NCBI GenBank assembly: GCA_965197525.1
Contig: OZ240211.1
Location: 1,600,001 to 1,664,000 of the forward strand
DNA from: Nitrosopumilus sp.
GTDB taxonomy: Archaea; Thermoproteota; Nitrososphaeria; Nitrososphaerales; Nitrosopumilaceae
Direction of reading: 5' to 3'
Length of the DNA: 64,000 nt
The position numbers and the translations under genes were made by a program. Positions 1 to 64,000 of the stretch are shown here, piece by piece; within the stretch, counting starts at the first letter, position 1, and the number at the start of each line of letters is the position of its first letter. The notes below the pieces were generated by a model. It worked only from the letters and a program-made list of their open reading frames with translations. It was not told where the DNA came from and did no database searches.

Positions 1-1
1 C

Positions 2-580
2 TCACATACAGAACTGAAAAGACCAAACGACAACCTGATACTAAAAAACTGTGCCAAAAGAATTGCACATGTCACAGAAGAGATAACAAATGTCGAAACA
101 GAGATAGACAAACAAGCAGCAGTAAACGATGATGCAAGATTGCTTATGAGCATGACAGGACTGGATGTATTTGCATCAATGCTTGTCGTATCAGAGATTG
201 GGGACATATCAAGATTCAAAACCCCGGAACACTTGGTCTCATGGGCAGGCATGTGTCCCACCGTCTACCAATCAGGTGATGTAACACATCATGGCCGCAT
301 GAAAAAGGCAGCAAACAGAAGAATAAACTGGATACTTATTCAAGTAGCAAACGTGGCAGTAAGATACGATGACAAGTTAAAAGAGTTCTATGAGAGATGC
401 AAAAAAAGACATGGCGGCAAACATGCGATTGCCGTAACACATGTGGCAAACAAGATGATACGAATCATTTGGGCCATACTGACACTCAGGGAACCGTACA
501 AGTCACACAATGTACAAAGATATGGCAGAAAGATAAAGAGAATGAACAGTGTTCGACAGTCTATGCAGGGTACGGAATAG
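2..580 (+). mobile_element. IS110-family transposase, C-terminal part (gene starts before the window)
   Basis: Frame is open from base 2 to TAG at 580. Motifs SEIGDISRF, LVSWAGMCP..YQSG and H.A...VANKMIRIIWA are typical of the IS110 Transposase_20 domain. Confidence 0.9.
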
Positions 581-790
581 CCAGTCAGTCACACATCTGT
601 TGCAGTTTTTTTCCTAGCGATAGCTTTAAAAATATACACGTGTATTGTAGGCGTGGATCGAAGGCCAAATGGAAACCACGCGTGGCTGTGCCCGGATGTT
701 TTAACATAGGCGTTTCCCAATTTCGATAAACGCATCTGAATTGCCATAAAGAACACGATTATCGTGTGGCTTGACACTGTTTACGGACTA
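581..790 (+). ncRNA. Candidate bridge/seek RNA in the non-coding end of the IS110 element
   Basis: About 200 nt non-coding tail with stems gcgtgg/ccacgc (651-681), gcgttt/aaacgc (710-733) and acacgat/atcgtgt (753-767). Boundaries are approximate. Confidence 0.35.
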
Positions 791-958
791 AATTAATCGT
801 AAAAGTACGAATTGTTTGAATTGAGAAACAAAGTTCAGCAATACAGACAGTTATATACACCCTATTTTATTCTAATATTGTAGTCAAGCATGATATTGAA
901 TGATAACATTAAACATTGTATAATAAAGACGGTAAACACACTAAACAAGTCGCCGCAC

Positions 959-3900
959 ATGTCATTGTGTGGGGGGGGGGGGCGAGCGAGCAGAAATACG
1001 ATCCTGTTGGCTTCAACTATTTTATTATGTGTGGTTATGATAGGCATCTCTCCTGCAGCGTATGGAACCCTATCTGATCCTGTACCAGTGTCATCATTTG
1101 AAGATGGTGATACTGTCAACGGCAAGACGTTTGACGAACTTTTAGGAGCACGTGGTCTTACTACCATCGAGATCGATTCCAAGATATATGCACTGGTTAC
1201 ATCGGGTGTAGACTTTGGCGTTCAAATTATAGATATATCAGACCCTGCAAATCCAGCACCGGTGTCATCCTTTGATAATGGTGATACTGTAAACGGTAAG
1301 ACGTATGATGAGCTTGACGCTCCCAGACAAATAGCCTCAGTCAAGATCGGCTCAGGTACGTATGCACTTGTAGCAAATAATATGGACGGCGTTCAAATTA
1401 TAGACATAACCGATCCTGCAAATCCTGAACCTGTAACATCCTTTGATGATGGTGATACTGTAAACGGTAAGACGTTTGATGAGCTTAACGGGGCATACGG
1501 CATCACTACAATCAAGATCGGTTCCAGTACATACGCACTGGTAACGGCAGTTGATGATAATGGCGTTCAAATTATAGATATATCAGACCCTGCAAATCCA
1601 GCACCTGTATCATCCTTTGATGACGGAGATACTGTAAACGGTAAGACGTATGATGAGCTTGAAGACCCATACGACATCACTACAGTCAAGATCGGTTCCA
1701 AGACGTATGCACTGGTAGCGGCGCATGGCGACGACGGCGTTCAAATTATAGATATATCAGACCCTGCAAATCCAGCACCTGTATCATCCTTTGATGATGG
1801 TGATACTGTAGGTACTAAGACGTTTGATGAGCTTGCCGGGGCATACGGCATCACTACAGTCAAGATCGGTTCCAAGACGTATGCACTGGTAGCGACAGCT
1901 ACAGACGACGGCGTTCAAATTATAGATATATCAGACCCTGCAAATCCAGCACCTGTATCATCCTTTGATGACGGAGATAGTGTCATAGTCGGAAGTTTCG
2001 AGAGGCCATTTAGAGAGCTTGAATCGGGGTTTGGAATTACAACCTTGAAGTTTGGTCAGGGAGTGTATGCACTTGTGGCAGCACATGTAGACGACGGAGT
2101 TCAGATTATAGACATAACAAACCCTGCAAATCCAGTACCGGTGTCATCCGTTGACGACTTTGGCATTAATGGAGAACTTGATGGGGCATACACCGTCACT
2201 ACAGTCAAGATAGACTCCAAAGTGTATGCACTGGTGACGGGGTTTAATGATGCCGGAGTTCAAATAATTGATTTAGGAGAGGAACCGCCAGAGGGCCATC
2301 CTCTATTATCACCTAAACCTGTAACATCCTTTGATGACGGGGATTATGTAGGCAATAAGCAGTTTAAAGAACTCAATGGTGCACGTGGCATCACTACCAT
2401 CGAGATCGGCTCCAAGGTGTATGCACTGGTAGCAGCAGCCGTTGATAACGGCGTTCAGATTATAGATGTAACGAATCCTACAAATCCAGTACCGGTGTCA
2501 TCCGTTAATGACGGAAATACTAGAGGAGGCGTACAGTTACAAGAACTTAAGGGGGCGAATGGCATTACCACAATCGAGATCGCATCCAAGATATATGCAC
2601 TGGTAACGGCAGGTGGTGATAACGGCGTTCAGATTATAGACATAACAAACCCTGCCAGCATAAAAGGTGTGTCATCCTTTGATGACGGAGATACTGTAGG
2701 TACTGAGACGTTTGATGAGCTTACTACTCCCAGGAACATCGATGTCTTTAAGCTCGGCTTCAAGCTGTATGCCATTGTAGCATCATCTGGTGATAACGGC
2801 GTTCAAATTATAGACATAAGTAGTCCTCAAAACCCACTACCTGTATCATCCTTTGATGACGGAGATGCTGTAGGTACTGAGACGTTTAGTGAGCTTTTAC
2901 AAGCATTTGACGTCACTACAATCGAGATAGACTCTACTATGTATGCCTTGGTAGCAGCATTTGCCGACGACGGCGTTCAAATTATAAACATAACCGATCC
3001 TGCAAATCCTGCACCGGTGTCAGACTTTGATGATGGTGATATAGTTAGAGTTGGCTCTTTAGATCTAACATTTGACGAACTTGACGGGGCATACAGTATT
3101 ACTACCGTCACTATTGACTCCAAGGTGTATGCACTGGTAGTAGCACGTAATGACAACGGAGTTCAAATAGTAGACATATCCGATCCTGAAAATCCTGCAC
3201 CAGTATCATCATTTGATCACGGTGATACTGTAAACGGTAAAGTGTATGACGGGCTTAATAGGCCAACTAGTATTACCACATTGACGTTTGAGGGAGGAGT
3301 GTATGCGTTGGTAACGGCAATTAATAGCGACGGAGTTCAAATAGTAGACATATCCGATCCTGCAAATCCTGCACCAGTGTCATCCTTTGCTGATAGTGAT
3401 ATTGTCAACGGCAAGACGTTTGATAATCTTGGAGATCCATACGACATCACTACCGTCATGATCGGCTCCAAAGTGTATGCACTGGTAGCAGCACATTATA
3501 GCGACGGAGTTCAAATAATTGATCTTGGAGGGCCAAAGGTAGAGGTCCAGGGCAAGATCGCAGACAAAGGCGACACTTACAGTAGTGTGTGTAAGGCAGT
3601 CATCAAGGACATAAACCCAGATGTCAAGTGGAGTGCAGTTATTTCTGTGCATGGTTTTACGCCAGGGGAGTTTATCCGTGACACAATCACACTTGCAGCA
3701 GACGAATCATATGCAGAATCACCTAGTCCAAACTACCATTTTGTAATCAAAAAGTCCGATGCTTATGATGGTAGTGTCACGGTGCAATTCGTGGAAAGGG
3801 GTATCAATCCGTCCCACAGTGGTACATGTACGATTGACATAATGTCCTATGATGCATTGTTCGTAGAGAGGATCCCCGTCCCAGTGATCACACTTGACGA

Positions 3901-4312
3901 AGACGAAGGATCACCTAGGTTCGTTGCACGGTCAGTAGAGGGTATAGATAATACCAGTGCCGTATGTTTGGCCAGAGTAAATAACATAGACAGTTCTTTG
4001 GGTTGGTTTATAGACATTAGTCTGAGGGATCAGAATAACGATGTAATTGTTCAGACCCTGTCAGGTGTCGGGCCGCCAACAGTCAATTATTGGGTATCAG
4101 AAGATGTAACAGAGGATGGCATCATACAGGGTAAGAACTCTATGTATATGGGCAGGCAGAATTTTGTAATCGCAAAGTTGGTTTACTATGATGCAGACCC
4201 TGACAGGAATTATCAGTGCTTGTATGACGTGGGAGTGGATAGGAGAACATCAACAGGTGGGGCAGTAACCATAGACAATGTTGTCAGTGCTTTCGGCTAT
4301 ATCAGAAACTGA
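959..4312 (+). CDS. Secreted LVIVD-repeat beta-propeller protein (14 repeats, 2x7) with a duplicated C-terminal domain
   Basis: Signal-peptide-like N-terminus, then 14 YALV...GVQIIDISDPANP repeats of about 59 aa; repeats 7 and 14 both end VQIIDLG. Start at ATG 959 preferred over 890. Confidence 0.85.
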   Translation: MSLCGGGGRASRNTILLASTILLCVVMIGISPAAYGTLSDPVPVSSFEDGDTVNGKTFDELLGARGLTTIEIDSKIYALVTSGVDFGVQIIDISDPANPAPVSSFDNGDTVNGKTYDELDAPRQIASVKIGSGTYALVANNMDGVQIIDITDPANPEPVTSFDDGDTVNGKTFDELNGAYGITTIKIGSSTYALVTAVDDNGVQIIDISDPANPAPVSSFDDGDTVNGKTYDELEDPYDITTVKIGSKTYALVAAHGDDGVQIIDISDPANPAPVSSFDDGDTVGTKTFDELAGAYGITTVKIGSKTYALVATATDDGVQIIDISDPANPAPVSSFDDGDSVIVGSFERPFRELESGFGITTLKFGQGVYALVAAHVDDGVQIIDITNPANPVPVSSVDDFGINGELDGAYTVTTVKIDSKVYALVTGFNDAGVQIIDLGEEPPEGHPLLSPKPVTSFDDGDYVGNKQFKELNGARGITTIEIGSKVYALVAAAVDNGVQIIDVTNPTNPVPVSSVNDGNTRGGVQLQELKGANGITTIEIASKIYALVTAGGDNGVQIIDITNPASIKGVSSFDDGDTVGTETFDELTTPRNIDVFKLGFKLYAIVASSGDNGVQIIDISSPQNPLPVSSFDDGDAVGTETFSELLQAFDVTTIEIDSTMYALVAAFADDGVQIINITDPANPAPVSDFDDGDIVRVGSLDLTFDELDGAYSITTVTIDSKVYALVVARNDNGVQIVDISDPENPAPVSSFDHGDTVNGKVYDGLNRPTSITTLTFEGGVYALVTAINSDGVQIVDISDPANPAPVSSFADSDIVNGKTFDNLGDPYDITTVMIGSKVYALVAAHYSDGVQIIDLGGPKVEVQGKIADKGDTYSSVCKAVIKDINPDVKWSAVISVHGFTPGEFIRDTITLAADESYAESPSPNYHFVIKKSDAYDGSVTVQFVERGINPSHSGTCTIDIMSYDALFVERIPVPVITLDEDEGSPRFVARSVEGIDNTSAVCLARVNNIDSSLGWFIDISLRDQNNDVIVQTLSGVGPPTVNYWVSEDVTEDGIIQGKNSMYMGRQNFVIAKLVYYDADPDRNYQCLYDVGVDRRTSTGGAVTIDNVVSAFGYIRN
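971..982 (+). repeat. G12 homopolymer in the 5' coding region of the LVIVD gene
   Basis: atg tca ttg tgt ggg ggg ggg ggg cga: 12 consecutive G. Confidence 0.95.
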
Positions 4313-4403
4313 CATCTTGTAATGTGTAACAATGGATATCTAGGGAATTATATAGTCAAGTAAGGTACCACTTTTTGCATACTTTTCCGTATGATTCTAT
4401 CCC

Positions 4404-5518
4404 TCATTTATTCCCACCCTCCAATTTTAGGACGAATTCATTGGGAGTGAGATATCCCAATGCGGAGTGAATCCTGTCCTTGTTGTAATCTACAAATGCT
4501 TTTGCTAAAACGACCTCTGCGTCTTGGAGGCGTGCAAACTCGTGCGGCCAGACATATTCCCTCTTGAGTGTTTCATGGAAAGACTCCACATGTCCGTTTT
4601 GCTCTGGAGTATTCTTCCAGATAAACTCGTGTCTTATTCCCAGTGTCTGCATGGATTTCTTGAACTCACGACTGCTGCTGTACTGCGTATCGTTGTCAGT
4701 TCTAAGCCTTAGATGTGAGATATCTTTTACAGACAATACTGCCTTTAGCACAGATTGAACGGTTGTGTGTGCCGTAGCTGCAGCATCAAAGATGTATGAT
4801 ATCCATTCCCTGGTAAACACATCTATGACGTTAAAGCAGTAACACCATCAGTCCATGCCAATGGATGTATGTCATGTCTGTCTCCCAAAGCTGGTTGGGT
4901 GCGTCAGGCTTGAACTTTCTGCGTCTTGATGTACGAATTATGCCGTTTTTGCTATTTTGAGGCTTATTCCGGCCTATTTTTCTATATATGCGCTGTATTT
5001 TTTTACGATTTGTAGGAATGTTCGTCTCTCTTGCAACCTGTGCTGTCATGCGTCTGGTTTCGTACGTGGGCCGCTTGGAGGACATCTTTTTTACCTTGTC
5101 TGTGACCTCTGCATTTATCAGAACATCTCTTGGTTTTTTAGTATAATACCAAGCATGTTTGGACATCCAGCAATACTGCAAGGCTTTGTTCAGACTCATT
5201 TCTTTGCTTGTTTCACGTACTGCCTGTATCCTCATCGATTTGTCCCATCCAAAGTTTTTTTTAAAACGTCGTTGGCTATGGTGATCTCACCTATTATACG
5301 CTTGAGATTCTCTCTACCTCCTTTGTATGATTTTTGGTCTTGTCTTCTTTGTTTAGGAGGAAGGCCTCCTTGCCTCCCTGCAGAAACTTGTCTTTCCAAT
5401 CTTGGAATGTAGTTGGAGATATGTTGTGTTTGCGACACAATTCGGCAGCAGATATACTGGTATTGATAAATTCCATTACTATTATTGCCTTGTCTTGGGG
5501 GTTATGCTTCTTGTTCAT
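4404..5518 (-). mobile_element. Decayed IS3-family element (orfA HTH plus fragmented orfB integrase core)
   Basis: 5294-5518 encodes an HTH_Tnp_1-like orfA (SAAELCRKHNISPTTFQDWK). 4831-5235 ends in PDAPNQLWETDMTYI. 4404-4820 has LRTDND.QY and PEQNGHVESFH..LKRE. Several frameshifts. Confidence 0.85.
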
Positions 5519-5765
5519 ACACTTCCTCTAACCTCCTGCTCCAAAAAGTATACGGATTTGATCGGTTTCATTATAGAGGGGTCTGCACCAGATTCCTTTA
5601 AAAAAATTGGATCTGTCCGGTTCTAACCTTCTGAAAGAGCCAAAATTAACCATCCGGTTCTAATCGTCCTGTATAGCAAAGGCTATACAAAATTATACAC
5701 TGTTCAATCTTAATGTCATTTGTCTGCTTTTCTACACTGTTCATTTAGGCGGATGGACCGTAAAG

Positions 5766-5990
5766 TTAGGGTGATGAGGGTTTGCATCGTTTACAATCAC
5801 GGTATTTCATAGAATGTTCTCTAGCTAATCTTTGAGCTATGTTTGTAGCGGTTTGAAGGGTTGGTGCAGTATGCCAATCTGAATTTTCAGCTAAAGGTTT
5901 TCTACATGTATAGTAATGACACTCTATATCATGAATCTTGATATCTGAGGCTTTTGGGATGTTGTGATAAATTGCAAATCTATCTATCAT
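5766..5990 (-). CDS. Small hypothetical protein with HxxxC and CxxC motifs
   Basis: 74-aa ORF with IHDIECHY and DCKRCKP motifs. Confidence 0.5.
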   Translation of the reverse strand: MIDRFAIYHNIPKASDIKIHDIECHYYTCRKPLAENSDWHTAPTLQTATNIAQRLAREHSMKYRDCKRCKPSSP

Positions 5991-6025
5991 AAAATTATGA
6001 TGTTGAACTTGTTAAAAAATTAAGC

Positions 6026-6167
6026 GACTAGCTTCAACCAGCAACTATCTTTTCCGTTTGACGGCCAGCTAAACCCATGAAGTCTGGGAATGTCGTTTAT
6101 CTCACGCCAGACATGATGTCTCATGTCAATCCAATTTTTAGGACCATAATGGTTACATTGATGGAAT
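6026..6167. repeat. Direct repeat copy A (about 140 bp, with indels relative to copy B)
   Basis: gactagcttcaaccagc...gccagac is identical at 6026 and 6701; similarity continues to gatggaat. Confidence 0.9.
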
Positions 6168-6219
6168 AGAAAGGCAGACCCATCATGCGGATGGCTATAG
6201 CCATCATTACAGAATGGGA

Positions 6220-6700
6220 GGATGCCAAAAAGGGCGTCTAGGCGTGATTCGTGGTTCGATGTAAAGGGTAAAGTTACCCCGGGACGGGCGCAACAGATCA
6301 AAAAGGTTCCTGACGGCACAGGATGCGTGATGCTTGATGAGGATATGACGTCAGGTGGCAGGAGAGGAATCCCAAGGAGTTTGAAGATGCGTACCACCAG
6401 CGTAGTATAGTGGAATCGGTGTTCTCTTCATTCAAGCACTGGTTTACTGCGGTTGTTCGTGCAAAGAAGATGGCAACGCAGAGACTGCAGCTGCTCTCCG
6501 GTGCATCTGTTACAACCTGCTGTCATAGTGGAACGACGTAAAAAACACGTGGTGTGTCTAGCGTATGCTGTACAACCATGCAACGTTTTGGTAGATACAC
6601 CTCATCATATCCTGCTGCTAGAAAATTATACAGGGAATCAAAAGCAATAAAGTCAGATTGACATCTAATAGGTTTGAAAAAATAAGATTTGGACAACGCC
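6220..6700 (+). pseudogene. IS5-family transposase 3' remnant ending in a terminal-repeat-like ggacaacgcc
   Basis: From 6356 reads WQERNPKEFEDAYHQRSIVESVFSSFKH, the DDE C-terminal Y..R..VES.FS..K motif. Confidence 0.7.
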
Positions 6701-6828
6701 GACTAGCTTCAACCAGCAACTATCTTTTCCGTTTGACGGCCAGCTAAACCCATGAAGTCTGGGAATGTCGTTTATCTCACGCCAGACTGATTTGTCAATC
6801 CAATTTTTAGGAGTTACATTGATGGAAT
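6701..6828. repeat. Direct repeat copy B
   Basis: See copy A. Begins immediately after the IS5 remnant end. Confidence 0.9.
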
Positions 6829-6861
6829 CACCCTCATTGGCTATAGTTACTTTCTTGATTT
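6701..6861 (-). pseudogene. Truncated fragment of a hypothetical gene
   Basis: Open reading NQIKKVTIANEGDSINVTPKNWIDKSVWREINDIPRLHGFSW...WLKLV, cut on one side by the 58-bp element and on the other by the IS5 end. Confidence 0.5.
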
Positions 6862-6919
6862 GGTTCTGTAAAGTTAACAGGTGTTGGAAGGTCAGAGTAC
6901 TCGATGGGTTAACAGAATC
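6862..6919. mobile_element. 58-bp mini-element, copy 1 (GGTTCTGT...ACAGAATC)
   Basis: Near-identical to 7236-7293, with inverted GGTTCTGT ends (one mismatch). Confidence 0.7.
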
Positions 6920-6934
6920 GTTATTTACAGTTAA

Positions 6935-7153
6935 TTACGGTTTTTCTGTAAATAACTCACAAGGACGTGGTGGAGAACCATCATCCATCTCTGGCTTGAT
7001 TTTATTTAATGCATCCTTTGCCTCTTGTGGTAGTTTTTCGTATTTGAATATGCCGAACTACAGACCTTGAAGAAGCTGGGGTGCAGTAAGTGTTTTGTTC
7101 GTACAATGTGGGGCAAACGTGTTGTTGAATGTTTGAGGATTATTTGTACTCAT
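6935..7153 (-). pseudogene. Small ORF with one in-frame TAG, between the two 58-bp elements
   Basis: MSTNNPQTFNNTFAPHCTNKTLTAPQLLQGL*FGIFKYEKLPQEAKDALNKIKPEMDDGSPPRPCELFTEKP; TAG at 7058-7060. Confidence 0.45.
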
Positions 7154-7235
7154 ACAAATATTATCTCACAAGTTCTTTATACGTCTTTTTTACTGTGCTG
7201 GACCAGCTGCATCGTTATATTTACTGTTGCAGGAT

Positions 7236-7293
7236 GGTTCTGTAAAGTTAACGGGTGTTGGAAGGTCAGAGTACTAGACGAGTTAACAGAACC
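7236..7293. mobile_element. 58-bp mini-element, copy 2 (GGTTCTGT...ACAGAACC)
   Basis: ggttctgtaaagttaacgggtgttggaaggtcagagtactagacgagttaacagaacc. Confidence 0.7.
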
Positions 7294-7343
7294 CAGTATT
7301 GTAATTATTTAACTACATTGTTTTGATTAAAGAAAAAATGAGG

Positions 7344-8642
7344 CTAGTTGATCGTAAACACAATACTGGTAAAATCCTCATTGGCATAATTGCCAGCAAT
7401 ATGCATCGATGACCAGTTGATCTGATGCTTTACAAAAATCTGATATTCGCCAGCAGGCGTATCTTCAGGTATCATATATGTCAAAGAAAACGTACTATCA
7501 TCAATATCTGTAAGACAGTATGGATATCCATAACGTTCACTATTGGTTCGCATTGTCAAACCATCTCCACTATAGTCACTACCTGATGCCCAGCATATAA
7601 TTTGGCCGGGAGCCTGAGCGCCCAAGATATTCTTACCCGGAAAGTTAACATGAACGTTAGTGTTACTATAGTAAGGGCCAAATGATAAAGATATCTGTCT
7701 CCTCTCTACCTGACCAGCATCAGGATCAAAAAATATACCTGTTTGCAATGCTTCAAAATGTTCATACAATTTTCCAGTAATTGTAATAGTATCCCCCGGA
7801 CTAAATGCTGTACCGTTTACCCTGACAAAAGATTCAGGCAGAGGCGCATCAGGCATAGCTAGAAATATCGCTGCACCTAGGTAATTATCCTCAGGATAAT
7901 CAGCCCATGGATCTATCCACAGCTTAACCTGAAGTTGTGATAATGCAAGCCGATCTTTAAACGCTGTCATATTTGTATTTGCTGCATCTAGCTTGGCTTG
8001 CATCTGTGCCATTTCTGCATTTGCTGCATCTAGCTTGGCTTGCATCTGTGCCATTTCTGCATTTGCTGCATCTAGCTTGGCTTGCATCTGTGCCATTTCT
8101 GCATTTGCTGCATCTAGCTTGGCTTGCATCTGTGCCATTTCTGCAGCATGATCTTCAGGTGTTGGTTCCGGTTCTGGTTCAGGTGTTGGTTCAGGTGTTG
8201 GTTCCGGTATAGTTAAACCTGTACTAATGAATACACTATCAGTCCAAGGTCCAGGGGGCGCTTCATTGTATCTTGGCCTAATCTTAATCTTATACAGTGT
8301 GTCTTCTTCCAAACCCTCTATGGTGTATGATGATTCTGTAGGATAGGCATTGTTACCATTAGCTAACCTGTAACTATGGTAGTTTTCTTCTGTTGCTTCT
8401 ATCCATGTTACCCTGTAATCTTTTGGCTCATTAACTGGCGCTTCCCATTGAATACTAATTGTGTTTGTTGTACTAGAAAAATTTGCACTCTTAATAATGA
8501 CGTGTTCGTTTATTCGATTTACATCCACGTCTTGATAGGTTACTGTTTCAGCGTATACATATCCAGTTATTGAAATACTGATAATTGCAACAAGCATAGA
8601 TGCAAGTAGTATTTTTGCAGGTTTGCCCATCATCGTCTTCAC
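7344..8642 (-). CDS. Secreted FN3-domain protein with Pro-Glu linker, coiled-coil repeat and Ig-like C-terminal domain
   Basis: Signal peptide; FN3 motifs (WEAP, Y.I.GLEEDT.YKIKIRP.Y); PEPT linker; 4x AEMAQMQAKLDAAN. Confidence 0.8.
   Translation of the reverse strand: MKTMMGKPAKILLASMLVAIISISITGYVYAETVTYQDVDVNRINEHVIIKSANFSSTTNTISIQWEAPVNEPKDYRVTWIEATEENYHSYRLANGNNAYPTESSYTIEGLEEDTLYKIKIRPRYNEAPPGPWTDSVFISTGLTIPEPTPEPTPEPEPEPTPEDHAAEMAQMQAKLDAANAEMAQMQAKLDAANAEMAQMQAKLDAANAEMAQMQAKLDAANTNMTAFKDRLALSQLQVKLWIDPWADYPEDNYLGAAIFLAMPDAPLPESFVRVNGTAFSPGDTITITGKLYEHFEALQTGIFFDPDAGQVERRQISLSFGPYYSNTNVHVNFPGKNILGAQAPGQIICWASGSDYSGDGLTMRTNSERYGYPYCLTDIDDSTFSLTYMIPEDTPAGEYQIFVKHQINWSSMHIAGNYANEDFTSIVFTIN
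7977..8144. repeat. Four perfect 42-bp tandem repeats (coding)
   Basis: Unit atttgctgcatctagcttggcttgcatctgtgccatttctgc, four copies. Confidence 0.97.
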
Positions 8643-8644
8643 GG

Positions 8645-10360
8645 TTAATTCACTGGCAGCAATACATCAAATGATGCCACAATACGATCATCTATAGTAG
8701 CACCACGTACACCGTCACCGTACGTATATCTTTCATATACCTGCGAGACTACCTCATGTGTGCCAACAGTCCAGTCTTCAGTAATGGTAAACTCTGCACT
8801 AAAAGTATAATCATCAGGGTTGAATACACAGGACTCTACGCCATGGTAACCATCATGTCCCCGATTGGTAAAATGAGTGTGTGTGATATCATCATGATCG
8901 TGACTAATCCTGTCGTCTACGCTATAATCATAGCCACATAATATCATGCTTTCAGTAGTAAAGACAGTTACGCCCCAAGCATGTAGTACAGGTTCTATGT
9001 CTATTCCATCAGCATCTTGTCTTGTTGTATTCAATTGTGGAAACATCTGGCCTGTAACCAGTATTGTATCTCCTGCACGTGCAGACGTGGTATTAAGCGT
9101 AATATGTGATTGCGGTTGTGGGGGTTCTATGTCTTCTGGTGTTGTTTCTTCTTCTTCTACCTGATCAGATGCAGTAGCTATGATGCTTCCTGTCATCCAA
9201 GGGTGCAGTATGCAAGTATATTGTTGAGTACCTATAGTAATAGGTGTCCATAGGTATGTCTCTCCTGGAAACATTAGACGACTATCAAACACTGAACCCA
9301 TGACATTAGTAAGGTCTGAAGCCTCTCCTGACATCCATCTATGAATAGTGTTGTCTGTATTTTTGAATGTAACAGTATTGTTAAGAGGAATAGTAAGCTC
9401 GTTTGGAGTGCTGCATCCGTCTACTGTATCTTCACATCCTGGTACACTAGAGCCTGCAACAGGTTCTATGATGTATTGTGGTAGTGGAAGAGGCTTACTT
9501 GTAAAAACATCGGCCCATTGTCCAGGGAGAGTTCTAATTATAAGATCATCAGTCCACGGTCCAGGGGGGCCACCGTTGTATCTAGGGCGTATTTTTATCT
9601 TATATTCTGTATCTTCTTCTAAATCTGTGATGGTATATTGTGAACGTATAGGAAAAGCATTATGGTCTAAGTTTCTAAAAGTTTTGAATTTTTCTTCAGT
9701 TGTTTCTACAAACGCTATTCTGTAATCTTTTGGATCTCCTTCAGTTGGTGGTTGCCAGTCCACACTAATACTATGATCAGTGGCAACCATAGTTACACCA
9801 TGTATAGTATCACCTGAAAGTGGTGCTGGTATTGGTGTTGATACTCCTGACGATACAGATGTTTTGTTTCCTATGACTGGATCTTGTGTTGTTTCTGGAT
9901 CTGGTACTTCGTATTGTATTATTTCTGGATCTGGCACTGGTTCTGGTTCACTTGGCAGTTGACCCGTAGTAATTATCATATCAAAAGTCCATATTGTTGA
10001 ACCGCTGTCATATAGTGCCTTAATTCTTACCTTGTATTCTGTATTTTCTTCAAGGCCTGTAATGGTGTAGAATGAATCTGTAGTGACTGCCTTCTGATTC
10101 AAGATATCAGATGATGTATAATCCTCATTAGATGGGGCCCATGCTACTTTATAACTTGTTGGTTCTTCCTCAGGTGCTTCCCATTCAAGATCAATTGTAT
10201 CTATAGTACTGGTAAGAGTTGCAGTGTATACAAGTCGTTCCAAACCCGTATTTACTGGGTTGTAAAACACCGTTTCGTCTGCATGGGCATAGACAGCTAT
10301 TGAGATACTCATAACTGCCACAAGCATAGATGCAAACAGCATAGTTGTTTTACTTGTCAA
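8645..10360 (-). CDS. Secreted protein with two FN3 domains, a plastocyanin-like blue-copper domain and a His-rich Ig-like C-terminal domain
   Basis: Two FN3 motifs; cupredoxin motifs N.D...H and YTCILHPWM.G.I; SHDHDDITHTH segment. Confidence 0.85.
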   Translation of the reverse strand: MTSKTTMLFASMLVAVMSISIAVYAHADETVFYNPVNTGLERLVYTATLTSTIDTIDLEWEAPEEEPTSYKVAWAPSNEDYTSSDILNQKAVTTDSFYTITGLEENTEYKVRIKALYDSGSTIWTFDMIITTGQLPSEPEPVPDPEIIQYEVPDPETTQDPVIGNKTSVSSGVSTPIPAPLSGDTIHGVTMVATDHSISVDWQPPTEGDPKDYRIAFVETTEEKFKTFRNLDHNAFPIRSQYTITDLEEDTEYKIKIRPRYNGGPPGPWTDDLIIRTLPGQWADVFTSKPLPLPQYIIEPVAGSSVPGCEDTVDGCSTPNELTIPLNNTVTFKNTDNTIHRWMSGEASDLTNVMGSVFDSRLMFPGETYLWTPITIGTQQYTCILHPWMTGSIIATASDQVEEEETTPEDIEPPQPQSHITLNTTSARAGDTILVTGQMFPQLNTTRQDADGIDIEPVLHAWGVTVFTTESMILCGYDYSVDDRISHDHDDITHTHFTNRGHDGYHGVESCVFNPDDYTFSAEFTITEDWTVGTHEVVSQVYERYTYGDGVRGATIDDRIVASFDVLLPVN

Positions 10361-10403
10361 TGTATTTTTGTAATTAGGCCAGTATATGAATATAGTTATT
10401 GTC

Positions 10404-10432
10404 GGTTCTGTGAAGTTAACGGGTGCTGAAAG
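10404..10432. mobile_element. Orphan GGTTCTGT-type element end
   Basis: ggttctgtgaagttaacgggtgctgaaag matches the left half of the 58-bp elements. Confidence 0.55.
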
Positions 10433-10475
10433 AGATCACTGTTAACTTACCGTCACTTGAGATCTGGTTCGAAAG

Positions 10476-11820
10476 TGCTCTGTCGGATAACCCTGCCTAA
10501 AATTTCCTGAAACTGCAGTTGTGTAAACAAAATTTGAATGACAGCACAACAAACTATGTCTAATGGTATAAAATAGTAGGCGTACCCACACATCTCTAAC
10601 TTGCAAGAGAAAGATGGGCAGGCGTGCCAAATAACAAAACAACAATCAGGTTTATTATCTTTCGCACTGTTAGTAGAATCTCATATCGTAGGTGGTATGC
10701 TTTCATGACGCTTGATTCTGAAAAATATATCAATGTGGGCAGGCTAATGGTACTTGGACCCGACCCTAGATGGAAGGAAGATGTAAAGAAGGCCAACTAT
10801 CGCAAAAATGGGTATAAACCCGTTTATGTACAATGACGCGTTGTTTGCAGCGCTTGGTGTAATCAAAACCATTGCAGGACTGTCATACAAGAATCTAGAG
10901 GGATTATGTAAAGAAGCTCTCGGAGATGCAAACGCACCTGATCTCCATTATCCATGCAAGGATTACTAGTCTTGACATATCATTTGATGATTCCAATCGT
11001 GCCAATATCAAAACTCATGATGGTAAGACGATACGATTTGCCATAGATTCCACTGGAATGACTCCCTACAAACGTGGTGAGTCCATACACGAAAAATGGC
11101 ACGTCAAGCGAGGGTTCGTCAAACTGCACGTAATAGTGGATGAGTCTGACGGTACGGTGCTGTCAGCAAAACTGACAGATGATGACAGGGGTAGTGGGGA
11201 CACTTTACAGCTAGAAGAGCTGCTCGATGATGCACTAGAAAAGATTAAACCACAACAGACAGGTATCACGGAATGTGTAATTCAAAACTCAGACAAAGAA
11301 CAGCAACATCAAGATGTGGAATTGTTAGGAGATGATGGAGCATACGGTTCCCGGAAGAACGTGGCTGCGTGCAAAAAACGCAACGTATCTCCAATACTCA
11401 GACTTGCTGTGACATCAACTACGAGAGGAGATGGATACGGTGATGACTGGAGCAATCTTGTAAGAGAGCAATTTGGCTGCAAGACAAAAGGCGGCAGGAC
11501 GTACACCAACAGTCTAACCAAAAACGAAAAGTATGACAACCAGAAAAAATGGATGAAGGATACAAAGTATGGTAAGCGCTGGCGTGTAGAGTGTGTGTTC
11601 TCCTCCATCAAGCGCATCCAAGGTGAGGCGTTGTGGTCCCGCAAGGTACCGTACATGAAGCAGGAGATAAGACTTAGGATGTGGGTGCATAACGTGATCA
11701 CTAAGATGGGGGTGTACATATTTGACTGTCTATGATGGTCAATACGGAACATGGAAATCAAAACCGTCGCCTCCGTCACCCTTGTTGGGATCATGGGAGG
11801 GAAAGTTATCCGACAGAGCA
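10476..11820 (+). mobile_element. IS5-family (IS903-like) element with frameshifted transposase
   Basis: Perfect 16-bp TIR tgctctgtcggataac (10476-10491 and 11805-11820). Transposase motifs AIDSTG, KLH.IVD and Y.KRWRVECVFSSIKR; ORF broken near 10830 and 10940. No TSD seen. Confidence 0.9.
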
Positions 11821-11959
11821 TTATCTTCAAGAACTTTAAATATATTTTACATTTGTCAATAAAATCATTAAAATTATTGCCAAATTTTTAAACATATGAG
11901 TTATTCTTATATATATTCAAATGCATATTTAATACATGAAGATCGAGGTTGAGTCTTAA

Positions 11960-12307
11960 TTGGCAACAGCTTATGTGCTAATAAACTGTGAACTAGGTTC
12001 TGAAGAGTTGGTAATCTCAGAGCTCAAATCCATAGATGGCGTTGTAGAAGTGCATGGTACATTTGGCGCGTATGATATTTTAGCTAAAGTTGAATCGGGC
12101 CAAGTTGAAGCACTACGTGAGACTATCACTTGGAAGATTAGAAAAATTCCAAAGATCAGATCCACGTTAACTCTGATGGGTATTGAACAGTACTTCAGGG
12201 AATTATATATCTGGGTTACGTTTCTGCACCAAGGTTTTTTTCTGACAGTCCAACAAATCATTCACAGCTTGGTTCTTGCCGTCTTTTTTAGAAACAACAT
12301 GGTGTAA
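11960..12307 (+). CDS. Lrp/AsnC ligand-binding-domain protein; C-terminus replaced by read-through into the tnpB remnant
   Basis: Aligns closely with 56241-56480 up to ...TLTLMGIE (about 12188), then diverges. Confidence 0.85.
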   Translation: MATAYVLINCELGSEELVISELKSIDGVVEVHGTFGAYDILAKVESGQVEALRETITWKIRKIPKIRSTLTLMGIEQYFRELYIWVTFLHQGFFLTVQQIIHSLVLAVFFRNNMV

Positions 12308-13500
12308 GCCATGTTTTGATTCTTCTGTCTTGTGACGATAATCCCTACCGCCACTAATAACACTGACACTATTAGATGTGCCATTTTTATTAGCTAAAAT
12401 AATATTTTCCATGCTGTCACACCTGTAGTTTCCATATCTGTCTACAAGCGGGAGCCTTCGTATGCACGGAAGTCCGTAATGTCTGATGTTTGCGCCGGCG
12501 TTACCGTCTGCATCGCACAAAAATCCACAGTATACGCATTGAAACACATCCATGGGTTCTAGAGTTGCTGTTGATCATATTGCACTTACTACACGTTATG
12601 CTGGTGTAATGTGGAACAATCTCTAGTTCCATGGTTTTCGGCAGTCATTTTTATTCTATCCCTCATTCTTCCCATACCTGCCCCGAATCTCCCTGTTAAG
12701 GCCGCTTTTCCACTTTTCATTTTTTGCAGTCATATTGCCAATGTTTAGTTTCTCCATGACTATCACTCCTGCTCTCATCACAATCTGTTTGGCAAGGAAA
12801 TTATTGTGCTCGGTTCTTCTGTTGTTGAGTGTTTTCTTCATCCTCTTCAGTTTGCGATCCTCTTTTTTCCATCTGTTACTATGCAGTTTGTGACCGTCTC
12901 TTTTTGACTGTTCTTCTGAGACTACATCCTCTTTTTTTCTCATACAGGAATAAGGCGTCCTGTAAAAATCGGTGTTTATTCCGTCATGAACGACTAGGGA
13001 TTTCCTGACTCCAATGTCTATTCCGCATACGACTGTACGATCCGTAAGGTCTCTGTATTTTTAATGTCAGATGGATCTCAAACGTGCGGTTCGAATCGCT
13101 CGTATTGGCAGTGATTTTTTTGGTGTTCTCTACAAGCCTGTATGATACAATGTTGGTCTGGTAGAATTTACTAGTGCTGTTTTTGTCTTTTTCACATACC
13201 AGTTGCTTTGAAAGACTATTCAAAGACGACAACAGCTCCACCTGGCCTATGCCGGGCAGGTTCATGTACAGTTTTTTCCACTTTCCCATCCTTAGCGAGG
13301 GATGCTTACCGTTTACTGTTATGGATGCATGCTTTGCATTTTTGGCATTTCTGAACAAACTGTTTCTGTCAATCCATTTGTTTGGTTTGAGATTTTTAAA
13401 TGACGTGTGCCAGTTGTGGTTCTTGCCGCCAGTCTTTTTTGCCCAGTTTCGTACCCTACGTTTTTTTGCGCAGGATTTCAAATGTTTGTCTGCCTTCAAA
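12189..13500 (-). pseudogene. tnpB: Frameshifted tnpB (IS200/IS605 or IS607 type)
   Basis: Fragments carry RuvC-I GIDIG, RuvC-II VMEKL, YTSITCSKC and CVYCG..DAD.NA..NI in different frames. Confidence 0.8.
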
Positions 13501-13683
13501 CCTATTACCTTTTATACTTAAATTGTAATAGTAATTATCAATGACCTTCACAATCACTGTTCTATAAATAAAATCTTCTATTTCTTTTTCCATCCAGATA
13601 TATGATTGACGTATAATGTAATTATGTCCCCCTTAAATTGTAATAGTAATTACCCCTTCACAAATAAAAAAATGATGTAACCT

Positions 13684-13714
13684 TACTGGGAGGATCTCTC
13701 AGATCCTCTCAGTA
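13684..13714. other. Strong hairpin: either the tnpB element's subterminal end or the glnB terminator
   Basis: tactgggaggatct ctc agatcctctcagta: 14-bp stem with one position that is not Watson-Crick. Confidence 0.5.
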
Positions 13715-13758
13715 ATTACCAAGATTTGTTTTTAGTAAAATAAAATAAAATAAAATGG

Positions 13759-14100
13759 TTAGAGAGCTTCTGAACCACTATTTTTGGATGCTATATTATA
13801 AACACTATCTATATTAGATACTGTTATAATTCCATCTCCGCCTTTTCCTGTATAGGCCGCATCTGCAATAGCTGCAGAGACTTTCTCTACATCTCCGTCA
13901 TCAACTATTGTGACAACCACTGCAACTTTGTTATACTCTGCAGTAACTGTACCTGTACCTCTACCTGATCTGATCTCTTGTCTTGCTCCTGAACCTCTAC
14001 CATTTCCTTCCAAAATAGTAAATCCTCCAACAGCATCATTTATTGCGTCTGATACTGTTCCTATTTTGCTGCTTGGGATAGTTGCCTCGATTCGTTTCAT
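13759..14100 (-). CDS. glnB: P-II nitrogen regulatory protein
   Basis: GRGSG T-loop and TG..GDGII motifs; 113 aa. Confidence 0.9.
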   Translation of the reverse strand: MKRIEATIPSSKIGTVSDAINDAVGGFTILEGNGRGSGARQEIRSGRGTGTVTAEYNKVAVVVTIVDDGDVEKVSAAIADAAYTGKGGDGIITVSNIDSVYNIASKNSGSEAL

Positions 14101-14217
14101 TGTTATTTAATTTTTATTGATGTTTAAAAGCGATCCTATGTTTTTACTTTTATTTTATGATACTTGGGTTATTGTGTTATACTCAGATCTTTTTAGTAAT
14201 ACTAATCAACAAACATT

Positions 14218-14394
14218 GTGAAAAGTGACGAAAAGAGATCTCATCGACTTAACTATCTACTAAAGTGTTATCTGACTAATCCTGCAGAGAACGAATTGTA
14301 TATGCGTGCCAAACAGATGGGCGTAGCTGATTCAACTGCAAAAGATTATACAAGAACAGTAATGATACAAGCCCAAAAGATACGTTCAAGATAG
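14218..14394 (+). CDS. Small hypothetical protein (58 aa, absent from the ORF track)
   Basis: GTG-initiated MKSDEKRSHRLNYLLKCYLTNPAENELYMRAKQMGVADSTAKDYTRTVMIQAQKIRSR fills the intergenic gap. Confidence 0.65.
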   Translation: MKSDEKRSHRLNYLLKCYLTNPAENELYMRAKQMGVADSTAKDYTRTVMIQAQKIRSR

Positions 14395-14487
14395 CATCAT
14401 TATCTTTTGTCTGGGTAGCATTGGTTTGGACAATTCTTTTTTAATTCATCAAGATATTCATAAATAATCAGTTGGTAATAGGAAATT

Positions 14488-15267
14488 ATGGTAGATCAAT
14501 CTCTATTAGATGATGTAAAGAGTTTGTTAGATCGCGATTTTGGTGATGATAGAATTCTCAAACAAATTTTTAGAGCATGTCAACGTGATGAAGTTATTAG
14601 TAATTATGAAAGAAACTATGTTAAACGCTTAGCAGAAATGTATCTAGAAAAAAGACCTGATTTTTCTTCTCCTGATAATAATGATCTGTCTCAACCATTA
14701 ACAACATCTCCATCACCTCCTACTACTATACCTGATGTTGTACTACCTTTGACTAGTAAGACATTACAAATACAGCCGTTGCAAAAATCACAATCCAAGT
14801 CGTTTCTTAGTTCAAAAAAGGGTAAAGTGTTGATAGGGATTGGTATATTTGTTGTTTTGATAATGGTTATAGCAGTTGTAGCATTTGTATCTTTTGTCAA
14901 CTTAGTTAGTGATGGTACTGGTGGTGCTATTGACGCTGTAACTCCTCCTGCCGTGACTCCTATCATACCTCCATCTACTGTTTTTGAAGGATCGTTTATT
15001 CAAACTGATGTGTCATCTTATGTACATAAAGATCTCATCTCAATTAATGGCGCAATTAGTAGTGATACAGACCAAACTGTGCATCTGACTATCAAAGATC
15101 CAAATGACATAGTTGTGTGGGAAGAGCGACTTTCTTTGAAATCTAATGGAGAGTTCTCTACTTTAACAATTGCAGGTGGGTTAGGCTGGGATGATTCTGG
15201 TTTATATACACTTACAGCCGTAACTAATGTGGATATAATAGAAGCTAACTTTTTACTTACTAGATAG
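14488..15267 (+). CDS. Hypothetical single-pass membrane protein
   Basis: 259 aa with one central hydrophobic helix and an Ig-like C-terminal region. Confidence 0.75.
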   Translation: MVDQSLLDDVKSLLDRDFGDDRILKQIFRACQRDEVISNYERNYVKRLAEMYLEKRPDFSSPDNNDLSQPLTTSPSPPTTIPDVVLPLTSKTLQIQPLQKSQSKSFLSSKKGKVLIGIGIFVVLIMVIAVVAFVSFVNLVSDGTGGAIDAVTPPAVTPIIPPSTVFEGSFIQTDVSSYVHKDLISINGAISSDTDQTVHLTIKDPNDIVVWEERLSLKSNGEFSTLTIAGGLGWDDSGLYTLTAVTNVDIIEANFLLTR

Positions 15268-15412
15268 TCGCTATTTTGTACGGCAACTCCTAGTTTTTAC
15301 TAGTCAGTCATGTTGTTTTAAAGTTAGCACCAATTGAAACATACACATCGATCTATCCTATTGTTAAATTAACCAAAACATGATTTTGGTTAATCTTCTT
15401 ACTTGATTGGAG

Positions 15413-15634
15413 TTATCTGCAACAAAATTCATCTTTTGTCCCTTTGTATAAAACAAAATATTCCTCTTGGGGATGTCTATCTTTTTTGGCCTTCAAAGCA
15501 TCTTGATACATTTCAAAATGTTCAATTAAATATAGTTGCCCTTCCGGTGATTCAAAATAATCTATTCCAACTAGATTAAAACCTGTTTTGGGTGTTAGCT
15601 TTATTTTTTCATCTTTAAATATGTCACTAGTCAA
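15413..15634 (-). CDS. Hypothetical protein
   Basis: 73-aa ORF co-oriented downstream of tbp. Confidence 0.7.
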   Translation of the reverse strand: MTSDIFKDEKIKLTPKTGFNLVGIDYFESPEGQLYLIEHFEMYQDALKAKKDRHPQEEYFVLYKGTKDEFCCR

Positions 15635-15652
15635 TTTTTCAACTATCTCAAA

Positions 15653-16216
<564 letters not shown>

Positions 16217-16280
16217 AGCAACGAGTTTTGTATGATCCTTTATATATATCCGCAATATCTTTTTTAAAAATTCTATTATC

Positions 16281-16742
16281 TTAATGATGACCTACCCATT
16301 GATATCTATACTCTTCTTCAAATATCTCTGTCAACATATCTCTGTCCTTGATAATACTTGTTTCTGGTATGTTGTCTACATCAAATAGTCCTAGTTGACC
16401 TTTCAATGGGATTGGTTCTTGAAATATTCTTGCATTTTTTAACATAAATCCAAACGTCCTTTCCTGCAATTGCTGTGCTGAGAAATGGAATTTTTGATCT
16501 GCTTTTAACTCTTTTGCTGTTTTGTATTTTTTTATTTGGTATAATTCTGCTTTACCAACAATTGCCCCTGTAACAAATTTTTTCTTAATTTTTAATCGTT
16601 TAGAGTCAGCAACTCGTATTTTTAACGGTGCATGTACTAAAAATTCTCCACGAAATTTAGTATTCCAGCTTCGCAAATCAATGATTTTCTTTCCAGAGAT
16701 CACTAAATCAGCAAATGGTTGTGATATGCAAAGACATTTCAA
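16281..16742 (-). CDS. ASCH domain protein
   Basis: ISQPFADLVISGKK..D.RSW.T.FRG and G.LG.F motifs. Confidence 0.85.
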   Translation of the reverse strand: MKCLCISQPFADLVISGKKIIDLRSWNTKFRGEFLVHAPLKIRVADSKRLKIKKKFVTGAIVGKAELYQIKKYKTAKELKADQKFHFSAQQLQERTFGFMLKNARIFQEPIPLKGQLGLFDVDNIPETSIIKDRDMLTEIFEEEYRYQWVGHH

Positions 16743-16747
16743 GATTA

Positions 16748-18361
16748 TTAACTAGTAGCTACTTTGATTAATTGGCCAGGATTCTTGTCTCTTCCTTCCG
16801 GCAAGTTTGTTATTCCTCCACTCAAACTCTGAGTTTGAATTCCTTTGCTTGCAAGTACGTTGGCTGTCATAAGTGAAGTATTTCCTGCCATGCAAATTAG
16901 TAACGATCTGCCTTTTGATCCTTTTAGATCTTCTTTGAGCTCGTCTGGAACTTGACGTGTTGATAGTAATTGCTCTATGGTGCTTGCGTTTGGTATCTTT
17001 ATTTTTGATTTATCAACTCCAAGGGATTTTGCAATAACTTCTATCCCTTCCTCACGTGGAGTGTATTGAGTATGGACCCAAATAACTTTGTCATAGTCAT
17101 CTACCTTTGATGCTGCTTCTTGTAATGATACTTGGATACTTTCTTTCTCCTTTAGTATCTCCTCTAGATTCTTTCTATACTTTCCTATTCCGTCAGCAAC
17201 AATAATCATAAATTTTGAATTGTTATCCTCTGATATAGATATCATCTTCATTGCTTGGTAAAGTGCAAGAGCTGTACTCTCACCTATATCATGTCCCTTG
17301 TCTACAAAAAATTTTAAGAGGTACTTTGCTTGGTTAAAGTCAACTTCGTGCTCTTCAGCATATATTTCAGGCATGTATAACCCCAATCCTGCTGCTTTAT
17401 CCTTTGTTCTAATTCCTGCAACATCTTGACCTGCAGGAGGGAAAACTACATGTAGTGATTTTTTATTATATTTTTCTGACATGTATTTACTTAAACCACC
17501 TGATGTGCCACCGGTACCAAAAGCACAGATGGTCTTATAGTCTTCTAGACTATCTCCTTTATCATGTAGTTGTTGATCTATCTCTGCTGCGGTAACTGTT
17601 TTATGCACATCAATGTTTAGTTGGTTGTCGTATTGTTCTGGACAGAATAGATCATATATTTTTGCAAGAAATTTTGCTAAATTTATTATATCTTGTTTGG
17701 CCAAAAGTGTCTCTATCTCAGAGATCTCTTTGTCAAATATGTTAATATCAAATCCAAGTCCTACTAACTGTGAGCGAATATTGGCAGCAGCTGCTTTTGC
17801 TGCTAGAGCATTTTGATTATCTTGACTCCCTGGCGCAGGACAGATATCCATATCTAGATCCATAATGTGAATGTTCTCATCACGCAATTCTTTGAAGACA
17901 CCTTCTTGCAGCTTTCTTGACACAAGTGACACTACTTGTATTCCAAGCTTTGATAGTTGCCCTAGTGCTATTCCAAAGTTTCCAGAGGTAGCTTCAATTA
18001 CAGTCTGCCCCTCTCTTAATTTTCCAGTTACAATCGCATCATGTATTATGTGAACTGCTGCTCTTACCTTGATTGAACCACTGATCAGATTAGAGTCAAA
18101 CTTGCCGAAAATTTTCAAACTGCTATTATCTGTAAGATCTAATTTATACACATTTTTTGCACACCCTTTAAAATCATCTGTTAGGTCAACTAATGGTGTA
18201 GGATTAACAATAACGGTTTCATTGTTTTGTTTCTTCTCTTGATGAGGTACCTTGTTCCATATCTCCTTTTCAAATCGTTCAAGTAGACTAGTATCAGCGA
18301 CTCCATCTTCTTGCGTCTTCTTCTTCTTCAATGTATCGTCCATGACTTCTTGTTTTTTCAT
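16748..18361 (-). CDS. PLP-dependent cysteine-synthase-family enzyme fused to a rhodanese-like domain
   Basis: SGSIKVR, EATSGNFG and FGTGGT motifs; C-terminal ICMAGNTS...SLSGG. Confidence 0.85.
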   Translation of the reverse strand: MKKQEVMDDTLKKKKTQEDGVADTSLLERFEKEIWNKVPHQEKKQNNETVIVNPTPLVDLTDDFKGCAKNVYKLDLTDNSSLKIFGKFDSNLISGSIKVRAAVHIIHDAIVTGKLREGQTVIEATSGNFGIALGQLSKLGIQVVSLVSRKLQEGVFKELRDENIHIMDLDMDICPAPGSQDNQNALAAKAAAANIRSQLVGLGFDINIFDKEISEIETLLAKQDIINLAKFLAKIYDLFCPEQYDNQLNIDVHKTVTAAEIDQQLHDKGDSLEDYKTICAFGTGGTSGGLSKYMSEKYNKKSLHVVFPPAGQDVAGIRTKDKAAGLGLYMPEIYAEEHEVDFNQAKYLLKFFVDKGHDIGESTALALYQAMKMISISEDNNSKFMIIVADGIGKYRKNLEEILKEKESIQVSLQEAASKVDDYDKVIWVHTQYTPREEGIEVIAKSLGVDKSKIKIPNASTIEQLLSTRQVPDELKEDLKGSKGRSLLICMAGNTSLMTANVLASKGIQTQSLSGGITNLPEGRDKNPGQLIKVATS

Positions 18362-18395
18362 GCTCTTATAAAATATCTGATATGACTATCTTATA

Positions 18396-19961
18396 TCATA
18401 CATTTAAAATATTGATTACTTTGTTTGGAATATCCTTTAATCTACTAACTGCCATGGTTTTTTCATAGCCTAGATGTCTCAAGTTATTGGTTATCGTAGT
18501 GGCCCTTACCGTATTTGGCCCTAATCCTAATGCAACCATGCTAATTCCTAACCCTTTAAACGATTTGACCATGCCTCTTACAGCATTTGGATCTGATGGT
18601 TCGCCATCAGTTAATGTCAAGAAAATATCCGGTCTCTTTGATTGCAATACGTTGAACATCTTGTCGTAGATCTCAGCTAGCGGTGTTGAACCGTTTGCAA
18701 CAATCTGTGCCAATCTCTTTGCAGTTATGCTGTTCCACTTGACGTTTTCAGGTTTTATCGCCCAGCAGATCATCGCTCTATTTTCTGTATTAAACGCGTA
18801 CACTGCAAACTTTACCTGCAGAAAAGATAAAACCTCACACAGTGCCAAAGTCGCTTTTTTATACTCTTTGGCATCAGATGCGATACTTGAGGAGTGATCT
18901 AGCAGTATTACGATTTTGGTCTTGATGGATTTCTTGACGTCTGTGAAGAATGGTTTATGACCATCCATGTAACTCTCCTCATCGAACTCTTCACCTGTTC
19001 GCAAATGCTGTTCTCTCCAACCTGTTCTCCACTCCTTGAATTTCATCTTTAATCCATTAATCAAACTCATATCGTAAATTGTTGTTTCATCAACATTACT
19101 TGTTGATGGAATTTGAATACCTATTGTCTCTGATGCCACTCCTCTATTCTCTGTTTTTTTATTCTCATCAAGTAATACCTTGTATTCCTGATACACGTTA
19201 TCACCTTGGATGATAGCTGCTGAATCAACTTTACCGAATTCTCCTTCTTTGTTTTTAGCTATTATCTTGAGTATTCTAAGCAATTCTTCTTGCGTTAATG
19301 CCATACCCGCTTTCATAAATGCCAGAGATACTGGAATTGTCAAAAGCGAATCAATCTCTAGTATCTTAATGATTGTACCTATCTTCGTTTCAAGCCATTT
19401 GGTATCTTGTTCTTCATCAATCGCTTGCTTGATAATCCGTTTTGCAAATACAACCGCTTTTTTTACCTTCTCTAAGCTACTTGATTGTATCTCTCCTTTG
19501 ATTGCTCCAAACATAAAATATTGATAAAATGCTTCAACAATTCTTGCTCTTCCATACACTGTATGCAGTTGAGGCCTTGCAATAAGCATGTATGTATAGT
19601 TAAAGATTACTTCCTCATCCATTCCCTTCCAAATCTTTCTTCCTAAATGTTCAATTCGCTGTGTCTCTATTGTATTGAGGATGAATCCAAATGCATGATC
19701 ATTACTAAGTATCTCTTTACAATGTTTCATTCGCATCGCTTCGTACCACAACGATGTTCTAAACTGTCTATATTTCTGAAAATCGTCTCCTATTCTTTTC
19801 TTTAGTGGAGTTATGATTATCTTGTTCTCTTTCAGCCTTGTTCTAGTTTCTGTCTTTTCTGATATCTCTACTATGACGCCATCTTTTTCAGACCATCGTC
19901 TAACTAGAAAAGTTGCGATCTCTATTAACGAATCATTTTGTAATGAAGTGATTGATTGCAT
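18396..19961 (-). CDS. vWA domain protein (partner of the MoxR/CbbQ ATPase)
   Basis: MIDAS motif LLDHSSS, G.TP, and LTDGEP. Confidence 0.88.
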   Translation of the reverse strand: MQSITSLQNDSLIEIATFLVRRWSEKDGVIVEISEKTETRTRLKENKIIITPLKKRIGDDFQKYRQFRTSLWYEAMRMKHCKEILSNDHAFGFILNTIETQRIEHLGRKIWKGMDEEVIFNYTYMLIARPQLHTVYGRARIVEAFYQYFMFGAIKGEIQSSSLEKVKKAVVFAKRIIKQAIDEEQDTKWLETKIGTIIKILEIDSLLTIPVSLAFMKAGMALTQEELLRILKIIAKNKEGEFGKVDSAAIIQGDNVYQEYKVLLDENKKTENRGVASETIGIQIPSTSNVDETTIYDMSLINGLKMKFKEWRTGWREQHLRTGEEFDEESYMDGHKPFFTDVKKSIKTKIVILLDHSSSIASDAKEYKKATLALCEVLSFLQVKFAVYAFNTENRAMICWAIKPENVKWNSITAKRLAQIVANGSTPLAEIYDKMFNVLQSKRPDIFLTLTDGEPSDPNAVRGMVKSFKGLGISMVALGLGPNTVRATTITNNLRHLGYEKTMAVSRLKDIPNKVINILNV

Positions 19962-20759
19962 TTAACTCTCAAACATGGATGTAATAATGTCACTTACTTT
20001 TTGATATTCAATATCTCCCCATTGGGCATACACATTTCCAAAAACAATATGTGCAATCTCTTGCGGTGATGATTTTCCGTTCAGTAATCTTCCAAAGGCA
20101 ATTGTCTCCCTTAAACTAGGAGAGTAAAACAACTCTTCAACAGCCGCTGCCTGTCTTAACGTATTTGCTAGTTTGATTGCTTGAACTATCTCTGCTTCGT
20201 TGATGTTTCCTGTTACATGTCTTTTTACAATTTCTAGTTCTATGTTCTCTGGAGGATATTCTAACCTAATTCGTACGGGGAATCTGCTTAGTAACTGTGG
20301 TGGCAGTTCTTTTGTTCCTGTATGTGTTAATGGATTAATTGTTGAAACTACAAACCAACTTTCTTTTGCTTTGATGGTATCTCCTGTTGACTCTTTTAGT
20401 ACTATCTGTCGTCTGTCATCTAATGCTTCGTCTAATCTGAGCAGAACGTCTGCTTCTGCTGAATTAATCTCATCTAAATATAACATATCCCCCCTCTTCA
20501 TTGATTTTACCAAGAGTCCCTCTTCAAAATTTACGGTTCCTTCGTTGAGCGTCTTTGTGCCAATTAGGTGACTCTCTCTTGTTCTAAGGCTAAAGTTAAT
20601 TGATGCCAAATTTGCATTCTTACTTTTTGCAAACTCTCTTACCAGTGATGTTTTTCCTGTTCCTTTTGGACCTATAATTAAAACAAAAAGACCGACCTCA
20701 TATGCCTTGTTTAAAATTTGAATTGAGTTATTCCAATCAAGATATTGAATCTCTTCCAA
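19962..20759 (-). CDS. CbbQ/NirQ/NorQ (MoxR-type) AAA+ ATPase
   Basis: Walker A GPKGTGKT, Walker B LYLDEIN, and LLSRF. Confidence 0.92.
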   Translation of the reverse strand: MEEIQYLDWNNSIQILNKAYEVGLFVLIIGPKGTGKTSLVREFAKSKNANLASINFSLRTRESHLIGTKTLNEGTVNFEEGLLVKSMKRGDMLYLDEINSAEADVLLRLDEALDDRRQIVLKESTGDTIKAKESWFVVSTINPLTHTGTKELPPQLLSRFPVRIRLEYPPENIELEIVKRHVTGNINEAEIVQAIKLANTLRQAAAVEELFYSPSLRETIAFGRLLNGKSSPQEIAHIVFGNVYAQWGDIEYQKVSDIITSMFES

Positions 20760-20803
20760 AGTAAATCTTCATTAATTTAAACGATATTTAACGTTAGGTA
20801 TCA

Positions 20804-22279
20804 TTATGCCCCAAACGATTCTACTTTTGTAAATGCCTCATTGAGTCTTTGATGCAACGTTTTATGCCACTCTTTGAATCCTGATGGGTCTTGCGGATAA
20901 TTATTATAATGTTCTACTAACCATTGATTCTGTTTTGACGTATACTTGAGCCCATCTGCAACCGTTTTATTCATCGCACCTCTGATAATCATTCCAATCT
21001 TTCCCAATCCTGAGAAATCCGGATGCTCTCCCTTGCTAATTGACTCTACATCCATATTTCCCAAAAAGTGCTTCATACCATAGCTTATCTGTTCGTTTGT
21101 CATTTGCTGTACTAGTCTTCTAAATAATTCCAGACCTGCAGTTTTGTATCCATACTCTCTGATAAAATCTAGATTATATTGCCATAAACCTGCTTCAGAG
21201 ACGTCATCTGCTTGTAGTGCTTGCGCTACATTATTTCCAATAATTGTGCCTGCAATTAAAGCGGGGCCTATCCCGCCTGCATCAATTGGTTTTGGCATCC
21301 ATGCAGAATCTCCTACCATCATATATCCTGCTGACACCATACAGTCATTTTGCCTTCTGACTGAAACTTGAAAGACTCCTGAATTGTTATTGATGTCTTC
21401 AGGATCTTCTGAGAGTTTTGCGTTTTTTATTGCCGTGTTTCTATACAAGTATTCTTTCATCAATGATTCAACATTGTCTTTTTTACTCAATCTCTTGTTT
21501 CTCTTATCTAGGAGAGATTTTTCTACTCCTAAACCAATGTTGACTTTGTTGTCGTCTTTTGGAAAAACCCATCCATATCCGCCGGGGGCAATGTCTTGAT
21601 CTAGATGTATTATACAATAATCAGGATCGAATTCTGTCAGATCTTTTTGTCCCTGATCAAAGTACATAATGTATCTTCCAGTAGATTCCAAATCTCGTCT
21701 GTCTATCCTTCTTTCTATTTTGGTAGAATTTTGTAATCCATTTCTAAGCATAGAAGTTACACCTGTCGCATCAATTACAATCCTTGATGTCTTTTTGAAG
21801 GGTTGTTTTGTCTTGTTATCTACGCCTTGAATTCCTACTACTTGCTGCTCTTCATACATTAAACCTGTGATATTAATCTCATACTCAAAGTCGACACCTA
21901 TTTTTTGACATCGCTGGTTTTGAATTTCAGGTAATTTTTGACGATTTAACATGTATCCTGCACCGTCAAATGGGATTCCTGTCTTTCTGTCAGGCGAGAA
22001 TGCCATGACCCCTTTGACGTCGTGCTCTATCTCTGGCCCATTCCATGCAATTTTGATTCTCTCTGTCATAAAATCGACTGCTTCTTTAGAGCATGCATCA
22101 CCGCATACCCAGCCTGCCAATGATTTTCTGCCTGGTACAAACTCTGTATTTCTATCTACAACTAGGACCCTTGCGTTTTGATTTGAGTAATGTGATATAG
22201 CTTGTGCTGTAATCGTACCTGCAAGACCCCCGCCTGCAACTATGACGTCATAATCTGCCATATACTTGAGTTTGTTCAT
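20804..22279 (-). CDS. Geranylgeranyl-reductase-family FAD oxidoreductase
   Basis: GGGLAG, CGDA, GGYGWVFP and VGDSA..P..GGI motifs. Confidence 0.88.
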   Translation of the reverse strand: MNKLKYMADYDVIVAGGGLAGTITAQAISHYSNQNARVLVVDRNTEFVPGRKSLAGWVCGDACSKEAVDFMTERIKIAWNGPEIEHDVKGVMAFSPDRKTGIPFDGAGYMLNRQKLPEIQNQRCQKIGVDFEYEINITGLMYEEQQVVGIQGVDNKTKQPFKKTSRIVIDATGVTSMLRNGLQNSTKIERRIDRRDLESTGRYIMYFDQGQKDLTEFDPDYCIIHLDQDIAPGGYGWVFPKDDNKVNIGLGVEKSLLDKRNKRLSKKDNVESLMKEYLYRNTAIKNAKLSEDPEDINNNSGVFQVSVRRQNDCMVSAGYMMVGDSAWMPKPIDAGGIGPALIAGTIIGNNVAQALQADDVSEAGLWQYNLDFIREYGYKTAGLELFRRLVQQMTNEQISYGMKHFLGNMDVESISKGEHPDFSGLGKIGMIIRGAMNKTVADGLKYTSKQNQWLVEHYNNYPQDPSGFKEWHKTLHQRLNEAFTKVESFGA

Positions 22280-22340
22280 CGGTATTTAAAATAATGCTAT
22301 GTCATGTCCTTGAGTAATCATCTACTAATTGATTAAAGAT

Positions 22341-22408
22341 GGGTCGGTTCGTCGCGGCTTCTTCATGGTTTTCACTCAGACTGGAGCGGCTAATATCTCC
22401 TCATTCCC
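22341..22408 (-). ncRNA. Candidate box C/D sRNA
   Basis: GGG-AAUGAGGA(C)-guide-CUGA(D')-AUGAAGA(C')-guide-CCGA(D)-CCC; a GC-rich island in AT-rich intergenic DNA. Confidence 0.6.
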
Positions 22409-22438
22409 AAATTTTTATGTCCTGCCGTTCCTATTTAA

Positions 22439-22867
22439 TCAGTTGGCAGTTTGAAGAATTTCTGTAAATATCTTGACTGTATCTTTTTTATGGTAAATCG
22501 GAGTAAAAATTTTTAGCTTTATTGCACCTCCTCCTTCTCTGATTGTTAATCTCCCTTTGACTAGTTCTTGCTTATCCAACCTCATGTGAAGCCTAGAGTT
22601 TACCGTCCTCTCTTCGATCTGTTCTGCCAGCTCCGTTATTTGCTGTGTAGGTAATAGTTCAAGCATTTTGTCTACAACCTTTTGAGCCTGCTTCTTTTCA
22701 ATTTTTACATTTAGCATAATTATTGAGTTCTCAAAATGTCCTTGAATCTTATTAATTGTAAAATCTTCTTTTTGTATATCTAATATTTCAAAAGCCTCGA
22801 AAATTTTTGAAATATTCTCCGTTGCGTGAACAATTACATCTATTGTAACCTGAATCTTACTAATCAT
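22439..22867 (-). CDS. DUF54-type RNA-binding domain protein
   Basis: VHATE, GHF.N.I and RLDKQ motifs; lies next to rps3ae. Confidence 0.75.
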   Translation of the reverse strand: MISKIQVTIDVIVHATENISKIFEAFEILDIQKEDFTINKIQGHFENSIIMLNVKIEKKQAQKVVDKMLELLPTQQITELAEQIEERTVNSRLHMRLDKQELVKGRLTIREGGGAIKLKIFTPIYHKKDTVKIFTEILQTAN

Positions 22868-22912
22868 TATTGTAATTTTAAAAATATTCAGATGTTGTTA
22901 TTACTGTTGTTA

Positions 22913-23524
22913 CTATGCTTCAAGTAGTTTTGTCTCTTTATCTGCTGTTCTGACAAGTTTTACCTTCTCTAAACCTACATGTCGAACCCTGATCACTTTC
23001 TTAAATGCTGCCATGATATCTGAATTAATCTTACTGTAACATGTTGCTTGAACAAATTGGTCAATTGTCATCTCCGGAATTGTTTTATTAATTATATCTT
23101 GTGCAATTAATCTAAGTGCATGTTGTCTTGATGTATTTAGTTGCCTGTGGGTTAGTGCCAGTAGTTTTATTCTAAATATGTACCCGTCTTTTGTTTTGAT
23201 GTCGATAAAAAAGTTGATCTTTGAGGAACCACGTCTAATCAAACTACGTAAAAATTCTTTTGAATACTCGTATCTCTTGAAAATTGTTGATGCTTTATCG
23301 CCGTCAACTTTGACAATCTGGAAATAAATTTTGTATTGGTGCTGTGAGGGGTCTCCTTTTAGAATGTCGTATAGTGTGACCTCTAATACTCTCCCTTCTG
23401 CGTTTTGATCATCGGTAATTGGTACATAGGCAATTGGGACATTGTTAAATGAGTCAGGTGCATATGCTGTAATCCAGCGTTTCTCTCTCCACTTGTCTTT
23501 TACTCTGCTCTTTCTACGTGCCAA
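22913..23524 (-). CDS. rps3ae: 30S ribosomal protein S3Ae (eS1)
   Basis: KDKWREKRW, GRVLEVTLYD and SLIRRGSSKI motifs. Confidence 0.96.
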   Translation of the reverse strand: MARRKSRVKDKWREKRWITAYAPDSFNNVPIAYVPITDDQNAEGRVLEVTLYDILKGDPSQHQYKIYFQIVKVDGDKASTIFKRYEYSKEFLRSLIRRGSSKINFFIDIKTKDGYIFRIKLLALTHRQLNTSRQHALRLIAQDIINKTIPEMTIDQFVQATCYSKINSDIMAAFKKVIRVRHVGLEKVKLVRTADKETKLLEA

Positions 23525-23563
23525 TTATTAACGACCTTTAAATCCAAAATATAAGGGTAGTCA

Positions 23564-24853
23564 TTAAGAGATCTCCTTTTGTTCACTGTTGCCCATATAC
23601 CTTCGTAAAATCTTGGGAATTGTAATATGCCCGTCCTTAGTTTGGAAATTCTCTATAATTGCTACTAAAACCCGCGTTGTAGCAATTAACGTACTGTTTA
23701 GCGTGTGTAGATATTGGGTATCCTCGTTTGTCTTATCTCTGAATCTAATCTTTAATCTTCGTGCTTGATATTCTAAGCAGTTTGAGCATGAAACAACTTC
23801 CCTGTATGCTTTTTGTCCTGCCATCCATGCTTCAATATCATACGTTTTTGCTGAAACTTTTCCCATGTCTCCAGTTGAGAGTAGCATAACTTTGTATGGG
23901 ATCTCCAAATTTTGATAAAATTCTTCTGCAACCATTAACATTTGTTCATGCTCTCTCCAAGAATCCTCAGGCCTCGAAAATACGAATTGTTCTATTTTGT
24001 CAAATTGATGAACTCTAAAGATTCCTTTCTGATCCCTTCCATGCGCTCCTGCCTCTTTTCTAAAACATGGACTTGTACCTGCATATCTTATTGGCAGTTC
24101 TCCACCTTCTATGATCTCCTTTTGATGCATTGCTGCCATGGCGTGCTCTGATGTTCCAATCATGTATAGATCCTCATCTTCAACTTTGTATATGACCTCT
24201 TCAAAATCATCTGCAATAATTGCGCCGTCCATAGATTCTTTATTTATCATATACGGAGGTTGTAAAAGGGAATATCCCTTTTCTGCAAGAAAATCCAGTC
24301 CGTAGTGGATTAGTGCTTGGTTTAATCTTACAAGATCATTCTTTAGATAGTAGAACCTAGCCCCTGATACCTTTGCTGCACGCCGCAGATCTACTAAATT
24401 CAAATTTTCTGAAATGGTTATGTGATCATCGGGTCTAAAATCAAAATTTGGTATGCCGCCCCATCTTCTTACTTCTTTGTTAGAAGATTCATCCGTTCCT
24501 ATTGGAACTGATTTGTCAATTAGATTTGGCAGCGTGGATGCTAATTTTGAATATGCCCTTTTAATGTTGTCTTGCTCTGATTCCAATTTTGCCAGTTGCA
24601 TTGATATATTTTTCATCTCGGTTAATTGTGATGACACGTCATCATCATCATCATTCTTCTTTGCTTTCTTTTTTTGCGAAATCTCTGTCCCAATCTTGTT
24701 CTTCTTTTCTCGTAATTGATCAGTTTTTACTATATACTCTCGTCGTTTTTGATCCGCATTAATCAGTGCTTGTAAATCAAAATCTACACATCTTGCTTTG
24801 AGCATGTCTTCAATAACCTGTGGGTTTTCTTTGATTAGTTTTGGATCTAACAT
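23564..24853 (-). CDS. serS: Serine--tRNA ligase
   Basis: GTSEH, FRKEAG, RVHQF.K.E, EVVSCSNC and HTLNST motifs. Confidence 0.98.
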   Translation of the reverse strand: MLDPKLIKENPQVIEDMLKARCVDFDLQALINADQKRREYIVKTDQLREKKNKIGTEISQKKKAKKNDDDDDVSSQLTEMKNISMQLAKLESEQDNIKRAYSKLASTLPNLIDKSVPIGTDESSNKEVRRWGGIPNFDFRPDDHITISENLNLVDLRRAAKVSGARFYYLKNDLVRLNQALIHYGLDFLAEKGYSLLQPPYMINKESMDGAIIADDFEEVIYKVEDEDLYMIGTSEHAMAAMHQKEIIEGGELPIRYAGTSPCFRKEAGAHGRDQKGIFRVHQFDKIEQFVFSRPEDSWREHEQMLMVAEEFYQNLEIPYKVMLLSTGDMGKVSAKTYDIEAWMAGQKAYREVVSCSNCLEYQARRLKIRFRDKTNEDTQYLHTLNSTLIATTRVLVAIIENFQTKDGHITIPKILRRYMGNSEQKEIS

Positions 24854-25095
24854 TATTGAATCACTTTTAAAGCCACCTGAATATGTTCAACTACTTCATC
24901 TACTGTGCTGACAAGCTGTTTGATGTTCTTCATACTTTTAAAATTAAAAACTAGCTTGTTATCAATATTTTCAACATAAAGGCTCAATCCTTCTGGAAAC
25001 TCTACATTATCTGGTTCAATAGCATCTCTGATTGCTTTTGCTTCTTTTACAGTTACGTTGTTGAGAACCAGCTGTAGCTTACACGTTAATGACAT
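24853..25095 (-). CDS. pcc1: KEOPS complex subunit Pcc1
   Basis: 80 aa with AIEPDN motif; conserved position between the DHH gene and serS. Confidence 0.8.
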   Translation of the reverse strand: MSLTCKLQLVLNNVTVKEAKAIRDAIEPDNVEFPEGLSLYVENIDNKLVFNFKSMKNIKQLVSTVDEVVEHIQVALKVIQ

Positions 25096-26488
25096 TTGCT
25101 TCTAGATATTTGAGAAATTCCTCTAATTTGTCTCTAGTTATTTCTGCTCTACCGGTGGCAGCATTTTGACCTCCGCCTGTTCCGCCAAATTTTTCAGCAC
25201 CTTTCTGCATCACGTCACTGAGATCAATATCTGATTTGCAACCAATAGATTTCTTTGCAGAAAATTTTACTGCATTGTTGTTTCTTTTTGCCCTTAAAAT
25301 TATAATTTTGCCTGAATTTTTAGGCGAGCCTGCCATTAGAGATGTAATGGTTCCAGTCATTGTATCTTGTACTATGTCCTCACCGTTTATCATTATACAC
25401 GTCTCATTCTCTGAAATCCTCCACCTCTGATTTGATAAAACATTCATGCACTCTTTGATTATATTTCTGTAGTCAGCTAAGATACCTTCTGATTTATGTA
25501 AAATACCGGCATCTCTATCTCCCATACATATTGATACTCCTATACCTGAATTGTTAATCCTTCCACATGCGTTTAACATGGTTGAGAATTCTCTTCCATC
25601 TCTCAAAAAGCTCTTTTTATCTTCTCTTGGAAACGTATACGTATACCCGATTAAATCTGACATTATTTCAGTAATATTATTCCCAGAAGCAAATTTTGTA
25701 ATCAATTCAACTACTTGGCTTTTTTCACTCTCCTCTAATTCTGCCGGAACTCTCCACTTACCTTTGTCTTTTAGCTTAATTTTTGAATCTAGTAGCGCAA
25801 GGCATGCATCTCTATTCCATGCCAATCCTTCAACAAATGGTTGTGATGTCAGCGATAAAGCATCTGCAAGTGGTTTTGTCTCTCTTCCTACTAGCAGTAA
25901 ATCTAGGTCATTTTCTAACAACTCTTGTTTTTTAGCCGTATTTGCAATTTCAAAATTTTTGCCTACAAGTGATCTCTTTTCTCCTTTGTCCTGTCTGTCT
26001 CCTAATGCTGCAACCACTGCAATGGCTGATAGATCCAAGTTTTTTTCATCTATTTCCATTGATGCAAGATAAGCCATTCCACCTGTACATATATCCACTC
26101 CTCCATCAATTCCATATTTCCACGAGTTGATAACATTTTGATTCTCTATCTCTTCATCTGATATTGGATGATGATCTAAAATGACCCATTCATCTTTTAA
26201 TGTTTTATCCAACTCATCTGCAAATCCTCCTCCTAGATCAGCTATTATGTGAAAATCTCTAGAATCTGTCTTGAACGATTTGATTACATCTTTATTCAAT
26301 TCTTTTATTGTTCTAACAGTACATTTAGCACCTGTTCGTATCAGAGCTTTGGCAATTATACTACCTGACGCAATTCCATCGCAGTCCATATGTGTTATCA
26401 CAGAAATTGATCTGTTGGATTTTACGCAGTCTAAAATTTTATCTTTGAATAGTGAAAGTGATTCATCAAGCGTCGTTGTTACCATCAC
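25079..26488 (-). CDS. DHH/RecJ-like phosphoesterase
   Basis: H.DCDG, DLG, DHH, GD.QD motifs and a DHHA1-like GGG end. Confidence 0.9.
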   Translation of the reverse strand: MMVTTTLDESLSLFKDKILDCVKSNRSISVITHMDCDGIASGSIIAKALIRTGAKCTVRTIKELNKDVIKSFKTDSRDFHIIADLGGGFADELDKTLKDEWVILDHHPISDEEIENQNVINSWKYGIDGGVDICTGGMAYLASMEIDEKNLDLSAIAVVAALGDRQDKGEKRSLVGKNFEIANTAKKQELLENDLDLLLVGRETKPLADALSLTSQPFVEGLAWNRDACLALLDSKIKLKDKGKWRVPAELEESEKSQVVELITKFASGNNITEIMSDLIGYTYTFPREDKKSFLRDGREFSTMLNACGRINNSGIGVSICMGDRDAGILHKSEGILADYRNIIKECMNVLSNQRWRISENETCIMINGEDIVQDTMTGTITSLMAGSPKNSGKIIILRAKRNNNAVKFSAKKSIGCKSDIDLSDVMQKGAEKFGGTGGGQNAATGRAEITRDKLEEFLKYLEANVINV

Positions 26489-26934
26489 TCTAATTGAGCT
26501 ACTACTGATTTATATTTCCAAGTTTTAGATATTCTACCAATTCTTTTGTAGTATACTGACAATCTATGTACTTTGGCCTCAATTAGTTCTAAAGATCTAA
26601 CATTTCTGTTATCCCCTTTATTGGCTTTGAGATGTCTTTGAAGACCCACTGCTTTTTTAACTATATTTTCAAGATCTTCAGGCATCTCTGGTTTCAGATC
26701 GTGTTCTTCTAAAATTTTACCCATACTTTTTTTGATAATCGGTTTAACTAGTGGAATTGAATGCTGATCTCTTAGTTTTATTCCAATTTGGCTAGGAGTC
26801 AGCCCATCTTTGGAATATTTTACGACCAGTTCTTCAATTTCTGTGGGACTTTGAGTAATCCATGAAGGTGCACGTAGTGTAGATGGCCTAATAGAGTGCG
26901 ATTTACCATGTCTATGAGTATGCATTCGTCCCAT
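26485..26934 (-). CDS. rps15: 30S ribosomal protein S15 (uS15)
   Basis: MGRMHTHRHGKSHS and PEDL..L.LIE.K..RL..YY motifs. Confidence 0.97.
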   Translation of the reverse strand: MGRMHTHRHGKSHSIRPSTLRAPSWITQSPTEIEELVVKYSKDGLTPSQIGIKLRDQHSIPLVKPIIKKSMGKILEEHDLKPEMPEDLENIVKKAVGLQRHLKANKGDNRNVRSLELIEAKVHRLSVYYKRIGRISKTWKYKSVVAQLE

Positions 26935-27058
26935 GATCTCGCTAATTTTAGAGCAGAATTAAACGTTTCTTATAACTAGTTTTGTCAATTTTCTTTAAAT
27001 TTAGGAATAGAATAAAAGTTAAATAAGTCTCTAGATTCAAAACGAGTAGGTAAACAGT

Positions 27059-27391
27059 ATGAATACAAAAGTACTATTAACAGCGTCCTTAATTGCTGTC
27101 TTCGCTATTGGACTCTCTGCCGATGATGCAATGGTATTTGCACAGTATTTCGGCAATGTGGGTGGCCAAGGTGAAACTGGTTCTCATACATTAGAGGAAG
27201 CACTAAAAGTTCAAGCAGCTAGAGTTGCATCTGCAGAAGCTAATCCTGCTGCTGGATCAGGAACTCCAATTATTGGGGTAGATGGTATAGTTGGTGCTTC
27301 AGTTATTGCAGGAGCCGTATTTGGTGGTATTGCAGGTGCCTTCTTCATCAGAGGTAGATCTGGCAAATACGCAGCAATGGGTAGAGGATAA
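27059..27391 (+). CDS. amoZ: Secreted, C-terminally anchored conserved AOA protein; probable AMO accessory subunit AmoZ
   Basis: Signal peptide, soluble helix and one C-terminal TM helix; next to rps15 and near amoB. Assignment is from recalled topology and synteny, not an alignment. Confidence 0.55.
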   Translation: MNTKVLLTASLIAVFAIGLSADDAMVFAQYFGNVGGQGETGSHTLEEALKVQAARVASAEANPAAGSGTPIIGVDGIVGASVIAGAVFGGIAGAFFIRGRSGKYAAMGRG

Positions 27392-27502
27392 AAACTCTAA
27401 CTTTTCTCTTATTTTATTATTTATTGCTAGTGTTTACTAATATTATGTTCTTTTAGGCCTAAAAGAAATGTATATATCGTAGAAATAGAGTTAAAATGTA
27501 CA

Positions 27503-27772
27503 ATGATACCAATCGTAGGAACATTTCTGAGTGTTCTGTCGTCACTTACAGGGCAATTAGGACCAAACTATGATCCATTATTCTACGATGTAATGATCTA
27601 CATCTTCGGAACCATGATGTTTACTGTATTCCTTTTGGGAATTATCTCATTCTGGTTACGTGTACACGGATGGGCTTACAAAGACAATCGTGAAAGATGG
27701 GTTGATGAACTAGACCGACACTTTGAGAGAGAAGGTATTGGTCTTATTCCAGATAATGGTAAATACTGGTAA
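27503..27772 (+). CDS. amoY: Single-TM conserved AOA protein; probable AMO accessory subunit AmoY
   Basis: 89 aa with one TM helix; adjacent to the AmoZ candidate. Assignment is from recalled topology and synteny. Confidence 0.55.
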   Translation: MIPIVGTFLSVLSSLTGQLGPNYDPLFYDVMIYIFGTMMFTVFLLGIISFWLRVHGWAYKDNRERWVDELDRHFEREGIGLIPDNGKYW

Positions 27773-28543
27773 ACTCAATCACTCTCTTCTTTTCATTATT
27801 TTTATTATCCATTAACTCGATGTGTATATGTGCATTTGATTGTGTGTAATATTTTATGCTGTATCTATCAACAACAACAACTGCAAACATCTCCGTGCAA
27901 GATTCCTGGTAACGAAATCATGTTTTTCGATTTGACATGATGAAATGAAGTACGCGATGTCTGGAAATCTATTTGCCTAGTAATAAGACGAAACAAGAGA
28001 TCTCAAACAAGATAAAAGTTAAGAGTAAAGAACTACAAGATTGAGTTTAAACATCTCTGTCCAATTATTTCAAAAATTGCAAGTGAAATATTGTCTATAC
28101 AGTCAATTGGCTGAATTAAAAAAAGGCATAATGCCCATATGATGAAGTCGTTTGAATTGCGTTGTACCACGCACACATCTTATATTTATTAACAATATCC
28201 ACTCTAAGCTGTTGATGTCTACATATGACTATCCGGTAAGCGCTTAGACATCTACGATGGTGCAATTTTATATATGATGTGATACCTGTTACAAAAATAT
28301 GATGTGTAAAAACACAATCAGGATTGACCAATGACAACTAATGGACATTACATACATAGATCTCAGACTTTCTTATTCTATCCTATTATATGGTAACAAG
28401 TAAAGCCGTTCAAATTGGCGATGATAATGTTTAGAACATTTCCATCAATTGATTCTCTCAACAAACTAGCATTGATGGATAGTGCGTAAGATTAAAAATT
28501 TTTAATCCTGATATGTGCTATCATATTTTACAGGCGGCACAAG

Positions 28544-29068
28544 TTAACTTTCTGGTGGTAGGAAGTCAATATCTTTACTTGTATCATATGATTTTGATGT
28601 GAACACTGCTTTATAGTGTGCACCATCTTCTAGTAGATGGTTGATAAAGTACGGCGATTTCACATCATTGACATAAATTTCTGATTTAGCCTGATCCATA
28701 TCTCGTAGAGGAAAGTCCCATATCCACAAAAAATGGCCAATCTCAAATGGGTATTCTTCCTCCCATTCAGCATAAATTGTACCATCATTAGTCAACGTGT
28801 ATAGTGTTCTCTGGCATTGATTATCATTTAATCCAATACCTGCTGGTATGTCTGCCTGTTTGCCATCAACGATTAGTTCTAGTGTGGCAGTAGTCTTGTA
28901 TGGTGTGTTTCTATCATCAATGCAAACTTTGAGCGGATCATTTTGACCAAGCTGTCCTTGCAAAACACTGCTTGCCACTCCAACTGATACTGCAATGATA
29001 GCAGTTATTGCTAGAAATCTTAATGTTTTTCTTCTTTTATATGGGTCGCTTGTACCTGGCCATTTCAT
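28544..29068 (-). CDS. Hypothetical membrane-anchored protein
   Basis: N-terminal TM helix followed by a soluble domain. Start at ATG 29068 preferred. Confidence 0.75.
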   Translation of the reverse strand: MKWPGTSDPYKRRKTLRFLAITAIIAVSVGVASSVLQGQLGQNDPLKVCIDDRNTPYKTTATLELIVDGKQADIPAGIGLNDNQCQRTLYTLTNDGTIYAEWEEEYPFEIGHFLWIWDFPLRDMDQAKSEIYVNDVKSPYFINHLLEDGAHYKAVFTSKSYDTSKDIDFLPPES

Positions 29069-29159
29069 ACAATTAAATTCAACTAATTCCTTAAAGCCCT
29101 TTCTCAATTTGTCCCTTTTATACAAAGAATAATAAGCAAAGATTCTCAAAAAATGTCAC

Positions 29160-31298
29160 TTGATAGCAAACACCAAACTTGTAACTATAGGACGTTTTGA
29201 TTTAAAATTAAACCATCTGTTAATAATTGGAATTCTTGTTTTGTCATTTAGCATATCATTTCTTCTTCGTGCACAGCCTGCCGATTTTGGTTTTGAACTA
29301 AACGAATTTGATCCTTTTTTTAATTATCGGGCAACTCAGTATATAGTTGATAATGGTATACCTGCATATTATGAATGGAACGACGATCTAAGTTGGTATC
29401 CTCATGGTAGAAACGTTTCAGGCAACTCCCAGATAGCTCTTCATGTAACGGCTGCTATAACGTACTGGATGTTTGGTGGCAACACTGATCTTTATGACTT
29501 TACCATCATATTCCCGGCAGTTTTTGGTGCTTTATCCTCAATTGTAATATTTGCACTGGTGCGAGTTATTGGGGGTACTACTGCTGGATTATTTGCCGCA
29601 TTGTTGTTTTCAACTGCTTTGCCTATTCTGATTAGAGGTCCGATTGGATGGTTTAAATCAGAACCATTTGGATTATTCTTGGCTATTTTAGCTACCTATC
29701 TGTTATTAAGCGGAATCAATACTCGCAATAAAAAAATTGTATTTGCCAAGCTCATAGGAGCTGGATTCTTTACTTCATTTGCCATTTCAGCTTGGGGCGG
29801 AAATCTGTTCTTTATGCTCGTCGTCAGTCTGTTTTTTGTTACTTTGCCATTTTTGCGAAATGATCATAAATTTCTAATAACAATGATTCCTTTTTACACC
29901 GCTATTGTGTTTTTGACAACTTTTGCGTTTCCTCGAGTTGTCTCTACTTTTACATTTGGACTGGCAGGCATTGCATTACTAGTATCTACTGCATTTCTTG
30001 TGGCGTGTATTTTAATTCAACACAAGAGCTCAAAAAATAAGACAAGAAATGGGTTGCTGTTTTTACTGATTCTTTTAGTAACTGTCCCAACTGCGTTATT
30101 AATTAACGCGGAATTCCAATTTCTGCCATCTACTAGTCACAGATATCTTAATGCTCTAAACCCATTCTTAACTACAACAAACCCGTTAGTCGATTCCGTG
30201 TCTGAACACGGAACTACTACACCGGCACAATCGTTTTTGTTTCATTCATCTTTGATGGCATTTGCAGGTATGGGGGTTTGGCTTGTCATTAAAAATCTCC
30301 AAAGCAAAACTCATAATTTCTTGAAAAATGATATGATAGCATTTTCATTAATTCTAAGCTTTATTGGTGTTTATCTTAGCTCTACATTTGTTAGATTGGA
30401 AACCTTTGGGTCTATATCTGTTATTTTATTGGCATCTTTGGGATTAACTATACTGGCAAAACATTTCTTCACTAAAAATCCTGAATCTCGTAAATTACCT
30501 AGCATGTCATTACAGCTATCATTTGTTGCAGGGGTCACTATTCTTTTAATGGTGCCATTGGTATATCCTGTTAATTCTGAGGTATCTACTCTCGTTGACA
30601 TTCCTCCTACTATTCTCACTGGCGCCACTGGATATCCGGTTACCACCAATGATTGGTTAGATGCTTTGGATTGGATTAAAAACAATACTCCAAAAGATGC
30701 CGTTTTTGCATCTTGGTGGGATTACGGTTATTGGATAGCTACAATGGGTGAACGAGCAACACTGGCAGATAATTCAACTAGTTATACAAGCATAATTGAA
30801 AATATCGCAAGAATCTTCTTCTCTGATCCTGACACGGCATGGGTTGCTCTTAACGAAACACAGTCTGACTATTTTCTTATTTTTATAGCTGGTGAGAATC
30901 TGAGTAATGACGCTAATAATCCACTGTATGTACTGGGAGGTGGTGGAGATGAATCTAAAAAACAATGGTTCCTTCGAATTGCAGGGTATGATCTCTCAAA
31001 ATATCTACATTCAGATGGAATTAGTGCTACTGATTCTTTTCATAATGAAACCTTACTTGGTCAGATGACTCCATTCTCTTTACTGGTATACGTTAATCCT
31101 GCCGATTTTAATCAACAGTCTGATACTTATCTTCCCGGTATGACTGGTTTGTATTCCCAGGATATCAAATATCCTGCTGATGGTGACGGACCACTAAGAC
31201 TTGTTTATGCCTCTCCTAGTTTTGTTAGCGAGAAATCAGGACCTATGCACGGGATCTTTATTTACGAAATTAACAAGGATTATCAGCCTTCCTCCTGA
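29160..31298 (+). CDS. aglB: Oligosaccharyltransferase STT3/AglB
   Basis: EFDP, multiple TM helices, WWDYG and ADN motifs. Confidence 0.93.
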   Translation: MIANTKLVTIGRFDLKLNHLLIIGILVLSFSISFLLRAQPADFGFELNEFDPFFNYRATQYIVDNGIPAYYEWNDDLSWYPHGRNVSGNSQIALHVTAAITYWMFGGNTDLYDFTIIFPAVFGALSSIVIFALVRVIGGTTAGLFAALLFSTALPILIRGPIGWFKSEPFGLFLAILATYLLLSGINTRNKKIVFAKLIGAGFFTSFAISAWGGNLFFMLVVSLFFVTLPFLRNDHKFLITMIPFYTAIVFLTTFAFPRVVSTFTFGLAGIALLVSTAFLVACILIQHKSSKNKTRNGLLFLLILLVTVPTALLINAEFQFLPSTSHRYLNALNPFLTTTNPLVDSVSEHGTTTPAQSFLFHSSLMAFAGMGVWLVIKNLQSKTHNFLKNDMIAFSLILSFIGVYLSSTFVRLETFGSISVILLASLGLTILAKHFFTKNPESRKLPSMSLQLSFVAGVTILLMVPLVYPVNSEVSTLVDIPPTILTGATGYPVTTNDWLDALDWIKNNTPKDAVFASWWDYGYWIATMGERATLADNSTSYTSIIENIARIFFSDPDTAWVALNETQSDYFLIFIAGENLSNDANNPLYVLGGGGDESKKQWFLRIAGYDLSKYLHSDGISATDSFHNETLLGQMTPFSLLVYVNPADFNQQSDTYLPGMTGLYSQDIKYPADGDGPLRLVYASPSFVSEKSGPMHGIFIYEINKDYQPSS

Positions 31299-31790
31299 TA
31301 TTTGAGAATATTTTTGAGCATTAGAATTTAGCATATCAGTCAAGAGACTCATTTTGTGACAGATTTTTAGTATCAAGCAACTAATTGGAGATCACTATTT
31401 CCATACATGCTAGTTTGCTGTGACATTCTGTTAGTTTTCATTTCAAACAATTAATTTTCAGTTACAAGTTCTACCATCTCTGATAAATTCCATCTCTTTT
31501 TTGATTGCATTACTTTGACAATTCTCCTACTTTAACGAGATTGTTAGCTCTGCACGCAAGTACCGTAATTTGCTTATGGTAACTATACAATCTAAATCAA
31601 AAAAAAAAAAATAATAACGCAATTCATCATACAGAGGCAAAACTCTAAGCGTGGATTTGAGTGTATACTTTTTACACTCATGTTTTAAATTTTTGAAAAT
31701 TATCTGATTATTTTTCCTAATTCTAATACTGTAAAACATGGGAACAAAATCTGCACACAATTTAATTATGTAATTTATCAAGGTTGAGTC

Positions 31791-32111
31791 GTGAGCCAAC
31801 AAGAACAGATCTCAGTAAACATAGGACCATGGGTTCTATTGAGCAGCTTGAGAGATGATACTAATCCCTCTGATGTCGAGAGATTAGTTCCTCAAATTCA
31901 AGCATTAGTAGATGACTGGCAGTCTGCTGGGAAGATAATGTGGTCCGGACCATTAGACAATGAAAAGTCTGGAATGGCAATATTTGAGGCAGAAGAGCAT
32001 GATGCAAAGGATATTTTCAACAAATATAACAAAATATGTAACGGCATCTTGGACTGTTATTTGTACCAGTGGGATGCCATGCCATTACTGTCTGTCTTGT
32101 CGCGGAAGTAA
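31791..32111 (+). CDS. YciI-like dimeric alpha/beta-barrel protein
   Basis: GKIMWSGP...GMAIFEA pattern. Confidence 0.6.
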   Translation: MSQQEQISVNIGPWVLLSSLRDDTNPSDVERLVPQIQALVDDWQSAGKIMWSGPLDNEKSGMAIFEAEEHDAKDIFNKYNKICNGILDCYLYQWDAMPLLSVLSRK

Positions 32112-32126
32112 TCAACCATTTTTTTT

Positions 32127-32270
32127 ATGATGAAAATGAATGCAGAATTATGTAGATTTTGTGGATGTCAAGTTCGAGAGTTTGACAAATGTTCAAAATG
32201 TGGGTTGGTGATCCTCACTGTGTGTAAATGCTGTAGCCAGATTCGAAGCGTACAGACACATCTTCACTGA
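32127..32270 (+). CDS. Small zinc-finger protein (47 aa, absent from the ORF track)
   Basis: MMKMNAELCRFCGCQVREFDKCSKCGLVILTVCKCCSQIRSVQTHLH: three CxxC motifs plus HxH. Confidence 0.65.
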   Translation: MMKMNAELCRFCGCQVREFDKCSKCGLVILTVCKCCSQIRSVQTHLH

Positions 32271-32496
32271 ATACTGATCGTATAGTGCCTCATCATATCT
32301 CCAAAATCTAACATAAGCATGATATTGTGAAGATCTTTAAATCAAAAAGATGATAATGTAATTCATCATACAGGAGAAACTCTAGGCATAGTTACGTATG
32401 TTTTAACCTTTGATCTAATTTTTCAGCTAATCTTATTCTATATTACATTTGTATGATAGACTGAAGATTTTTAACGATCTGTTCTTAGATTTAACC

Positions 32497-32706
32497 ATGG
32501 CCGGAATTTTCGATTCTATACCTGCTATTACTCTAATTATGTTTGTAGTTGGCATAGTTGGCATATTTGCTTATGAAAAATTACGATCTCAAGATTCTGA
32601 AAAACCACAGGATTCTGAAAAACCACAACACTCTGATTCTAAAACACATTACCCCAAGAATTTGAAAAAACATCGCTCTAAAAAATCCAAAAAATCAAAT
32701 TCCTGA
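32497..32706 (+). CDS. Small membrane protein with a basic tail and an 18-bp tandem duplication (QDSEKP x2)
   Basis: N-terminal TM helix and Lys-rich C-terminus. Confidence 0.55.
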   Translation: MAGIFDSIPAITLIMFVVGIVGIFAYEKLRSQDSEKPQDSEKPQHSDSKTHYPKNLKKHRSKKSKKSNS

Positions 32707-32903
32707 GTCTTTCCAAGTCAAATCTAATTACTAAAATATCTGTATTTAGACATCAAAAAACCATCATTTTGAAACAATTCTACTAAGACTTGACACTATT
32801 TCAAAATATTGTTGCTGTTCTAATCCACCTGCAATCATATCTAATTACTATCTGTCATATGTTTTTGTAGATGTGAATTAACAAAAAATATGAACAATTA
32901 TGT

Positions 32904-34619
32904 TTAGTTTTTACTTAGCAAATAATTTCCAATCGCAAGATGTTTTAACCCTGATTTTTTTAGAGTATAAATCGCATTTGCCGGAGTGCACACAATTGGA
33001 TATCCGTGTAAGTTAAATGAAGTATTAAGCAATGCTGGAATTCCTGTATGTTTTTCAAAACTTTTAATTAAATTATAGTATGCTGGATTGTATTCTTTTT
33101 CAAGAAGTTGAGGCCTTGCCGTAAAATCGTAAGAATGGATTGCAGCTGCTAGCTCTGTCTGAGCTCTCTTTTTTGTATGAAAACCCATTACCATATATGG
33201 CGCTTTGATTCCCTTTGGATTCTCAATATACTTGTGCTGTTCCTCTGCAATAATTGATGGTGCAAATGGCATCCAAAAATCTCGTTGTTTGATTGCTAAA
33301 TTAATATCTCTAATCTTGTCAAAACTACTTGGATCTGCTAGAATACTTCTATTTCCCAACGAGCGTGCTCCCCATTCCATTCTGTCTTTAAATCTTGCAA
33401 CGATCTCTCCTTCTGCTAATAGTTCTGCTATGTGATCTTGATTATCCTCATTGTATTGAATTGAAAATTCTTTCTCTGGTCCTACATATTTTTTGATCTC
33501 CTCTTCAATCTCCGAATCTGAAAATTCCATGCCCAGATAAATTTGACCTAACGGTTCCAAACATATCTTTTCACCTGTCTCCTCAAGAATGCTAGAGTAT
33601 GCATACATTGCTGCACCTATCGCAAGCGATTCATCTCCTCCGCTTGGAAAAATAAAAATCTCATCAACAAGATCCAATTCTGAAATCTGCATGTTTGCCT
33701 TGACATTCATAAACACGCCTCCTGCGCAAACAATTCTTTTACAACCTGTTTTTCTTACAGCATTAACTACCCATTTTTTTAAAAGCTCTTCAGTTAACTG
33801 TTGAATTCCACCTGCAATCCAATCAAATCGATGATTTTCTAATCTTGTTTTTAAAAAATTATAACTATAATTCATGGATAATTTTGATTTCATGCTAAAC
33901 TCTAAACTTGATTCTTTTACTTCCAGCATTTCATCCAAAACTTTTTTTGATTTTGCAACCCCTGTCTCATCAGCATATGGGGCTAACCCCATAATCTTGT
34001 ATTCGTGTTCCCAAGGCCTCATTCCTAAAAGTAGTGTAACTCTAGAATAGATCTTACCTAACGATGCACTATTCTTAGTCTGTGATATTTTTGTAATTCT
34101 TCCACTCTTGCCAATATTTACAGTAGCGCATATTCCATCACCTGAACCATCACAAGTGAGAATCAAAACTTCGTCTTCATTTATCCATGATGATGCTAGA
34201 TATGCTGATGCAGCATGTGCTAGGTGATGTTCTACAACCAATATTTTCTTTTCATCAATTTTGAGATGGTTAATGATGGCCTTCTTTCTATCATTTAATC
34301 TACTTTCAAAATCAATTTTGCTATCTTTATTTTGTTCTTCTTTTAACTGATCCTCATAACCAACTTTATACCAATCCCAGTTTGAATAGAATTTTTTTTC
34401 ATGACTAAATTTTCCAGCTAATGCAATCAGTTGAATCTCTTCGGGGGTTACATTTGATAATTGAAGAATCTTTTCAATGGCCAGTTTTGGATATCCTGCT
34501 TCATTTTTGTTTCTTGTTATTCTTTCTTCTGAAATTGCATATTCTATTTTCCCATTTCTAAAAAGACATGCGCCTGCTGCGTGACCATCAGTAATGCCTA
34601 ATATCAGAATATCGTTCAA
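32904..34619 (-). CDS. Carbamoyltransferase (NodU/CmcH family)
   Basis: EERITR.K, EHH.AHAASA, DGSGD, E.G.R.LGNRSILADP and LLNTSFN motifs. Confidence 0.95.
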   Translation of the reverse strand: MNDILILGITDGHAAGACLFRNGKIEYAISEERITRNKNEAGYPKLAIEKILQLSNVTPEEIQLIALAGKFSHEKKFYSNWDWYKVGYEDQLKEEQNKDSKIDFESRLNDRKKAIINHLKIDEKKILVVEHHLAHAASAYLASSWINEDEVLILTCDGSGDGICATVNIGKSGRITKISQTKNSASLGKIYSRVTLLLGMRPWEHEYKIMGLAPYADETGVAKSKKVLDEMLEVKESSLEFSMKSKLSMNYSYNFLKTRLENHRFDWIAGGIQQLTEELLKKWVVNAVRKTGCKRIVCAGGVFMNVKANMQISELDLVDEIFIFPSGGDESLAIGAAMYAYSSILEETGEKICLEPLGQIYLGMEFSDSEIEEEIKKYVGPEKEFSIQYNEDNQDHIAELLAEGEIVARFKDRMEWGARSLGNRSILADPSSFDKIRDINLAIKQRDFWMPFAPSIIAEEQHKYIENPKGIKAPYMVMGFHTKKRAQTELAAAIHSYDFTARPQLLEKEYNPAYYNLIKSFEKHTGIPALLNTSFNLHGYPIVCTPANAIYTLKKSGLKHLAIGNYLLSKN

Positions 34620-34697
34620 AACTTTAAATAAATCGCACTTTAAATAAATTTCTGACTATCCCATATAATCTTTAATTGATTTTAAAATTTTTCAAAG

Positions 34698-34770
34698 TAG
34701 CCCGGCCCAGACTCGAACTGGGGTCAAAGGCTCCAAAGGCCTCCATGCTTGACCGCTACACTACCGGGCT
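34698..34770 (-). tRNA. tRNA-Gln(TTG)
   Basis: Cloverleaf AGCCCGG/CCGGGCU; anticodon arm GAGGC-CU UUG GA-GCCUU. Confidence 0.95.
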
Positions 34771-34843
34771 GCTCAAATTTTTCTATTTTAATTTCCATTA
34801 AAATGTTATTCATCAAACTCTCTTAAAACCAATTCAAGTTTTT

Positions 34844-35848
34844 CTAATGGAAACTCTCCATCTTTTTCAATTCATCTCTTGCGCGTTTTTTAATCGTATC
34901 TCGCTTTTTATGCAACATCTCTAAAACTAATTTATCAATATCATTGATTTTATCAGCCCTTGTCACTAATTTTTTCTCAACTAGGTACTCTTCTATGATA
35001 TTTGGAACTGCATTATATGATATTGTTGGAATTCCTCTTAGAGCCGATTCAGCAGTCATCGTGCCACCAGATCCTACAAAGACATCAGTCATTGCTAAGA
35101 TTTCTCTACTATCCACAGATTTTTTTAATACAATAATACGATTATCTAAATTCTTTTTTAGTTGGTCTATTTCTTTGGAATATCTTCCCAGCACCATTAC
35201 GTTGACATCTTTAATCTCTGCAAGTTTATTGATTATTTTTGCAATGTTGACATCCTTTTTTGTATACGATGCGTATGATTCGTATGTTCTAAACAAAATA
35301 TTTCTTTTACCTTTTCTGTTAATTTTTGGAACTGTTTTTTTGTTTCTTCTTTGCCTTTGTTTTATTATAAAACCTGCATCTATTGCTTTGTAACTAATAA
35401 CATTTTTTGCAGCAATTCCATACTTTGTAAACTCTTTTTTTGGAATTACCCATGGGGCCAATAATTTCTGAATTAGAGGAATGGTTAGGTTCATCACAGC
35501 CTCGCCATGAGGTGTATCGGAAAAAGCTACATGTTTAATCTGCAACCCATATGAAATTCTTGCAGCATCTGGTGAACAAGAACTAATTGTTATATCGGGC
35601 TTAAAATTCTCAATAATTGGCATCAATTTTTTCATCCTGTTAATATTTGCCTTTAGTTTTTCTGATTTTTCTATCCCTCCATGTTTTCCTATAACTAACA
35701 CATTTGATCGGCCCATTTTTATTAAATGATTTACCTCTCGATAGTTTCTTGTTGTACACAGAACCTGATGTTTTTTTCTTAATCTTTCTGCCATTGGCTC
35801 AAAAAACAATAGTTGTTTTGGCGTAAGAATATCTATCCATATTTTCAA
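34844..35848 (-). CDS. DUF354 family protein (GT-B glycosyltransferase-like)
   Basis: MKIWIDILTPKQ, SPDAAR..YGL and GSGGTMTAESAL.G.PTIS motifs. Confidence 0.88.
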   Translation of the reverse strand: MKIWIDILTPKQLLFFEPMAERLRKKHQVLCTTRNYREVNHLIKMGRSNVLVIGKHGGIEKSEKLKANINRMKKLMPIIENFKPDITISSCSPDAARISYGLQIKHVAFSDTPHGEAVMNLTIPLIQKLLAPWVIPKKEFTKYGIAAKNVISYKAIDAGFIIKQRQRRNKKTVPKINRKGKRNILFRTYESYASYTKKDVNIAKIINKLAEIKDVNVMVLGRYSKEIDQLKKNLDNRIIVLKKSVDSREILAMTDVFVGSGGTMTAESALRGIPTISYNAVPNIIEEYLVEKKLVTRADKINDIDKLVLEMLHKKRDTIKKRARDELKKMESFH

Positions 35849-36196
35849 GTATTTTTTTTTGGCGTATCATATATAATAAATTTTATTATCTTACTATGTA
35901 TTTATTTTGTACAAGGTGATTCTTCTCCTAAATTACAAGATCAAATTTCTTGAAGAAGAAGAAGAAGAAAAGATCGATCTGATGTTGAATAGAACCAAAG
36001 ATGTGTGTGGGAAATTAAATGTCACCGGATCAGTTTGATGATAAAAACAGACGTTCATAATCTTGAATAAATACTCTGAGGATTCATGTTTAGCCCTTGC
36101 TGAAATGCAGTTGTCTCGTTAATCTTTCATCTGTCATATGGTTTACCGAGCTTACGTAACCGTAGGAGTGTATAGAAAATGAAAAGGTTGGGTTTT

Positions 36197-36766
36197 TTAG
36201 ATCACTTGCCAGGGTCGTGTTGCAAACGTAATAACATATCCAACACCGATAATTATTGATTGATATGCGATGTTAACATATGGAATAGGTTTGATAATTG
36301 GATCTCCTTCAACAACTACTGTTTGACCTGGACCGAGTCCTGGACCAACTTGTGCAACATTGAGCTGTGTGTGTACATGATATACACCGGCTTCAAGTGC
36401 TTTAGCTGATAGTGAATATGAGACTATACCGTTTCCTTCGATGTCAAAGACATTACCTGGTGGATCTCTTGCTAACATCTCCCATCTATTGCCTGCATTG
36501 GTTGACTCTGTGAAAATAGATAGCCATCCTCTCAGATCTCTTTCTACTAGACTGATTAGTGTTCCCTGAACTGTCAAGGTTTCACCTGTCTGTAGAGAGC
36601 CTCTGTTGAAGGTTTCATCTTCAATTCTGATGAAACGACTCTGGAGTTGTGCTTGGACACCGTGTGCATCTGCTGCCGGAAGCACGAATTCAACCCAGTT
36701 GAAACCTAACGTTCCTAGCGCAAGTACTACAGCAAGTCCAAATACGAAAATTCTTTTTTCGACCAT
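36197..36766 (-). CDS. amoB: Archaeal ammonia monooxygenase subunit B
   Basis: Signal peptide followed by AHGVQAQLQSRF; GVYHVHTQLNV. Confidence 0.98.
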   Translation of the reverse strand: MVEKRIFVFGLAVVLALGTLGFNWVEFVLPAADAHGVQAQLQSRFIRIEDETFNRGSLQTGETLTVQGTLISLVERDLRGWLSIFTESTNAGNRWEMLARDPPGNVFDIEGNGIVSYSLSAKALEAGVYHVHTQLNVAQVGPGLGPGQTVVVEGDPIIKPIPYVNIAYQSIIIGVGYVITFATRPWQVI

Positions 36767-37016
36767 AGTTATCCCTATTATTGAGGAAATAACAGACATC
36801 GTTATATGTTTTACCTTTAGCGTGATTATAATCTATAATTATGTTTATCATCGATGTTATACATCAAATCGTCTAAAAAAACAATTAAATTATTATACTT
36901 TAAATCTGAAATCTTATAAATATTTCAATATTTAAATTAAATAATGATAAATATAATAAAACATCTAATGTTTATCTAACTCTTACTTTATATTTAGAAT
37001 TAACAGTACTATTAAT

Positions 37017-37580
37017 ATGGCACAGATGCCCGCATTAATCCCAAAAGAAGTTGAGATTCAGAGACTTAAAAAAATCTGGCTCATCGTTATTGCAATGGGT
37101 TCTACTGCAGCATCAGTCGAAGTAGATAACTTCGTTGATGGTTCTCTACATCAAACCTCTATCAGAGACAGTGCATTTACACCAGCACACTGGTGGCTTT
37201 ATTCCCACTTTGTGGCATTACCACTTGGATGGGGAGCAGCTGCAATCTATGATAGAAAAGTTCCAGTTCTTAGAGGTCCTAATAATTCAATGAACACTGG
37301 TTTAAAGATGACTATTCTTGGTTACCTTGCAACTATGTTTACAATTGGGGTCAACGAGATGTGGCACTTTTGGTTTGTAGAAGAAATCTTTGCCGTTCCA
37401 AATCACTGGATGTTTAACATGGGTGTGGTAGTAGCATTCATGGGTGCACTTGCTTATGTGGTAAGAGTATACGCTCGCCTCGTAGAATTGGGTGCAGAAA
37501 CTCCAGGTGAGAATCCATATGTTGCAGAAATGTACAAGATGGCACTGGAAGGCAAATTATACAGTAGATCAATTCCATAG
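37017..37580 (+). CDS. amoC: Archaeal ammonia monooxygenase subunit C
   Basis: MAQMPALIPKEVEIQRL, VDGSLHQ and NEMWHFWFVEEIF motifs. Confidence 0.99.
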   Translation: MAQMPALIPKEVEIQRLKKIWLIVIAMGSTAASVEVDNFVDGSLHQTSIRDSAFTPAHWWLYSHFVALPLGWGAAAIYDRKVPVLRGPNNSMNTGLKMTILGYLATMFTIGVNEMWHFWFVEEIFAVPNHWMFNMGVVVAFMGALAYVVRVYARLVELGAETPGENPYVAEMYKMALEGKLYSRSIP

Positions 37581-37960
37581 ATAAAATGTGCGTAACGCAC
37601 TTTTTTTTTCTTTATTATTTTCAAAACAACATCCTAGTGGTATAGCTCTTTGTCTTTGACTGAAATTATTTACCAGTTATTAGTTATTCATATAAAATGA
37701 TTTTATTATTATATGAATTTTAAATCATAATATCCCAAGTTCTGTTTTTTGCTATATGTTGTTTTATCGCCTCAAACTCGCCTTGGTGTTTCTGTGTTGT
37801 TTGATTTTTGGAGATGTTGTTACAGAGTTTTAGACGTAGATGTTATTTTGCATATGGCTTGACAGTACTTTTGATTTTTCCAATCATTATCACCATGACG
37901 GTTTTTAATCGATAATATTCTAGATTAAACTAAACTGTTTTTAAGATTGTATATACCTGT

Positions 37961-38088
37961 CAATCTCAATTTTAAGAAAAACCTGATCAGCATTATAACC
38001 TTAATTTGAAAAAATCTAGATTCTACTATGATGGTTTGTGATACTAGATAGCACAATCTCAATTTTAAGAAAAACCTGATCAGCATTA
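37961..38088. repeat. Pair of perfect 35-bp direct repeats (93-bp period) in the amoC-amoX spacer
   Basis: caatctcaattttaagaaaaacctgatcagcatta at 37961-37995 and 38054-38088. Confidence 0.92.
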
Positions 38089-38532
38089 CGATTTTAGCTT
38101 GTAAAAAAAAAGTCATAGATGCTGTCGCAGTGGTTTATGTCACTAGTTTTGATTCTTGTGTAAATTATGCTAATAGAGCCGCCAACCCAAATTTAGTCAA
38201 ATAGAGTTTTATTTGGACCATCTTACCTGTTGTACATTTCTTTTATAGGTACAAATCACAACTCATTAGCTGACTAGTATCTGGATTTCCTGCCGTGTCT
38301 CAAATTTGATTTATTCTATCTTCGGTAGTAGTCTTCCATACTGATATCTTTTTGATAGTATAATAACACGATATGGTATCTTAATCTGGCAATTATTTCT
38401 GAGACTATCTCACAGCAGTGATGCACTCTTGTACTGCCATTTTACAATTAATTTTGTTAAAATATCATATAAACAGCCTTTTGGGTCAGATTAAGAAAGA
38501 CTTAAAAGAATCTGATTTAGAATAATTCTAGA

Positions 38533-38895
38533 ATGACTCTTCCTAAAGGATTTGGTTCTGGCGGCGCTGGTGGTTCATCAAGCGCTGACGTAGAACGAAT
38601 GATTGGAAAACGCGTTGAAAACATGACTGGTATGATAACAATTTCATTCTGGGCAGCATGGTTAGCAACTTTTGGTGGTACTGCAGCAGGATATTTCTAT
38701 TATCCATGGGCATATCCAACACCTAGTGGTCACTTTGCATTCATCGTATTAACAATCATTGAGGCAATAGGTTACATCTTCTGTGTTAAAGTCATGGAAG
38801 AAGGTTCCAACAAGAATAGTAATGGTATCGTTGGCGGTAGCGTTGCTGCAGTTGCAGCCGGTACAGTACTCATATCACTATACGTTGGTAACTAG
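38533..38895 (+). CDS. amoX: AMO subunit X
   Basis: MTLPKGFG...YYPWAYPTPSGHFAF; immediately upstream of amoA. Confidence 0.93.
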   Translation: MTLPKGFGSGGAGGSSSADVERMIGKRVENMTGMITISFWAAWLATFGGTAAGYFYYPWAYPTPSGHFAFIVLTIIEAIGYIFCVKVMEEGSNKNSNGIVGGSVAAVAAGTVLISLYVGN

Positions 38896-38999
38896 AAGGA
38901 AATTCCTTCAGACACTTCTTTTTAATTTTGATTTTAGTTAAAAATCAGCAATATTTGTAATTCTAAAATTTTATATACTGACCGGTTTATCAAATTTAC

Positions 39000-39650
39000 A
39001 TGGTCTGGTTAAGACGATGTACCCACTACTTGTTCATAGTAGTAGTTGCAGTTAACTCAACACTGTTAACGATTAACGCAGGAGACTACATCTTCTACAC
39101 TGACTGGGCTTGGACTTCGTACACGGTATTCTCAATATCGCAAACGTTGATGCTTATTGTAGGTGCTACATATTACCTTACATTTACAGGCGTTCCAGGC
39201 ACAGCGACGTACTACGCCCTAATTATGACAGTATACACATGGATAGCTAAAGGCGCATGGTTTGCACTTGGATATCCATATGACTTCATTGTAACTCCAG
39301 TTTGGTTACCATCAGCAATGCTGTTGGACCTGGTCTACTGGGCGACAAAGAAGAACAAACATTCTTTGATACTGTTCGGCGGTGTACTAGTAGGAATGTC
39401 GTTACCGTTGTTCAACATGGTAAACCTGATAACAGTCGCAGACCCACTAGAAACGGCGTTTAAATATCCAAGGCCAACGTTACCACCTTACATGACACCG
39501 ATAGAGCCGCAGGTCGGCAAATTCTATAATAGTCCGGTAGCACTTGGTGCTGGCGCTGGTGCTGTATTGGCGTGTACGTTTGCAGCGTTAGGTTGTAAGC
39601 TTAATACTTGGACATACCGATGGATGGCCGCTTGGTCAAAGTGGGATTAA
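39000..39650 (+). CDS. amoA: Archaeal ammonia monooxygenase subunit A
   Basis: MVWLRRCTHY, AGDYIFYTDWAW and WMAAWSKWD; 216 aa. Confidence 0.99.
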   Translation: MVWLRRCTHYLFIVVVAVNSTLLTINAGDYIFYTDWAWTSYTVFSISQTLMLIVGATYYLTFTGVPGTATYYALIMTVYTWIAKGAWFALGYPYDFIVTPVWLPSAMLLDLVYWATKKNKHSLILFGGVLVGMSLPLFNMVNLITVADPLETAFKYPRPTLPPYMTPIEPQVGKFYNSPVALGAGAGAVLACTFAALGCKLNTWTYRWMAAWSKWD

Positions 39651-39762
39651 AAAAAATCCAACCTTTTTCATTTTATTATACGTCTTTAGATGATTCTATA
39701 CAGTTTTAGCAATATCTTGAATCAGTTGCATATTTTTATTGTACGCATTTTTGTATTATTGT

Positions 39763-40629
39763 ATGCAAGATCATTTTAAATCAGGTAAAACCAACTTGTC
39801 TCCAAAACCTTTTGTAAAATGGGCAGGTGGAAAACGTCAATTAATTCCAACTATAAGTAAGTGTTTGCCTGCAAAATTCAATACTTTTTTTGAACCATTC
39901 TTGGGAGGAGGTGCATTGTTTTTTTATATGTTAGATAAATATGATGATCCAAAATGCAATGTATCTGATCTAAACTCTGATCTTATCTTGTCTTATGTCA
40001 CTATTCGTGATCACATTGATAGTTTGATTGACTCTTTGCGCAACCATAAAGAACAGTACGACAAAGATTCTAAAACATACTACTACTCTACTAGAGATGA
40101 CGATCCCTCTGACCCCATTGAAAAGACTTCTAGGCTGATTTTTTTAAATAGGACATGTTTTAACGGATTGTATAGAGTGAACAGTAAAGGCAAATTCAAT
40201 GTTCCTTTAGGCTCATATGTTAACCCAAATATCGTAGGTGAGGAAAATCTTCGCTTGGTAAGTGCTAGGTTACAGTCAAGTAAGGCAGTCATCGCCTGCC
40301 GTGATTTTGATGATGTGTTGAAATATGCCACACGTAACGATTTTGTATATTTTGATCCTCCATATCAGCCAGTCAGTGACACTGCGCATTTTACCAGTTA
40401 TACAAAACAAGATTTTACATCAGATGACTTGGATAGATTGGCAGATGTTTGCAACAAATTAGACTCAAAAGGCTGTATGATTCTTTTATCAAATTCTTAC
40501 TCTAAGAAAGTCGAAGATATGTTTTCAGATATGCCTTGGAAAACATCAAAAATCACCGCAAATCGTTTTATCAATTCTAATTCTAAGAATCGAACTGGGC
40601 ATTATGAGTTATTGATCCAAAATTATTAA
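39763..40629 (+). CDS. dam: Dam-family DNA adenine methyltransferase (no adjacent endonuclease)
   Basis: KWAGGKRQL, EPF.GGG, FNGLYRVN and DPPY motifs. Start uncertain. Confidence 0.93.
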   Translation: MQDHFKSGKTNLSPKPFVKWAGGKRQLIPTISKCLPAKFNTFFEPFLGGGALFFYMLDKYDDPKCNVSDLNSDLILSYVTIRDHIDSLIDSLRNHKEQYDKDSKTYYYSTRDDDPSDPIEKTSRLIFLNRTCFNGLYRVNSKGKFNVPLGSYVNPNIVGEENLRLVSARLQSSKAVIACRDFDDVLKYATRNDFVYFDPPYQPVSDTAHFTSYTKQDFTSDDLDRLADVCNKLDSKGCMILLSNSYSKKVEDMFSDMPWKTSKITANRFINSNSKNRTGHYELLIQNY

Positions 40630-40632
40630 AAA

Positions 40633-40706
40633 AGCTTCGAACGGGATCTGAACCCGTGACCTTTACATTACCAATGTAACGCTCTACCAGACTGAGCTAC
40701 CGAAGC
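40633..40706 (-). tRNA. tRNA-Thr(GGT)
   Basis: Cloverleaf with anticodon arm UUACA-UU GGU AA-UGUAA. Confidence 0.93.
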
Positions 40707-40797
40707 ACAAATTCTCTCTATAGAAAATCCTTATAATTCTTCATTTTGAGCGAATCCGTCCTAAACTGTTAAATTTCACTCATATTTTTATCCTTTT

Positions 40798-40918
40798 GGA
40801 GGAGTAATCAAGCCTGGCCAAAGTAAGCATTTTTGCTTTTGGACATGCAGGACTTAAGATCAAATAATGGGTGATCCTGTCTCTCAGGAGTTCGTGGGTT
40901 CAAATCCCACCTCCTCCA
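40798..40918 (+). tRNA. tRNA-Leu(TAA) with two introns (about 40824-40844 in the D-arm; 40859-40873 at 37/38)
   Basis: Removing both segments gives GGAGGAG/CUCCUCC, AUC/GAU D-stem, CAGGA-CUUAAGA-UCCUG and a long variable arm. Confidence 0.88.
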
Positions 40919-40925
40919 CTAACCG

Positions 40926-41312
40926 CTATCTTGGATTTTTAATCCCTCTAGCGTTTAGTACTTCATAAACATCAGGCAGTGAGAAGACAAAACCAATATG
41001 TACACATGTTTTCTCATCACATAACTGACAGAATAATTCACCTTTCTGAATTGCAACTTCTGCAATTCTATTTTTTATATTGTCCCTTAGAATAACACGA
41101 TCATCATCTACTGAAATTTTTTCAATCATTGGGGCATATCTTGCAAACGTCTCATCTTTTTGCATCATCTCCTCTAACATGTATGTAACATATCCTGCAA
41201 AACTGTTAACACCCTTCATCGTTAGGTCGTTTTTGTTATTCTGATAGATCTCATGAAACTTGTCATAGACAGTCTCTGAAACAGTGATTGATTTGAATCC
41301 GGCTTTTGGCAT
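40926..41312 (-). CDS. Hypothetical protein (RHH-like N-terminus; CxxC...CxH C-terminus)
   Basis: 128 aa with SITVSE.VY and CQLC...CVH motifs. Confidence 0.8.
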   Translation of the reverse strand: MPKAGFKSITVSETVYDKFHEIYQNNKNDLTMKGVNSFAGYVTYMLEEMMQKDETFARYAPMIEKISVDDDRVILRDNIKNRIAEVAIQKGELFCQLCDEKTCVHIGFVFSLPDVYEVLNARGIKNPR

Positions 41313-41590
41313 TTTACTTTTCCTTACCGTACATTAAAGTACTCTAGTATATATTGTTTTATTCTCATCGTTTGTAAAAGGTTAGGCCCCATGCCTGCAA
41401 ACCCAATAACTCGTGTTCAACCTACCTTTTACCATCGCTTTTGTCCGACTGTCAACCAATTTTACCACCTTTGATCATATTCTTTAAAATAACTATTGCA
41501 AGTCGCAAACGGCGTTAAAAAATCTTGAAAAATGTTTTCTATATATGCCCAAAAATTAGTCTTTATAGAATACCCTTGCCAATAATTACC

Positions 41591-42484
41591 ATGGGCAAAG
41601 GTTATTCTACTGAAGAGATTCGTCAAAAACTAATCTCTGTCCTTGATGGTGATGCTTCTGGAATGTCAGGCATTGAGATCTCTCAAAAAATCGGTACAAG
41701 CAGAATAACTATGGCAAAATATCTCAAGATTTTTGCAGCAGAAGGAATGCTACGACAAAAAAATATCGGAAATATCACTTTGTGGTTTTTAGAACCCGGT
41801 CAAGAATCTTTTGATTTTCCATCTGATTATTTTAAAGTCGTTCCACGGTATCTTGAGTGTTTAACAAAAGGTACAGAGGACCAAATCTATTCTTTAATTC
41901 GTAACTGCTTGCATTCAGGAGGCACGGTTAGTAATCTGATCTTTGAAGTAATTTTACCCTCCATTTACCATGTCAAGAAATTATACGACGATGGCAAAAT
42001 TGGTACATCTGAGCAACGTCTTCTCATGACAACTATTTCAAAATCTCTTCAAATCTTTAATCAGATCCAAGTAACCCCTAACCCAAAAAAGAACGTTGTT
42101 GTTATTGCAGCTGATGCTCAAAGTATATTGGATTCTGAAGCCGCATCTGCAGCATATCATTCGCATGGTTGGAATGTTTCTCATCTAGGCGATATGTCTC
42201 TGGCAATCGATGTATTGTTTGATCTTGATTTTCAAAAACTTGTAACTAAAATATGGAAACGAAAACCAGGTGTTTTACTAGTAGTAGTATTTTCTCAATC
42301 TGATGAGGGGCTGAACTTTTTTGCAAATTCTATAAATCCTATTATAGAAAAATTGGGAAATCGTATGAGGTTGATACTTTGTGGAAAAATATCCAAAAAA
42401 TCCAAAATTAAATATGATATGACATCTGATAAAATTCCAGATATTTTGCAATGGTCGCAAACAGTATCTCACAATTTAGAATAA
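41591..42484 (+). CDS. Winged-helix regulator with B12-binding-like domains
   Basis: HTH (SGIEISQKIGTSRITMAKYL), a G..GTSEQ cap region and a Rossmann-like C-terminus. Confidence 0.75.
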   Translation: MGKGYSTEEIRQKLISVLDGDASGMSGIEISQKIGTSRITMAKYLKIFAAEGMLRQKNIGNITLWFLEPGQESFDFPSDYFKVVPRYLECLTKGTEDQIYSLIRNCLHSGGTVSNLIFEVILPSIYHVKKLYDDGKIGTSEQRLLMTTISKSLQIFNQIQVTPNPKKNVVVIAADAQSILDSEAASAAYHSHGWNVSHLGDMSLAIDVLFDLDFQKLVTKIWKRKPGVLLVVVFSQSDEGLNFFANSINPIIEKLGNRMRLILCGKISKKSKIKYDMTSDKIPDILQWSQTVSHNLE

Positions 42485-42489
42485 ACAAG

Positions 42490-42564
42490 TGGGCCCGATG
42501 TGATTCGAACACATGACCTTTCGATTATCAGTCGAACGCTCCAGCCAAGCTGAGCTACGAGCCC
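42490..42564 (-). tRNA. tRNA-Ile(GAT)
   Basis: GGGCUCG/CGGGCCC acceptor stem; anticodon arm UUCGA-CU GAU AA-UCGAA. Confidence 0.95.
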
Positions 42565-42685
42565 ACACACAAATCTCAAGGTAAGAGTCATTTAAGTTTA
42601 ATTTGACTTAAATTCTGACACCACATCTACTTTAGCAGTTTTTATTTCAAGATTTTATGTGTTAATTAAGTTGCATAGAATATAT

Positions 42686-43243
42686 CTAGTAATCCTCTTT
42701 CCATTTTATTGAACATCCAATTGATGGGTCAAAATCTTTTGGAATATTTTCACCTGATAGTAATCTTTGAATGTTATTGATCATTGTTTTTTCCGTGATT
42801 ACATCGTCTGGATTCATAGCATCATCTAACTTTCCATGAAATACTAATCGTCTCTGGCTATCAAACAGAAATGGGTCAGGAGTGCACATTGCACCGTATC
42901 TCTTTGCAACTTCCTGTGTCTCATCTATCAAATAATCAAACTCGAACCCTTTCTCTTTTGCCGTTTGTTTCATAGAATCAAAACTGTCTTCAGGGTAGTT
43001 AGTTGCATCATTACTGTTAATACCTATCATTGCTATCTTGTTTCCGCATTTTTTATATATCTCATTTAATGTATCTATCTTTGCTTTGACATACGGGCAA
43101 TGATTACACATGAATATTATCAAAATTCCGTCATACTTGTCATAGTCTTTTAATGCGTGTTTTTTATCATCTATTCCCAGTAATTCAAAATCAGGCGCAA
43201 TATCTCCTGTTTTTAATTTTGTTTGTGACTCTAATAATACCAT
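42686..43243 (-). CDS. Thioredoxin-fold AhpC/TSA family protein
   Basis: CNHCPYV, CTPD.F and SIGCSIKW motifs. Confidence 0.9.
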   Translation of the reverse strand: MVLLESQTKLKTGDIAPDFELLGIDDKKHALKDYDKYDGILIIFMCNHCPYVKAKIDTLNEIYKKCGNKIAMIGINSNDATNYPEDSFDSMKQTAKEKGFEFDYLIDETQEVAKRYGAMCTPDPFLFDSQRRLVFHGKLDDAMNPDDVITEKTMINNIQRLLSGENIPKDFDPSIGCSIKWKEDY

Positions 43244-43362
43244 ACTATACCATACACTTTATCTCTTTAAATAAAATTCTTCCTAAGCAGGGAATGGGAG
43301 AACCTGAAGACATCACTGCCATCTACGATATCCTTATAACTCTACATCATTTTAGTTGTATA

Positions 43363-45234
43363 ATGTTAAAACTCGTGTCTGGTTTATCGGCAATCTTTCT
43401 ATTGTTATCATTATCATCATCTATTGATACCTTGTATGTATTTGCACAAGAAGATCCCGATGATGAAATGATGACGTCTGATCTACCTGAAATGATCCAA
43501 ATAGGAGCACTGCTTCCATCTACGGGTGATTTGTCATCGTACGGTCAGGACAACAATATTGGTATGCAATTGGCCATAACTGATTTTAATAATTATCTTG
43601 AGTCGATTGGTGCACATTGGAGTATATCTATGGTAGTAGAAGACACACAAACAGATCCAATTATTGCGCTAGAAAAACTACAATCATTAAATTCCAAAGG
43701 CATCAAATTTGTTCTAGGTCCTATATCAAGTTCAGAAATACGCAACATCAAATCTTATGCTGATTCCAATGACATGGTGCTAATCAGTCCAGCATCCATG
43801 TCTCCAGCTCTGGCAATTGAGGATGATAATATTTTCCGTCTGATAACTGACGATACCCAGACTGGTAAAGTACTTGCAAAATTATTTGAAGAAGAAGGTA
43901 TCAAAGCAGTTATTCCAGTGTATCGTGGAGATTCCTGGGGTGACGGTCTATACGAATCTACTAGAGAAAACTTTGAATCATTAGGCGGTGTGATGGATGA
44001 TGGCATACGCTATTCTCCGGATGTAACTGTCTATTCTGCTGAAATGAACCTGTTATCAAGCCTTGTAGACCAATATGTTGCAGAATACTCTCAAGATGAA
44101 GTCGCAGTATTACTATTGACTTTTTCAGAATTGGTACACATATTGAACTTTGCAGACTCTTATGAGAATCTACATGAGATAGCATGGTTTGGTTCTGATG
44201 CTTCATCACATGAAAGTATCATATCCAAGGATCCAATATCTTCTGCATTTATTGAAGATGTCGGACTTATCAGTGCCAAATTTTCAGCATCTAAAAATGA
44301 TGTCTATGCATATGTAAGAGATTACTTCCTTGACTTTCACGGTTCTACACCTAATGTTTATACTTATCCATCACATGATAGCGTATGGGTTTTAGGTAAG
44401 ACCATATTGGAGACTCAATCAGCTGATCCTCTAGTGGTTAGAGACTCACTTAGAGAGGTGGCCGCAACACATACTGGTGCAATCGGTACTGTAAATCTAA
44501 ACAAAGCAGGCGACTTGACAGTAGCCAACTATGATCTTTGGAGCTACAAAAATAGTGAATGGTATCTATATGGTCATTATAATGCAAATACTGAAGCATT
44601 TGAGTATACATCAGATTCAGCGATGATGGACGATAAAGATATGATGATGGACGATAAAGATATGATGATGGACGATAAAGATATGATGATGGACGATAAA
44701 GATATGATGATGGACGATAAAGATATGATGATGGACGATAAAGATATGATGATGGACGATAAAGATATGATAGACGACCCAAGTATGGACGACTCTGAAA
44801 CCACTAGTGACGGTGGAGGTTGTTTAATTGCGACTGCTGCATATGGATCTGAACTAGCACCACAAGTTCAATTACTCCGAGAGATACGTAGTGATACCCT
44901 TTTGGTTAATGATGCTGGTTCCTCATTTATGACTGGCTTTAACCAGTTTTACTATACGTTCTCACCTACAATGGCAGACCTTCAACGTAGCAACATTGTA
45001 TTTGGTGATGCGGTAAGAAATCTGATTACACCTGGAATTTATACACTAGGCGTAATCATGGGCTTTGCTGACGCTAGTAATGAATCAGTTATTCTATTTG
45101 GTGTGTTATCTATTGTTGCACTGCTTGGAATCTATGTCGTAGGTCCAATATTTACAGTATTTAGCGCTAGAATATTATTTAGAAAGATTCAATCTAAATA
45201 TCAAAACAACGAGCTGTCTCTAGTAAAAAATTAG
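43363..45234 (+). CDS. Branched-chain-amino-acid-type substrate-binding protein with a Met/Asp repeat and a CFI-box C-terminal domain
   Basis: IGALLP.TG, DTQTDP..A and GP.SS motifs; GGCLIATAAYGSE domain; C-terminal TM helix. Start at ATG 43363. Confidence 0.88.
   Translation: MLKLVSGLSAIFLLLSLSSSIDTLYVFAQEDPDDEMMTSDLPEMIQIGALLPSTGDLSSYGQDNNIGMQLAITDFNNYLESIGAHWSISMVVEDTQTDPIIALEKLQSLNSKGIKFVLGPISSSEIRNIKSYADSNDMVLISPASMSPALAIEDDNIFRLITDDTQTGKVLAKLFEEEGIKAVIPVYRGDSWGDGLYESTRENFESLGGVMDDGIRYSPDVTVYSAEMNLLSSLVDQYVAEYSQDEVAVLLLTFSELVHILNFADSYENLHEIAWFGSDASSHESIISKDPISSAFIEDVGLISAKFSASKNDVYAYVRDYFLDFHGSTPNVYTYPSHDSVWVLGKTILETQSADPLVVRDSLREVAATHTGAIGTVNLNKAGDLTVANYDLWSYKNSEWYLYGHYNANTEAFEYTSDSAMMDDKDMMMDDKDMMMDDKDMMMDDKDMMMDDKDMMMDDKDMMMDDKDMIDDPSMDDSETTSDGGGCLIATAAYGSELAPQVQLLREIRSDTLLVNDAGSSFMTGFNQFYYTFSPTMADLQRSNIVFGDAVRNLITPGIYTLGVIMGFADASNESVILFGVLSIVALLGIYVVGPIFTVFSARILFRKIQSKYQNNELSLVKN
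44623..44769. repeat. Seven perfect 21-bp tandem repeats encoding MMDDKDM
   Basis: Unit atgatggacgataaagatatg, seven copies. Confidence 0.97.
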
Positions 45235-45616
45235 TTTTTTGTAATTGGTCACACCATACTTTAATCTGTCTCTATACGATCCGCATCTATTTGTCCATAG
45301 GTACGAATCAAGAGGATACATGAACATTTACCAAATCCATATTGGAAAATTACACAATCAAAGTTTGCATCTTCTAATGATAAAAACGCAGATCTTGTAA
45401 ATATGAACAAAAGAAAAGACGCAAAATTCAAATTTTCAGCTAGTATGATACAAGGGATTACAATTTTGAGGTTTGTTTTTGGCATATCTTATCTGAAATG
45501 TGTTGGAATGATAGAAAAACAGATGACTTGATTGTTATGCTTTGATTTCAGCGCACATTTACGAAAACTGTCAAGAAGACAACAATTAAAATCCACTGTC
45601 TTTTGATCTCTTACGT

Positions 45617-45690
45617 GGGCCGGTAGTATAGCCTGGTAGTATACCCGCCTTGCACGCGGGGGGTCACGGATTCAAATTCCGTCCGGTCCA
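45617..45690 (+). tRNA. tRNA-Ala(TGC)
   Basis: GGGCCGG/CCGGUCC acceptor stem with G3:U70; anticodon TGC. Confidence 0.95.
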
Positions 45691-45767
45691 CTTTCTGGTT
45701 TGTCTATATACGTGCTGAAATCCGTACTGCTGGATGGATTTAAATAGGATAACTTTCGATTCATACT

Positions 45768-45869
45768 ATGGCAAATGTAGTAGATGGTTGGCCTGTATGG
45801 ATACCTCTTATCGTTGGTTTAGCTCCGGGTTTAATATACTGGTTAGCAATTACAGCAAAGAAAAAATAA
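45768..45869 (+). CDS. 33-aa single-TM microprotein (absent from the ORF track)
   Basis: MANVVDGWPVWIPLIVGLAPGLIYWLAITAKKK. A TATA-like tttaaata lies about 28 nt upstream of the ATG and a T-rich stretch follows the stop. Confidence 0.7.
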   Translation: MANVVDGWPVWIPLIVGLAPGLIYWLAITAKKK

Positions 45870-45996
45870 AACTTACATCTATTTTAATTTCTTTTTATTC
45901 TTTGTAGTTACTAGTGTAAACTAGATAAAATATTGTTGTCTCTTTTGTTTATTATTTGTTATATCATATAGGATTAATGACTAGTTTTAAGATAAT

Positions 45997-47067
45997 GTGA
46001 TGTTGAAGGTTATTTTCTGTGCTTTTCTGGTATTCTTTTTGATTCCTGTGTCGCAGGCTTCTTCACAAGAGTATGTTGATAACGAACCAACTCTAACTGC
46101 ATCTTTAGAGTATGATCAACCATTTGTTTATCATGATCGTCGCGGATATAGTGTTGTAGTTGGGACTGTTCAAAATAATGATCAATCAACCTATATCACC
46201 AATGTTCAAATCCAAGTACGATTTTTTGACGATCGTACTCCAGATCCATTAGAAGTGGTACAAGGAACCACTACACTTGAAGTAATCGCTCCTAATGGTC
46301 AATCCACATATTCTATCCGCTCTTCTTTTCCAAACCCTGACATAACTCAGGCATCTGTATCCATCTTAGGATTTGATTCTTCAGCAGAAAAACAACAGGG
46401 TCTTACAGTGTCATCTACTGATGTAGTTGTTGATACCTCCTTTAAATTTTCAGGCTTATTACGAAATATTGGTGCTCCAAGTAATAATACAAGTGTATAT
46501 ATTGCGTTTTACGATAATTTTCAACCGCCACGAATACTGGAAGTGTCTACAATCCATCTTGGATTTGTACCATCAGATGCTGATATTACGTTTGGATTCA
46601 ATGATGTGATTGATACACGTACTGCTGGATTTTTCTTGTTTGCCGAATCTGATATTTTTTCTTCTAATTTAGTTGATGTCCCAATTTCTCATCCTCCATT
46701 ATCTGACAAGCTAGTGACAATTTCTGATGTCTATGTGGAGGATTCTAATGAAAATCGATTGTCGGAACTTCAGCTTGGTCTAGAAGTTCATATACAAAGT
46801 ACCACATCCATCCAATCTCCAAATATACAAGAAGATGATGAAACCAGTTACACTTACTATGTTCAGATAAAGGAATCTGGCTCAGTCCCATACATTGTAT
46901 ATATTGGGAAATTTGACGGCCAGTTTACTGGAACTACTCCTGAGACTCAAACTATAGATTGGACTCCTCAAAAACCTGGATTGTTCTTCATTGAAACATT
47001 TGTCTGGGATGAAAATAACGTCCCAATCGCAGAACAGGGTCCGTTTGTTCTAGTAGTTGTCAAATAG
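45997..47067 (+). CDS. Secreted hypothetical protein (FxLYD-like and Ig-like domains)
   Basis: Signal peptide and beta-rich domains (VVGTVQN, APNGQSTY). Confidence 0.75.
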   Translation: MMLKVIFCAFLVFFLIPVSQASSQEYVDNEPTLTASLEYDQPFVYHDRRGYSVVVGTVQNNDQSTYITNVQIQVRFFDDRTPDPLEVVQGTTTLEVIAPNGQSTYSIRSSFPNPDITQASVSILGFDSSAEKQQGLTVSSTDVVVDTSFKFSGLLRNIGAPSNNTSVYIAFYDNFQPPRILEVSTIHLGFVPSDADITFGFNDVIDTRTAGFFLFAESDIFSSNLVDVPISHPPLSDKLVTISDVYVEDSNENRLSELQLGLEVHIQSTTSIQSPNIQEDDETSYTYYVQIKESGSVPYIVYIGKFDGQFTGTTPETQTIDWTPQKPGLFFIETFVWDENNVPIAEQGPFVLVVVK

Positions 47068-47083
47068 TATCCTGATGACTCCT

Positions 47084-47215
47084 TTGTCTTACATGCCTAA
47101 ATATTCAAAAAACAGCTGCTGTACCAAGTTACTTTTGGATCTTTTTAGTACTATTATGTACTAACTGGTAGATTTATTTTTAAAGAATATTATTGTCTTA
47201 CATGCCTAAATATTC
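47084..47215. repeat. 23-bp direct repeat duplicating the coaD start
   Basis: ttgtcttacatgcctaaatattc at 47084-47106 and 47193-47215. Confidence 0.9.
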
Positions 47216-47678
47216 TCTTGTTGCTTTGGGTGGCACTTTTGATATTATCCATAAAGGTCATCTGACTTTACTCTTAAATGCGTCCGTCCTATCTGATAAA
47301 GTGATTATTGGTATAACTAGCGACGAATTCGCTATCAGAAAAGGTAAAATTCTACTAAACAAGTATGACGCGCGTCTACAAAATTTAACATCGGTTATAT
47401 CAAAAGAATTTCCTAGCACTATATTCCAAATTAGTAAATTAGAAAATGATTTCGGCCCTGCTGTTTTGGAAAAAGATGTTCAAGCTCTAATTGTAAGTGA
47501 TGAAACAAGCAATCAAGGACGTGCACTAAATGAATTGCGTGCCAAGAAAGATCTTGCACCGGTTGAAATTATTACTGTTCCAATGTTTCTAGCGCAGGAT
47601 GGTAAGAGAATATCTACTACTAGAATCAAAAATTTAGAGATTGATGCTGATGGCAACTTGCTATCAATTGACAAGTAG
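47193..47678 (+). CDS. coaD: Phosphopantetheine adenylyltransferase (archaeal type)
   Basis: GGTFDIIHKGH, VSDET and ISTTRI motifs. Confidence 0.93.
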   Translation: MSYMPKYSLVALGGTFDIIHKGHLTLLLNASVLSDKVIIGITSDEFAIRKGKILLNKYDARLQNLTSVISKEFPSTIFQISKLENDFGPAVLEKDVQALIVSDETSNQGRALNELRAKKDLAPVEIITVPMFLAQDGKRISTTRIKNLEIDADGNLLSIDK

Positions 47679-47730
47679 CTTATCAAACTTTGAGTAGAGC
47701 CAATAAAACATTTTTCGGTAATAAATATTC

Positions 47731-48060
47731 ATGACGATTATTGGACACATGATGAAAAAAATCGATACTGACGTATCAAATATACAGCAAGGACTACAGC
47801 CCCAAAATCTCTCATATTGGTATGATAAAATTATCAAAGAAACAATTGATATGGTTCCTCCTTGGCTTGAGGATAAGATCAAAGTTCACCAGGATCCAAT
47901 TCTTCCAATGAAATTTAATCTTGATATCTCAAAACGTGCTGTTAGATATTTTATGATCGTCGTTGATAATAACTTGGATGCTATGCCTTACTCTACAAAG
48001 CTCTATTTTCTCAAAGTACAGGAAATAATGTCAACTGAGATGGATAAATCCCTAGTTTAG
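47731..48060 (+). CDS. Hypothetical protein
   Basis: 109-aa ORF co-oriented with coaD. Confidence 0.75.
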   Translation: MTIIGHMMKKIDTDVSNIQQGLQPQNLSYWYDKIIKETIDMVPPWLEDKIKVHQDPILPMKFNLDISKRAVRYFMIVVDNNLDAMPYSTKLYFLKVQEIMSTEMDKSLV

Positions 48061-48129
48061 TCTGGTTTACATATGGGTGTAATCAAACTCAAACTATCTA
48101 TATCCAATAAATCCTCAATTCATTGCAAC

Positions 48130-49014
48130 ATGGAATTTTACAAATCAAGAAATCTAGATAAAAAAACATCCAAGAGATACCCCAAGAGTGATAGAAGGCC
48201 TACTCGTTCCTTTAGAAATTCAAGAGATGACAAGCCTTCTAGCTATTCTCGTAATCATAACCGCACTGAACAATCCACAACCGTAGTCTGTTCTGATTGT
48301 GGTATAACGTGCAATGTTCCCTTTATTCCAAGAAATAGCAAACCTATCTACTGCAATGACTGTTTTAAACAAGATAGATTCAACGATTCCGATGACTCCC
48401 GCCACTCACGCGACAATAACAGCTCTAGGCATCGTAGTTATAACCGCACTGAACAATCCACAACCGTAGTCTGTTCTGATTGTGGTACGAAATGCAATGT
48501 TCCCTTTATTCCAAGAAATAACAAACCTATCTACTGCAATGACTGTTTTAAACAAGATAGATTCAACGATTCCGATGACTCCCGCCACTCACGCGACAAT
48601 AACAGCTCCCGCCACTCACACAAAAACGAATCAAGTAGTAGGTCCAAATCTAAGAAATTAACTGATAAATCTTTACAAAAACGGGAGCGTTTTTTTTCTA
48701 ACGGATCAGATAAATTCTATAAAACCATCCAAGAAAAATTATTTGAAATTTTGGGTGGTAAAATATGTTCTAATTGCGGCTTTAGAGATGAACGAGCTTT
48801 GAAAATTAGTTCCATATATGGCGATACACTAGATGACGACAACAACAAGCGTGGAACATTTGCATCTTCTCTAGGTAAATACATCTCTGACCCCAAGACT
48901 GCCAGAGATGAATTAAAGGTATTATGCTTGAATTGTAATCAAATCCGAGAACCTTTATCAAAACCAGATAAAGGCCATATAAAACCGAAAAAGAGTAAAT
49001 ATTTTCCTAGATGA
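48130..49014 (+). CDS. Protein with two CxxC-x17-CxxC domains and a C-terminal HNH-like Cys domain
   Basis: CSDCG..CNVPF.P....PIYCNDCF twice; CSNCG...VLCLNCN. Confidence 0.82.
   Translation: MEFYKSRNLDKKTSKRYPKSDRRPTRSFRNSRDDKPSSYSRNHNRTEQSTTVVCSDCGITCNVPFIPRNSKPIYCNDCFKQDRFNDSDDSRHSRDNNSSRHRSYNRTEQSTTVVCSDCGTKCNVPFIPRNNKPIYCNDCFKQDRFNDSDDSRHSRDNNSSRHSHKNESSSRSKSKKLTDKSLQKRERFFSNGSDKFYKTIQEKLFEILGGKICSNCGFRDERALKISSIYGDTLDDDNNKRGTFASSLGKYISDPKTARDELKVLCLNCNQIREPLSKPDKGHIKPKKSKYFPR
48257..48619. repeat. Near-identical tandem duplication, 183-bp period (coding)
   Basis: ataaccgcactgaac at 48257 and 48440; tgttttaaac at 48361 and 48544. Confidence 0.93.
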
Positions 49015-49208
49015 TATGTAAAATTTATCGAACATGTGTTAACATTTTAATGTCATTATTTTAAAACTAAATTATGAATGATGACTTTAAGGCAATTGGT
49101 GTATCTCTGATTATCATGGTTGGAGCTGTAACGTTATACGCTATGCTTGGTCTATAGATTTATTCTTGGTTCTGTGTAAACATCGGGACTTATTTTTAAC
49201 ATAAAAAA

Positions 49209-50525
49209 TTAAACCGCCAATGTTGACTTTGACATATCGACTATTTGGATTACCGTTCTGCTGGGTTCCAACATCGTTGACTCAAAAGTATCAAACTTTG
49301 CTTCACTTATGTCACCTTTACTATCCATAAACCTAGGGGACAGCTTGTTTTTTATATTTATGGGGGCTACTACATCCCTATCCATAAATAATCCACAATT
49401 ATCACACGACTTTTTACGACTGTATTGAACCTTGTCCTCTTGGAGTTTCTTTCCGCATTTTGGACAGTCCGTGCTCGTGTTTTTTGGATCTACGTTGTAT
49501 ACAGGAATACCATACCACTTGGCTTTGTACTCTACTTGTCTTTGGAATTCGTATTGTTGCCAACCGTTCATTTTACTTCTGTATTTTTTGCCTGTATTTT
49601 TGTATTTTTCATTGCCTTTGCTTTTTTTGTTTTTATTTTTTGTGTTGTTGTTTTCGTAGTTGTTTTTCTTTTTGTCTTTTGTAATATTTTTCCATTTTTT
49701 ACCTTTTGTGTTTTCTTTTGTATATCTTTTTTTTATTCCTCTTAGATCCTCTAATACTATAATTGTTTTATTTTTAACCGCTTCTTTTACAATATGATTT
49801 GATATTCTATGTGTTGATTGATTTGTTCTATTATACATTCTTTTATTTTTTTCTTCCCAAAAGTCACCTTTTACTCTACGATCATTTCTTCTAAATCCAG
49901 ATCTGGCTTGTATTGTATTTTTTTTAATTGATAATATTTTTTTAGTCTTGTAAAATACAACTTTTTTCTCATTTCCACAAGTTACATTTCTAAGGTTTCT
50001 GTCTATTCCTACTATATCAATACATTCTATTTCTTCTACTTGTTTTGATATACAAAAACTAATTGATTTATTATTCATTGAAAAAGATTGTACTTTTATA
50101 GTATCATTAGATAATATTTTTTGTGTATATTCTGCTAATAACACATTAATTGGATTTCTATTCTTATATGGAACTGTCATTAAACAACCATTATGTTTTA
50201 TGCCATAACAGTTTGTAATGAATGGTTTTTTTACAAATGGGTCTTTAACCTTAACACCTCTTTTTATTGATTGTTTTCTATTTGATAGTATACCTGCCGC
50301 CCTTGATATTGCATTTATTTTATATGAACCTAAAATATCATAGTGACGTAATTCATGATAACATAAATAAGATAATCGTTTCATATTATGTGTGTTTTCT
50401 TTTAGTCCTACTTTAATACAATAATTGACCATTTTTGTAAATATGTTCATTATTTCTTTCAAGTCTTCATTTGGTGTGTATTCTTGTTTAATTGATTTTA
50501 ATGCTTTATATTTTTTATTTTTCAT
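49209..50525 (-). CDS. tnpB: TnpB RNA-guided endonuclease, apparently intact
   Basis: RuvC-I GIDRN, RuvC-II LEDL, TSTDCPKCG and CDNCG..MDRD..A.INI motifs. Confidence 0.92.
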   Translation of the reverse strand: MKNKKYKALKSIKQEYTPNEDLKEIMNIFTKMVNYCIKVGLKENTHNMKRLSYLCYHELRHYDILGSYKINAISRAAGILSNRKQSIKRGVKVKDPFVKKPFITNCYGIKHNGCLMTVPYKNRNPINVLLAEYTQKILSNDTIKVQSFSMNNKSISFCISKQVEEIECIDIVGIDRNLRNVTCGNEKKVVFYKTKKILSIKKNTIQARSGFRRNDRRVKGDFWEEKNKRMYNRTNQSTHRISNHIVKEAVKNKTIIVLEDLRGIKKRYTKENTKGKKWKNITKDKKKNNYENNNTKNKNKKSKGNEKYKNTGKKYRSKMNGWQQYEFQRQVEYKAKWYGIPVYNVDPKNTSTDCPKCGKKLQEDKVQYSRKKSCDNCGLFMDRDVVAPINIKNKLSPRFMDSKGDISEAKFDTFESTMLEPSRTVIQIVDMSKSTLAV

Positions 50526-50550
50526 TTTATTATATTACTAAGATATTTTT

Positions 50551-50568
50551 TATTTAAACTCTTTTTTA
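50551..50568 (-). promoter_or_regulatory. BRE-TATA promoter of tnpB inside the element
   Basis: Minus strand aaaaaagag-tttaaata; the TATA box begins about 33 nt upstream of the ATG, consistent with a leaderless transcript. Confidence 0.55.
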
Positions 50569-50609
50569 GTAAATTATATCTGATAAAGTCCCGAAGATTA
50601 CACAGAACC

Positions 50610-50891
50610 TTATTCTTTAACCATTTCTACAACATTACCAATAATTGTAGTTGAAGTTAGTTTATGCTCTTTATCAGTTACTGATTGAATAAAATCAGCA
50701 AATATCTCTACTTCTTGTTCATTTTTCAGTAAAATACTATGAGCTGATTTATCTTTTAAAGAAATAATTAGTTCATTTTTTACTACGTTTAAAATTCCTA
50801 CAACATACGTCTCTTTTCCATCTTTAATGAATGTCAAACTTGCCAATTTTTGAGCTTCATATTTATCATCACATGTGATGCTAACCTTCAT
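50610..50891 (-). CDS. Hypothetical protein; its stop codon lies in the TSD
   Basis: 93-aa ORF directly downstream of trpS. Confidence 0.78.
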   Translation of the reverse strand: MKVSITCDDKYEAQKLASLTFIKDGKETYVVGILNVVKNELIISLKDKSAHSILLKNEQEVEIFADFIQSVTDKEHKLTSTTIIGNVVEMVKE

Positions 50892-50893
50892 TT

Positions 50894-52003
50894 TTATTTA
50901 TTCTCCAAAAGAAACTGTTCTATCTGTTCTTTTGCCTTTTCTCTTCTCTCTTGATGCACTGCAAGAAATTTGTTGATCTTTTCAATTAGGATGGCTTTTA
51001 TCTCACCTGAGAGTAATTTTCCTGACTTGTAGTCGTCATAAATTGTTCTCAATTTATTGTCATCTGGTTCGAAGAATATTCTTAGATACTGATAAGATAC
51101 ATCTATGTCTGGATTCCCACCAAGTTTTCTATGCTGTGTAATATCCTGCTGCCCTCCTGAGAATGCATTATTGATCTTCCTTTTTACCATATTAGGTGTA
51201 TCAGTTGTGTAAATTGTACCTTTTTGATCAGACGCTGACATCTTTCCTCCGGGTCTCTCCAATCCTGGGATCATTATATTGTGAATTAGTGCAGGTTTTT
51301 GCCTTCCAATCTTCGGTGCAATATCTCTTGTTAATCTAAAATGTGGATCTTGATCAACTCCCAATGGAATTAGAACTGGGTTATTCTCAATAAAGCATGG
51401 AGCAGACTGCAGTGATGTATAAAAGATCATTCCTAGATTCGTCTCATTCGTAAACCCAAACGTTGCTTTTGTATTTGAAAAGTTAATCTTCTTTGCCACT
51501 TGAGCTGCAATTGGATAAAGTGTTTGTATATTTTTTGTATCGATAATAATTTTTGTTTTTTCAGGTTTGAAACCTAGTGCAATAAAATCCAACGCATTCT
51601 CATATGCAAATTGTCTTGTATCTTCCAAAGTAAGATCAGGTTTTGAATAAAACTTTTCATCATCTGTTAATTGAAAATACATATTGACATCAAATTTTTC
51701 TTGTAGCCATCTTGCAAATACCCATGGTACTAGATGGCCAATATGTGTATGTCCTGAAGGCCCTCTTCCTGTATATAAAAAGAATTTACTACCTTTCTCG
51801 TATTCATCAATGATTCTATTCAACTCTCTGTGAGAAAAAAATACGCCTCTTTTGAGCATAAAATGGCCTTCTCCTGTAATTTTATTGATTCTTTTTAGTA
51901 GATCTGGCGATATTTTTTCAGTACCAAACCTTTTGATTAGTTTATCATAGTCAATATCGCCCTCAACGTGCCAAGGCGTAACAATAAAATCATCTGACGG
52001 CAT
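50894..52003 (-). CDS. trpS: Tryptophan--tRNA ligase
   Basis: YTGRGPS..THIGH, DQDPHFR and KMSAS motifs. Confidence 0.98.
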   Translation of the reverse strand: MPSDDFIVTPWHVEGDIDYDKLIKRFGTEKISPDLLKRINKITGEGHFMLKRGVFFSHRELNRIIDEYEKGSKFFLYTGRGPSGHTHIGHLVPWVFARWLQEKFDVNMYFQLTDDEKFYSKPDLTLEDTRQFAYENALDFIALGFKPEKTKIIIDTKNIQTLYPIAAQVAKKINFSNTKATFGFTNETNLGMIFYTSLQSAPCFIENNPVLIPLGVDQDPHFRLTRDIAPKIGRQKPALIHNIMIPGLERPGGKMSASDQKGTIYTTDTPNMVKRKINNAFSGGQQDITQHRKLGGNPDIDVSYQYLRIFFEPDDNKLRTIYDDYKSGKLLSGEIKAILIEKINKFLAVHQERREKAKEQIEQFLLENK

Positions 52004-52048
52004 TTATCTTGACTTGGGTTAAGGTTTAAAAAGTCTTTTTCAGATTCT

Positions 52049-53446
52049 TTGCTATTGCCGCAAGTTTTTCATGAAATTGAAAAAAAAATCATCACCTCCC
52101 TACGAGCAAATCAAGAGCAAACCCCGGATCAATTAGAATCATCTACTGGATTCTCTGCTGATCAAATTAGACGAGGTATTGAATGGCTAAAACTAAAGGA
52201 TTTAGCAGATGTAACTGAGACTACAACAAAGAAATTACGTTTAGGTAAAAACGGTCTTGAATCCTTTCAAAAAGGACTACCTGAAAGAAGGTTATTGCGT
52301 TTACTTGAGAATGGACCAAAAACTTTATCTGATTTACAACGAGAACTAGGTTCTGTATTTGGCCCATCAATTGGATTATCTAGAAAGAATAACTGGATTA
52401 CTACATCCTCTTCCTCCTCTAATCAAGTTTCTCTGACCGACCCTCCTTTGGTTCTTCCGGGCGAGCAAGCCCTTAAACACATTGGAGAAGGTTCTCTGGA
52501 AAAAATTAGTAGCGATGATCTCTCAGTCCTCTTACAAAGACCGGATTTCGTTATTGAGGATATCCTAACGACTAAAAAGATTACCTTGTCTAAAGCGGGA
52601 AAACTAGTACAGCTCTCTGATTCTTCTGGCGAGATTGATGTTGAAGCAAAGGTTCCAGAAATTTTCATTGCAAGAACTCATCCATTAAAAGATATCATTG
52701 ATGAGATTCGTGAAATATTCGTTACATTGGGTTTTTCAGAAGTTTTCGGAAATCTCACTCAATCAAGCTTTTGGAATTTTGATGCTTTGTTTACTCCTCA
52801 AGATCATCCTGCAAGAGAGTTACAAGACACGTTTTATCTAGATGGACTCTATGATAAAAAAATCGCAACTACGCAGCAGATTAAAAATGTCTCTGACTCT
52901 CACAAGTCTCATTGGCATTATTTGTGGGATGTTAACGAAGCTCAAAAAATGGTTTTACGAACTCATACTACCTGTGTTACGATTAAACATCTATCTGAAT
53001 CCAAATCTGATGAAGCACGAATCTTCTCACTAGGACGCGTATTTCGTAATGAAAAGGTTAGCTACAAACATCTTGTAGAGTTTAATCAGATTGAAGGCGT
53101 TGTCATTGGAAAAGATGCATCCTTGCGGAATTTAATGGGTATACAGAGAGAGTTTTACAAACGAATTGGGATCACTAAAATAAAATTTTGGCCTACATTC
53201 TTTCCTTATACTGAACCATCTCTTCAGACAATGGTTTACAACGAATCATTGGGAAAATGGATTGAGCTATTTGGAATGGGTATATTCAGACCTGAGGTAA
53301 CCAAACCTCTTGGTATCACCAAACCTGTTTTAGCTTGGGGTGGAGGCATTGAAAGAATCGCCATGCTCAAATACGGTCTTAATGATGTACGAGAGTTTTA
53401 TAACAATAATCTTGATTGGTTGAGGAGTGCAACAAAATGCCAGTAG
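52049..53446 (+). CDS. pheS: Phenylalanine--tRNA ligase alpha subunit
   Basis: QDHPARELQDTF, RTHTT, FPYTEPS and GIER motifs. Confidence 0.98.
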   Translation: MLLPQVFHEIEKKIITSLRANQEQTPDQLESSTGFSADQIRRGIEWLKLKDLADVTETTTKKLRLGKNGLESFQKGLPERRLLRLLENGPKTLSDLQRELGSVFGPSIGLSRKNNWITTSSSSSNQVSLTDPPLVLPGEQALKHIGEGSLEKISSDDLSVLLQRPDFVIEDILTTKKITLSKAGKLVQLSDSSGEIDVEAKVPEIFIARTHPLKDIIDEIREIFVTLGFSEVFGNLTQSSFWNFDALFTPQDHPARELQDTFYLDGLYDKKIATTQQIKNVSDSHKSHWHYLWDVNEAQKMVLRTHTTCVTIKHLSESKSDEARIFSLGRVFRNEKVSYKHLVEFNQIEGVVIGKDASLRNLMGIQREFYKRIGITKIKFWPTFFPYTEPSLQTMVYNESLGKWIELFGMGIFRPEVTKPLGITKPVLAWGGGIERIAMLKYGLNDVREFYNNNLDWLRSATKCQ

Positions 53447-55116
53447 TTACACTATCTTACGATATTCTTTTAGATTTAATCTATGGTCCTAAATCCTCTA
53501 GAGACGTTTCCAATGACGCCAAGCGCAAGCAAGACATTTCTGATACGTTGCCATTTCTTGGATTGGATATTGAATCTGATGACAAGTCTGACAATGTTCG
53601 AATCGAATACAGCCCAAACAGACCTGATTATTCAGTAGAATACGGTGTTGCACTTGGTTTACAAGGACTACTTGGTATTAAAACCGGTTTAGTCAAGTTT
53701 GATATTAAACAATATGACAAATATTCGATATCAGTTAACCCTAACATATCTCCCATCCGTCCTTTTATCACTAGTATAGTTGCAAAGAATGGAATAGTCG
53801 ATGATAGGTTAATTGAACAGTTAATGGCCATGCAAGAAGATCTTCATCTCGGACTTGGACGAAGAAGAAAAAAGTTATCTATTGGAATTCACGACTTGAA
53901 CAAGATCTCTTTCCCTCTAGTCTATGCTGCAACTACCAAAGATCACAAATTCGTACCGCTACACTCTCAAGAAGAACTTACAATCTCTGAAATTCTAACT
54001 GATACAAAAATAGGAATCGAACATGCTTCTATTTTGGGGCAATCACCGCTAGTACCTATAATTCTAGATGCAAATCAAAACACAGTTTCATTTCCTCCAA
54101 TAATTAATGGTACAGTTACAACTGTAACTCCTGCAACGAAAGATCTCTTCGTTGATATAACTGGAATGACTAAAAAAGACATTGAGGATGCATTATCAAT
54201 CATTTCCATTATCTTGCAAACTGCAGGATTTACTTTGGAATCAGTTGAGATATCGGGAGCTGGAAACTCTACTCCAAAATTTGAACAAAGAATGATGACT
54301 GTTGATGTTAAAACTATTAATGAAACTCTCGGACTGAGTCTTGATGCTGAAAAGATTCTCTCTTGTTTGCAAAAATCTCGATTAGATGCGTCATCTCAAG
54401 GGGCCGATATTGTTTGTACAATTCCTGCATACCGGTTTGATATCTTTGGACCCATGGATCTAGTTGAAGAGGTTGCTTTGGGGTATGGGATTAATAATCT
54501 TGAGCCCGTACTACTTCCATCCCAAACTCTTGGTCAAGCAAATCCTGTATCGATACAGCTACGATCTCTTGATAGAATAATGACTGGACTTGGATACTTG
54601 GAGGCTCTGAATTCAAGTCTTACTAGTAAACGAGTTCTCTATGATATGGTTAATTGTGATGATTCCAACCTTGTCTCTGTACTTGATTCAAAGAGCAAAG
54701 AACATACCATACTACGTGATTCATTGTTACCTGGGCTGTTGGAGAATTTGTCAAGAAACATTCACGAACAATACCCTCAAAAAATGTTTGAAACTGGTAC
54801 GGTCTTTATTGTTGATAATGCAATCAATGAAAAAATCCACTTCTCTTGTATCAGTGCTCACAAAGATGCACATTTTACTGAAATCAAATCTGTCTTACAA
54901 TCTGCACTAAATATTGGATTTGGAATTAAAGTTGAAACAAAGACCATGTCGCATTCTATCTTTGAGAAAGGTCATTGTGCTGACATCGTTTTCAATGGCA
55001 GGTCCATTGGTATTATTGGAAAAATTGATTCAAAGATTATCGAAAGCTATAGAATTCGTGTACCTGTTGTAGGTTTTGAAATATCTTTATCTGATTCCGT
55101 CTTGGATAATCTTTGA
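53437..55116 (+). CDS. pheT: Phenylalanine--tRNA ligase beta subunit
   Basis: NRPD, SIGIHDL, SFPPIIN and D.VEEVA..YG motifs. Confidence 0.97.
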   Translation: MPVVTLSYDILLDLIYGPKSSRDVSNDAKRKQDISDTLPFLGLDIESDDKSDNVRIEYSPNRPDYSVEYGVALGLQGLLGIKTGLVKFDIKQYDKYSISVNPNISPIRPFITSIVAKNGIVDDRLIEQLMAMQEDLHLGLGRRRKKLSIGIHDLNKISFPLVYAATTKDHKFVPLHSQEELTISEILTDTKIGIEHASILGQSPLVPIILDANQNTVSFPPIINGTVTTVTPATKDLFVDITGMTKKDIEDALSIISIILQTAGFTLESVEISGAGNSTPKFEQRMMTVDVKTINETLGLSLDAEKILSCLQKSRLDASSQGADIVCTIPAYRFDIFGPMDLVEEVALGYGINNLEPVLLPSQTLGQANPVSIQLRSLDRIMTGLGYLEALNSSLTSKRVLYDMVNCDDSNLVSVLDSKSKEHTILRDSLLPGLLENLSRNIHEQYPQKMFETGTVFIVDNAINEKIHFSCISAHKDAHFTEIKSVLQSALNIGFGIKVETKTMSHSIFEKGHCADIVFNGRSIGIIGKIDSKIIESYRIRVPVVGFEISLSDSVLDNL

Positions 55117-55777
55117 TCTCTATTCGTATCATAAATATATGTACATATTTATCTATTATTTGTTTTTGACTTGAAATATTATATTAAGAATCTTGACTAA
55201 TATTATATTACATGGATTTTAATAATGCAAGAAAATTTTGTACTAGGTTTGATACTGGTTGTCAATAATATGAGTATTATCATCATCATCAGATGTTCGA
55301 TGAGCAAAAAACTGCTCTGCTGACTGCTAATTTGTAATACAACAACTCGACAAAAATATAACAATCGCGTAAAAACAAAGTCGTAATTTTTTATAAAACA
55401 AGATTAATACTTTTTTTTATTAGTTTATCATCTTTTTGATAATTTCTATCATGTACAGGTATGGTACGTTATAAACAATCTTTGGTATCTTGCCATGATT
55501 TTTTTATATGTGATATGATAGACGATAAATGGTTTTTAGTAGGATAGTTTTACCATTAAATGCCCAAGAGCAAGCATGCAGACGGATTAGGATGATGGTA
55601 ACGATCGTCATGATGTAGATGATTTCTAATTCACCCAGGCATGCTACATTATGGGCAACCCCGATTAGAAAACCCAAGGAGGTTTTGGCTAAAATACCGA
55701 TGAGATTGTGCGAGTCAGAATCGGGGAACATCACTTACTTTAAAAACCATATGCGCTGACTGTAACACAGAGTTAAG

Positions 55778-56197
55778 ATGGTAAACTACTGGCTGGCAAA
55801 ACAGGAACCTAGCGGTCCACGAGGCTATGACTTTGAGCAACTAAAAAAAGACAAAACGACTGTATGGGACGGGGTTCATAACAACTTGGCATTAAAGCAT
55901 ATGAGGGAGATGCAGCCTGGAGATCTGGTCTTCTTTTATCATACAGGTGATCAAAGACAGATAGTAGGAATCATGCAGGTTACCTCTAAACCTTACCCAA
56001 ATCCCAAAGAAGACGTAAAACGATTCATTGTAGTGGATGTAAAATATAAAAAATCCTTAAAACGGTCTGTAACCCTTGATGAAATAAAAAATGATGCTCA
56101 GTTTAGTGATTGGGATCTTGTAAAAATCTCAAGATTATCAGTAATGCCAGTGCCTAAACCTATTTGGAATACGATTTTAACTATATCTCAAAATTAA
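55778..56197 (+). CDS. EVE domain protein
   Basis: YWLAKQEP, WDGV.N..A, GD..FFYH and SRLSV motifs. Confidence 0.92.
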   Translation: MVNYWLAKQEPSGPRGYDFEQLKKDKTTVWDGVHNNLALKHMREMQPGDLVFFYHTGDQRQIVGIMQVTSKPYPNPKEDVKRFIVVDVKYKKSLKRSVTLDEIKNDAQFSDWDLVKISRLSVMPVPKPIWNTILTISQN

Positions 56198-56240
56198 TTG
56201 CGATCGCTTTATTGATATAGCCGGTTTATTTAATTGATTT

Positions 56241-56480
56241 ATGGCAACAGCTTATGTTTTAATAAACTGTGAACTGGGTTCTGAGGAAGCTATTATTCAG
56301 CAGCTAAAGGGCTTGGAAGGTGTTAAAGAAGTTCATGGAACTTTTGGTGCATACGATATTTTGGCCAAGATCGAATCTGATACCGTTGAAAAACTTAGAG
56401 AAACAATTACTTGGAAGATTAGAAAAATCGAAAAGATTCGTTCAACTCTAACCTTGATGGGTATTGAAGGCCAAACATAA
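56241..56480 (+). CDS. Lrp/AsnC ligand-binding-domain protein
   Basis: AYVLINCELG and GTFGAYDILAK motifs. Confidence 0.9.
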   Translation: MATAYVLINCELGSEEAIIQQLKGLEGVKEVHGTFGAYDILAKIESDTVEKLRETITWKIRKIEKIRSTLTLMGIEGQT

Positions 56481-56495
56481 CCTTTTTTTCTTATT

Positions 56496-57062
56496 ATGAT
56501 CCTACACTTTATTTTTGTTGTAAAGCAAGAAGATCGTCTGAGGCGAAAATTTGAGTTCGAGTATGTCAAAAAAATGAGCCAATTTTTTAAAAGTTGGATT
56601 AAAGACAAGTTTGACTTGGATTACGAAATTAAATGTGATGAAATGATCACAACTCCGAGGAGTATTTTACAACGTCTTGATACTTATACCTTATTACGTG
56701 ATCATCAACAAAGAGGCAAGGACATTTATCATTTCTATCTTACACATTTCAGACCTTGGTGGACTGATTGTACTTGTGAGGGGTACCATGCTGAAAACTT
56801 TGGAATGATACTGTGGCAAGCTCCAAAGGGATCTGATGATACCTTGTTTCTTGCAGAAAAAAATTGCACTACCGTATCTCACGAACTACTTCACGAGTTA
56901 TTAAGAATTACCGGCCACAAAAAATTTATCCAAACAGTTCATGATGTATGGACTAGACATCTATTTGAACAACTAGAGTTTGAACAGTACGGTGTCGATT
57001 TTAAAAAGACGGATGACAAACCTCTGTTTTTAACAATGAATACCGAACAGTTGCATATGTAA
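56496..57062 (+). CDS. Hypothetical protein with an HExxH motif
   Basis: VSHELLHELL motif. Confidence 0.78.
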   Translation: MILHFIFVVKQEDRLRRKFEFEYVKKMSQFFKSWIKDKFDLDYEIKCDEMITTPRSILQRLDTYTLLRDHQQRGKDIYHFYLTHFRPWWTDCTCEGYHAENFGMILWQAPKGSDDTLFLAEKNCTTVSHELLHELLRITGHKKFIQTVHDVWTRHLFEQLEFEQYGVDFKKTDDKPLFLTMNTEQLHM

Positions 57063-57068
57063 TAATTT

Positions 57069-57701
57069 TTAACACTTTGTTACTGAATAGATATTGTTCT
57101 CAAAGTTCACTGTTTTGAAATCTAATCTGTTCTCAGGATCGTCAGGTCTTGACTTACTTAGTCTCTCTAATTCTACTAATGCATCTCCTCTGAATCCTAC
57201 CGAAGAACCATAAATTCCATCAGTTAGCATTGTTCCATGATCTCCTCTTTTAATATCATCAACCAAATCATAAAATCTAGCTAATTCTTTTTTATTTACA
57301 GGGTTTCCGGTTGCTTTGTTGTATGCAATTGCAGTATACATCCCGTTGTTTTTTATTGCTATTGGAATTTTATGGTTTTTATCTGAGATTCCTGGAACTA
57401 GATCATTAATTATAACCTCGCATTTGTGGTACATACTTGAAACATATGCAAAGAATCGATACTGGGCGTATTTGCCGGCAGCATCTTCTTCACAGTTGAC
57501 GAAGATCTTGTGTAATAGTTCCAAAGCATCGTCGTTCATACTTTGTAGTCTGTCATCAATTCTGCCTCTTTCAAGTAATTCTGATTTGCACTCTTTGGCA
57601 ACTAAAACAAGGATGAAATCTGGTAAATTATAATTTTTAAGTGCTGCTACAAATGCCCCTGCTTGTGACATGCCAAATTTTGGAAATCCTTTATTGACCA
57701 T
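57069..57701 (-). CDS. Hypothetical protein
   Basis: 210-aa ORF, convergent with the HExxH gene. Confidence 0.78.
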   Translation of the reverse strand: MVNKGFPKFGMSQAGAFVAALKNYNLPDFILVLVAKECKSELLERGRIDDRLQSMNDDALELLHKIFVNCEEDAAGKYAQYRFFAYVSSMYHKCEVIINDLVPGISDKNHKIPIAIKNNGMYTAIAYNKATGNPVNKKELARFYDLVDDIKRGDHGTMLTDGIYGSSVGFRGDALVELERLSKSRPDDPENRLDFKTVNFENNIYSVTKC

Positions 57702-58775
57702 GATGGCTATCTCCTAATTTTGATAAATTATAATTCTTTGGCATTGCCTTTGAAATAGTGTATTGATCTTATAATTGTTGAGAATTTTTATAAATTATTT
57801 ACAAAGACATCTGTCATCGATACATATTGTATTGTTGGGACTCAAGCCAACTATGTTCAATCATGAAATTACGTTCTCTTTCTTCTCCTTTGGAATCATA
57901 CCTAGTCATAATCAGGCATTAAGTGTATATAGTATCTCGTAAACAGAATTTACTTTTCAAGAGCATCTTAACGACAGTGTAGTGTAAAATAATTAAAATG
58001 GTAGTTTTTTGAATACCTGTGATTAAAAATGGTGCCACTAGTTAACATATGCCATTATTACAATCATCTTGTTTGCAACATGATTTAATACAATAGTATG
58101 ATTACTTTCATGTCTTTGTTTGATTCACTTGTAAATGGTTTTCATCATGTTATTATGATGTATAGCAATATTGACTATCTGAATTATGTTACAATCCGTT
58201 CTTCTGTCTGAATCTTTTTTCATTCTTTCATTGGTGCAACAAATACAAAAGGCACCGAAAATGCGGTCGAATAGTTTGCATATGGTAAGGGAATGGTAAG
58301 AGAGATGCAATTTCAAACCATTTCATAAACTCTAGAAATGATTGCAGAGTTTACTTTGGTCATAAAAAACAAGATGCAATAAAATCTTTACAATTCCCAC
58401 AAATTTAAACAAACAATGTTCAAGCGTTTGACTAGAACTGTTGTTACCGTTGAGTGGTATAGACTGTATTCAGGAATTATGAGACCAAGCGATCACTAAT
58501 CACTAGTAAAAAAGAATCAGTACGCGTATTGTTATTATTTTTTCTACTATTTCTGGACAATATATGTACACTTGTATTGTTTTTGTATGAAGAGATAAAG
58601 TCTATCAATCCTAATATATGCATTATTGGTAGAGTGTCTTATCTTGTTAGTTTACGAATCTGGTACTCGGACAATATTTTGACTGTGATCTTCGTTTTAT
58701 ACAAAACATTTTCTTTGTTTCATGTGTCTAAAATAACACCCAACAGTTCCCTAACTACACACCAAGTGACAAGTT

Positions 58776-59099
58776 TTAACAAGCAGGAATTGATTCTCGT
58801 ATCGCTTTCTTCATAGATTGCTTCCCAAGCTCGTTATCTAGATCTTTGAACTTTTGGATAAGTGTGGAATCTGGATTTAATGCATACAGTTGTGCCTTAC
58901 CATACTTTCTTGTAGTTTTTAGATATTCAAATTCTAAAATTCCATCCCAGACTTTGTAAAATGTAGTTTTAGAAATACCTGTGTACTCTATAATCTCTTT
59001 TTTAGAATAGTCACTCTCTTTATTATCCAGAAAAAAGTCTATTATTCTGAGTTTAGGAGTGTCTCCCATATACTGTATGAGTAGTGATTGGTCTTTCAT
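58776..59099 (-). CDS. Winged-helix DNA-binding protein
   Basis: TPKLRIIDFF...YSKKEIIEYTGISKTTFY...YG.AQLY.LN pattern. Confidence 0.8.
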   Translation of the reverse strand: MKDQSLLIQYMGDTPKLRIIDFFLDNKESDYSKKEIIEYTGISKTTFYKVWDGILEFEYLKTTRKYGKAQLYALNPDSTLIQKFKDLDNELGKQSMKKAIRESIPAC

Positions 59100-59161
59100 A
59101 GCAATACTATGATTTTAAATATATTTAAATGTGAACCAACAAAGGTACTATAAGTGAACAC

Positions 59162-59431
59162 ATGCTAACAGATGATGAAATTAAAGGTAGAATCATACGA
59201 AAACTCTTCAGACGTGGAAATTGGGGTGCTAGTCACGCCTCGTTTGAGAATCTCAAGAAAGGATTCACACAAAGAGATACTGGAAAACAGGGTTCCAAAA
59301 AAGTAGACAAAATGGGAGAATCTCTGATCAAAGAGAATTTAATTTTATCAAAACCCACAGGATATGGATTAGAAATCAGTTTGAATCCAAAAATGATTGA
59401 CAGGATTCAAGAATATTTGGATGATCAATGA
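59162..59431 (+). CDS. Small basic hypothetical protein, divergent from the wHTH gene
   Basis: 89 aa with W.ASH.SFENL.KG and GYG.EISLNP motifs. Confidence 0.72.
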   Translation: MLTDDEIKGRIIRKLFRRGNWGASHASFENLKKGFTQRDTGKQGSKKVDKMGESLIKENLILSKPTGYGLEISLNPKMIDRIQEYLDDQ

Positions 59432-59459
59432 TTTGCTTGATAAAAAAACTAGCCAATAA

Positions 59460-59490
59460 GGTTCTGTGTCAAGTTAGCGGGTGTTGGAAG
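59460..59490. mobile_element. Orphan GGTTCTGT-type element end
   Basis: ggttctgtgtcaagttagcgggtgttggaag matches the left half of the 58-bp elements. Confidence 0.6.
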
Positions 59491-59670
59491 CGGTATCTTT
59501 CTGTGGCATCAAGGTATAGTCGAATTTACCATCATTATTATTTGTGTCAAATCCATGACTGCCTAGACGGTAACATTTGGCGTATCAAAAGATAGACATT
59601 CAAGCATTAACTTGAATGCGTACCATGTCATTTTTTAAATATTTAATTTACGGTAAATCTGTTGCATATC

Positions 59671-61941
59671 ATGGAAATTGATAGCACTGCAGAACTTGTT
59701 GCAGCAGTTTATCTGAAATTACAAGAGAATATTCCAAAATATCGGAGTATTGCTAAAAGGCCATTAACACTAACTGAGAAAATCTTATCTGGGCATCTTG
59801 ATCAAATTCCTGTCAAAGGTTTCATCGGAGGTACTGATTATGTCTTTTTGAGACCTGACAGAGTAGCTCTACAAGATGTTACCGGACAGATGGTAATGCT
59901 ACAATTTATGCAAGCCGGGCTCCAAAAAACATCTCTACCCACAACAGTCCACTGTGATCATCTTATTCGTGCTCAAATCCAAGGAGATATAGACATGAAG
60001 GTCTCCCTTGATGCCAATAACGAAGTCTTTGAATTTTTACAATCTGCTTGCGCCAAATACGGATGTGGTTTTTGGAAACCTGGTGCAGGAATCATTCATC
60101 AGGTTGTTCTTGAGAATTACGCCTTTCCCGGCGGATTGATGATAGGTACTGACTCTCATACTCCAAATGCAGGAGGTCTTGGAATGATTGCAATAGGTGT
60201 AGGAGGATTGGACGCTGCTGAAACTATGGCAGGGTTGCCCTGGGAATTACTATATCCTAAAAAGATAGGCGTCAAGCTGACTGGGAAATTAAATGGATGG
60301 ACAGCTCCTAAAGATATCATATTAAAAGTTGCAGAAAAATTAACAGTCTCTGGAGGGACAAATGCAATCCTTGAATATTTTGGTCCCGGCGTGCAAACTA
60401 TAAGCTGTACTGGAAAGGCCACCATCACTAATATGGGCGCAGAGATTGGCGCCACATGTTCAATCTTTCCGTATGATGTAAGAATGGAAACTTTTCTAAA
60501 ATGTACCAACAGAGGTGATATTGCCGAATTGGCAAATCAGAATAAAGAGTTACTAGTTGCAGACCCTCAAGTTGAAGAACATCCTGAAGATTTCTTCGAT
60601 AAGGTAATTGAGATTGATCTCTCTGCATTGGAACCGCATATAGTCGGACCTCACACTCCTGACTTGGCAAGAACCATATCTGATTTATCTGATGACGTAG
60701 AGTCAAATGATTACACTGATCTGATCTCTGTTGCATTAATTGGCAGCTGTACAAACTCCTCTTACGAGGATATGTCCCGGGCTGCAAGTTTGGCAGAACA
60801 AGCAAAGACCAGAGGAATTAAATCCAAAATCCCGTTACTGGTAACTCCTGGTTCAGAACAGATCAGGGGAACCATTGAGCGAGATGGGCAAATGAGCTCT
60901 TTGACAGATATTGGCGCCACGGTTCTTGCAAATGCATGCGGTCCTTGTATTGGTCAATGGGATAGGCCCGAACTACAAAAGGATCAACAGAACACAATAG
61001 TTACGACATTTAACAGAAACTTTCCAGGACGCAATGACGGCCGTCGCAGTACTCTGAACTTTATTGGGAGTCCTGAGATGATAATTGCTTTAGCACTAGG
61101 TGGCAGACTCTCTTTTAATCCTCTCAAAGATTACCTGGTAGCATCTGACGGTACAAGATTCAAATTAGAACCCCCAGAACCTGCGCCTGAGATCCCTGAA
61201 AGTGGTTTTATCAAACCTGAAGGCATCTATATTGCACCTCCTCGTGAAAACTCTGATGACGTTCAGGTTTTAATTGATTCTCAAAGTAAGCGACTACAAC
61301 GTTTAGAGCCTTTTCCTAGATGGAGTGGTAAAGATTTTGAAGATCTCCCAATTATGGTAAAGACCAAAGGAAAATGTACTACTGATCACATATCTCCTGC
61401 AGGTGCCTGGCTATCATTGCGTGGACATTTAGATAATCTTAGTGATAACATGCTTTTGGGTGCAGTTAATGCATTTAATGGTAAAATAGGCCAGGGTAAG
61501 AATATTCTCAACTGCAAACTCGAATCATTTTCAAGCATCGCACGACAGTACAAGGAAAAGCAGATCAGTTGGATAATCATTGGTGATAGTAACTACGGTG
61601 AGGGCAGTAGCAGAGAACATGCTGCTATGACTCCGCGTTATTTGGGATGTGTTGCAGTTATTACAAAAAGTTTGGCAAGAATTCATGAGACTAATTTGAA
61701 AAAACAGGGCGTCCTGGCATTAACCTTTAGTAATACTGGTGATTATGACAAGATACTAGAGGACGATAAAATCAGCCTGATAGGCTTGAACATGTTAGAG
61801 CCTAACAAACAAGTCAAGTGTATTATCTCACATGCTGACAAGAGCACTGATGAAATTTTCTTAAATCATTCTTACAACAAATCTCAGATAGAATGGTTCC
61901 GTTCTGGTTCTGCATTAAATGTATTACGTGACAATCAATAG
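59671..61941 (+). CDS. acnA: Aconitate hydratase
   Basis: DRVALQD, HCDH, GIIHQ, GSCTNSSY, NACGPCIGQW and NYGEGSSREHA motifs. Confidence 0.96.
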   Translation: MEIDSTAELVAAVYLKLQENIPKYRSIAKRPLTLTEKILSGHLDQIPVKGFIGGTDYVFLRPDRVALQDVTGQMVMLQFMQAGLQKTSLPTTVHCDHLIRAQIQGDIDMKVSLDANNEVFEFLQSACAKYGCGFWKPGAGIIHQVVLENYAFPGGLMIGTDSHTPNAGGLGMIAIGVGGLDAAETMAGLPWELLYPKKIGVKLTGKLNGWTAPKDIILKVAEKLTVSGGTNAILEYFGPGVQTISCTGKATITNMGAEIGATCSIFPYDVRMETFLKCTNRGDIAELANQNKELLVADPQVEEHPEDFFDKVIEIDLSALEPHIVGPHTPDLARTISDLSDDVESNDYTDLISVALIGSCTNSSYEDMSRAASLAEQAKTRGIKSKIPLLVTPGSEQIRGTIERDGQMSSLTDIGATVLANACGPCIGQWDRPELQKDQQNTIVTTFNRNFPGRNDGRRSTLNFIGSPEMIIALALGGRLSFNPLKDYLVASDGTRFKLEPPEPAPEIPESGFIKPEGIYIAPPRENSDDVQVLIDSQSKRLQRLEPFPRWSGKDFEDLPIMVKTKGKCTTDHISPAGAWLSLRGHLDNLSDNMLLGAVNAFNGKIGQGKNILNCKLESFSSIARQYKEKQISWIIIGDSNYGEGSSREHAAMTPRYLGCVAVITKSLARIHETNLKKQGVLALTFSNTGDYDKILEDDKISLIGLNMLEPNKQVKCIISHADKSTDEIFLNHSYNKSQIEWFRSGSALNVLRDNQ

Positions 61942-62016
61942 TAAAGTGTTTTAACCATTTTATCAGAATGGTCATTAAAGTGCCCATGTAATGAATTATG
62001 ATTATCTGGTTGCAAA

Positions 62017-62073
62017 AACAACAACGATAACAATAACAACAACGTTAACAATAACAACAACAATAACTGCAAC
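62017..62073. repeat. Imperfect (AAC/AAT)n microsatellite
   Basis: aacaacaacgataacaataacaacaacgttaacaataacaacaacaataac. Confidence 0.8.
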
Positions 62074-62115
62074 GCCTTTACAATTTTTTTTTGCTAACTA
62101 TCAATAAAATTGACG

Positions 62116-62268
62116 TGGGGCCGACCGGAATCGAACCGGCGACCTACGGGTCACTACAGCTCCAAACTTACATCATCCGTGAGTCAGTTTAGCTTAGTTA
62201 CCTCTGGAGCCCTTAGCGGTGATCTTATTCGTAGACACTGTCGCCCTACCAGGCTAGGCTACGACCCC
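62116..62268 (-). tRNA. tRNA-Trp(CCA) with two introns (62213-62239 at 28/29; 62152-62203 at 37/38)
   Basis: Removing both gives GGGGUCG/CGGCCCC and ACGGG-CU CCA GA-CCCGU. Confidence 0.9.
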
Positions 62269-62358
62269 ACTAACAACTCTGAAATAGACTTGAATTTTAA
62301 GTTATTTTTAATCAAGATTTATTTGTCATGTCTACCTAACTGTACATGTTAATCAATT

Positions 62359-62895
62359 ATGGTAAAACCCATTTACTTGATACTTGGCGCAATTCCTGTA
62401 ATTGCGGCTCTATTGCTTGTTACCCCACTACTCTTAAAAAATGAAATTCCTACATCTGCTGCAAACTATACTGACGACATTGAAATAGAGTACACCAAAC
62501 ATCAGCTCAAAAAGATCTCATACGGTATTACTGAACGAGTTGGAGCTGAAAAAACCGAGATTCTTTACATAAAAAACGACGGTGATCTAAAGTATTCTAT
62601 ATCCACTTCAGGCTATTTAGAGCCTGATGTTCGCTCAAAACTAGACACGCCAACACTTGATAGAATCAAAGCGCTAATCAAAGAGACCGGTTTTATTGAG
62701 ATACCCTCAGAATCTTTTACAGTTTTAGATAATGTCACCGAGTATCAAAAATCAAATGTCAAAGTCACCCTTAATGGGCGTGTCAATCAAATTCACTGGC
62801 CAGAGCAAAATGCAACTGCAGATTTTATTCCACCAATAATTACCATGGTTGAGTCAGAACTTGATCAGATTATTATATCTGAATTTCGTGAATAG
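62359..62895 (+). CDS. Hypothetical membrane-anchored protein
   Basis: N-terminal TM helix, 178 aa. Confidence 0.75.
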   Translation: MVKPIYLILGAIPVIAALLLVTPLLLKNEIPTSAANYTDDIEIEYTKHQLKKISYGITERVGAEKTEILYIKNDGDLKYSISTSGYLEPDVRSKLDTPTLDRIKALIKETGFIEIPSESFTVLDNVTEYQKSNVKVTLNGRVNQIHWPEQNATADFIPPIITMVESELDQIIISEFRE

Positions 62896-62925
62896 ATACA
62901 AATAACCTTTTGGTAAAAATAAACC

Positions 62926-63894
62926 ATGCTTTCGTTATCTGGTCAACGATTAGATGCTCCAGGAATTATTTCTGATAAGATGAATTCTGTTGATACTTTG
63001 CGTGGCTCATCCACTCTTAAACGCGGTTTTGCCCACATGTTAAAAAATGGTGTTGTCATGGATGTTACAACTGTGGAACAAGCTCAAATTGCTGAAAAAG
63101 CGGGAGCAGTCTCTGTCATGGTATTGGATAAACTTCCATCTGATGTTAGAAAAGCTGGAGGAGTTGCACGAACTGCAAGTATCAGGATTATTGAGGATAT
63201 CATGGACTCTGTAACAATTCCAGTAATGGCAAAGTGTAGAATTGGTCATGTTAATGAAGCACTAGTACTCCAAGAGACTGATGTTGATATGATAGATGAA
63301 TCTGAGGTATTAACTCCCGCAGACGAGTTTCATCATGTATGGAAATGGGATCTCACTACTCCTGTTGTTAATGGCGCAAGATCTCTTGCAGAAGCCCTGA
63401 GACGAATTGAAGAGGGAGCATCAATGATTCGAACAAAAGGTGAACCTGGAACAGGAAATGTTGCAGAAGCCGTAACTCACATCAAAAAGGTTAATGATGA
63501 GCTGCGAACAATAAAGGCAATCTATGATTCCGGTGATAACCAAGATTTAGTCAGAGTTGCACGAGAGTTCAAAGTATCGTTTGATATAGTAAAACAGACT
63601 GCGCAATTAGGACGACTGCCTGTTGTAAATTTTGCAGCAGGCGGTATTGCGACTCCTGCTGATGCAGCATATCTGATGTCTTTGGGCTGTGATGGTATCT
63701 TTGTAGGTTCTGGAATATTCAATGCCGATGATGCACAAGAGAGAGCAAACGCCATAGTTTTGGCCACTACATTTTGGAATGAATCTAACACAGTCAAAGA
63801 GGCCCAAAAGATGATTGATGAGAGACAGTCTATGTTGGGGCTAGATGTCAATACACTAGAATTACGCATGCAAGATCGTGGTGGTTCCTCATGA
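62926..63894 (+). CDS. pdxS: Pyridoxal 5'-phosphate synthase lyase subunit
   Basis: [16 protein letters not shown] and [12 protein letters not shown] motifs. Confidence 0.98.
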
Positions 63895-64000
63895 GTCTTA
63901 ATGTTGGTATCTTGTCTATACAGGGCGATGTTGAAGAAAATTTCCTAGCCCTTGGAACTGCACTTGAGCAGTTAAAGATAGACGGTAAAGTAACACGTGT
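63891..64000 (+). CDS. pdxT: PLP synthase glutaminase subunit, 5' part (runs off the window)
   Basis: [17 protein letters not shown], overlapping the pdxS stop. Confidence 0.9.

Follow-up and report, generated by a model that had tools for sequence, protein, structure and literature searches.

A TnpB nuclease as probable cargo of a non-autonomous transposon with IS6-like ends in an archaeal genome

In a Nitrosopumilus-type archaeon, a tnpB gene in the 64-kb window (by which we mean the whole stretch of DNA that was analysed, 64,000 nucleotides) lies between terminal inverted repeats of the kind found on IS6 elements, which are themselves flanked by a perfect 8-bp duplication. Our analysis indicates that this unit is probably a non-autonomous transposon with IS6-like ends that carries TnpB and an omega RNA as cargo, that is moved in trans, and in which, less certainly, the guide and the TAM would be coupled to the insertion site. 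Cas12 descends from TnpB, which is also a compact nuclease for genome editing and whose known natural role is to restore IS200/IS605 and IS607 elements once these have been excised without a scar.

The tnpB element and its insertion site

The element occupies positions 49168-50609 (~1.4 kb; 1442 bases) and its features are listed in Table 1. An earlier note on this DNA had described 24-bp inverted repeats around a single intact tnpB, a description borne out by the sequence, by a separate repeat search of the window that returned the same two arms, and by shuffling. Specifically, the repeats are identical at 22 of 24 positions (positions 13 and 15 differ), a degenerate search allowing up to three mismatches found the repeat at just these two sites in the 64-kb window, and the same search found 0 matches in 100 dinucleotide-preserving shuffles. 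The perfect 8-bp duplication described in the same note is likewise present, its right-hand copy beginning with TTA, which is the TAA stop codon of a neighbouring 93-aa gene (50610-50891, minus strand). The first 8 bases of the element's ends are those of the IS6 family end consensus, GGTTCTGTTGCAAA (PMC6807381). Because tnpB is the sole open reading frame of at least 110 aa between the repeats, with no transposase gene inside the element, the element can be at most a non-autonomous derivative of the IS6 type. A TATA-like sequence upstream of tnpB is a possible internal promoter.

Table 1. Positions of the tnpB element, its predicted RNA and its flanking features in the window
Feature	Position	Strand	Details
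Predicted guide	49148..49167	-	Inferred: duplication plus 12 nt of flank, read through the 3' end
Target-site duplication, tnpB-3' side	49160..49167	.	TTATTCTT; predicted first 8 nt of the guide
Terminal inverted repeat, tnpB-3' end	49168..49191	+	GGTTCTGTGTAAACATCGGGACTT, starts GGTTCTGTGTAAACATCGGG
Predicted omega-RNA scaffold	49168..49344	-	Overlaps the 3' end of tnpB; covariation and single-sequence fold
Unpaired omega-RNA tail	49168-49175		ACAGAACC
Omega-RNA terminal stem	49217-49227		Pairs with inner-repeat bases 49176-49186
Omega-RNA helix 2	49308-49314		Pairs with 49230-49236
Omega-RNA helix 1	49320-49344
tnpB, 438 aa	49209..50525	-	RuvC D175/E259/D384 and zinc ribbon intact
Lys/Asn-rich low-complexity insertion, ~37 aa	49590..49709	-	Between RuvC-II and the zinc ribbon
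TATA-like sequence	50551..50558	-	TTTAAATA; ~29 nt upstream of the tnpB ATG
Terminal inverted repeat, tnpB-5' end	50586..50609	-	GGTTCTGTGTAATCTTCGGGACTT, starts GGTTCTGTGTAATCTTCGGG
Target-site duplication, tnpB-5' side	50610..50617	.	TTATTCTT; includes the stop codon of the 93-aa gene
TAM-like TTA	50618..50620	-	Directly 5' of the duplication in the tnpB sense

The unoccupied form of the site is found in relatives. Two contigs from two other studies (6246 and 5533 nt) join position 49159 directly to position 50610, so that both skip 1450 bases, that is 1442 + 8, with the 8 letters fitting on either side, and a single TTATTCTT with abutting flanks is present in at least five species of the same genus. 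This precise empty site confirms the proposal in the earlier note that the unit inserted whole: the element entered TTATTCTT as one unit between two convergent genes, duplicating 8 bases, and it did so after the lineage had split from relatives that are ~95% identical.

The encoded protein matches Pfam PF07282 (Cas12f1-like TNB domain; 9e-21, 74.2 bits, cut-off 26.3) as well as the NCBIfam model guided_TnpB ('RNA-guided endonuclease TnpB family'; 9e-25, 87.8 bits, which is below the cut-off of 100). An alignment with relatives shows no variation at D175 (in GIDRN), E259 (LED), and D384 (DRD) or at the two CxxC pairs (354/357 and 374/377), and the three acidic residues align with the RuvC residues of ISDra2 TnpB. 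The ~37-aa insertion is present in the window TnpB and in none of the aligned relatives; as this copy is a singleton and carries the low-complexity insertion, its own activity is uncertain. A domesticated or regulatory role for this TnpB was weighed and set aside, since its catalytic residues are intact and it belongs to a multicopy family that has fresh duplications. In public records, close homologues go under the name 'IS200/IS605 family accessory protein TnpB'.

A multicopy tnpB family and a candidate partner transposase

The genome contains 35 full-length copies of tnpB and ~14 fragments, and many of the 35 are 97-99.5% identical to one another. The further end-bounded copies that the earlier note proposed to look for are abundant: GGTTCTGT-type ends (repeats matching at 20 or more of the 24 positions) surround 33 of the 35 full-length copies, and 21 copies have perfect 8-bp duplications that differ from one another. 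Sister subfamilies have ends that read GGTTCTGTTGCATTC, and there are also miniature copies that lack tnpB and keep the RNA region. The same genome also has miniature elements of the IS6-like type, as well as elements that carry other small cargo. Among the 23 elements in this genome whose flanks do not match, we looked for swapped duplications, which would mark intramolecular copy-in transposition or recombination, and obtained no more than AT-rich near-coincidences. In other genomes, the same kind of ends was found around TnpB relatives at 12 of 27 loci in one survey and at 20 of 32 loci in another. The two closest outside homologues have them as well.

A search of the genome with the PF13610 profile gave seven matches over the cut-off, and intact IS6-like elements with a SWIM-DDE transposase are present. 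The autonomous IS6-like partner that the earlier note had called for is represented by an element at G000:746475-748444, which has an intact 378-aa DDE transposase gene (PF13610; SWIM-zinc-ribbon-DDE), ends that match at 24 of 24 positions, and an 8-bp duplication of its own, CTATTGTG; over the first 18 bases its ends agree exactly with the tnpB-5' end of the window element. For the largest tnpB subfamily, the ends match those of resident transposase elements only over the first 8-9 bases, and no element carrying both tnpB and a transposase gene was found in this genome. The partner transposase scores 42-61 bits against PF13610 (cut-off 27), has ~130 extra N-terminal residues with zinc fingers, and finds its best NCBIfam match in the IS6 family transposase model (2e-29; 102.8 bits, below the cut-off of 125). 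The assignment to IS6 made in the earlier note stands as far as the GGTTCTGT ends and the 8-bp duplication are concerned, and is weakened to 'IS6-like' by the sub-threshold score of the partner. In keeping with this wording, Harmer and Hall argue for keeping archaeal members out of IS6/IS26, and no transposition experiments are reported for archaeal IS6-like members (PMC6807381).

The transposases that usually accompany tnpB are missing. No match to Y1 TnpA (PF01797) was obtained in this single-contig genome, which is rated 98.99% complete, with a search that gave matches in control genomes, and none was obtained in the same genome to the serine-recombinase TnpA (PF00239). The size of the family (more than 30 copies), the matching ends on transposase elements, and the lack of a Y1 or serine TnpA argue that the tnpB elements are non-autonomous and moved in trans, and we infer that the SWIM-DDE transposase is what moves them. 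The copies, the partner, and the empty site thus support the earlier proposal of a tnpB transposon mobilised by a DDE transposase.

These observations bear on two other accounts of the element. That it is a canonical IS1341-type (IS200/IS605) element moved by Y1 TnpA, with the repeat and the duplication being coincidental, would fit the public names of close homologues; we regard it as having next to no chance of being correct, however, and rule it out, because the repeat does not arise in the shuffles, the genome lacks a Y1 transposase, the family displays 21 distinct perfect duplications, and IS200/IS605 elements lack both terminal inverted repeats and duplications (PMC13565253). It is very improbable, too, that the element reflects a one-off nesting, in which an IS200/IS605-type tnpB element landed in an IS6-type miniature element without the two forming a transposing unit. 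Such an event is a plausible origin for the family, and the genome does hold IS6-like miniature and other small-cargo elements. As a description of the present element, however, it is contradicted by the recurrence of the same architecture in 33 copies at different sites with their own duplications and again in other genera, by relatives that lack precisely the whole unit and one copy of the duplication, and by the covariation of the RNA terminal stem with the repeat described below.

A predicted omega RNA and a one-sided motif at landing sites

The predicted omega-RNA scaffold includes two helices that lie within the coding sequence and show compensatory double changes in 11 of 14 pairs across genera. 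The folding energy of the window scaffold is on its own unremarkable (z = -1.56; 15 of 200 shuffles fold as well), so that it is the covariation that supports the scaffold call, and a search of positions 49000-50800 against Rfam at a permissive E-value matched no family. In 33 of 35 distinct termini, the stretch downstream of the conserved scaffold pairs with the inner part of the terminal repeat. This pairing is kept though the sequence of the repeat differs between subfamilies, and the mismatches in the stem are G-T in 8 cases versus A-C in 1. Covariation of the terminal stem with the repeat points to long co-evolution and not to accident, and the guide-RNA scaffold is predicted to have absorbed the binding site of the transposase. 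The linker between the conserved scaffold and the repeat varies from 12 to 110 nt, which is unusual if a guide must sit near its scaffold. The sequence of the predicted guide occurs once in the genome.

The three bases that precede the duplication, on the tnpB-5' side only, are T in 26, T in 30, and R in 31 of 33 elements. The full TTR is present in 23 of 33, compared to 4.6% expected (P about 1e-23), and is present at the mirror position in 4 of 33. TTR is also found beside the miniature copies that lack tnpB and keep the RNA region, and in other genomes it occurs at 13 of 20 sites (T-R at 18 of 20); the architecture of TnpB within IS6-like ends and the TTR motif both recur in other genera. 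As a control, we took four elements that carry a transposase only and have duplications, and none of their 8 sides showed TTR; at 26 of 30 transposase loci of relatives there was no inverted repeat with duplication within 1.3 kb of the gene. The flanks are AT-rich, with an additional enrichment of A 7-8 bases before the duplication. In its geometry, TTR looks like a TAM, that is, like the recognition motif of TnpB itself.

In the model we favour, the omega RNA would, somewhat less certainly, be transcribed together with tnpB, its last stem would be built from the inner bases of the 3' repeat, and the RNA would continue through the terminal ACAGAACC into the flank. Because such an RNA reads through ACAGAACC, its guide would consist of the duplication and the downstream flank, and the TAM would be supplied by the TTR found ahead of the duplication at the other end. 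TTR, duplication, and flank come together only at an unoccupied site, so that TnpB would be expected to cleave alleles without the element and to spare its own insertion. Cutting of empty alleles could provide a homing or retention function to a transposon that probably does not excise.

We consider it unlikely that TnpB and its RNA are instead mere passengers, in which case TTR would stem from the DDE transposition complex favouring certain targets or from selection for a promoter element in the flank, and the guide would be something other than duplication plus flank. In favour of passengers, the small transposase-only control (n = 4) leaves room for a target bias of the transposition complex itself that affects one side only, the AT-rich flanks and the A enrichment 7-8 bases before the duplication may be parts of a broader target signal or of one resembling a promoter, and the linker between scaffold and end is variable. 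Yet TTR is found on the side, on the strand, and in the exact adjacency that a 5' TAM needs for a guide that is read outward through the tnpB-3' end, and it is missing at the mirror position despite the near-identical ends. Its recurrence in other genera and beside tnpB-less miniature copies with the RNA region also speaks against passengers, as does the TATA-like box that the element itself has upstream of tnpB.

As to what the guide and TAM coupling might do, we tentatively suggest that TnpB serves as a homing or retention (gene-drive) nuclease for a non-excising, copy-in DDE transposon or, alternatively, that its binding to the TAM steers the site and orientation of integration. With homing, the 8-bp duplication made by the transposase would become the first 8 nt of the guide, and just those alleles that had never been occupied would be cut and converted. 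In the bolder variant, it would be TAM binding by TnpB that guides the DDE transposase to a site and sets the orientation of the insert.

Relation to known systems and meaning for TnpB biology

TnpBs associated with DDE transposases and bounded by inverted terminal repeats were described by Altae-Tran et al. in 2023 in PNAS (PMC10691335), who also reported solo TnpBs that have these same ends and were taken to be mobilised in trans, and the novelty that the earlier note attached to TnpB on a DDE transposon was therefore overstated. The window element resembles the DDE-1 to DDE-6 branches of that study in that TnpB lies between the symmetrical inverted repeats of a DDE transposon, with its 3' end within 250 bp of the transposon end (the tnpB stop codon here is 41 bp from it), and resembles the solo TnpBs in that copies without a transposase have ends like those of transposase-bearing elements. 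It differs in that its partner is an archaeal SWIM/zinc-ribbon-DDE protein (PF13610), in the 8-bp duplication, and in that the genome holds no two-gene element; in addition, the text of that paper reports neither a one-sided TTR beside the duplication nor an RNA whose terminal stem is formed by the repeat. What the literature examined does not name is an IS6-like partner for TnpB, the DDE-TnpB pairing itself being already published. A 2026 review lists ISL2, IS630, and IS1031 as the partner families of the DDE-associated TnpBs of that study, with IS6 absent from the list (PMC13565253), a full-text literature search for TnpB with IS6 and DDE as whole words returned no paper on the pairing, and tnpB cargo is mentioned in neither of two IS6 reviews (PMC7986276, PMC6807381).

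With the IS6/IS26 family (IS26, IS257/IS431, IS1216), the element shares GGTTCTGT ends, 8-bp duplications, a PF13610 partner, and the existence of miniature derivatives, which are known for IS6 elements (PMC7986276), but it lacks a transposase of its own. The single tnpB, the scaffold over its 3' end pointing outward, and the T-rich motif beside the opposite end are shared with IS1341-type elements (IS200/IS605; ISDra2-type OMEGA modules), which, unlike the window element, have subterminal hairpins and a Y1 TnpA and are without inverted repeats or duplication. Fanzor proteins provide a further parallel, being RNA-guided TnpB-type nucleases that ride DDE transposons whose ends are inverted and flanked by duplications, the 5' copy falling within or next to the TAM (PMC13565253); those are eukaryotic or from giant viruses and have a rearranged RuvC-II glutamate, whereas here a prokaryotic TnpB with a DRD motif is encoded by an archaeon.

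A large and recently active TnpB family on IS6-like ends resides in a complete archaeal genome, and the label of IS200/IS605 accessory protein misstates how these tnpB genes move. IS200/IS605-type elements excise scarlessly, a loss that homing by TnpB repairs, and this restoring role has been taken to explain the rarity of TnpB on DDE transposons (PMC13565253). The family described here raises the question of what use an RNA-guided nuclease is to a transposon that probably copies itself without excision. If true, homing or steering by TnpB would contradict the view that OMEGA modules benefit only transposons that excise scarlessly.

An insertion and its empty site

The earlier note had described an intact-looking tnpB as the lone gene between 24-bp inverted repeats, and our ORF, profile, alignment and repeat searches bear this out. 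The two arms are identical at 22/24 positions and each lies directly inside one copy of the target duplication. A degenerate search for the arm (≤3 mismatches) returned 2 sites in the 64 kb, the two arms themselves, and 0 matches in 100 dinucleotide-preserving shuffles, and independent repeat detection in the window returned the same pair. Two lone 11/12 matches to GGTTCTGTGTAA, at 35754-35765 (-) and 59460-59471 (+), are without a partner arm nearby and are probably chance matches or solo remnants. The encoded protein matches PF07282 (E = 9e-21), the NCBIfam TnpB family (E = 9e-25) and solved TnpB and Cas12f structures, and the alignment with relatives shows no variation at D175, E259, D384 or two CxxC pairs. 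Between RuvC-II and the zinc ribbon it carries a Lys/Asn-rich insertion of ~37 aa (roughly 49590-49709) that was found in no relative aligned with it. The flanking duplication is perfect, as had also been claimed, and its right-hand copy holds the stop codon of the neighbouring 93-aa gene (50610-50891).

We aligned assembled contigs from public runs to window positions 48000-52000. Two contigs (6246 nt and 5533 nt) from two other studies, which share about 95-96% identity with the window, run straight from 49159 into 50610, with 1450 bases (1442 + 8) absent and 8 letters at the junction assignable to either side. Both flanks also adjoin in same-genus species representatives, where the HSPs overlap by 8 bases, and the order in aligned relatives is the stop of a small upstream ORF, two bases, one TTATTCTT and then the 93-aa gene. 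Because relatives join the flanks on one TTATTCTT, the single copy is ancestral and the element with the second copy is derived; the precise gap shows, as the earlier note had claimed, that the element inserted as a whole unit. To the left, the product of window 48073-49014 (+), 313 aa long, has two repeats of the treble-clef zinc-finger type (PF23477) and an internal tandem duplication. A related contig (run X6, a public run whose assembly overlaps this region) skips 186 bases of this gene, 48428-48615, and its version therefore has one repeat unit fewer.

Features of the tnpB element and of its candidate partner (window positions unless prefixed G000, the single-contig genome holding the window)
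Feature	Position	Strand	Remarks
Target duplication TTATTCTT	49160-49167 and 50610-50617		read in sequence 48900-50900
Inverted-repeat arm, 24 bases, starts GGTTCTGTG	49168-49191	+	tnpB-3' end
Inverted-repeat arm, 24 bases, starts GGTTCTGTG	50586-50609	-	tnpB-5' end
tnpB ORF, 438 aa	49209-50525	-	sole sizeable ORF between arms
Predicted helix 1	49320-49344		RNAalifold
Predicted long-range helix 2	49308-49314 with 49230-49236		RNAalifold
Predicted terminal stem	49217-49227 with 49176-49186		window
TAM-like TTA	50618-50620	-	
Predicted guide	49167 down to about 49148		unique in genome
Transposase element, 1970 bp	G000:746475-748444		24/24 inverted repeats, duplication CTATTGTG, intact 378-aa ORF

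Shared ends and a candidate transposase

A search for further end-bounded copies with new duplications, suggested by the earlier note, was positive. By tblastn with the window TnpB, the genome (one contig, 2.21 Mb) contains 35 full-length copies along with about 14 fragments. Of the 35, 33 lie between GGTTCTGT-type inverted repeats that agree at ≥20/24 positions, and 21 copies have perfect 8-bp duplications, every one different, several others being off by one base. Most subfamilies are young, their copies sharing 97-99.5% identity with one another. The window copy is a singleton (best other genome copy 77% over part of its length; about 61% identity to the others at the protein level). Miniature derivatives of 139-497 bp share the ends of the tnpB elements, and many retain just the tnpB 3' region. 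Those of 378-497 bp (for example G000:C1:870887-871264, 803351-803738 and 143852-144348) retain both ends together with the tnpB 3' (guide-RNA) region, the nuclease gene being lost, and several have a perfect 8-bp duplication with TTR (R = A/G), a TAM-like triplet, on the expected side. Two other elements with IS6-like ends, L121:1-851 (G000:883991-884841; ends 30/30, duplication TATTACTG, ORFs of 55 and 96 aa) and L123:1-835 (G000:572469-573303; a 78-aa ORF), contain neither transposase nor tnpB; other small cargo thus seems to travel on these ends as well.

Neither a Y1 (HUH) transposase nor a serine recombinase was found in the genome by searches that were positive in control genomes, and the IS6-type DDE domain PF13610 gave seven above-cut-off matches. 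A search for an autonomous partner led to the 1970-bp transposase element, which holds one of these seven matches and whose ends start GGTTCTGTGTAATCTTCG, with 18 bases identical to the tnpB-5' end of the window element. Its transposase combines a SWIM-like CxCxnCxH motif at the N terminus with a zinc ribbon, a helix-turn-helix region and a DDE domain. Among NCBIfam models 'IS6 family transposase' ranks first (2e-29 over the full profile length; 102.8 bits against a cut-off of 125). Relatives of this enzyme are present in 69/181 genomes of the family. An inverted repeat with an 8-bp duplication within 1.3 kb of the SWIM-DDE gene was undetected in 26 of 30 loci from relatives (L090-L118), and many of these genes may lie in larger or decayed elements or be domesticated. 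A 4.1-kb element, L122:1-4126 (G000:1956395-1960520), has the ends of the intact transposase element, the duplication TTTAATAG, a broken transposase (a 233-aa C-terminal ORF and an N-terminal piece) and several unrelated ORFs.

Because the ends are shared, the duplication is 8 bp and no alternative transposase was found, we infer from these sequences that the SWIM-DDE enzyme class would move the tnpB elements in trans; the window element is very probably an IS6-like, TnpB-carrying element that is non-autonomous and mobilised in this way. The mechanism proposed in the earlier note is thus supported, whereas its novelty was overstated, DDE-type TnpBs having already been published. The IS6 style it named holds for the end type and the 8-bp duplication but not as a family name: members of the IS6 family encode a transposase, and we write 'IS6-like' because the window element encodes none, its partner falls under the NCBIfam IS6 cut-off and it is disputed whether archaeal members belong in IS6/IS26 (PMC6807381).

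Relatives of the window TnpB were found in 41/301 sampled genomes of the class, with GGTTCTGT-type ends at 12 of 27 loci. A scan of species-representative genomes found such ends at 20/32 TnpB loci (ten with perfect 8-bp duplications), including loci from Nitrosotalea, Nitrosotenuis, one Asgard and one Methanomethylicaceae assembly. Same-type ends also bound the two closest homologues outside the genome (identity 65% as listed by the search and 71% across aligned columns), one of which (L119:419-1916) is inserted between the urease gamma/beta genes ureA and ureB with flanks that agree only partly (CGTAGTAT vs CGTAATCC). In public annotation the homologues go under the names 'transposase' or 'IS200/IS605 accessory protein TnpB'. 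In another Nitrosopumilus genome (OZ245003.1), two copies with identical ends (L126:1426-2716 and L127:1426-2716) have exchanged flanks: one lies between TAGAAACT and TTATGTTA, its counterpart between TTATGTTA and TAGAAACT. Such a reciprocal swap is the mark of a recombination or inversion event involving a pair of copies.

TnpB borne on inverted ends of the DDE type is known as a kind, since published work covers six branches of DDE-transposase-associated TnpBs, all with inverted terminal repeats, and solo TnpBs whose ends are nearly identical and for which mobilisation in trans is proposed (Altae-Tran et al. 2023, PMC10691335), and a 2026 review names ISL2, IS630 and IS1031 as DDE partner families and argues that OMEGA modules should mainly benefit transposons that excise (PMC13565253). 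The elements described here likewise have inverted ends and solo copies, but the partners named in the review do not include IS6-like ones. Reviews of IS6 (PMC7986276, PMC6807381) describe miniature elements and one passenger gene and leave tnpB unmentioned, and a full-text literature search found nothing on a pairing of TnpB with IS6-like elements. In the papers compared here we found no description of an IS6-like partner, of an 8-bp duplication as presumed guide start, of an RNA stem formed from the inverted repeat or of a TTR mark beside the duplication.

Predicted guide RNA and landing motif

Nucleotide conservation in the final ~150 nt of tnpB is far above that in the rest of the gene. 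RNAalifold, applied to 21 termini from several genera aligned with MAFFT, predicts two helices in which 11/14 pairs have changed on both sides with pairing kept; a second analysis agrees. The bases after a conserved AAGTY pair with the inner 3' inverted repeat (positions 9-24) in 33/35 distinct termini, even as the repeat sequence varies between subfamilies, and the terminal 6-9 bases (ACAGAACC) are left unpaired. Mismatches in this repeat stem comprise 8 G-T and 1 A-C, a bias that may indicate that the tnpB sense strand pairs as RNA. The two repeat differences of the window element (positions 13 and 15) fall in the terminal stem, and its repeat may be 22/24 rather than perfect because the 3'-side variants pair with the internal arm. 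Folded alone, the window sequence gives the same three elements with unexceptional energy (z = -1.56), and an Rfam search of the element region gave no matching family.

We oriented 33 elements by tnpB and counted the bases flanking the duplication on both sides. On the tnpB-5' side, the three bases directly before the duplication are T (26/33), T (30/33) and A/G (31/33), and 23/33 elements have the full TTR where 4.6% would be expected (P about 1e-23); on the 3' side, 4/33 have it at the mirror position. An A-rich pair lies 7-8 bases ahead of the duplication. In other genomes the counts are 13/20 for TTR and 18/20 for T-R, and most miniatures that retain the RNA region also carry TTR. Beside transposase-only elements with clean duplications TTR occurs on 0/8 sides, a small control of four elements that points in the same direction.

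These patterns suggest that the omega RNA, the predicted guide RNA of TnpB, would be read out through the 3' end of the element, with the duplication and flank serving as guide. The empty site would then present TTR, duplication and flank on the non-target strand, whereas at the occupied site ...GAACC, from the element itself, would stand before the guide-matching sequence. The motif geometry fits the TnpB requirement; the linker between scaffold and repeat, variable at 12-110 nt, counts against this guide. On balance we lean modestly towards the duplication and flank as guide with TTR as TAM and, combining this with the much firmer case for a trans-moved element, consider the whole explanation reasonably likely. 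With TTR absent before the guide match at the occupied site, the nuclease would recognise only unoccupied alleles.

Follow-up and report, generated by a model that had tools for sequence, protein, structure and literature searches.

A predicted TnpB omegaRNA that takes in the terminal inverted repeat of an IS6-like DDE transposon in Nitrosopumilus

Comparative analysis of a tnpB element in Nitrosopumilus sp. makes it probable, in our judgment, that the terminus of an IS6-like DDE transposon has been fitted with a canonical TnpB omegaRNA, that its guide consists of the TSD plus flank, and that its empty site lies beside a TTR motif. The element is situated in a window of 64,000 nucleotides (GCA_965197525.1 OZ240211.1:1600001-1664000) taken from a host genome of 2.21 Mb (a single contig, 99%-complete). 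Positions are counted from the first base of the window unless given as genome positions, and the element and its features lie on the minus strand. A sequence-only reading of the window had proposed an omegaRNA whose guide would be aimed at the empty site; this interpretation is supported by comparison, each of its inferred points having passed an independent comparative test.

The element is 1442 bp in length (49168-50609) and its sole gene is tnpB. It is bounded by TIRs of 24 nt, of which the left (GGTTCTGTGTAATCTTCGGGACTT, 50586-50609) is complementary to the right (49168-49191) at 22 of 24 positions, and an exact 8-bp TSD (AAGAATAA) is present at both ends. At the left end the flank reads TGGTTA followed by the TSD (50610-50617), so that a TAM-like TTA (50618-50620) stands directly 5' of the duplication; the right-end flank reads AAGAATAAATCTATAG. 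The orthologous site is empty in nine genomes of the same genus, in which the sequence is contiguous over the junction and contains one copy of the octamer. The anatomy of repeats, duplication and ORF, together with the empty allele, is thus confirmed, and stands well above chance.

The insertion point is a gap of a few bases separating two convergent genes. On one side, a TAA within the left TSD forms the stop codon of a 93-aa ORF (50610-50891, minus strand). On the other, a 27-codon hydrophobic ORF (49074-49157, plus strand) has a TAG stop that falls within the predicted target; the region is 70-80% conserved across nine related genomes. Further along, a gene at 48073-49014 (plus strand) specifies a protein of 313 aa in which Pfam zf_Tbcl_2 (3.5e-27) identifies two treble-clef zinc-finger domains. 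Within it, a segment of about 185 nt is repeated in tandem almost perfectly (approximately 48220-48405 and 48406-48590).

The tnpB ORF (49209-50525, stop codon included) encodes 438 aa and matches both Pfam Cas12f1-like_TNB (9e-21) and NCBIfam guided_TnpB (9e-25). Alignment to ISDra2 TnpB (PDB 8bf8/8exa) places the RuvC-I aspartate in IVGIDRN, the RuvC-II glutamate in IIVLEDL and the RuvC-III aspartate in DRD; by the Pfam, NCBIfam and PDB alignments the protein is therefore a TnpB with a RuvC D-E-D triad and a zinc ribbon, as expected of an OMEGA nuclease. The zinc ribbon is separated from the RuvC-II glutamate by a region that includes a low-complexity insertion of about 30 aa rich in Lys and Asn (residues ~279-308; window ~49560-49700, minus strand), which is peculiar to this copy: none of approximately 34 paralogues (380-412 aa) carries one. 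The ORF does extend past the RuvC-III motif, as had been claimed, by about 51 codons rather than about 45; the TIR does follow the stop codon, at a distance of 17 nt rather than 16, and the element ends 41 nt from the stop.

Which transposase moves the element is a separate matter. No match to a Y1 TnpA (Y1_Tnp) was found in the 99%-complete genome, and the TIRs and 8-bp TSD set the element apart from IS200/IS605 elements, which are defined by the absence of TIRs and TSDs, asymmetric hairpin ends and a Y1 TnpA. The genome holds eight DDE_Tnp_IS240 ORFs, and an autonomous element at genome positions 746475-748444 (1970 bp, perfect TIRs of at least 30 bp, 8-bp TSD) carries an intact DDE transposase of 378 aa. 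The first 18 terminal nucleotides of this element are identical (18/18) to the left end of the window element. The transposase, which has N-terminal SWIM-like and IS1/IS1595-like zinc-binding parts, scores above the cut-off for Pfam DDE_Tnp_IS240; its best NCBIfam match is transpos_IS6, at 102.8 bits against a cut-off of 125 bits. The hallmarks of IS6 elements are GG tips, a cTGTt motif in the inverted repeats and 8-bp duplications (PMC7986276), and all of these are found at the ends of the carrier. Since the genome yields no Y1 TnpA and the IS6-like ends are common to the autonomous DDE element, the tnpB elements appear to be non-autonomous riders on an IS6-like transposon. Two autonomous IS6-like elements (746475-748444 and 1956395-1960520; loci L079 and L080) have TIRs beginning GGTTCTGTGTAATC and exact 8-bp TSDs; in the second, of 4126 bp, a stop codon interrupts the transposase and additional ORFs are present.

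The same genome contains approximately 35 full-length tnpB paralogues (60-68% amino-acid identity) and approximately 15 3' fragments. Left ends of the copies start GGTTCTGT, all copies terminate in CAGAACC, and flanks diverge immediately beyond. The 8-bp TSD agrees at seven or eight of eight positions in 19 of 26 full copies, and is exact in 18. The remaining seven (for example those at genome positions 182396, 296678, 428119, 599024, 617845, 642539 and 1568489) are without matching TSDs, and six of them retain (T/A)TR on the left. Exchange of flanks by recombination or by replicative transposition between copies would fit these mismatches and proves nothing; inspection by eye found no reciprocal or exchanged TSD partners among the TSD-less copies. 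Internal-deletion derivatives resembling MITEs (208-497 bp) occur at genome positions 143852-144348, 803351-803738, 870887-871264 and 1385894-1386101. All four have retained their left TIR together with the tnpB end that specifies the predicted omegaRNA, and each has an exact 8-bp TSD with TTA 5' of it: these derivatives thus transposed after loss of tnpB. Two MITEs that carry no omegaRNA motifs (genome positions 883991 and 572469) have no usable orientation. Within the Nitrososphaeria the TnpB clade is widespread, occurring in Nitrosopumilus, Nitrosotenuis, Nitrosotalea, Nitrososphaera and Conexivisphaerales; it was found in four of 80 other genomes of the genus, compared to an expansion to about 50 ends in this genome, while the DDE transposase family was found in 26 of the 80.

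The predicted omegaRNA scaffold is approximately 179 nt in length (49168-49346) and comprises the last ~45 codons of tnpB, the stop codon, the spacer and the entire right TIR; its predicted structure is shared by relatives throughout the Nitrososphaeria. If an RNA is encoded here, then the end of the gene ought to carry the mark of a constraint in addition to that on the protein. When 25 paralogues are compared, the identity of synonymous codons ranges from 0.60 to 0.84 along most of the gene and from 0.83 to 0.93 in most windows of the last ~90 codons; over those same codons amino-acid identity drops. The short words that the sequence-only reading had described as scaffold-like (GTGAAGC, GGAACCC, GGTAATCC and AGTCGAT) are present in the window copy and are among the most conserved nucleotides of 52 related ends.

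Two helices dominate the core. Stem 1 (GCUGUCC / GGAUAGU, 49320-49344) encloses an 11-nt loop and is paired in 99% of cells, with all six core pairs changed on both sides. A long-range closing stem surrounds the internal hairpins (49230-49314; UGACAUA at 49308-49314 with UAUGUCA at 49230-49236), is paired in 97% of cells and shows changes on both sides in six of its seven pairs: L188 has GAAGCAU/AUGCUUC at this stem, and many copies from Nitrosotalea and Nitrosotenuis have GCUUCCA/UGGAAGC. RNAalifold applied to 20 copies from this genome gave 32 pairs, ten of them with compensatory change. An alignment of 35 ends from this and other genomes was used to test the 7-bp stem 1 and the 7-bp closing stem: 98.6% of cells are paired, compared to 66% in column shuffles and 35-53% with slid partners, and 153 cells are double-changed, a level reached in none of 500 shuffles. 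With the pseudoknot (see below) included, 52 ends give 94% paired and 16 pairs with changes on both sides. A covariance model across homologous elements had been proposed as a check, and covariation is seen on both the 35 and the 52 ends; covariation and synonymous suppression together indicate a structured RNA that overlaps the 3' end of tnpB and extends to the right boundary of the element, as in OMEGA systems. A scan of 48000-51500 against Rfam (E up to 10) returned chance matches only.

Conserved structure at the end of a transposon might instead be a feature of DNA or mRNA – a transposase-binding hairpin, a terminator or an element of mRNA stability – and not a guide RNA. The left end also has potential to form a subterminal hairpin, and a control based on duplex energies did not separate left from right ends (partner windows were 70 nt and short hairpins were excluded; the control is given no weight). 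However, the helices lie 150 nt within the coding region and covary while the protein changes, the combination of stem 1 and a pseudoknot to the last bases of the scaffold is the architecture of the solved TnpB omegaRNA, and it is this end that the deletion derivatives retain. We regard the DNA or mRNA explanation as very unlikely and proceed with a guide RNA.

In the solved ISDra2 omegaRNA, as in Cas12 guide RNAs, the conserved core is a pseudoknot that joins an upstream region to the bases immediately preceding the guide (PMC10097598). If the scaffold here runs to the boundary of the element, then those bases are the tip of the TIR. The loops of stem 1 read GGUUU or GGUUC(UG), and are complementary to the terminal (CA)GAACC; in the window copy GGUUU (49329-49333) pairs with the last five nucleotides of the element (GAACC, 49168-49172), which form the 3' strand of the pseudoknot. 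The pseudoknot is thus formed by guide-adjacent scaffold bases, in keeping with the definition of OMEGA RNAs (PMC10097598). Each of the five core pairs can form in 51-52 of the 52 ends. Conservation of the CAGAACC tip is by itself uninformative, because the tip is also required by the transposase; the case for the pseudoknot rests on eight variant sequences that represent four compensated kinds. A tip of GAGCC or GGGCC is matched by a loop of GGCU(C) in L168, L188, L177 and L186 (pairing GGCU/AGCC), GAACU by AGUUC in L164 and L191, GAACA by UGUUC in L199, and GAGUC by GAUUU in L147. Changes on both sides occur at three of the five pairs, with switches from G-C to A-U or U-A and from U-A to C-G. 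L164 retains GGTTCTG at its left tip: the right tip alone is altered, and the loop compensates, a pattern that points to selection on RNA, not on the repeat pair. Left ends of the elements with variant tips were located for only some.

The inner part of the TIR appears to be taken up by a terminal hairpin (49179-49224), in which AACAUUGG (49217-49224), over the last codons of tnpB, pairs with CCGAUGUU (49179-49186), the inner half of the TIR. A strict motif search misses divergent ends. The stretch that separates the core from the TIR is too variable for alignment by MAFFT; the hairpin was consequently tested by anchor-based comparisons and by comparisons of cognate and non-cognate arms in a fixed register. 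In most relatives the segment directly after a conserved AAG(U) forms pairs with the TIR from position 8 on (8-13) and leaves CAGAACC free. Cognate arms give an average of 5.9 of 9 pairs against 4.7 for non-cognate arms (permutation P = 5e-5). In single-sequence folds the hairpin of the window copy is offset by 3 nt from that of most relatives.

These results bear on a further possibility, namely that the scaffold stops before the TIR and that the guide is fixed and internal (the variable stretch after AAAGUC), with the flank being without a role. The stretch that follows the conserved core does vary among subfamilies in a manner resembling a guide. Nevertheless, the stretch forms a hairpin with its cognate TIR, the last five nucleotides of the element are held in a covarying pseudoknot, and an internal guide provides no reason for TTR to occur exactly 8 bp outside the left end: an internal guide is therefore extremely unlikely. 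The earlier suggestion that the scaffold would have to include the TIR is borne out by both the hairpin and the compensated pseudoknot. Since the pseudoknot reaches the outermost bases of the TIR, the scaffold is predicted to contain the whole repeat and to end at the element boundary (~49346-49168), and the guide to begin at 49167. The predicted guide (AAGAAUAAAUCUAUAG, 49152-49167) comprises the right copy of the TSD (49160-49167) plus 8 nt of flank. That it should start at the first base of the TSD, as had also been suggested, follows from the reach of the pseudoknot to the last base of the element and from the position of the TAM-like motif, which abuts the TSD in the empty site; its length of 16 nt is taken by analogy from ISDra2 (PMC10097598). 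Predicted 16-nt guides are unique in the genome in 48 of 48 cases, and the 16-mer predicted here is unique in the genome.

A further prediction concerns the sequence outside the element. If the guide begins with the TSD, then a TAM must lie directly 5' of the TSD in the empty site and must be absent from the occupied right junction. We examined 35 independent insertions with TSDs agreeing at seven or more of eight positions: 19 full copies and four deletion derivatives from this genome, plus 12 insertions found elsewhere, in other genomes and other genera. In the triplet that directly precedes the left TSD, position -11 is T in 27, A in seven and C in one, position -10 is T in all 35, and position -9 is A in 18 and G in 17 (R in all 35). 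Thus (T/A)T(A/G) stands beside 34 of 35 insertions that bear TnpB or an omegaRNA, including TTA beside all four TSD-bearing deletion derivatives. Given a background frequency for TTR of 0.044, the binomial probability is P = 1e-22 (26 full copies from this genome). No base inside the TSD is conserved across the 35 insertions, and no mirror motif is found 3' of their right TSDs. TTR is situated exactly where the TAM must be, and the occupied right junction (which ends in GAACC) reads ACC in the same position; a motif 5' of the guide-matching sequence is therefore present in the empty site and absent at the occupied junction, as in OMEGA systems. The flanks had been read correctly, with TGGTTA before the target in the empty allele and CAGAACC in the occupied allele, and the TAM-like character of TGGTTA holds, its TTA fitting the family-wide motif. 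We infer that TTR is the TAM read by TnpB. The self/non-self logic is the standard logic of TnpB, and no new rule is called for.

Could TTR be a property of the transposase? Among six transposase-only relatives that share these tips and have clean TSDs, not one of the 12 ends carries the motif; the sample is small, and agrees with the earlier suggestion that the TAM is not supplied by the transposase. An alternative is that the omegaRNA is real but that TTR reflects an asymmetric target preference of the DDE transposase, to which the TAM of TnpB has adapted, as in IS605 and IS607. The TAM is indeed the target motif of the transposase in IS200/IS605 and IS607 (review PMC13565253), near-identical recent copies are already at TTR, such that choice at insertion is the easiest explanation, and DDE-only elements too are in T-rich flanks (TTT at four of 12 ends). 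Set against this is the comparison already given, (A/T)T(A/G) at 0/12 ends of DDE-only elements versus 34/35 for elements bearing TnpB or the omegaRNA, together with the fact that DDE transposases acting on symmetric ends usually yield symmetric target motifs, of which there is none 3' of the TSD. On balance we consider transposase preference unlikely, and retain TTR as the TAM of TnpB.

How the elements come to lie beside TTR might also be explained by selection after insertion. This seems too weak to place TTR beside nearly every recent copy, and later loss of insertions that lack a TAM seems too slow. IS6-type elements move replicatively and are not known to undergo excision; the usual benefit of restorative homing is therefore weak or not obvious. 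The bias would then stem either from an asymmetric preference of the transposase that is not seen in the six transposase-only elements, or from TnpB swaying the choice of target or the spread of the element. One form of the latter is that TnpB, or its RNP at the right end, helps to choose the insertion site, docking on TTR and steering the 8-bp staggered cut of the IS6-like DDE transposase to a position beside the TAM and in one orientation. We hold this to be rather unlikely.

The canonical reading, in which a standard TnpB omegaRNA sits on the end of an IS6-like transposon, would operate as follows. Having no transposase, the element would depend for its movement on an IS6-like DDE transposase supplied in trans from another locus of the genome. 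The RNA would begin about 45 codons before the stop codon of tnpB and would fold into stem 1, the closing stem round its internal hairpins, and the terminal hairpin; the 3' arm of the last would be the inner half of the right inverted repeat, while the outermost five bases would pair with the loop of stem 1. With the scaffold stopping where the element stops, the ~16 nt that follow, made up of the right-hand TSD copy (8 bp) and adjoining flank, would serve as guide once the transcript is processed. TnpB would bind the 3' part of its own transcript, with flank as guide, and by the ISDra2 paradigm (PMC8612924, PMC10097598) the RNP would be able to open a site only if TSD plus flank is preceded by TTR, as it is in the empty allele. 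The right junction would be spared because ACC takes the place of the TAM, and the left because only the eight duplicated nucleotides match. With cutting restricted in this way, copying of the element into empty alleles would be favoured.

Comparison with known systems places the element close to several and identical to none. As in the TnpB-omegaRNA of ISDra2 (IS200/IS605; PMC8612924, PMC10097598), there is a RuvC D-E-D triad and a zinc ribbon, an RNA that runs over the 3' end of tnpB to the right boundary, a pseudoknot between guide-adjacent bases and a loop ~100-160 nt upstream, and (here predicted) a guide derived from the flank and a T-rich 5' TAM in the empty site only. The two differ in that the carrier here has TIRs and an 8-bp TSD, whereas the ISDra2 type has asymmetric hairpin ends and no TSD; in the lack of a Y1 TnpA match in this genome; in that the first eight bases of the predicted guide are duplicated target; in that the TAM lies 8 bp from the left end and does not abut it; and in that the strand of the pseudoknot is also the tip recognised by the transposase.

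TnpBs associated with DDE transposons are already known, as are Fanzors. Altae-Tran et al. 2023 (PMC10691335) described DDE-associated TnpBs with inverted terminal repeats, solo TnpBs with the same ends, and a 3' end of tnpB near the end of the transposon. The present element resembles these in its TIRs, in a tnpB 3' end within 250 bp of the element end (here 41 nt from the stop codon) and in solo elements sharing ends with transposase-bearing ones (here 18/18 terminal nucleotides). Carrier families named for such TnpBs in that study and in a 2026 review (PMC13565253) are IS630, ISL2 and IS1031; the texts consulted do not describe an IS6-like carrier, the geometry of TAM and TSD, or the structure of the RNA. 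Fanzors, RNA-guided homologues of TnpB in eukaryotic TIR/TSD transposons (PMC3627910, PMC10530073; review PMC13565253), likewise have a DDE-type carrier and a guide RNA that passes through the TIR into the flank. There, however, the TAM incorporates the 5' TSD and the scaffold incorporates the 3' TSD, whereas in the present family the TSD is variable and the motif is external to it (-11 to -9), the pseudoknot reaches exactly to the final base of the element, and the 3' TSD is the would-be guide seed. As in IS6/IS26 (PMC7986276), the carrier has an 8-bp duplication, GG tips, cTGTt in its inverted repeats and a DDE_Tnp_IS240 domain in its transposase; it differs in the length of the autonomous partner, 1970 bp, and in its transposase of 378 aa, which bears N-terminal zinc-finger-like extensions and falls below the NCBIfam IS6 cut-off. 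The IS6 review (PMC7986276) does not mention TnpB and reports no carriage of tnpB by IS6 members, and TnpB together with Nitrosopumilus was not found in the literature searched. The covariation of the helices, the pseudoknot with the tip of the repeat, and the register of the guide, all as read from comparison of ends, were worked out in the present analysis.

At the level of sequence, the element suggests an answer to how TnpB can use a guide RNA on a TIR/TSD transposon: the repeat would be built into the scaffold, its tip would be a strand of the pseudoknot, and the duplication would be the seed of the guide. The family provides compact TnpBs from archaea, for which a short TTR motif is predicted and a scaffold of ~180 nt is defined. 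It also poses a puzzle, in that TTR accompanies the RNA-bearing elements, always in one orientation, but not the transposase-only elements that share their tips: the nuclease would shape either the insertion sites of a DDE transposon or, strongly, which insertions survive. Were insertion steered by TnpB, each new copy would be born with a working pair of TAM and guide, and this would be a natural case of guide-independent, TAM-directed transposition, linking a nuclease to a DDE transposase outside Tn7/CAST.
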